From NCBI GenBank assembly GCA_021731325.1, contig JAKFXP010000086.1:1-29252 (forward strand): a stretch of DNA of 29,252 nucleotides. Reading direction: 5' to 3'. Of this stretch, positions 1-29,252 are shown piece after piece; position 1 is the first letter of the stretch, and every line of letters starts with the position of its first letter. The stretch comes from Parcubacteria group bacterium (GTDB lineage: Bacteria; Patescibacteriota; Minisyncoccia; Phycocordibacterales; UBA12088). A program made the translations under genes and the position numbers. The notes beneath the pieces are model-generated. The model saw only the letters and a program-made list of their open reading frames with translations, was not told the DNA's origin and made no database searches.

Positions 1-1
1 A

Positions 2-1291
2 CCAGAAGTAGTAGATTGTTGGGTTGAATCGGGACTAATGCCTCTTGCCTCACCGCACGTACTTGGTGCGTCACCCACCAAACCAGTGCGGTACCCCGGT
101 GACTTTATTGCCGAGTACATTGCCCAGACGCGTACCTGGTTTTATTACATGCATGCGATGGGAGTGCTCCTGTTTGATGCCCCGAGTTTTAAAAACTGTG
201 TGACGACGGGAACGATCCTTGCGGAAGATGGGAGCAAGATGAGTAAATCTAAGGGTAATTTTACCGACCCGCTCGTCAATCTCGATCGATATGGTGCAGA
301 CGCACTCAGGCTATATATGTTGGGCTCGGTTGTCATGCAGTCGGAAGATATGAGCTTTCGTGATGAGGAGCTCAAAGAGGTGCATAATCGCTTCATCGGC
401 ATCTTGTGGAATACCTATAAGTTTTATGAGATGTACACGGAAAGTGAGAGTAAGCCGCAAACTCCAAGTCCCCTAAGCACCAACATGCTTGATGTGTGGG
501 TACATGCGCGTCTACAGCAAACAATCAGACAGGTAACGGGATATCTAGACGCATATGACACTATTCGTGCCATTCGCACCCTGCGCGAGTTTGTGACCGA
601 TTTTTCAACCTGGTACATTCGTCGTTCTCGCGACCGATTTAAGAGTGAGGATGCGACTGATCGTGCGGCAGCTATCACTACGACGCGTGATACACTCGCC
701 ACACTCGCCACACTACTCGCCCCACTCGCACCGTTTATTGCCGAGCGTATATATCGAGGGATTGGGGGAGTGGAAGAGAGTGTGCATCTTGCTGTGTGGC
801 CCGAGGCAGGCGCTGTTGACGACGAGGTATTGACCCGCATGGAGGCAACTCGCACCCTTGTTTCGGAGGCACTCGAGTTACGTGCTCAGGCAGGTATCAA
901 GATACGACAACCACTTCAGTCACTTACCATCTTGCCCACGAGTGAAGTATTTGAGGAATTAATTATGGATGAGCTCAATGTAAAAGAGATTTTGCGTGGA
1001 GAGACGCTCGTGCTCGATACCGTCCTTACTGATGCATTACAGCAAGAGGGTGATATGCGTGAACTCATTCGCGCAGTACAGGATGCACGTAAAAAAGCCG
1101 GTTTATCACCTCAAGATCGGGTACGTCTGTGCGTAGATGCGGCCGAGGCAGGGGTACGTGTGGTGACTGGTGCGACCCCAGAGCTCGCGCGCGTGGCTGG
1201 GGTAGTCGAGATTACGTACGACACTCTTACCGAGGGTACGGTGGTCACTACCGAGGCGGGTACTATTACCGTACTGCTCGAGATGCAGTAA
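2..1291 (+). CDS. ileS: Isoleucine--tRNA ligase, C-terminal part (runs off the 5' end); IleRS2-like C-terminus
   Basis: Frame is open from base 2 (PEVVDCWVESGLMP, cf. DCWFESGSMP); DFIAEYIAQTRTWFY; class I GSKMSKSKGN motif; DFSTWYIRRSRDRF anticodon domain; C-terminal LDTVLTDALQQEGDMRELIRAVQDARKKAGL. The ATG at 38 is internal. Confidence 0.95.
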   Translation, partial: PEVVDCWVESGLMPLASPHVLGASPTKPVRYPGDFIAEYIAQTRTWFYYMHAMGVLLFDAPSFKNCVTTGTILAEDGSKMSKSKGNFTDPLVNLDRYGADALRLYMLGSVVMQSEDMSFRDEELKEVHNRFIGILWNTYKFYEMYTESESKPQTPSPLSTNMLDVWVHARLQQTIRQVTGYLDAYDTIRAIRTLREFVTDFSTWYIRRSRDRFKSEDATDRAAAITTTRDTLATLATLLAPLAPFIAERIYRGIGGVEESVHLAVWPEAGAVDDEVLTRMEATRTLVSEALELRAQAGIKIRQPLQSLTILPTSEVFEELIMDELNVKEILRGETLVLDTVLTDALQQEGDMRELIRAVQDARKKAGLSPQDRVRLCVDAAEAGVRVVTGATPELARVAGVVEITYDTLTEGTVVTTEAGTITVLLEMQ

Positions 1292-1307
1292 CGGTGGAGG
1301 GAAAGGT

Positions 1308-1889
1308 ATGCATACGCTCCACACCACTCCTGCGTTTATTGTCAGTAGCACTCCACACGGTGAATCAAATCGCGTGTACCGACTACTGACCGAGACACAC
1401 GGTATGCTCTACGCACATGCGCAAAGTGTGCGGGAGCTGCGCAACCGTAATCGGTACGCTCTTTCTACCGGATGTTTTGTGAGTGTGACCCTGGTACGAG
1501 GGCGTGAGATGTGGCGCTTGGCTAGCGCGCGTACGGTGCCAGACATTACCTTGCCACCACGCGCATCCTATCAAAAAATACTCGGACTTATCGGGCAGTT
1601 GACTCCAGTCGAGGATCCATTCGCGCAGTCATTTCAGCTGTTTTTGGCACATATCCGTGCACTTGCAGCGGCCACTCCCGAAGATGCGCACGCCGTGGAG
1701 CTCATTGGGGTAATACGCCTATTGGTTGAACGGGGATATTTTGCCACACCGGGAGACATGGCGTTACGCACTGAGCGCATTTGTGCAGATCATACTGAGT
1801 ATTCCAAAGATCTCTGCCGTGAGGTGTTGGGTGACCGCACGCTTCTCACGGCCTCGGTGAATACTGCACTACGGATGACTCGGACGTAG
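1308..1889 (+). CDS. recO: DNA repair protein RecO
   Basis: N-terminal OB-fold pattern TPAFIVSSTPHGESNRVYRLLTETHGMLYAHAQSVR; GGAGG 7-8 nt upstream of the ATG. Confidence 0.8.
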   Translation: MHTLHTTPAFIVSSTPHGESNRVYRLLTETHGMLYAHAQSVRELRNRNRYALSTGCFVSVTLVRGREMWRLASARTVPDITLPPRASYQKILGLIGQLTPVEDPFAQSFQLFLAHIRALAAATPEDAHAVELIGVIRLLVERGYFATPGDMALRTERICADHTEYSKDLCREVLGDRTLLTASVNTALRMTRT

Positions 1890-1914
1890 TATCCTTGTGA
1901 TATACTCTGGTGGT

Positions 1915-3933
1915 ATGGATGAAGACAGTAGTGTTGATAAGCTACAAAAGCGATTATACCAATTTGGCGCAGCTCCTCAGGAGCGGTCGCGTCGGTCGTT
2001 GCACGAAGATACGACACATGACGTGGCAACCAATTGGGTAACGCAGGAAGATGTGCGTGAACAACATGCGCTTGAACAGGCACAAAGTCCTGTCTTTGGT
2101 GACTATGCGGGGTTTGAAAGTGGTATAAAAAACACCGGCACCACACCGGCACCCACTGCGCCGGCGTTCCTACGTGATGGTCGTGGGAGCAAATCAGTCA
2201 TGGAATCACGACAAAAACAACGCTCAGTGGGTAGTTGGGTACGGGGTATATTTTTGACCTCGTTAGTATTCTTCCTGCTTTCTGCAGGAGTCGCTTGGTA
2301 CTTCTTTTTCTTTGAAAGTAATCAGATATCGTGTGACAATATGGTGATAGATGTGACCGGACCACTCACGATTCCAAGTGGAAAGGAGTTGACCTTGAGT
2401 GTGGGTATGCTGAATAAAAATCCTTCCGCCGTGCAACTTGCCGAACTGGTTGTGAAATATCCTGAAGGAACCCGAAGTCCACAAGACTCAAGTATCAGTC
2501 TTACGACCGCGCGGGAACGAGTGGGAACCATAAATGCCGGCGAGCGGGTGCGTACCAGTGTCGGGGCTCTGTTGTTTGGTAAGGAGCAGACCGAGTATAC
2601 AATCGACCTCACCGTCGAATACCGTATTGACGAATCAAATGCCGTGTTTGAGTGCAAGGCTCCCTACAAGGTCATTATTGCAACGGCACCCGTCTCTCTT
2701 TCAATCACTGGTCTCGAAGAGCTCTCTTCGGGTCAAGAGCTTGAACTTACGGCGACCATGAATTCCAATTCTGATGAGACGGTACATGACCAGCGACTGG
2801 TTGCCGACTACCCTTTTGGTTTTGAGTTTGTGCGGGCTGAACCAGCACCGACTCACGGTACCAATGTGTGGGACATTGGCGATGTGGCGCCGGGGAGTAA
2901 GCGAACGGTCAAGATACAGGGTATCGTACAAGCACCAACCGTAGAGGCACGCACCATAAAGTTTCGCTTGGGTGAAAAAGATAAAGACGAAGCCTCTGAT
3001 ATTACAACGACGATGCAGCTTATTGAGCATGCGTTTGTGATTGCAAAACCATTTCTTGATCTGAGTTTGGTGGTGAACGGTAACGAGAATGCCGAAGTGC
3101 CTGCGGCGATTGGTGATACGGTGCGGGCAGTACTTAAGTGGAAAAACACCCTACCGTATGCACTCTATGATGTTGAAATTGAAGCGCTTCTCAACAGCCC
3201 ACTCATTAACCAAAAAACTATTCGAGAAGGGACGGGATATTTCCGTTCGGTTGACAATACTCTTATATGGACTGGCCAAACAGCACCAAACCTTAAAAAC
3301 ATTGGGCCGAATGCTACAGGCCAACTTGACTTTTCTTTTGCTTCGATACCCCTTACCCAAGACACAAGTGTGCGTGACCCCAATCTTACCATTGCATTTA
3401 CGGTACGTGGTCGACGCCTCTCAGACAACAAAGAAGTCTCTCAAGCGTTGGTGGCGCAGTCCAAGCGAACTATCAAGTTTGATTCGCAGCTCGCCTTTAC
3501 GACAGACGTATTGTATGCAACTGGTCCGTTTACCAACACGGGTATGCATCCTCCTATTCCGGATACCGAGACCACCTATACCGTACACTGGGCACTGGCA
3601 AACAACACCAGTGCAGTGGGAAATGTAAAGGTAACTGCTGAATTACCCATTAATGTTCGCTGGCTCGACACCATGAGTCCCGAGAGCTCGCCCCTGAGTT
3701 ACAATCCGACGACGCATATGGTAACCTGGACTCCTGGAGATGTGTCGGCCGGTACGGGGGGTAATCTACCCACTCGCGAGGTATATTTCCAGGTCGGATT
3801 CATGCCAAACATCTTTGCATCGATTGACAGTGTGACCATTGTCGAAGACCAGGTGCTGACTGGCGTTGACCAGCACACACATTCTGTGTTAGAAATACAC
3901 TCCAAAGTTCCGCGACTGATTGAAGTACAGTAG
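1915..3933 (+). CDS. Single-pass membrane protein with repeated beta-sandwich (DUF11/Ig-like) domains
   Basis: TM segment GIFLTSLVFFLLSAGVAWYFFFF, then repeats such as LPINVRW..VTWTPGDV and YPFGFEF..VWDIGDVAPG. ATG 1915 preferred over GTG 1897 because TATACT (1901-1906) lies 8 nt upstream. Confidence 0.75.
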   Translation: MDEDSSVDKLQKRLYQFGAAPQERSRRSLHEDTTHDVATNWVTQEDVREQHALEQAQSPVFGDYAGFESGIKNTGTTPAPTAPAFLRDGRGSKSVMESRQKQRSVGSWVRGIFLTSLVFFLLSAGVAWYFFFFESNQISCDNMVIDVTGPLTIPSGKELTLSVGMLNKNPSAVQLAELVVKYPEGTRSPQDSSISLTTARERVGTINAGERVRTSVGALLFGKEQTEYTIDLTVEYRIDESNAVFECKAPYKVIIATAPVSLSITGLEELSSGQELELTATMNSNSDETVHDQRLVADYPFGFEFVRAEPAPTHGTNVWDIGDVAPGSKRTVKIQGIVQAPTVEARTIKFRLGEKDKDEASDITTTMQLIEHAFVIAKPFLDLSLVVNGNENAEVPAAIGDTVRAVLKWKNTLPYALYDVEIEALLNSPLINQKTIREGTGYFRSVDNTLIWTGQTAPNLKNIGPNATGQLDFSFASIPLTQDTSVRDPNLTIAFTVRGRRLSDNKEVSQALVAQSKRTIKFDSQLAFTTDVLYATGPFTNTGMHPPIPDTETTYTVHWALANNTSAVGNVKVTAELPINVRWLDTMSPESSPLSYNPTTHMVTWTPGDVSAGTGGNLPTREVYFQVGFMPNIFASIDSVTIVEDQVLTGVDQHTHSVLEIHSKVPRLIEVQ

Positions 3934-3967
3934 AGGTATACCGCGTGACCACCTTTGAGCATTACCT

Positions 3968-5350
3968 ATGAGCGAACCATATACCACCCCCACTCTCGAC
4001 ACGATTGTTGCGCTTGCCAAGCGGCGGGGGTTTGTGTACCCTAGTTCTGAAATATATGGCGGATTTGTAGGGCTCTATGACTTTGGTCCGTATGGTGCTG
4101 AGCTTGCACAGAATATACGGAACGTATGGTGGCGATCGATGGTACAGCTTGAAGATAATATCGTAGGGCTCGATTCCGCCATTTTTACCCATCCAAAGGT
4201 CTGGGTGGCAAGTGGTCACGTGGGGGGGTTCTCAGACCCGCTTGTTGAGTGTCGCGAATGTAACACGCGCTCGCGTGCCGATCACCTTATTGAGGCTGCA
4301 GGCGCCTTTGCAGATGAAAAAATGGGTTTGGATGAGATTAATACCGTATTTGACGAACTTCGAGAAAAGATACCGTGTCCGAACTGCGGGAAGAAAAATT
4401 TTACCCCCGTACGTACGTTCAATCTCTTGGTACAATCGAATCTCGGTAACTTTTCGGAGGATTGGACACAAGACCCAACGTATCTGCGCGGCGAGACCTG
4501 TCAGGGCATATACCTTAATTTCAAAAATGTACTTGACACTACGCGGGTGAAGGTGCCATTTGGTATTGCGCAAGTAGGGAAGGCCTTCCGAAATGAAATT
4601 GCGCCGCGGCAGTACATCTTTCGCAAACGTGAGTTTGAACAAATGGAGATGCAGCTGTTCGTACACCCTACGGATGCAATGACGTTGTATGAGGAGTGGC
4701 GCACCAAGCGTATGCAGTATTACCTTGATCTTGGGTTCCGTCCCGAGAATCTTAATTGGCACGAGCATGAAAATCTAGTTTTTTATGCCAAGGCGGCATG
4801 GGATATCGAATACCGATTTCCGTTTGGATTCAAGGAATTAGAGGGTGTCCATGCGCGCGGTGACTATGACCTTACACAACATCAGAAATATTCAGGGGTT
4901 GATCTCTCGTATTTTGATCAAACCACGGGTGAGCGATACGTACCCCACGTTGTTGAAACGTCAGTTGGGGTCGATCGCACGTTCCTTGCGGTTATGACCG
5001 AGTTTTACCATGAGGATATGCTCGGAGGGGAGAGTCGTATTGTTATGCGTTTTCCGTACAATCTTGCACCTATTAAGGTTGCCGTATTTCCCCTTCTCAA
5101 GAATAAACCCGAGCTCGTCGAAAAAGCCCGTGCAATCTACAATACCCTCAAGCAAACAATACGTTGTGAATTCGACGATAATGGAAACATTGGCAAACGC
5201 TATCGTCGACAAGATGAGATTGGCACTCCGTATTGTGTCACGATTGATTTTGATACCGAAAAAGATGACACTGTTACGGTACGTCATAGAGATACGGGAG
5301 AGCAGAGTAGAGTACCTATACCCGAGCTTCAGCGCGTCCTCTCTTCCTAA
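3968..5350 (+). CDS. glyQS: Glycine--tRNA ligase, homodimeric (alpha2) type
   Basis: LAKRRGFVYPSSEIYGG, YLRGETCQGI, FGIAQVGKAFRNEI, FRKREFEQMEMQ, HVVETSVGVDR, GNIGKRYRRQDEIGTPYCVTID. Confidence 0.97.
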   Translation: MSEPYTTPTLDTIVALAKRRGFVYPSSEIYGGFVGLYDFGPYGAELAQNIRNVWWRSMVQLEDNIVGLDSAIFTHPKVWVASGHVGGFSDPLVECRECNTRSRADHLIEAAGAFADEKMGLDEINTVFDELREKIPCPNCGKKNFTPVRTFNLLVQSNLGNFSEDWTQDPTYLRGETCQGIYLNFKNVLDTTRVKVPFGIAQVGKAFRNEIAPRQYIFRKREFEQMEMQLFVHPTDAMTLYEEWRTKRMQYYLDLGFRPENLNWHEHENLVFYAKAAWDIEYRFPFGFKELEGVHARGDYDLTQHQKYSGVDLSYFDQTTGERYVPHVVETSVGVDRTFLAVMTEFYHEDMLGGESRIVMRFPYNLAPIKVAVFPLLKNKPELVEKARAIYNTLKQTIRCEFDDNGNIGKRYRRQDEIGTPYCVTIDFDTEKDDTVTVRHRDTGEQSRVPIPELQRVLSS

Positions 5351-5411
5351 AGCGGCGGGAGTGTTTTATCCCCATACCCAACCCCACTATCACCCAAACT
5401 AATACTATACT

Positions 5412-5442
5412 ATATACACAGACGTACCTCTGTGTATATTTT
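5412..5442 (+). terminator. Putative intrinsic terminator after glyQS
   Basis: ATATACACAG (5412-5421) / CTGTGTATAT (5430-5439) inverted repeat followed by Ts. Confidence 0.6.
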
Positions 5443-5483
5443 ATTACCAATCCTATTCAGTAGGCGATAACTTTTCATTTTTT

Positions 5484-8400
5484 ATGTACAGATTTAGTCG
5501 CCTCCTCTCCCTCCTGTTCCTCCTCCCCCTCCTCTCGCTCGCCCAAACATCTCCGGAAGACGAGGTGACCATCGAACGTACGGATACCACCACAGAAGCA
5601 CCCCTCGACCAAGGAGTACCCACTACGCCACCGACTGAGGTCGAAGAAACCGAACCAGCATCCTCACTCATGGGAGAGGGTGTAGTAATGCCCCAAGGAG
5701 CCACCGAATGCTTTACCGATAGCCGCTATCGCTTCGGCTCGGTCTCTGCCGATCCCGAAGTAGAGGTGAGCGATGTTATGGCAGGTACTCCCGTATCATT
5801 CATCGTCACGATGGAGAATCAAAACCCATACCCCATCACTGATGCCGCGGTATACGTCAAGATATTTAAGATTCGCACCGACGAAGATGCGCGTCATCAA
5901 AATGGAGATGATCTTGTCGATCAATTCTTTGCCAAAGAAGGTATGGCACTTCGTGAACATGCCACTTCCACCTTTACTTTTGAGTGGAATGCACCGACAC
6001 AACTACCTTCAGGTAACTACCGTCTCGTGACCTACGTCACCACGTCTCATCGGTACAACCTACTCGGTCTCTCATTCACCGATGACATAACGGGTAATCA
6101 GACTGAGTTCACGGTGCACGGTATTGAAGAAGGGGTACAGTGGGACAAAGACACGGTCGAAGTTGACCACACCCTCTACCGCTTTGCCGCTTTCACTCCC
6201 AAACTCTCCGCAACAAGTACTATCCGTGTTGCACCGGAGATCATCAATCCCACCGACACCGCCCAAGCCGTTACCATCACGTGGAAGCTGTACTACTGGG
6301 ATGCACAGCGCCAGGAACACCTCATTGATACCAAAGAGGAGGGAATCATGCTGGAACCCCATCAAACCCTGCGTCCTACCTACGAGGTTACCGACACCGC
6401 ACATCCCGTATACCTGCTGGTGGCAGACCTCCTGTGGCGTGACAGCCATTCGTTGTTGAACATTCGTTTTGTTCGTGATGGTATTGATGCCCCGCGTATC
6501 AACTTTCCCTCAATAGGCACGTACCCACTCGTGAAGGGTACCCCGGTCGAACTCTTCTCCTGTCTCCACAACTCCGGTACGAGTCCAACGGTACCTGGTC
6601 ATACCCTCACCCTCACCCTCAAAGACGACCTCGGTACCGTCCTGCACACCTACAACTACCAAGGAGACATTACCGGTGACATGATGGCGGTTGCAGGCGC
6701 GTACACCCCCGAGACTGACCTCACCTCCTTCTCCCTCACGGCGACACTGTCCAAAGACGGCAACACCATTGACGAAACGACGACCACGTACGACTGCAGC
6801 CAACTCAACGCTCCCTGTCCGGTACGAGAGACCGGAGTACCAACCAATGAGAGAACCACCCTCTTCTCCACACCCCTTGTTACCGGTATTAGTCTTGCAC
6901 TCCTCGTACTCTTCCTCACGATCATTGGTTTGGTGATTGCAAAACGACGCAACACTCCCCAACCTCCCACCTCTACCGGCAGCAAACCAATCATTCCGGG
7001 TGCGCTGGTACTCTTCCTTCTCCTTGGGGGAATGATGGTGATGCCGCGGGGGGTGGAGGCGGAAGGGGCCGTACCGCAGTTTAATAAAAGTTATAACGGA
7101 ACGCTGTATTACCATTGGACGTGGCCGGTAGGTACGATACCCGATGGCGTTAAAGGTATTCCGATACCTTCGCTTCCAAAAATTGCAAAATATTATTTTG
7201 CTGGTGGGCGTACCTATGCCGGTTTCAAGACAAAGAACCCCACCCTTGCCCCCATCTCGACCACCAATTGGGATGAGATTATCAACTTTATTCCCGACAT
7301 CCCAGTAGCGGCCAGAAATACAGAAAAAAAACTTTCATCAATACTGACTACACTCGCAACAGTAGTCGTTAATTACAACAATCACTATAGTGGATATAAT
7401 ACCGCATTGAGTTCACCAAACATGACCGTTAAATATTTTGCAGACGTCAAAACGAGTACTGGTTTGCCCATCCATACCAATGCTACGGTTCCCGTTGGGA
7501 CAGTACTCCACTTCACCCCAAAACCATTTGAGAACATCGATATCTCATGGTTTGGAACGGGGTACTCCTTGGACTCCCCGTATGGACATTGGTCTCCAAA
7601 TTCCGCAGTGAGGAATACTACTGGTTGTGATCCTGACTACTATGTTAATTCGACAGTCATTACTTCTATAGCCAATTTTACTATATCACCCCCCGTCATT
7701 CTACCAACCTACATCCCCCTCGAGGTGACGCGTCCGGTTGTCACGGTGACCCACACGGGGAGTACTGCGGGCTTAGCATGTAATGCCACCAAAACTATCT
7801 GTACCGTGACTTCTCCAGGAAAGGTTACTGCACAGTTTAGCTTCGCACCTACGGTCGGGAGGTTCTACTATGGGTATCTAGATACACGCCCTGGTATGCA
7901 TTTCGGGTGTTTTGCGAATGCTGATGAACTCGTTATCGACAACAGTCCTTTAATCAACTACGCTCTCTCTGTCCCCGCCAAAGCAATCACCTTCACCTTC
8001 ACTGCAGTCGCCAACAACACTCCTCCCACTCCTCCCACCATCACCGAGGTAGGAGGCAACTCACACCTCACGGGTACCGCACAGAACTTCAACTTTGTAG
8101 CCACGGATCCCAACAACGACACCATTCGGTATGGTATCGACTGGAATCGAAATGGTACGGTCGACCAATGGGTACCCGGGGCAGGGTACGTACCTTCAGG
8201 TACGGTGCGGAGTGCACCCCGCACCTTCCCCGCACCCGCAGGAGCAAAGATCTTCCAAGCATTAACTCAAGACAGCAAAGGCGCACTCTCTGCCTGGAGA
8301 TCCTACACCATTACCCTCACAAGTCCTGCCGCAGCAACCGTTTCTCTCACCGCAAACCCAACCACGGTGACGGTAGGGAACACCACCGATCTCACTTGGA

Positions 8401-8648
8401 GCAGTACCAATGCCGTTAACGGCTGTACGGCAACCGGTGCCTGGAGTGGCGCTAAAACACCCGCAGGAGGTACACAAACATCAGGAGCACTCTCTCTCGG
8501 TGCCAAGACCTTCTCACTCACCTGTTACAACTCAACCTGGGCACCGGTGACGGTGAGTAGGGTCGTTACCGTGACTGCAACTCCTCCCCCTCCGCCTCCT
8601 CCGCCACCACCCGTTCCGGTACCGACACCGGGATTGCTACCCCAGTAG
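5484..8648 (+). CDS. Large secreted/membrane-anchored surface protein (1054 aa) with Ig-like domains, an internal TM pair and a poly-Pro tail
   Basis: N-terminal signal peptide (MYRFSRLLSLLFLLPLLSLA); beta-rich domains; hydrophobic segments at aa 465-486 and 503-520; PKD-like YGIDWNRNGTVDQW and Ig-like SLTANPTTVTVGNTTDLTWSSTNA; ends in P9-VPVPTPGLLPQ. Confidence 0.8.
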   Translation: MYRFSRLLSLLFLLPLLSLAQTSPEDEVTIERTDTTTEAPLDQGVPTTPPTEVEETEPASSLMGEGVVMPQGATECFTDSRYRFGSVSADPEVEVSDVMAGTPVSFIVTMENQNPYPITDAAVYVKIFKIRTDEDARHQNGDDLVDQFFAKEGMALREHATSTFTFEWNAPTQLPSGNYRLVTYVTTSHRYNLLGLSFTDDITGNQTEFTVHGIEEGVQWDKDTVEVDHTLYRFAAFTPKLSATSTIRVAPEIINPTDTAQAVTITWKLYYWDAQRQEHLIDTKEEGIMLEPHQTLRPTYEVTDTAHPVYLLVADLLWRDSHSLLNIRFVRDGIDAPRINFPSIGTYPLVKGTPVELFSCLHNSGTSPTVPGHTLTLTLKDDLGTVLHTYNYQGDITGDMMAVAGAYTPETDLTSFSLTATLSKDGNTIDETTTTYDCSQLNAPCPVRETGVPTNERTTLFSTPLVTGISLALLVLFLTIIGLVIAKRRNTPQPPTSTGSKPIIPGALVLFLLLGGMMVMPRGVEAEGAVPQFNKSYNGTLYYHWTWPVGTIPDGVKGIPIPSLPKIAKYYFAGGRTYAGFKTKNPTLAPISTTNWDEIINFIPDIPVAARNTEKKLSSILTTLATVVVNYNNHYSGYNTALSSPNMTVKYFADVKTSTGLPIHTNATVPVGTVLHFTPKPFENIDISWFGTGYSLDSPYGHWSPNSAVRNTTGCDPDYYVNSTVITSIANFTISPPVILPTYIPLEVTRPVVTVTHTGSTAGLACNATKTICTVTSPGKVTAQFSFAPTVGRFYYGYLDTRPGMHFGCFANADELVIDNSPLINYALSVPAKAITFTFTAVANNTPPTPPTITEVGGNSHLTGTAQNFNFVATDPNNDTIRYGIDWNRNGTVDQWVPGAGYVPSGTVRSAPRTFPAPAGAKIFQALTQDSKGALSAWRSYTITLTSPAAATVSLTANPTTVTVGNTTDLTWSSTNAVNGCTATGAWSGAKTPAGGTQTSGALSLGAKTFSLTCYNSTWAPVTVSRVVTVTATPPPPPPPPPPVPVPTPGLLPQ

Positions 8649-8655
8649 GGGGAAG

Positions 8656-8687
8656 ATGAACTCCGCAGTTGACGCTGCGGAGTTCAT
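8656..8687 (+). terminator. 13-bp stem hairpin after the surface-protein gene
   Basis: ATGAACTCCGCAG / CTGCGGAGTTCAT perfect inverted repeat with a 6-nt loop; weak U tail. Confidence 0.55.
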
Positions 8688-8693
8688 GTATAT

Positions 8694-8722
8694 TTGCGAA
8701 AAAAGGATGATGCGGGTACTAT
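8694..8722 (+). promoter_or_regulatory. Sigma70-type promoter, leaderless geometry
   Basis: TTGCGA-N17-TACTAT, then 8 nt to ATG 8731. Confidence 0.55.
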
Positions 8723-8730
8723 AACAAGTG

Positions 8731-9792
8731 ATGCCCTCACGTGCCCCAATCTCCATTACCATCACCCCCGGAACGATATTCGTCAGTATTTTGATGGTAC
8801 TCGCATTTGTTCTGGCCTACGTACTACGTGATCTCTTGTGGGTCGTCTTGACTGCAGTGGTGCTTGCAAGCTCCATTGAGGCGCCTACGGCACGTATGGT
8901 GCGGTGGGGTTTTTCGCGGGTGTTGGCAGTGGTACTTATTTACGTCGTTGCTATCGGCGGGTTGGTGAGCGCATTCTACTTTATCCTCCCTCCGGTTTTG
9001 CACGAAGCCAATAGTGTTGTAAGTTCACTCCCGGCATATCTCGACAGCCTCAATATTACCTCTCCACAAGAATTGTCCGTGACGCCCCAAGCAGGAGCCA
9101 CTCTTGCAGAACAACTTGCTCCACTACAAAGTATTCTCAAAAGCACCTCTTCGGGAGTGTTGGGCGCCGCCTCTGCGTTTTTTGGGGGACTTATGTCATT
9201 TGCACTGATTGTTGTGCTTTCATTTTATCTCGCCGTGCAAGATCAAGGTATTGACGACTTTTTGCGCATCGTAACGCCGGTCAAACATCATGAGTATGCA
9301 CTCAATCTCTGGCGTCGAGCACAGCGTAAGATTGGGCGGTGGTTACAAGGGCAGCTACTCCTCTCGGTGCTTATCGGGGTGTTTATCTACGTTGGGTTGT
9401 TGTTCTTAGAGGTACCTCATCCCGCACTGCTTGCCTTGGTGGCCGGGGTGCTTGAGCTCATTCCCGTATTCGGTTCCATATTGGCAACGGTACCCGCGGT
9501 CGCGGTGTCGTTTGTGGACGGGGGAGCCTCGGCAGCACTCCTCGTGATTGCCTTGTATGCGATTGTAAATCAACTCGAGAGCAATGTTATCTACCCGCTG
9601 GTGGTACAAAAAGTACTCGGGGTATCGCCCTTGGTCGTGATACTAGCGATTATTGCTGGTGCGCAAGTGGGAGGGTTCCTCGGTATTCTTATTGCAGTAC
9701 CGATAGCTGCTGCCGTACAAGAGTATGTTGATGATGTGCAAAAGGACAAACGACGAGCATTACAAGCGGCGCACGATCATGATGAAGAATAA
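8731..9792 (+). CDS. AI-2E family (PerM-like) transporter
   Basis: Multi-TM protein with family patterns VLSFYLAVQD, IGRWLQGQLLLS, LELIPVFGSIL, NQLESNVIYPLV, LGILIAVPIAA. Confidence 0.9.
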   Translation: MPSRAPISITITPGTIFVSILMVLAFVLAYVLRDLLWVVLTAVVLASSIEAPTARMVRWGFSRVLAVVLIYVVAIGGLVSAFYFILPPVLHEANSVVSSLPAYLDSLNITSPQELSVTPQAGATLAEQLAPLQSILKSTSSGVLGAASAFFGGLMSFALIVVLSFYLAVQDQGIDDFLRIVTPVKHHEYALNLWRRAQRKIGRWLQGQLLLSVLIGVFIYVGLLFLEVPHPALLALVAGVLELIPVFGSILATVPAVAVSFVDGGASAALLVIALYAIVNQLESNVIYPLVVQKVLGVSPLVVILAIIAGAQVGGFLGILIAVPIAAAVQEYVDDVQKDKRRALQAAHDHDEE

Positions 9793-11206
9793 CGTATCAA
9801 TTACGACGACATTGCCGTATGTGAACGCAGACCCGCATATCGGCTTTGCGCTTGAGATTGTGCAGGCAGATATTGTGGCGCGGTACCATCGGTTGAGGGG
9901 AGATGCGGTGTTTTTCAATACGGGTACTGATGAGCATGGGGTCAAGATTTACCGCAAAGCGCACGAGGCGGACAAAGACGTGCAAGCATACGTCGATGAG
10001 TATGCGGCTCGATTTGGACTCCTCAAAGACCAACTCAACCTGTCATATGATGCATTTATACGGACTACGAATCCCAATCATATGTTGGCGGCGCAGGAGT
10101 TTTGGCGACGCTGCCTTGCCACGGGAGACATTTACAAAAAAGAGTACAAGGTCAAGTACTGTGTTGGGTGTGAGCTCGAAAAAACCGATAGTGAGCTTGA
10201 GGACAGTCTGTGTCCCGTGCACCCCAATCTAGTAATAGAGCTCATCGAAGAAGAAAACTATTTTTTCCGGTTTTCGGCATATCAGCATAAGTTGCTCAAC
10301 CTCTACGCTACTCGTCCCGATTTTGTGATACCCAGCACCCGTCTCAATGAGATACGGGCGTTTGTCGAACGTGGATTGGAGGATTTCAGTATCTCACGAG
10401 TTAAAGAAAAGATGCCGTGGGGAGTACCGGTACCTAACGACGATACTCAAGTGATGTATGTATGGTTTGATGCCTTAGTGAATTATCTTTCCACACTCGG
10501 TTGGCCCGGTGAGAAATACGCACACTGGTGGCCATCAATCCAGTTTGCTGGCAAAGACAACTTACGCCAGCAGAGTGCGATGTGGCAAGCCATGCTCATG
10601 TCGGCGGGTATCGAGCCAAGTCGCCAAATCATGATCCATGGGTTCATCAATTCCGGTGGACAGAAGATGAGTAAGTCACTGGGTAATGTCATCTATCCGG
10701 GTACAGTCGTAGACGAATATGGTACCGATAGCCTACGATATTTTCTTGCGCGGCACGTGCACCCGTTTGAGGACTCCGATGTGACCCCTGAACGTATTCT
10801 TGAGGCGTACAATGCTAATCTGGCAAATGGTATTGGCAATCTGACTGCACGAGTGATGCGTATGGCGACCACGCACCTTACGAGTCCGGTCGTACTTACT
10901 GAGGACGACCAACGGTTTGAAGGTGCGGTCGGGGTACTGATCGAACAGTCTGAGTTCAATCGCGCGATGGATCTTATTTTCGAACATGTGGGGAAGGGGG
11001 ATGCGTACATCCAAGAAAACCAACCGTTTAAGGCAGTCAAAGACCCAACAACGCACGACCAGGCGCTCGCCGATATCGAGCTGTTGGTCCATCACATCTA
11101 CAAACTGGCAGTGCATCTCGAACCGTTTATGCCGGAAACCTCACACAAAATAAAGACCGCTGTCGAACGCCACGAAATGCCCGACGCGATGTTCCCAAGG
11201 AAGTAG
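9779..11206 (+). CDS. metG: Methionine--tRNA ligase (short form, no C-terminal tRNA-binding domain)
   Basis: ITTTLPYVNADPHIGFA (HIGH-like), TGTDEHGVKI, YCVGCE..CPVH knuckle, YVWFDAL, KMSKSLGN. Start is ATG 9779 or 9782, overlapping the upstream stop. Confidence 0.96.
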   Translation: MMKNNVSITTTLPYVNADPHIGFALEIVQADIVARYHRLRGDAVFFNTGTDEHGVKIYRKAHEADKDVQAYVDEYAARFGLLKDQLNLSYDAFIRTTNPNHMLAAQEFWRRCLATGDIYKKEYKVKYCVGCELEKTDSELEDSLCPVHPNLVIELIEEENYFFRFSAYQHKLLNLYATRPDFVIPSTRLNEIRAFVERGLEDFSISRVKEKMPWGVPVPNDDTQVMYVWFDALVNYLSTLGWPGEKYAHWWPSIQFAGKDNLRQQSAMWQAMLMSAGIEPSRQIMIHGFINSGGQKMSKSLGNVIYPGTVVDEYGTDSLRYFLARHVHPFEDSDVTPERILEAYNANLANGIGNLTARVMRMATTHLTSPVVLTEDDQRFEGAVGVLIEQSEFNRAMDLIFEHVGKGDAYIQENQPFKAVKDPTTHDQALADIELLVHHIYKLAVHLEPFMPETSHKIKTAVERHEMPDAMFPRK

Positions 11207-11213
11207 CGTGGTC

Positions 11214-11252
11214 AAAAAAACTCCCTGCACCACAATTAAGGGTGCAGGGAGT
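11214..11252 (-). terminator. Intrinsic terminator for the minus-strand orphan gene
   Basis: ACTCCCTGCACC / GGTGCAGGGAGT stem. The A run at 11214-11220 gives a U tail on the minus strand, just after the stop at 11256. Confidence 0.7.
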
Positions 11253-11255
11253 GGG

Positions 11256-12233
11256 TTACCATTGTCTGCCAGATTCCAAAAGGAGGAGGGCAAGTGATCG
11301 TAATGCATCAATAAGGTAGGGAGGGGGCTCACAAAAAAGCATATATAGATCTTGTGAGAGTGGCTGCAAGTGTGCGCGCGCAAGTACTTTTTTGTGGCGG
11401 AGCGCCACCTGTTCTTTTGCGACGACCGTTCGTGCACCGATATACCGCTGTACCAGTTCCTGGTGTGTCCGTACCCGGTTGAGGGTGTGGAGTACGAGGT
11501 GGTGGTCGTGTGCGGTATTGATGAGTTCACGAGTGGAGTCAGTCCATGCGACCTGCAACAGCTCCTCAAAATCAGCTTCCGTTTGCGCCAGATCTATCTT
11601 TGGGAGGATGTACTGGGCATCAAATTGCGCACCAATCTTTTGAATTGTTTCTTTGCTCTGTGCTCTGCGTATCAGTCTGCGATACTCCTCAACCTGACGG
11701 CAACACCATAGTTTTGGTGTAACATGATGTTCGTCATACAGAAGCGCCATTTGATCACGTCCCCAGGTTCCAAGTGTTTCGATACCATAGAGGCATGCAA
11801 GATCCTTTTCTTTGACGCATATACGGGCTTGTGGATACACAAAGAGCGTATAATGGTGCACAGCAACCGCCTGCTTCGCATCTTCCGTGTAGGCGATATT
11901 ATACAACACCTTGAGTTCACGCTTCGTGCGGTGAGGAGTGAGGAGTGCATGCACCTGATAGGTGTCGTGATGAGACATCACACACTGCTTTGTTTCGTTG
12001 GTGTGCGATAACTCAAGGAGTGTTCTGTATTCGGTGCGCCCGAGTCCCGGGATGAGTCGTGGCAGTATATGCACCGCATCGTATTGTTTTTTGATACGGG
12101 TGAGTGCCATCGGGTCTTCTTGCGCCAGAATCATTCGTCGTAACAATCCCTGCTCGGTACGTTCAGACTCAAGCGCATGCAGTGGATCGCGATACCGATG
12201 TAATAATGTGAGCATGTCAGGTGGAGTGCCCAT
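11256..12233 (-). CDS. Orphan protein composed of ~38-aa tandem (probably helical) repeats
   Basis: 325-aa ORF with GAGGGGG upstream and its own terminator; aa 46-127 align without gaps to aa 199-280 (27/82 identical by manual count). Confidence 0.75.
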   Translation of the reverse strand: MGTPPDMLTLLHRYRDPLHALESERTEQGLLRRMILAQEDPMALTRIKKQYDAVHILPRLIPGLGRTEYRTLLELSHTNETKQCVMSHHDTYQVHALLTPHRTKRELKVLYNIAYTEDAKQAVAVHHYTLFVYPQARICVKEKDLACLYGIETLGTWGRDQMALLYDEHHVTPKLWCCRQVEEYRRLIRRAQSKETIQKIGAQFDAQYILPKIDLAQTEADFEELLQVAWTDSTRELINTAHDHHLVLHTLNRVRTHQELVQRYIGARTVVAKEQVALRHKKVLARAHLQPLSQDLYMLFCEPPPYLIDALRSLALLLLESGRQW

Positions 12234-12323
12234 CGCATAATACCCCCTCTAGGTTAGATTGATGATGGAGAGAACAAAAACTGTCTGCATAATGCATTAT
12301 TAATCAATATATGTCAATAAAAG

Positions 12324-12352
12324 TTGCATGGGTAAAGGTATCATCGTACACT
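12324..12352 (+). promoter_or_regulatory. Sigma70-type promoter of tatD, leaderless geometry
   Basis: TTGCAT-N17-TACACT, then 8 nt to ATG 12361. Confidence 0.6.
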
Positions 12353-12360
12353 TACGCTCA

Positions 12361-13182
12361 ATGTATATTGATATTCACACCCATCTCAATCTTAGGGCGT
12401 TTGACGAAGATGTTGATATGGTCATTACGCGGTCACTTGATGCAGGGGTGCGTATGATTAACGTCGGTACCCAAGTTGAGACCTCGCGACGTGCAGGTAT
12501 CCTTGCTGACCAGTATGAGGCGGGTGTATATGCAACAGTGGGACTACATCCCACCCACACGAGTAGTGGTTTTCATGATGCACAAGAAACACACGGTGAG
12601 CACGATACCGACCCGGGAGAGGTATTCAACTACTCAGTCTACAAAGAACTTGCACTTCACCCAAAAGTAGTAGCAATTGGCGAATGTGGGCTTGATTATT
12701 ATCGCGATCCGAGTGACGAGGACATACAAAAGCAGATTGAAGTATTTGAGCAACATATTGCACTCGCCAATGAGGTGGGGAAGCCGCTCATGTTACATAT
12801 CCGGAGTGGAAAAAAGGGGAATGCGTACCAGGATGCGTGTTCGATTCTCAAACAACAAGCTCGGGTGCTTGGAGACAGTCATTTTTTTGCCGGTTCGGTA
12901 GAAGATGCACAGCGGTTTTGGGATATGGGATATTCAACTTCCTTTACAGGAGTGCTTACCTTTACCCACGACTATGACGCCGTGGTACAGGCGGCACCCA
13001 AAGTATTGATACATGCGGAGACTGATGCGCCATACGCCACCCCAAAACCGTATCGAGGTACGCGCAACGAACCACTGCATGTGCGCGAAGTGGTCAAAAA
13101 AATGGCAGAATTACGAGGTGTTTCGATAGAGGAGTGGCAAGCACAATTGGTGGAAAATGCCCACACCCTCTTTGGAGTATAA
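12361..13182 (+). CDS. tatD: TatD family hydrolase/nuclease
   Basis: YIDIHTHL, VGLHP, AIGECGLDYY, LMLHIR, ETDAPY, RNEP motifs. Confidence 0.95.
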   Translation: MYIDIHTHLNLRAFDEDVDMVITRSLDAGVRMINVGTQVETSRRAGILADQYEAGVYATVGLHPTHTSSGFHDAQETHGEHDTDPGEVFNYSVYKELALHPKVVAIGECGLDYYRDPSDEDIQKQIEVFEQHIALANEVGKPLMLHIRSGKKGNAYQDACSILKQQARVLGDSHFFAGSVEDAQRFWDMGYSTSFTGVLTFTHDYDAVVQAAPKVLIHAETDAPYATPKPYRGTRNEPLHVREVVKKMAELRGVSIEEWQAQLVENAHTLFGV

Positions 13183-13216
13183 AAAAGCCCCCACACATCC
13201 TTGTGTGGGGGGGTTT
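13181..13216. terminator. Bidirectional terminator between convergent tatD and the aspartokinase-like gene
   Basis: AAAAAAGCCCCCACACA-TCCT-TGTGTGGGGGGGTTT. Confidence 0.7.
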
Positions 13217-13276
13217 ACCAGGAGCTATATTCACCGGTTCAAAGGGTGCATCCTCACTAACCTAGGGGATAGTGTA

Positions 13277-14680
13277 TCACAAAGCAATACCTGATGCAAA
13301 ACATGATTCGTATATACCTCGTACTCCCACTACTCCAATCCCAGCATCAATCACAATCGCAATTTTATGCTCGTCACCGGTGCTTGCAAGTGCTTTGATG
13401 TTAATTGAGCGCTCAGCAAGGGCGGCAAGTATGGCGGCGGCGGTTCCCGGCTTTCTCGCCATACCGTTTCCTACGACGCAGATAACGTCACAGGGTTCAT
13501 ATATCACTTGCGCATGGGGCCACAGTCTTTTGAAGACCCCCGCAATAAGGTTGGTTACATCAGAGGTCTTATAGACAAAGCTCATGTTGGTCATGGTGCT
13601 ACTCGTATACGGGAGACTAATTTTCATCTCCGCAAACAGAGCACAGGCTTTTTCAAGCTCTCCGTAGGGGGCAAATGTACGAGAGGTGATACACAAGAGC
13701 GTATATTCTGACTCGTACCCAATACCAGTGAGGGTAGCCAAGCGCTCATCAGGGTGACTGGTGTCCATATGAGTGACGAGCGTGCCTTCAGTGGAGGCAC
13801 TATCAAACGAACGAATCCGAATGCTAATCCCATATGTTTGCATCACCGAGAGGGCTTTGGGATGCAATTCTTCCTGAAGATCGGTACGATTGAGCTCCAT
13901 AAGCTCATTCAGGCTCACAACAGGAATGATATGGGTATCGGGAACCACGAGCGGATCAACCACCGCAATACCTCGCAATGTTGAGAGGTTTTCGATGTGA
14001 TGTTTCTCAAAAAGTGCAGCGATTGCAATTGCGGTGATATTTGTTCCATCTCGCGCAAGAAGAGTAATAGCACCCTGTTCGTCTCCGCTATAGTACCCCG
14101 GCACGATAAATCGCTTGAGTCCGGTCGTACGGTATTCGGTCGTGCGCAAAATCTTTTTGCTGGCAGGAATATCAATACCGTACGAACCATCGCTCCGCAA
14201 AAACCGTTCAGGCTCGAGTACGGGGTACTCAAGACCACGCTCTTTGAGCATGCTAGAGATAAGTAATGCAACACAATATTCGCCACAACTGACATACGGA
14301 TCTATGTACTGCGCACCACTTTGAGACACCCCCCACGCAAAACGTGAGGCAAACTCTTCAATGAGGGCTGTTCGTATTGAGTCATCAACAATCAGTGTGG
14401 AGGCAAAGGCGTTGAGTCGCACGAGTGGCATCTGCACAATGGTACCCTGGTAGGGTACTTCATGGTCAGGGGTACCTTTGATGGTATTATGGGAAAGCGC
14501 AATCAACAAATCAGTCATATTTGGCTCAGTCAGGCTTGCGCCAAGCGCAGCGACGACGAGTATAGGGTACTGATCTCTCACGATAGTATTGACAACGCAA
14601 AGAAGGTCTTCTGGAGTACTGAGTACTCGCCGACCTATCCGAAGTACGGTAGTGGTGTAATCGGTAGTGGTGCTGTGCAT
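13277..14680 (-). CDS. Aspartokinase-like protein (AA_kinase + ACT domains) with degenerate catalytic motifs
   Basis: Co-linear with aspartokinase III/YclM-type proteins: TDLLIAL, SCGE, FIVPGYY, LHPKAL, GISIRIRS..EGTLV, and C-terminal ACT ICVVGNGMARKPGTAAAILAALAERSINI. GGAGA upstream of the ATG. Confidence 0.8.
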   Translation of the reverse strand: MHSTTTDYTTTVLRIGRRVLSTPEDLLCVVNTIVRDQYPILVVAALGASLTEPNMTDLLIALSHNTIKGTPDHEVPYQGTIVQMPLVRLNAFASTLIVDDSIRTALIEEFASRFAWGVSQSGAQYIDPYVSCGEYCVALLISSMLKERGLEYPVLEPERFLRSDGSYGIDIPASKKILRTTEYRTTGLKRFIVPGYYSGDEQGAITLLARDGTNITAIAIAALFEKHHIENLSTLRGIAVVDPLVVPDTHIIPVVSLNELMELNRTDLQEELHPKALSVMQTYGISIRIRSFDSASTEGTLVTHMDTSHPDERLATLTGIGYESEYTLLCITSRTFAPYGELEKACALFAEMKISLPYTSSTMTNMSFVYKTSDVTNLIAGVFKRLWPHAQVIYEPCDVICVVGNGMARKPGTAAAILAALAERSINIKALASTGDEHKIAIVIDAGIGVVGVRGIYESCFASGIAL

Positions 14681-14758
14681 GGGTGTTCTCCGGTGAGGTG
14701 TGTGTATGGAAAAGAACGTATTAGTGTCCGAGAACCACTCTACCCGGCTTCAGAGCAC

Positions 14759-14787
14759 TTGTCGAGTCCGGCCGGCTATGGTATGGT
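14759..14787 (+). promoter_or_regulatory. Putative promoter of rpsF-ssb-rpsR
   Basis: TTGTCG-N17-TATGGT with TG extension, about 37 nt before the rpsF ATG. Confidence 0.5.
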
Positions 14788-14823
14788 GTGGCGACATTAC
14801 TAATGTAAATAAGCCAAACGTTC

Positions 14824-15348
14824 ATGGAAGAAACAACAGTACACGAAGACAAGCATATCGATCTCGTGACCTACGAGCTCGGATACCACCTTGTACCATC
14901 GCTGGGCGAAGACGCCCTTGCGCTTCGTGTCACAGAGCTCACGACCGCAATCGCTGACCTTGGAGGGAAGGTGATTGGATCTGGTGACCCCGAGTCATTG
15001 GTACTTGCGTATACGATTAGCAAAATGCGCGCCGGTAAGTGGGATGCCTATGACACGTCGTTTTTTGGATGGGTACGGTTTACCGCACCTGCCGAAGAAA
15101 TGGCAAATCTCAAAGACACTCTCGATCACACAGAAGTAGTGATTCGGTACTTTATCATGAAGGTGCCAAAGGAGGCACTTCTCGTAACCACACCACCCAT
15201 TCGACGTAGTAGTCCGGTGGCGCCTGTGCAGGAGAGTGGGGAAGTAGCCGTAGCGCCAAAAGTCCTAGAAAAGCGCGAAGATGGTGAGATTAAGACAGAG
15301 GTTTCTGAAGAAGAGCTTGATAAACAGATAGAACAACTGATAAGCTAG
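14824..15348 (+). CDS. rpsF: 30S ribosomal protein S6 with long charged C-terminal extension
   Basis: YELGYHLVP..LAYTISK..SFFGWVRF..VIRYFIMK; conserved rpsF-ssb-rpsR order. Confidence 0.9.
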   Translation: MEETTVHEDKHIDLVTYELGYHLVPSLGEDALALRVTELTTAIADLGGKVIGSGDPESLVLAYTISKMRAGKWDAYDTSFFGWVRFTAPAEEMANLKDTLDHTEVVIRYFIMKVPKEALLVTTPPIRRSSPVAPVQESGEVAVAPKVLEKREDGEIKTEVSEEELDKQIEQLIS

Positions 15349-15407
15349 AGATACGAACGTATTGCACGGGGCAGTGCGTCCAACCACTATCAATTATCCT
15401 CATCAGT

Positions 15408-15866
15408 ATGTACCTCAACAAAGTCTATATTCTCGGGAATCTCACCCGTGACCCCGAGCTCAAGTCACTCCCTTCAGGTATTCAGGTTGCAAGCTTTGGC
15501 ATGGCAACAAACCGGGTGTATAAGGATAAAGAGGGTAATAAACAAGAGCAGACTGAGTTCCACAACGTGGTGGCATTTGGTCGGCAGGGAGAGCTCTGTG
15601 CACAGTATTTGAGAAAAGGGTCGTCAGCGCTCATTGACGGGAGGATTCAGACTCGTTCATGGGAGCAGAACGGCGAAAAGAAATACCGCACCGAGATAGT
15701 TGCCGACAATGTGCAGTTTGGAGATCGTAAGCAGGGAGACGGTAGTGGTTCATACCAACACAATACCCCCAGCACTTCACCTGCGGCACAAGCAGCCCCA
15801 GCCGCTAAACACGAGGCTATCGAGTACCCTGAAGAAGAAATCAATCCGGATGATATTCCATTCTAA
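15408..15866 (+). CDS. ssb: Single-stranded DNA-binding protein
   Basis: MYLNKVYILGNLTRDPEL, DGRIQTRSW, C-terminal DDIPF. Confidence 0.98.
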   Translation: MYLNKVYILGNLTRDPELKSLPSGIQVASFGMATNRVYKDKEGNKQEQTEFHNVVAFGRQGELCAQYLRKGSSALIDGRIQTRSWEQNGEKKYRTEIVADNVQFGDRKQGDGSGSYQHNTPSTSPAAQAAPAAKHEAIEYPEEEINPDDIPF

Positions 15867-15888
15867 CACTACCAGTATTTAACTTAGC

Positions 15889-16104
15889 ATGTATCATATG
15901 AACGAACGTAAGAAAGACACCGAGCTTCCGCATGTGCGCTACTTTGACTATAAGGATGTTGAGACACTCAAAAAGTTCATCAACCCCCATGGTCGTATCG
16001 TTGGGCGCAAGCATACCAAGTTGCCGGCGCGCGAACAGCGTGAATTAGCTCGAGCAGTCAAAAATGCTCGCTATATGGCCCTTCTCCAATACGTCGTTGC
16101 CTAA
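15889..16104 (+). CDS. rpsR: 30S ribosomal protein S18 (Cys-free, non-zinc form)
   Basis: FDYKDVETLKKFI..GRIVGRK.T...QRELARAVKNARYMALL. Confidence 0.93.
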   Translation: MYHMNERKKDTELPHVRYFDYKDVETLKKFINPHGRIVGRKHTKLPAREQRELARAVKNARYMALLQYVVA

Positions 16105-16123
16105 CGGTGTAGCGGTATACCGT

Positions 16124-16154
16124 AAAAAACGCCAGTCAAAGACTGGCGTTTTTT
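16124..16154. terminator. Bidirectional intrinsic terminator
   Basis: AAAAAACGCCAGTC-AAA-GACTGGCGTTTTTT between convergent genes. Confidence 0.85.
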
Positions 16155-16177
16155 ATAGTATATATGGTGGTAGTGAC

Positions 16178-16429
16178 TCAGCACGGCACCCCCATTTTTT
16201 GATCCCAGACAATATCAATGAGCTCACCGAGCGTGCGTGGCAGTCGATCACTTTTTCTCCAGGTGAGTGTTGAGTGTACGGTATGCTGTGCATGCTGCAC
16301 CAATTCGTCAACGGTGCGTCTATCAGGACAAATAGTGCTCAGCATGGTTTCTCTCGTCACCATGCTCCGGTGGGTACCAAGTGCGCTGCATGCATCAAGG
16401 AGTGCGGTTTCTACGTCTTGTTTGGTCAT
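16178..16429 (-). CDS. Small orphan protein resembling an acyl carrier protein but lacking the modified Ser
   Basis: 83 aa; ALG..V..ET.L...DRRTVDELV..TLGELIDIV parallels the ACP pattern LG..V...DSLDTVELV..TV...IDYI. GAGGGG upstream; terminator downstream. Confidence 0.55.
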   Translation of the reverse strand: MTKQDVETALLDACSALGTHRSMVTRETMLSTICPDRRTVDELVQHAQHTVHSTLTWRKSDRLPRTLGELIDIVWDQKMGVPC

Positions 16430-16527
16430 TGGAATCCCCTCTAATCTGATTTACGACAATACTGCTCCATATTCGAGTGTACAGGGAGGTAAGAAGAGAG
16501 TCAAATGCCACACGAGTAGCGTGCGGA

Positions 16528-17097
16528 CTATGCCTTTTCGATACGTCCTACGTAATCACCGGTTTCGGTGTTAATTTCGATGACATCACCTTGGTTTACA
16601 AAAAGAGGGGTGGTAATGGTAGCCCCGGTTTCTACCACCACAGTTTTGGTAGCATTTTGCGCCGTGTTTCCTTTGACGGCAGGTACCGCATCGGTGACGA
16701 GCAGCTGCACCTTCACGGGTATTTCGATACCAATCACTTCTTCGTCGAATACGAGTGCCTCGTATTCACCTTTTTGTTTCAGAAATTTGACTCCCGATCC
16801 GATTAAGTCTTCCGCAAGGGTAAATCGCTTGCTCGGATCACTTTTTTTGTGGAACCACAACCCCTCTTTATTGCTATAGATATATACCACGGTTTCTTTT
16901 TCGAGTTGCGCCTCATCGGCATTTTCATTCTGGTGAAATGAATATTCGATCATTTTACCCGTCTTGAGTCCTTTGAGTTTTGTTTGATTGACTGGTTTGC
17001 GCATCTGCATACGGAATACATGATGCGAGAGCACCTTACAGGGCTCGTTGTTGTACACAATGACCTTTCCGGTCGTAATTTCACTATAACTTAACAT
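16528..17097 (-). CDS. efp: Translation elongation factor P
   Basis: TKLKGLKTG, VKGNTAQNATK, VETGATITTPLFVNQGDVIEINTETGDYVGR. Confidence 0.96.
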   Translation of the reverse strand: MLSYSEITTGKVIVYNNEPCKVLSHHVFRMQMRKPVNQTKLKGLKTGKMIEYSFHQNENADEAQLEKETVVYIYSNKEGLWFHKKSDPSKRFTLAEDLIGSGVKFLKQKGEYEALVFDEEVIGIEIPVKVQLLVTDAVPAVKGNTAQNATKTVVVETGATITTPLFVNQGDVIEINTETGDYVGRIEKA

Positions 17098-17200
17098 ACA
17101 GGCATTTTATTACAGATAGTCGTTCGCATTCTACACAAGACAGTGTATGGTGTCCATACACATACCAAGAAAGAGTGTCGTTTCAGAGCCACGCTACAGG

Positions 17201-18301
17201 TTATTGATCCTTGAGTTTCCCGCGTATTTCGGACAGAAGCTTTTTAGACATGGGTTTGTTTTCGCGGAGGAAGGTGCGCGACGCGTCGTAGCCACGCCCC
17301 AGTTTTTCCTCACCGTACGAGTACGAAGCACCTGATTTTTGTACCAAGCCATATTTTTCACCGAGAGCAAGAAGCTCCCCTTCGTGAGACACTCCTTCGT
17401 TATAGAGGAGGTCAAATTCGGTAGTCCGGAATGGTGGAGCGACTTTGTTTTTTACCACTTTGACGCGATGTCGTCCTCCCACCACCTCCTCACCCTTTTT
17501 GATTTGAGCGATACGTCGTATATCGAGACGTACCGAGGTGTAGAATTTGAGTGCTTTCCCTCCGGGGGTTGTTTCGGGATTGCCAAACATCACGCCAATT
17601 TGCATACGTATTTGGTTGATGAACATAACCACCGTTTTTGACCGCGCGGTAATTGCGGTGAGTTTACGCAACGCCTGACTCATGAGCCGCGCTTGTTTGC
17701 CCACATGCTGTTGGCCCATATCACCTTCGATTTCATCTCGTGGAGTGAGAGCGGCAACCGAGTCAATGACGATAATATCAATTTTTCCCGAGCGCACTAA
17801 CGATTCGACAATTTCTAGAGCTTGCTCACCATTATCAGGCTGACTTACTAGGAGTTCATCAATTTTTACCCCAATTCTACGTGCGTATTCAGGATCAAGA
17901 GCATGTTCTGCATCAATAAAAGCGCAGATACCCCCGTTTTTTTGGGCTTCGGCGACTGCATGAAGTGAAAGTGTTGTCTTACCCGATGATTCAGGTCCAA
18001 ATATCTCAATAATTCTGCCACGAGGGTAGCCGCCGATACCGAGCGCCCAATCAAGTCCGAGTGAGCCAGAGGGAATAGCATCTACATTTGTTTTTGGCTG
18101 CTGACCAAGCATCATAATCGCCTCTTCACCAAACTTGGTCTTGATAGCGCGAAGCGTCGCGTCAATCTCTGTCTTACTCTCTCCCTTACCCGCTTTTGCG
18201 GATACGGGGGTAGATTTTGCGGGGGAGATACCATCCTCCCGATCCATCTTCTCTTCTTCGGTTTCAACAGGGTTGCGTCCTTTTGGTGTTTTCTTTGCCA
18301 T
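17201..18301 (-). CDS. recA: Recombinase A
   Basis: [60 protein letters not shown]. Confidence 0.99.
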
Positions 18302-18362
18302 AAATACGGTATTAATGTTTCTAAAGTAAGGTGTATACGGGAACTATGTCCTCGTATACGTA

Positions 18363-18719
18363 CTACATACGCATACGTTCGTCTGGTTTACCGACAAACT
18401 CAACGACGTTGCGGGTACGTTGTCCAAACCTGTTCTCAGCCTCAATGACAATGGTCGAATACCCCTCTGGAGTGACCAGTGTTTCTGAAAAAGCGCCTGA
18501 TCCATCGAGTGCGATAGGTCTTCCGTCGATGCGTACGCGGGTAACATTTTCCGCACGTCCGTCTACCGAAAGAAGAGTGTCGGTGAGCGTATCTCCCGGC
18601 TGGGGATGTGTAACGGTGAGCACCGGCCCCAGCATAAGTGTCCGTGCATTAAAAATACCGTACCCAACCGTCAGGGTTATTACGCCGAGCGCCAGAACTG
18701 CATTTATATTAGTTTTCAT
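18363..18719 (-). CDS. Small membrane-anchored Ig-like domain protein
   Basis: N-terminal TM (AVLALGVITLTVGYGIF), then beta-strand pattern VDGRAENVTRVRIDGRPI..FSETL..GYSTIVIEAENRFG. ATG 18719 overlaps the ftsK stop. Confidence 0.75.
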   Translation of the reverse strand: MKTNINAVLALGVITLTVGYGIFNARTLMLGPVLTVTHPQPGDTLTDTLLSVDGRAENVTRVRIDGRPIALDGSGAFSETLVTPEGYSTIVIEAENRFGQRTRNVVEFVGKPDERMRM

Positions 18720-21021
18720 ACTCAGTAGGGGATACTTCTCCGGTCGGAGCTTCGTCAGACGAGGATCCTCCCTCTCCACCAATTATTTCACGGGGGCGGT
18801 TGGTACCATCGGAGCTTGCAATGACTCCTCGCTGCTCAAGTTGATCCATGATACGCGCGGCGCGTCCATAGCCGACCTTAAACCGGCGTTGGATAAGTGA
18901 GGTAGAGGCTTTGCGGTCTTTCATAACCACCTCCCGCACTTCTTCGTATAATTCATCAAGATCATCACCTCCTTCACCAAAGGAGAAGCTTGGTCCTGAG
19001 GTACCGCCGTTAGTATCACCACCACTCGCAAAATCAATAATCTCAGGCAAAGAACCACCGTTATTTTTGATAATAAACGCGGTTACTTTCTTTACCTCAG
19101 CCGTCGTAAGGAATGGTGACTGAATACGGCGGGGTTTTGACATATCGCCCGAAAGGTAGAGCATATCCCCTTGACCAAGCAGTTTTTCTGCGCCCGGTTG
19201 ATCGAGAATGGTGCGAGAGTCAATCAGGGAAGCAACTTTGAGGGCGATGCGGCTCGGAATGTTTGCTTTGATGAGACCGGTAATGACATTGACCGACGGT
19301 CGCTGGGTTGAGAGAACGAGATGAATACCCACTGCACGGCTCATTTGTGCCAATCGTACAATGACCGCTTCAAGCTCGCGCGGGTAGGCGGTCATGATAT
19401 CTGCCAGCTCATCAATAAATATGACAATGTGGGGCATGAGCTCGGGCACATCAATACCCGTAATATCTTTGTCCTTTGCTTTAAGTTGTGCGATATGGGC
19501 ATGCGCGGGTGCCATGATTTCGGTATGGTAGCTCGCAATGTCTTGCACCTTGTGTTGTTGCAAGAGATCATATCGTCGCTCCATTTCCTTGATTGCCCAC
19601 TTGAGTGAGAGAATACACTTTTTTGCATCAGTAATAACCGGAGTGAGGAGGTGCGGAATACCTTCATAGAGGGTAAGTTCAACACGTTTCGGGTCAACCA
19701 TGATAAAACGGAGACGCTCAGGACCGTTTCTATATATAAGAGAGGTGATCAGTGAGTGAATCATCACTGACTTACCCGAGCCAGTGGTACCGGCAACCAG
19801 GAGGTGGGGCATTTTACTCACATTAGCGTAGTGCGCTGCCCCTGCAATATCTTTGCCAAGACTCACAAAGAGAGGAGTTGATTCGCTCGTAAATTGAGCA
19901 GAGGAGAGCAGGCCGGCGAGCCCCACGGTTGACTTGCTTGCATTAGGCACCTCAATACCGACGAGTGATTTTCCCGGAATAGGTGCTTCGATACGGATGG
20001 GGGATGCGGCAAGGGCAAGCTCAAGATTGGACTGGAGCGCTACGATCTTGGAGAGCTTCACTCCTTCGGCAGGTTTGAGAGCGTACCGAGTAACACTGGG
20101 ACCAACGACAATCTCATCCATTTCAACGGGTATCTTAAAGTGTTGCAGGGTTCGTCGAATGAGATTGGCACGCGCCTTAGTATCCCCCGCATTTGCTTTG
20201 TTACGATCCGACTCCAAGAGGGAGACCGGAGGTGCGACGTATTCGCTCGGCATCTCAAATACCGGTTTTGATCGCGCTTTCTTTTTGGAAGAGTCGGAAA
20301 AAAGCTCGACAAACTCCTGGTCAGATTCGAGCTCTTCGTCCTCGTCATCATCACTGGGTACGGGTTGTTTTTGAATGGGGAGCGATTGAGCTTCAGGAGC
20401 AGAGTCAGCCTCTTCTCCCGACACGTCCCCGTATTCGTTCTCCGTATTCGTTCCCGCGTCTTCAGGGGTTGATCGACGAAAGAGTCCTCCAGCGGTGCGC
20501 GCAAGTCCGATCCACAGCTCACTATCAAGCAGAAGAAGGAGGGATACGACGATACCACCCGCAAGCACGACGAGTGATGCGATCATATCGAGGTAGGTTA
20601 AGAGAGGGTGTGCGATAAGGTTGCCCAAATATCCCGCCCGTGATCCGGCGAGTACCCCCACCATAGCTAAGGAAGAAAGGAAAAAGAGAAACGCGCCAAC
20701 GGTGCGCACTGCCTGGAGCTGCTGTTCTTTGCCGGCGCGCATAAAGAGACCGCGCGCCCAAATAATAAGAACGACCGGAAGCAAAAAGTACCCCACTCCA
20801 ACCACAAAGTAGATGCCCCGGTAGAGTTTTTCCCCCGCAACTCCCGCCATGCCGAGTACGGCAAGTACGAGGATGATGGCAAGTACAAAGAGAAGTACTC
20901 CCCCAATCCCACGCAGAGTCTCCTCTCCAAGAGAGCCAAAAAAACCAGGAGTCTCATCCACTTCAATAATTTCCTCCACTTTCTTTTTAGTAGATTTTTT
21001 CGTCCTCTGAGCGATAGCCAT
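18709..21021 (-). CDS. ftsK: DNA translocase FtsK/SpoIIIE
   Basis: N-terminal TM domain; PHLLVAGTTGSGKS, VDPKRVEL, IFIDELAD, STQRPSV, GAEKLLGQGDML; gamma domain ASTSLIQRRFKVGYGRAARIMDQLE. ATG 21021 preferred because TACAAT lies 7 nt upstream. Confidence 0.97.
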   Translation of the reverse strand: MAIAQRTKKSTKKKVEEIIEVDETPGFFGSLGEETLRGIGGVLLFVLAIILVLAVLGMAGVAGEKLYRGIYFVVGVGYFLLPVVLIIWARGLFMRAGKEQQLQAVRTVGAFLFFLSSLAMVGVLAGSRAGYLGNLIAHPLLTYLDMIASLVVLAGGIVVSLLLLLDSELWIGLARTAGGLFRRSTPEDAGTNTENEYGDVSGEEADSAPEAQSLPIQKQPVPSDDDEDEELESDQEFVELFSDSSKKKARSKPVFEMPSEYVAPPVSLLESDRNKANAGDTKARANLIRRTLQHFKIPVEMDEIVVGPSVTRYALKPAEGVKLSKIVALQSNLELALAASPIRIEAPIPGKSLVGIEVPNASKSTVGLAGLLSSAQFTSESTPLFVSLGKDIAGAAHYANVSKMPHLLVAGTTGSGKSVMIHSLITSLIYRNGPERLRFIMVDPKRVELTLYEGIPHLLTPVITDAKKCILSLKWAIKEMERRYDLLQQHKVQDIASYHTEIMAPAHAHIAQLKAKDKDITGIDVPELMPHIVIFIDELADIMTAYPRELEAVIVRLAQMSRAVGIHLVLSTQRPSVNVITGLIKANIPSRIALKVASLIDSRTILDQPGAEKLLGQGDMLYLSGDMSKPRRIQSPFLTTAEVKKVTAFIIKNNGGSLPEIIDFASGGDTNGGTSGPSFSFGEGGDDLDELYEEVREVVMKDRKASTSLIQRRFKVGYGRAARIMDQLEQRGVIASSDGTNRPREIIGGEGGSSSDEAPTGEVSPTEYEN

Positions 21022-21170
21022 GCGCACCATTGTACCACAGGAAAGCGAGCATTCTTACCGTATACGTATCAACAGGTGCCCAATCAGCCGACACATAAAG
21101 AATGATCTCAAAAGAGGACTGAGTACCTACCAAGCCAATAACATCAATCCCGCAACACGCAGAGGCCGAA

Positions 21171-22015
21171 GAGACAACCTTGCGGACACCTGTCCATAAG
21201 ATATAGTGACCGGTACGAGAAGTGCAAAAGCAGTAAGGGTCACAGACATCAAAAAAGCCATATAAGTCAAAAACGGTATGGAACCAGAGACACATAAGGA
21301 CATTATTACCAAGGACAATCAGGCACTAAAGGGCATATACAATACATATGTCCGATTGTCATACAAGGACAAACTCCTCACGTCCTATATTATAGAAAAG
21401 ACATCGCGAGTGACCGCTGCGATACTCCTCCTCACGGCGCGTAATAAAGGACAAGACAAACTCCTCACCCAGATAGAAGAGTCAGCAGTAAGACTTGTCC
21501 TACACGCGTCCCGTGCCCATGAGTCCGATACCGAGCGAGGGCAGTTTCTTGTCGAGATTGGCACGCTTGCCGTCCTCCTCGATGTGGGGGGGCGTACCGC
21601 CCGCATGTCGCAGAGCAATGCGGAATTACTTTCTGATGAGTTGCTCGCATTCCAACGGTATGTTGGAGAAATTGAGTGGAATAGCGGAAGGAGGTTCATG
21701 GGAGGTGAACAACTGTTTGTACACAAACCAAGCCTACTCGATCTAAAGGACAATGCTTACCGGGCGGATATATCGACACAAGGACAAACAAAAGACACAG
21801 GAGCACCCCAACCCCATCAAAAAGAGACATCGTCGTATGGGACACAAGGGCAGATACAAAGGGACATTCGTCAAAGTCCAATACGTCACAATACCGAACG
21901 TATGCAAGATGCTCAAAAGGACAGACGAGCAACGATACTGGGTATGTTGCAACGCAAAGATCGTGTATCAGTGAGGGACGTGGCAAATGTCATAAAGGAC
22001 TGTAGTGAAAAGACA
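21171..22015 (+). repeat. Dispersed RRGACA / AAGGACA motif array in and upstream of the wHTH gene
   Basis: Exact AAGGACA at 21296, 21311, 21365, 21447, 21746, 21780, 21917; 15 RRGACA on the + strand within the 825-nt CDS; upstream palindrome GGACA-CC-TGTCC at 21184-21195. Confidence 0.85.
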
Positions 22016-22102
22016 CTCCAACGCGAACTCCTCGCACTAGTTGCTCAAGGTGTCCTTGTAAAAGACGGCGAACGACGATGGTCGACCTACCGGTTGGCGT
22101 AG
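21278..22102 (+). CDS. Protein with N-terminal helical domain, low-complexity linker and C-terminal DeoR-like winged HTH
   Basis: C-terminal RRATILGMLQRKDRVSVRDVANVIKDCSEKTLQRELLALVAQGVLVKDGERRWSTYRL is a wHTH pattern. Confidence 0.85.
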   Translation: MEPETHKDIITKDNQALKGIYNTYVRLSYKDKLLTSYIIEKTSRVTAAILLLTARNKGQDKLLTQIEESAVRLVLHASRAHESDTERGQFLVEIGTLAVLLDVGGRTARMSQSNAELLSDELLAFQRYVGEIEWNSGRRFMGGEQLFVHKPSLLDLKDNAYRADISTQGQTKDTGAPQPHQKETSSYGTQGQIQRDIRQSPIRHNTERMQDAQKDRRATILGMLQRKDRVSVRDVANVIKDCSEKTLQRELLALVAQGVLVKDGERRWSTYRLA

Positions 22103-22283
22103 TTGACACTATTTTATTTGCGATGTAGAGCGTGGTGTTGCAAGTAAGTACCTATTCAGCTCTTCGTCATAAGTGGCAGAGACTAGTATCTTTTTGTAAG
22201 CAATATGCTATAAAGGTGCACAGTCTGGGGTGCCTTGAGAGTAGAGTCCATAAAGAGCTTGACGCAGGGTAGGGAGTGGGTGG

Positions 22284-22292
22284 TTATCCACA
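22284..22292 (+). promoter_or_regulatory. Single perfect DnaA box
   Basis: TTATCCACA, 7 nt upstream of a putative -35 element. Confidence 0.5.
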
Positions 22293-22299
22293 CATATCT

Positions 22300-22329
22300 T
22301 TGCGTTTCAGAGCTTTTTACCTTTATAAT
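22300..22329 (+). promoter_or_regulatory. Putative distal promoter of the S-layer-like gene
   Basis: TTGCGT-N18-TATAAT. Confidence 0.5.
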
Positions 22330-22589
22330 TACCTCTGAATCTCAAGTGGCTGCAAAGTTTGTGTGGCCGCTTGGTATTTTGAAAATACAGGTACGGTTGA
22401 GGCGCGTTGTTCTTTGACAATTTCATAGAGAAAAAACACACAATTCACTGCATGACCTTGTTCTGCTGTGCTCGCGTTTGCGACGTACACATCGGTTGCT
22501 TTTGGTAGATATTTCAGTCCACATCCTTTGTCACCAACTTTCTCGTTGTGGTCGGTCGAACTCTGTCCACATTGAGGAATAAAACAAGT

Positions 22590-22854
22590 TGGTATAGTCG
22601 GGGCCTTCGCGCGCCCAAGTCGGACAAGTGCTCGCAAGAGCACTCGCCCGCCTTGGGCGCACTCGCCCGCCAATCGTTTACTATAGATGAACACCAACGT
22701 ACATCTATATGGAGTGTTGGGCGGGGAGAGGGGTCGGATTATTAACCCGCGCATCACATGCAAGTGGGGTGCGCACATATATTAGTTCTTCGGACGGGCT
22801 TATTACGTTTATAAGTAAATCTGCTCGAATGGAGAATAAACAATTAAAAATATT
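22590..22854 (+). promoter_or_regulatory. Extended -10 promoter and structured ~250-nt 5' leader of the S-layer-like gene
   Basis: TGGTATAGT (22590-22598), then stems GCGCCCAAG/CTTGGGCGC, AGTGCTC-GCAA-GAGCACT and TATAGATG/CATCTATA. Confidence 0.55.
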
Positions 22855-24939
22855 ATGACGAATAGTTTAACGCTCAACAAAGTTGCTGCTGCCGTTGTGG
22901 GAGTAGCGATGGTCGCTGGTGTCGCATTTGCTTTTTCAGCATCTCGCGCACATGCAGTAACCCTCACCGAGCTCGTAGAGCTCTTTATTGCACTCGAGGT
23001 TATCCCTGCTGATAAGGCAGACGAGGCTCGCACCGTGCTTTCAGGTCAGGAGGAGACAAACACCACCACGACTACGACTACGACCAGTTCAACGGGCGCA
23101 GCGATGACGTGTAACTTTACTCGCAACCTCAATGTTGGCGCAACTGGCGCTGATGTTATGGAGCTCCAGAAGTTCTTGAATGCAAAGGGGTACACCGTTG
23201 CAACCGCAGGTGCTGGTTCAGCAGGTATGGAGAGTCAGTACTTTGGTCCAGCTACCAAGGGTGCAGTTGCAAAGATGCAGACCGCATTCGCAGCTGAGAT
23301 TCTTGCACCACTTGGTCTTACGACCGGTACCGGATTCTTTGGTGCTGCAACTCGCGCAAAGGCAAACACGCTTTGCGCAGCTACAACTCCAGAAGTTCCT
23401 GCAGGTGATGATGACGACGATGATGACACCACCGGTGACGATGATGACGACACCGACCTTTCAGGCGGCGAGGCATCACTCGAGGACTTTAGCCGCTCAA
23501 GCTCTCCTTCAGCTGTAGATGTTGCTGAGGATGAGGAAGAGGTACAGGTAGCAGGTTTTGAGTTTGACGTAAACGATGCTGACGCTGCTATCAAGCGCGT
23601 TGATGTTCGTTTCGAGACTACTACCGTTGCTCCTGCATCAAACAAGCCTTACGATTACTTCGAGTCAGTCCAGCTTCTTCTCGATGGCGAGCAGATCGCC
23701 GAAGTAGACGCTAGCGCAAAGGCAGACTGGGAGGACATCACTGGCAATGCATGGGAACTCAGCTTCACCGATCTCGATGAGAAGGTGAGTGCAGATGACG
23801 TTGCAAAGCTTGTTATCGCAGTGACGACCCAAGGTTCACTTGATACCGATGATGAGGCTACTACTTGGAACGTCTGGATTCCAAATGATGGTATCCGCGC
23901 ACGCGATGGTGCTGGCATTGATCAGTATGTTGGCGATGCAGATCTTCTTGCAAGTGCTGCAGAGGAGCGCACCTTCGACACTGAAGGTGCAGGTCAGGGT
24001 GAAGAACTTAAGGTTTCTCTCTCAACCAGCAATCCTGATGCATCAACCATCAAGGTGGACGAGGATAACTCAACTGACGATGTTACGATACTCACCTTCG
24101 AATTGAAGGCAGAGGAGAGCGACATTGAGATCACTGAGCTCCCTATCCGCTTCGATATCGGATCGGACTTCTTCGATCAGGTCGTAAGTGATGTTACTCT
24201 TGATGTTGATGGTACTATCTACGACGACTTTACTACGCAGAACGGTGCTACCGCTATAGCTTCCACCACCTTTACGTTCGACACCGGTGACTTTGTTATC
24301 GATGCGGACTCAAAGGTAACAGTGAAGGTCATCGTTGACCTCCTCAAGCTTACGGGCAATTACGATGGTGGTGACACTATCGCAGCATCGCTCAACGACA
24401 TTGAGGTAGATGCCATTGATGCAGAAGGTGCAGACACCATCGCTGCTGCTGACCTTACAGGTACTGCAGTAGGTGAGACACACACACTTCAGAGCTCAGG
24501 CATCTTCGCAGAAATTGAGACGATTACTGAGACAAGTAAGTCTGATGGTACCAACGATGATGCTGTCGGTGAGTTCAAGTTCAAGTTTGACTTGACCGCA
24601 TTTGACGACACCTTCTATGTGAGCGCAACGAACACGGCAGCATACAGCTTCACGGTTCTTGACTCCACTGGTGCTGCTTCAACAACACTGACTTCAGCCG
24701 CTTCAGCTGCAATCACTTCGACTGCAACTCAGGTTGGTGATGCGTTCCGTGTTGACGAAGGTGAGACCGAGAGCTTCACGCTCACACTTACGGTTGATCC
24801 AGGTATGGTAGGCAACGTACGCGCACGAATCAATAGTGTTGATTTCGGTAGTCTCTCAACCGCACCGTTGAATCAGACTGCACACACTGTTGCACCTGCT
24901 GAAGACTTCCGTTCTGATTTCCTCTACCTCAACAACTAA
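22855..24939 (+). CDS. S-layer-like secreted protein with peptidoglycan-binding-like domain
   Basis: Signal peptide ending AHA; PG_binding_1-like FTRNLNVGATGADVMELQKFLN..YFGPATKGAVAKMQ; very acidic, Thr/Ala-rich beta-strand body; AT-rich translation initiation region; strong terminator. Confidence 0.8.
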   Translation: MTNSLTLNKVAAAVVGVAMVAGVAFAFSASRAHAVTLTELVELFIALEVIPADKADEARTVLSGQEETNTTTTTTTTSSTGAAMTCNFTRNLNVGATGADVMELQKFLNAKGYTVATAGAGSAGMESQYFGPATKGAVAKMQTAFAAEILAPLGLTTGTGFFGAATRAKANTLCAATTPEVPAGDDDDDDDTTGDDDDDTDLSGGEASLEDFSRSSSPSAVDVAEDEEEVQVAGFEFDVNDADAAIKRVDVRFETTTVAPASNKPYDYFESVQLLLDGEQIAEVDASAKADWEDITGNAWELSFTDLDEKVSADDVAKLVIAVTTQGSLDTDDEATTWNVWIPNDGIRARDGAGIDQYVGDADLLASAAEERTFDTEGAGQGEELKVSLSTSNPDASTIKVDEDNSTDDVTILTFELKAEESDIEITELPIRFDIGSDFFDQVVSDVTLDVDGTIYDDFTTQNGATAIASTTFTFDTGDFVIDADSKVTVKVIVDLLKLTGNYDGGDTIAASLNDIEVDAIDAEGADTIAAADLTGTAVGETHTLQSSGIFAEIETITETSKSDGTNDDAVGEFKFKFDLTAFDDTFYVSATNTAAYSFTVLDSTGAASTTLTSAASAAITSTATQVGDAFRVDEGETESFTLTLTVDPGMVGNVRARINSVDFGSLSTAPLNQTAHTVAPAEDFRSDFLYLNN

Positions 24940-24979
24940 TCTTGTTAAGGTACTGGTCTAAGACTCTAGTCTAGGTCGC

Positions 24980-25016
24980 ACAAAACCCCCGCCGGGCAAC
25001 CGGTCGGGGGTTTTGT
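24980..25016 (+). terminator. Intrinsic terminator after the S-layer-like gene
   Basis: ACAAAACCCCCGCCGG-GCAA-CCGGTCGGGGGTTTTGT. Confidence 0.85.
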
Positions 25017-25043
25017 CGTCCCTCATTAAAAATGACACCAAAG

Positions 25044-25132
25044 AAACTACCCTAAAGGTAGTTTATCTAAAGGTAGTTTATCAACCAGCTTATCCACTTA
25101 CCAAAAACTACCTTTAGGGTAGTTTTTGGTAA
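25044..25132. repeat. REP-like palindromes upstream of the transposase
   Basis: AAACTACCCTAAAGGTAGTTT (25044-25064); half copy CTAAAGGTAGTTT (25067-25079); inverted copy 25105-25125 within a 15-bp stem (25098-25132). Confidence 0.85.
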
Positions 25133-25133
25133 T

Positions 25134-25817
25134 ATGGGATATATGGCATCCGTACCTCGAACAGATGTTGGAGGATTGATATACCATGCGTGGAACCGTG
25201 GTAACGCTAGGGGCACTCTATTTATTACTGATAGCGATTATTTTGCGTTCGAGAACCTTATATCCGAAGCAAAAATCATTACCGGTATGCGCATTATTGC
25301 GTACACGATAATGCCCAACCATTGGCATTTTGTACTACATCCTGCAAAAGACGGTGACTTAGCACGTTTTTTTCATTGGCTCGTGGCAACACACACCAAA
25401 CGGTGGCATGTGGTGCGAAAATCGACCGGGCAAGGGCACATTTACCAAGGTACCTACAAATCAAATCTATGTGAACATAACAAACACTTTTTGCAGCTAG
25501 TGCGGTATGTTGAACGAAATGCGTTACGAGCAAATCTCGTGTCTCGAGCAGAAGAGTGGCGATGGTCAAGTGCATGGAGACGTGTGTACGGTACTGATGC
25601 TCAAAAAAGTATGATGGGTGACTGGCCTGTGGAAATGCCACGCACGTATCTGGAAACACTTAACACATCACAAAACAAAGAAGAGTTGGATGCGATACGA
25701 TACGCCCTCCGGAGAGGGAGTCCGTACGGTTCGGATTTTTGGAAAGGTTCGATGGTCGACAGGTATGGTCTCGAAGCAACAATACGGCAGCCAGGCCGCC
25801 CAAAAAAACTACCCTAA
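25134..25817 (+). mobile_element. REP-associated tyrosine transposase (RAYT / IS200-like Y1 HUH)
   Basis: YHAWNRGNAR..LF...DY, AYTIMPNHWHFVL (HUH), GHIYQGTYKS, VRYVERNALRANLV..AEEWRWSS. Confidence 0.92.
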
Positions 25818-25826
25818 AGGTAGTTT
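25806..25826. repeat. REP-like palindrome overlapping the transposase stop codon
   Basis: AAACTACCCTAAAGGTAGTTT, identical to 25044-25064; it supplies the TAA at 25815-25817. Confidence 0.9.
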
Positions 25827-25865
25827 TCGTTTGGTGTAGATACGGGCGTCTGCTATGCTATAGGC

Positions 25866-26009
25866 ATGAGACGACTTTTTAATAAAACATTTTATCGGTT
25901 TACGATGGGATTTATTGGCATACTTCTCGCGTCGTTTGCCCTTGCTGCGGTAGTGGCCAATATTGACTCTGAGCGTGCGGTGTCGGCATCCGCACAGCAG
26001 AGTAAATAG
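25866..26009 (+). CDS. Small single-TM protein (47 aa), absent from the ORF track
   Basis: MRRLFNKTFYRFTMGFIGILLASFALAAVVANIDSERAVSASAQQSK*; basic N-terminus plus hydrophobic helix; TGCTATGCT extended -10 ends 6 nt before the ATG. Confidence 0.65.
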   Translation: MRRLFNKTFYRFTMGFIGILLASFALAAVVANIDSERAVSASAQQSK

Positions 26010-26012
26010 AGG

Positions 26013-26041
26013 TTGCAAACTGCTCGTTTGTGGGCTATAGT
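26013..26041 (+). promoter_or_regulatory. Promoter of rplJL
   Basis: TTGCAA-N17-TATAGT. Confidence 0.7.
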
Positions 26042-26049
26042 GCTTTCAT

Positions 26050-26135
26050 AGCCCCGGAGACAGCAGGTGCCACACGGTGTGGCTTAATACATCCTGCCGA
26101 GAGGTAACTCACTACGAAAGAGGTCGGTCTTTTGT
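26050..26135 (+). promoter_or_regulatory. L10 leader (ribosomal protein autoregulatory RNA)
   Basis: GAGACAGCAGG..hairpin..CTTAA..CCTGCCGAG matches the L10 leader core, between the promoter and rplJ. Confidence 0.8.
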
Positions 26136-26181
26136 ACTTCGGTGGCTCACAATATCATTTTGAGCCATATTTTTTATTTTC

Positions 26182-26679
26182 ATGGCAGTTACAAAACAAA
26201 AAAAAGCAGAAGTGCTCGGTAAAGTAGAGCAGGCGGTAGCCGACGCAGGGTCAATCGTTTTTGTAAAAACGAAGGGTTTGCCGGTTATCGAAACACAAGG
26301 GATGCGTACCAAGCTCAGTGAGAGCGATGTCTCATACTATGTTGCCAAGAAGACCTTGATCAAACGAGCGTTGGCTGACAAACACTACGAAGGCACCATG
26401 CCGTCATTTGACGGAGAGCTTGCGCTTGCGTGGGGTAAAGATCCAATTGCTCCCGCTCGTGAAGTGCAGGATTTTGTCAAAACAACAAAAGGAAAAGTGA
26501 CGATTGTGGGAGGAATGTTTGAGGGGCGGTACATGAGCGCGTCAGAAATGACCGAAATTGCCTCCATCCCATCACAGCATACGTTGTACGCACAATTCGT
26601 GATGCTCATCAATTCACCAATCCAGCAGTTTGTGATGGCACTTGATCAGATTGCACAAAAAAAAGAAACCAGTGCATAG
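26182..26679 (+). CDS. rplJ: 50S ribosomal protein L10
   Basis: MAVTKQKKAEVL, YYVAKKTLIKRAL, GGMFEG, LINSPIQQF; upstream of rplL. Confidence 0.95.
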   Translation: MAVTKQKKAEVLGKVEQAVADAGSIVFVKTKGLPVIETQGMRTKLSESDVSYYVAKKTLIKRALADKHYEGTMPSFDGELALAWGKDPIAPAREVQDFVKTTKGKVTIVGGMFEGRYMSASEMTEIASIPSQHTLYAQFVMLINSPIQQFVMALDQIAQKKETSA

Positions 26680-26732
26680 TCCGGGTCATATCGACGTTGC
26701 ACGCACTATAAAAAAATTAATCTAGTAGTATT

Positions 26733-27161
26733 ATGTCAGATGAAGAAATAAAGGTAGACGCAGTCACTGAGGCAGATGCTCCAGTTGAAGTCCCTTCAAA
26801 ATTCGCGGCTCTCGTGACTCAGGTAGAGACTATGAGCGTTCTTGAGCTCCACGAGCTCGTAAAGCTCCTTGAGAAGAAATTCGGTGTCTCAGCGGCTGCG
26901 GTGGCTGTTGCAGGCCCTGCCGCAGGCCCAGCAAGTGATGAGGAGGAAAAGTCTTCCTTCACCGTTGAGCTTACGGACGCGGGTTCAGCAAAAATCGCGG
27001 TGATTAAGGCGATTAAAGAGCTTTTGGGTCTTGGACTCAAAGAGGCAAAAGACATGGTGGACGGTGTCCCCTCAGCCATTAAGGAAAACGTTGCAAAAGA
27101 GGAGGCAGAAGCTATTAAAAAGCAAATCGAGGACGCAGGGGGTAAGGTTACTCTTAAGTAA
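26733..27161 (+). CDS. rplL: 50S ribosomal protein L7/L12
   Basis: [56 protein letters not shown]. Confidence 0.98.
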
Positions 27162-27177
27162 TCTCTATCGACTGCAA

Positions 27178-27215
27178 TACAACAACACCCGCATCTTGAT
27201 GCGGGTGTTGTTGTA
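27178..27215 (+). terminator. Long perfect hairpin after rplL
   Basis: TACAACAACACCCGCATC-TT-GATGCGGGTGTTGTTGTA, an 18-bp perfect inverted repeat. Confidence 0.7.
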
Positions 27216-27291
27216 TATATTTGCGGTGTACCCATGAGAGTACCACACGTCAACTGTTCAAGGTTGGTATTGGGCGGTACAATCTTCGGGT

Positions 27292-27906
27292 ATGGAGTTT
27301 TTGAGTAAGTTATTGGGGTCACCGGCACGGGTCAAGATGCTCCGGTTATTTGTATTTAACCCAGAACGTATCCTTGATCGTGAGTTGGTTGTCCAAGCGG
27401 CGCGCGTTACCCCAGCCACGGCAACCAAGGAGTTGATGGCGCTTGCCCGGGCTGATCTTGTAGTACGAAAAACCTTTTATAAGGATCCGATATTACGAGC
27501 AGGGAGCAAGGTGATGAAAAAGCGCAAAAGTATCGGATGGGTACTCAATCAACAATATGCCCATATTGTGCCCCTTCGTCGTTTTTTACGTGACACGCTC
27601 TCCGTATCGTATACGGACGTACGCAAGCGCCTGAAAGGGGTGGGGACTATACGCCTCCTCGTCCTCTCTGGTTTTTTGATTGGGGAAAAAGATGCCGGAC
27701 TCGACATACTTATTGTAGGCAATAAACTCAATGAGCAAGAGATTAAGATCGTCATCCGATCACTTGAAGCAGAATTTGGGATTGAGTTGCGCTATGCGGT
27801 TATGTCAGTCGATGACTACCAGTTTAGGCGTCGGGTACGGGACAAATTGGTACGAGATGTTATGGATTTTCCGCATGAGGCTTTAATTGACCAGATTGTT
27901 GAGTGA
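27292..27906 (+). CDS. wHTH + minimal nucleotidyltransferase-like fold protein
   Basis: N-terminal LLGSPARVKMLRLF HTH; C-terminal LLVLSGFL..GLDILIVG..ELRYAVMSVDDYQFR resembles Pol-beta-like minimal NTases. Confidence 0.6.
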   Translation: MEFLSKLLGSPARVKMLRLFVFNPERILDRELVVQAARVTPATATKELMALARADLVVRKTFYKDPILRAGSKVMKKRKSIGWVLNQQYAHIVPLRRFLRDTLSVSYTDVRKRLKGVGTIRLLVLSGFLIGEKDAGLDILIVGNKLNEQEIKIVIRSLEAEFGIELRYAVMSVDDYQFRRRVRDKLVRDVMDFPHEALIDQIVE

Positions 27907-27944
27907 GGGGGCGGTGCGGTGAGTTCTCCCCAGAAACCCCCCAT

Positions 27945-27972
27945 TTGACATACTTTTTTATCCGTATATACT
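27945..27972 (+). promoter_or_regulatory. rRNA promoter
   Basis: TTGACA-N16-TATACT, near consensus, upstream of the 23S gene. Confidence 0.75.
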
Positions 27973-28353
27973 ACTGTCACTGTAATGGTATGAAAGGTCT
28001 TATTATACAAACGCTCAAGCGGATCGGATAGTCGGGATATAGAGATACCCCAACCACCGAGCCGCCACAAGCGGTTTTTGCTTCACCAATTTGTTTGTTT
28101 TTCTGGGCAGTACTTCAAGAGGAGTGTTGAAACAGGGATGCAAAGATAGTTACGGAAGCTGAACCGAACTTTGACAAATGAATAAGTGGGTACATTCTTA
28201 CGAGTATGTTGCTCGTAAGAATAATCGAACACCATACCGGAGATTTCGACGGTCTCTAGTATGGTGATACACAGCTCTGGTAAGCGTTAGCGTTTATGCG
28301 CACCAGACAAAAACAACACTACCTAACATCTCAATCACGTGTTAGGTAGAAGC

Positions 28354-29252
<899 letters not shown>

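What the first reader, a model, noticed from the sequence alone, without database searches (positions are those of the whole stretch)
21171..22102. wHTH gene carrying its own DNA motif array, head-to-head with ftsK: candidate iteron/centromere-like system
The CDS has 7 exact AAGGACA (about 0.05 expected in 825 nt at uniform base frequency) and 15 RRGACA on the + strand (about 0.8 expected). The motif occurs in two frames (AAG GAC = KD five times; AAA/CAA GGA CAA = KGQ/QGQ twice), forces an AGA Arg codon at 21923, and continues into the non-coding ftsK-side spacer, including GGACA-CC-TGTCC (21184-21195). This points to selection on DNA rather than protein. Copies cluster in two blocks (21287-21501 and 21746-22015), mostly outside or at the edges of the folded domains. 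Known analogies: lambda O and repABC RepC have origins inside their own genes; TubR/tubC and ParB/parS use repeat arrays. Hypothesis: the wHTH protein binds this array as an autoregulatory, replication or chromosome-segregation/terminus landmark working with FtsK. I know no description of this; that needs a literature check.
Basis: partly seen in the sequence, partly recalled or inferred. Interest (0 to 1): 0.85.

Follow-up and report, generated by a model that had tools for sequence, protein, structure and literature searches.

The report
Regulator gene carrying its own operators
An uncharacterised DNA-binding protein gene next to ftsK in an ultra-small Patescibacteria bacterium carries about twenty copies of one short DNA word in its promoter and its own codons; these are most likely the protein's own binding sites, and the same word also marks the chromosome's centromere/origin region.

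Summary
The 825-nt gene holds 7 AAGGACA; the whole 984-kb genome holds 95 on both strands, and no other 825-nt stretch holds more than 2. The excess survives synonymous shuffling, both here and in 77 orthologues (z about 18). The word is written in three reading frames and continues into non-coding DNA. The full motif is TAAARGACA.

It forms two blocks. One covers the promoter, leader and first codons. The other covers the codons of the disordered linker. A GGACA-NN-TGTCC palindrome lies between the -35 and -10 boxes of the gene's own promoter.

Distant homologues with a different recognition helix carry a different word in the same two blocks. This supports the protein reading its own gene, most likely for autoregulation.

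The array is not a replication origin or terminus mark. The GC-skew minimum lies about 100 kb away (one genome resolved). However, the same word, and the variant word in the variant lineage, clusters beside parS. It also flanks a single-copy DnaA box at or within a few kb of the skew minimum in the genome that resolves it.

This scan has found the same system before on other DNA (e1-719144, e1-1025948, e1-5216929 and others). My literature searches found no published description.

The parts
18709..21030 (-). ftsK (773 aa), divergent neighbour; recA lies behind it at 17201-18301
   Evidence: Pfam FtsK_SpoIIIE, FtsK_alpha and FtsK_gamma. FtsK sits upstream on the opposite strand in 76 of the 77 orthologue loci with a called wHTH gene (80 fetched), and RecA is found in 66.
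21180..21207 (+). Inferred promoter of the wHTH gene: TTGCGG, 16 nt, TATAGT. The GGACA-CC-TGTCC palindrome (21184-21195) sits in the spacer and acts as the operator.
   Evidence: The layout TTGC-RGACA-NN-TGTCY-N6-TATAnT, about 70 nt before the ATG, recurs in the close orthologues L002, L003, L005 and L007. Of the 14 orthologues inspected, several distant ones (L012, L021, L033, L047, L072) also carry a site in the spacer. The transcription start site has not been measured.
21168..21458 (+). Block A of sense-oriented TAAARGACA-like sites. Sites end at 21176, 21188, 21248, 21292, 21302, 21317, 21371, 21403, 21453 and 21458. The block covers the promoter, the roughly 63-nt leader and codons 3-61.
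   Evidence: Site list. Motif density in 78 loci peaks from -120 to +40 relative to the start codon.
21278..22102 (+). wHTH gene, 274 aa: Avd/S23-IVS-like four-helix bundle (about residues 20-140), disordered linker (161-201), C-terminal winged helix (203-274)
   Evidence: AlphaFold2 model, mean pLDDT 78. Fold matches 2rld, 8ub7_B, 2gsc and 4dwl at Z 12.9-13.6, and ArsR/MecI/Zalpha-type winged helices at Z 9-10.6. Pfam HTH_DeoR scores 18.8 bits, below its cut-off of 21. 250 homologues were found, most without a name and a few auto-annotated as ArsR-family regulators.
21744..22015 (+). Block B of sense-oriented sites. Sites end at 21752, 21786, 21797, 21829, 21844, 21866, 21923 and 22015. Most lie in the linker codons.
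   Evidence: A second density peak lies at +460 to +650 in 78 loci. The GGA-CAx site at residue 169 is present in 49 of 76 orthologues.
21191..21199 (-). Antisense half-site forming the promoter palindrome. Further antisense sites lie at 21496-21504 and 22051-22059.
   Evidence: Across orthologues, antisense TGTCC occurs 155 times against 48 after synonymous permutation, z 17.5.
22284..22335 (+). Perfect DnaA box TTATCCACA (22284-22292), followed by TTTGCG, 17 nt and a TATAAT-like box: the promoter of the long leader of the downstream surface-protein gene (22855-24939)
   Evidence: The same 9-mer, always on the + strand, lies 19-521 nt after the wHTH stop codon in 66 of 78 loci (65 orthologues plus this window). 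The whole set of loci holds 79 perfect boxes where about 5.6 are expected by chance. The next long ORF starts a median 460 nt later. Its link to the wHTH system is unproven.

Best explanation
The gene encodes a DNA-binding protein specific to Patescibacteria (class Paceibacteria). It has an Avd-like four-helix bundle that probably oligomerises, a flexible linker, and an almost invariant C-terminal winged helix. The protein recognises the 9-bp word TAAARGACA as double-stranded DNA. It binds an inverted pair of half-sites between the -35 and -10 boxes of its own promoter. It also binds two arrays of mostly same-oriented sites: one in the leader and first codons, the other about 500 bp downstream in the linker codons. 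Together these throttle its own synthesis by promoter occlusion, helped by cooperative binding, looping or roadblock between the two arrays. They possibly also throttle the divergent ftsK-recA unit. Because the sites must sit in coding DNA, they have shaped the protein, producing recurrent K-D-x, K-G-Q/H and K-T residues. The protein's other conserved targets lie in the origin-proximal region, beside parS and around a single-copy DnaA box, so its cellular job probably concerns chromosome replication or segregation. Shown: the enrichment, selection at the DNA level, conservation, the promoter position of the palindrome, covariation of motif with recognition helix, and co-location with parS. Inferred: binding by this protein, repression, the oligomeric state, and any role at the origin.
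For: 1. Local uniqueness.
2. The excess survives synonymous permutation here. In 77 orthologues AAGGACA occurs 171 times against 52.6 expected (z 18.6), and RGACA 517 times against 279 (z 18.4). Flanking DNA predicts only 7.5 AAGGACA.
3. Codon choice depends on context. Asp after K/R and before a codon starting with A is GAC in 88% of cases against 49% elsewhere. Gly before Q/H is GGA in 77% against 27%. The motif sits in all three reading frames at conserved alignment columns.
4. The array runs into non-coding DNA: 2.45 sense sites per 100 nt just upstream of the start codon, against about 0.1 background.
5. The palindrome or a single site lies in the -35/-10 spacer.
6. Covariation: homologue L170 has the recognition helix DRTLRNDIRQL and carries ATCCGGCAAT 16 times sense and 7 times antisense, in the same two blocks. 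L156 carries TCGGCAA/TTGCCGA and L166 carries AATGGACA.
7. The variant word also clusters 130-300 nt from five parS sites in that genome.
8. In this lineage the motif lies beside parS and a DnaA box: G000 C29, G001 at 202-206 kb where the GC-skew minimum is 205,693, and G002 at 22-27 kb. In at least 13 of 30 genomes with a strict parS, a strict motif pair lies within 5 kb of it.
9. The winged-helix fold is of the dsDNA-binding ArsR/MecI kind.
Against: There is no binding, expression or transcription-start data. Promoter assignments are consensus-based, and the simple scanner did not call the wHTH promoter. The strong bias towards the sense strand, even in the non-coding leader (2.45 against 0.56 per 100 nt), is not explained by a flexible multivalent DNA binder and would fit an RNA-level signal. 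Orthologues are related, so the z-scores overstate independence. Outside the own gene and the parS region, no clear regulon was seen in this incomplete genome. The Avd-like match (Z about 13) lies within the range that helical bundles reach by chance.
Confidence: 0.7

Rival explanations
1. The in-gene array is itself a chromosome landmark, for example a secondary centromere, a condensin or ParB-accessory loading site, or a titration sink for the protein comparable to datA for DnaA. On this view its main purpose is not to control the gene's expression.
For: It is the densest cluster of the motif in the genome. The two-block layout is kept even where the word changes. The locus lies 34-83 kb from dnaA in five genomes; measured against the GC-skew minimum it is about 100 kb (roughly 14% of the chromosome) away in G001, the one genome resolved. 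The same word marks the parS/DnaA-box region.
Against: A site in the -35/-10 spacer is the classic position for a repressor. Nothing shows a segregation ATPase or other partner specific to this locus. ParB/parS exists separately.
Confidence: 0.15
2. The motif acts in the mRNA, as a row of sense-strand sites in the leader and coding sequence bound by an RNA-binding factor. This would control translation or stability.
For: There is a strong sense-strand bias, including in the non-coding leader. Spacing peaks at 11-16 nt without strict phasing.
Against: Sites and the palindrome lie upstream of the inferred transcription start. Antisense copies are also enriched, z 14-17. The parS-side clusters lie between convergent genes and mix both orientations. 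No Rfam family matches. The encoded domain is a dsDNA-type winged helix.
Confidence: 0.08
3. The array is a replication origin with iterons inside the initiator's own gene, like lambda O or repABC RepC.
For: It has direct repeats, an inverted-repeat operator in the promoter, and a perfect DnaA box 181 nt after the stop codon.
Against: In G001 the GC-skew minimum and the gene-strand switch lie about 100-118 kb from the gene; in G002 the minimum is a broad plateau that leaves the distance at 62-130 kb. The DnaA box is positioned as a promoter element, 6-8 nt before a -35 box. There is no Rep-type fold. dnaA is present.
Confidence: 0.04
4. The excess is a by-product of protein sequence or composition, that is, K-D or K-G-Q peptide repeats or low-complexity linker.
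For: The amino-acid sequence alone predicts 2.5 AAGGACA, far above the 0.04 expected genome-wide.
Against: The excess survives synonymous permutation. It uses three reading frames, shows context-dependent codon choice, and continues into non-coding DNA.
Confidence: 0.02

Closest known systems
Iteron-plasmid Rep initiators (RepA of pPS10, RepE of F, pi of R6K); own knowledge and review PMC4980987, found
   Same: A winged-helix protein with an inverted-repeat operator in its own promoter, same-oriented repeats of the same word, and DnaA boxes nearby.
   Different: The gene is not at the replication origin. The protein has one winged helix behind an Avd-like bundle, not the WH1-WH2 pair. It is chromosomal and conserved across a bacterial class, and its repeats are written into its own codons.
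Multi-operator looping repressors with an operator inside coding DNA (DeoR O1-O3, LacI O2 in lacZ, GalR OI in galE); own knowledge
   Same: Two operator clusters a few hundred bp apart, one of them inside a gene. The regulator is oligomeric. There is a weak Pfam DeoR-type HTH signal.
   Different: There are tens of half-sites rather than two or three operators. The sites lie inside the regulator's own gene. There is no sugar-phosphate sensor domain.
Dual operator/centromere repeat binders (omega of pSM19035 with heptad arrays, ParR-parC, AspA of pNOB8, TubR-tubC); own knowledge, with AspA and TubR among the fold hits
   Same: Short repeats in direct and inverted order serve a small DNA-binding protein that both represses its own promoter and marks DNA for segregation. 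The winged helix resembles those of AspA and TubR.
   Different: No dedicated partition ATPase or tubulin is encoded nearby. Omega and ParR are ribbon-helix-helix proteins. A centromere role here is only suggested by closeness to parS.
ParB (Spo0J) with a parS site inside its own gene in Bacillus subtilis; own knowledge
   Same: A binding site for a chromosome-organising protein embedded in that protein's own coding sequence, in the origin-proximal part of the chromosome.
   Different: ParB has one palindrome, not an array. This protein has no ParB N-terminal domain, and ParB is encoded elsewhere in this genome.
Avd / S23-IVS four-helix-bundle proteins (PDB 4dwl, 8ub7, 2rld, 2gsc)
   Same: They are the best structural matches to residues 20-140 (Z 12.9-13.6). 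2rld and 2gsc were each deposited with at least five chains; that Avd-type bundles form homopentamers is own knowledge.
   Different: There is no sequence-profile match, and the Z values lie in the range that helical bundles reach by chance. Avd proteins have no fused winged helix and work with a reverse transcriptase.

Membership tests
DeoR-type HTH (Pfam PF08220) | Profile score at or above the curated cut-off | tested here: not met
   18.8 bits against a cut-off of 21, E 0.0013, residues 216-262. Precomputed PF08220 hits appear on a few homologues.
ArsR/MecI-like winged helix fold | Three-helix core plus a beta-hairpin wing that superposes on solved members | tested here: met
   Residues 203-274 align to CadC, SrnR, AntR, MecI and Zalpha with rmsd 1.1-2.1 A over about 60 residues, Z 9-10.6.
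Iteron-plasmid Rep initiators | Tandem WH1-WH2 fold (Rep_3-type domain) | tested here: not met
   No Pfam or NCBIfam hit. The model shows a helical bundle plus a single winged helix.
Iteron-plasmid Rep initiators | Repeats lie at the site where replication starts | tested here: not met
   In G001 the GC-skew minimum is at 205,693 and the gene lies at about 103 kb. In G002 the minimum is a plateau from 590 kb to 40 kb and the gene lies at 528 kb. This is a computational proxy only.
Iteron-plasmid Rep initiators | Inverted repeat of the iteron word in the initiator's own promoter | tested here: met
   GGACA-CC-TGTCC at 21184-21195 lies between TTGCGG and TATAGT, and this is conserved in close orthologues.
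ParB/parS centromere proteins | ParB N-terminal domain (PF02195) in the protein | tested here: not met
   The domain is absent from this protein. A separate ParB gene lies at G000:C23.
Avd / S23-IVS four-helix bundle (PF05635) | Sequence-profile match and homopentamer formation | tested here: inconclusive
   The top four structural hits are all from this family, Z 12.9-13.6. There is no Pfam or PDB profile hit. The oligomeric state cannot be tested with these tools.
Autoregulated repressor | The protein binds an operator overlapping its own promoter and lowers transcription | not testable with these tools
   Only the position of the site and the covariation of motif with recognition helix are available.

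The most novel reading that the evidence does not exclude
This protein family is a Patescibacteria-specific cell-cycle factor. A multivalent protein, possibly pentameric through its Avd-like bundle, binds around the single-copy DnaA box and beside parS to gate replication initiation or ParB loading. The very large site array written into its own gene, which lies about 100 kb (roughly 14% of the chromosome) from the skew-inferred origin in the one genome that resolves it, would act as a gene-dosage-coupled titration sink. That sink would reset the free protein level soon after each round of replication begins.
Probability: 0.2. Interest if true: 0.85.

Novelty: new variant of a known kind. Interest (0 to 1): 0.62.

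Why it matters
Almost nothing is known about how the ultra-small, mostly uncultivated Patescibacteria control gene expression, replication and chromosome segregation. This work yields a conserved protein family, an inferred 9-bp recognition word, a predicted operator, and a small set of predicted chromosomal targets next to parS and a DnaA box. All of these can be tested directly with recombinant protein and synthetic DNA. It is also an unusually clear case of a DNA-binding-site array constraining the amino-acid sequence of the protein that reads it. Finally, it offers comparative markers for locating origins and centromeres in these genomes.

Tried and rejected
- Protein-repeat or composition artefact: rejected by synonymous permutation and codon-context tests.
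- Shine-Dalgarno-like AAGGA pausing sites: rejected because the conserved core is GACA, and AAAAGACA variants are equally common.
- KOPS or Chi-like polar genome words: rejected because the word is neither frequent nor strand-skewed genome-wide, 48 against 47.
- dif site or terminus landmark: rejected because the composite element and the gene lie on the origin side.
- Known RNA families: none in 20900-22900 or at the parS-side loci.
- Other GGACA-NN-TGTCC palindromes in this genome (C30, C37, C125): none has a promoter context.
- Pfam, NCBIfam, a PDB sequence-profile search and the ESM Atlas gave no named relative for the N-terminal domain.
- Three literature searches found no description of this family or motif.
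- A possible ftsK promoter on the minus strand (21227-21198) overlapping the wHTH promoter was seen in this sequence only and was not tested in orthologues.

Full report
**Setting**

The window is contig C1 of a 984-kb, 139-contig Patescibacteria (Paceibacteria/Parcubacteria) genome (the organism is named by its homologues). The gene order is efp, recA (17201-18301, minus strand), ftsK (18709-21030, minus strand), then the divergent 274-aa gene at 21278-22102. After that come a long non-coding stretch and a 694-aa protein gene with a peptidoglycan-binding domain.

**Observation**

- The gene holds 7 of the window's 8 AAGGACA.
- The whole genome has 95 on both strands, and no other 825-nt stretch has more than 2.
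- Keeping the protein and shuffling synonymous codons within the gene gives a mean of 2.5 AAGGACA (P about 0.001) and 6.9 RRGACA against 15 observed (P about 0.0001).

So the protein sequence explains part of the excess, but not all of it.

**Orthologues**

Eighty loci from species-representative genomes were fetched, with GC content from 31% to 60%.
- In the 77 with a called gene, AAGGACA occurs 171 times. Flanking DNA predicts 7.5, and synonymous permutation predicts 52.6 (z 18.6).
- RGACA occurs 517 times against 279 expected.
- The antisense TGTCC occurs 155 times against 48 expected.
- Codon choice depends on context. Asp after K/R and before a codon starting with A is GAC in 88% of cases, against 49% elsewhere. 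Gly before Q/H is GGA in 77%, against 27%. Thr after an xAG or xGG codon is ACA in 58%, against 32%.
- The word is written in all three reading frames at conserved alignment columns. The best-kept single site is GGA-CAx (G-Q/H) in the linker, present in 49 of 76 orthologues.
- The extended consensus is T-A-A-A-R-G-A-C-A.

Selection acts on the DNA. Orthologues are related, so the z-scores overstate independence. However, at 30-40% protein identity, synonymous positions should carry no inherited signal.

**Anatomy**

Motif density in 78 loci forms two blocks and is at background elsewhere.
- Block A runs from about -120 to +40 relative to the start codon, covering the promoter, leader and first codons.
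- Block B runs from about +460 to +650, in the linker codons.

In this window and its close relatives the layout is TTGC-RGACA-NN-TGTCY-N6-TATAnT, about 70 nt before the ATG. Several of the distant orthologues inspected also keep a site in the spacer. Spacing between neighbouring sites peaks at 11-16 nt, with no strict period.

**Protein**

AlphaFold2 (mean pLDDT 78) predicts a helical bundle, a disordered linker (161-201) and a C-terminal winged helix.
- The winged helix matches ArsR, CadC, MecI and Zalpha-type domains.
- The bundle's four best matches are all Avd/S23-IVS four-helix bundles (2rld, 8ub7_B, 2gsc, 4dwl; Z 12.9-13.6). 2rld and 2gsc were each deposited with at least five chains, and Avd-type bundles are known to me as homopentamers. 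That Z range can also arise by chance for helical bundles.
- Pfam gives only a sub-threshold HTH_DeoR hit.
- The family is uncharacterised.
- It is found in 73 of 201 sampled genomes of the class.
- It sits head-to-head with ftsK-recA in 76 of 77 loci.

**Who binds the word?**

The winged helix is almost invariant in this lineage, and so is the word. More distant homologues were therefore examined.
- One, with the recognition helix DRTLRNDIRQL in place of EKTLQRELLAL, carries ATCCGGCAAT 16 times sense and 7 times antisense. These lie in the same two blocks, and the linker there is written as repeated R-Q-S-G-N.
- Another carries TCGGCAA/TTGCCGA.
- Another carries AATGGACA.
- Two with a helix closer to this one keep TAAAGGACA.

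This covariation is the main evidence that the protein reads the array in its own gene.

**Other targets**

Elsewhere in this genome the motif clusters at only one other locus. That locus is C29, between the convergent genes cca and xth.
- At C29:3229-3270, two direct sites, a perfect DnaA box (TGTGGATAA) and an inverted site form a composite element.
- The genome's only two parS palindromes lie at C29:1295 and C29:2741.
- The strict composite pattern is single-copy in 19 of 151 genomes of the order. It never occurs in the reversed control. In most of the 12 loci inspected it lies between cca and xth.

In the complete 721-kb genome G001:
- the cumulative GC-skew minimum is at 205,693;
- parS lies at 205,500 and 205,643;
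- motif sites lie at 205,359-205,628;
- the composite lies at 202,273-202,335;
- the wHTH gene lies at about 103 kb, and dnaA at 172 kb.

G002 gives the same picture with a broader skew minimum.

In a sample of 61 genomes of the order, 30 have a strict parS. In at least 13 of those, a strict direct motif pair lies within 5 kb of it. At an assumed chance rate of 5% per genome, the binomial P is about 7e-10.

In the variant lineage, the variant word clusters 130-300 nt from five perfect parS sites spaced 48 bp apart. The parS-side sites therefore change in step with the protein too. ParB is encoded separately in all five genomes checked.

**Interpretation**

The best-supported reading is an autoregulated winged-helix protein. 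Its operator is an inverted pair in the promoter spacer, reinforced by two arrays of extra sites, one of them inside the coding sequence.
- The array is not an origin. In the genome with a sharp GC-skew minimum (G001) it lies about 100 kb away; G002's broad minimum does not resolve the distance.
- It is not a terminus mark.
- It is not explained by protein repeats.
- An RNA-level role is unlikely. Sites lie upstream of the inferred transcription start, antisense copies are enriched, and the parS-side clusters mix orientations between convergent genes. No Rfam family matches.

What remains unexplained is the strong preference for the sense orientation, even in the non-coding leader. Why a second block is kept about 500 bp downstream in every lineage is also open. 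Looping, roadblock, or a titration sink tied to gene dosage are all possible.

**What is known already**

My three literature searches found no paper describing this family or word.

This scan has met the same system repeatedly on other genomes: e1-719144 (a TATAAAGGACA 11-mer), e1-5216929 (AAAGGACA boxes), e1-885904, e1-1025948 (clusters in a hub with DnaA boxes and parS), and e1-839458, e1-869611 and e1-1315287 (other words). My tests were run independently on this window and agree with those reports. As far as the short notes I could read show, this report goes beyond them in several respects:
- the covariation extends to the parS-side cluster;
- the DnaA-box composite is single-copy;
- in one complete genome the parS-side motif cluster (205,359-205,628) sits at the GC-skew minimum, with the DnaA-box composite about 3.4 kb away;
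- the parS co-location is quantified.

Noticed in passing
window 22284-22335, and 65 orthologue loci among L001-L080: A perfect DnaA box TTATCCACA, always on the strand of the wHTH gene, lies 19-521 nt after its stop codon in 66 of 78 loci (65 orthologues plus this window). It sits 6-8 nt before a TTTGC-type -35 box and a TATAAT box. This promoter heads a leader of about 400 nt before a large secreted or surface protein gene (here 22855-24939). It may couple surface-protein expression to DnaA.
   Followed up: partly
G000 contig C29:1295-3270 (outside the window): The origin-proximal hub of this genome. It holds the genome's only two parS palindromes (1295, 2741), two in-frame ATAAAGGACA copies inside cca (1659, 1683), and a composite of wHTH sites around a perfect DnaA box (3229-3270), between the convergent genes cca and xth.
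   Followed up: partly
window 21198-21227, minus strand: A possible ftsK promoter (TTGCAC, 18 nt, TATCTT) lies face to face with the wHTH promoter. This would put the GGACA-CC-TGTCC palindrome near the ftsK transcription start. Seen in this sequence only.
   Followed up: no
window 22329-22778, minus strand: A 149-aa ORF with no Pfam hit overlaps the conserved leader of the downstream gene on the opposite strand. It is probably not a gene.
   Followed up: no
window 22342-22384: A hairpin of 13 pairs followed by a T-run lies within about 10 nt of the inferred start of the DnaA-box promoter's transcript. It could be an attenuator or the end of a very short RNA.
   Followed up: no
L172 (G249:C3), locus positions 3046-3254: Five perfect 16-bp parS sites at an exact 48-bp period in a distant Paceibacteria genome, directly beside the variant-motif cluster.
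   Followed up: partly
G001 (complete genome), 172 kb against 206 kb: dnaA lies about 34 kb from the GC-skew minimum and 49 kb from the gene-strand switch. In these genomes the origin is therefore probably not next to dnaA.
   Followed up: partly
window 25134-25817: An IS200/Y1-type transposase gene (Pfam Y1_Tnp, E 6e-10). It is also present near the locus in 5 of the orthologue loci.
   Followed up: no
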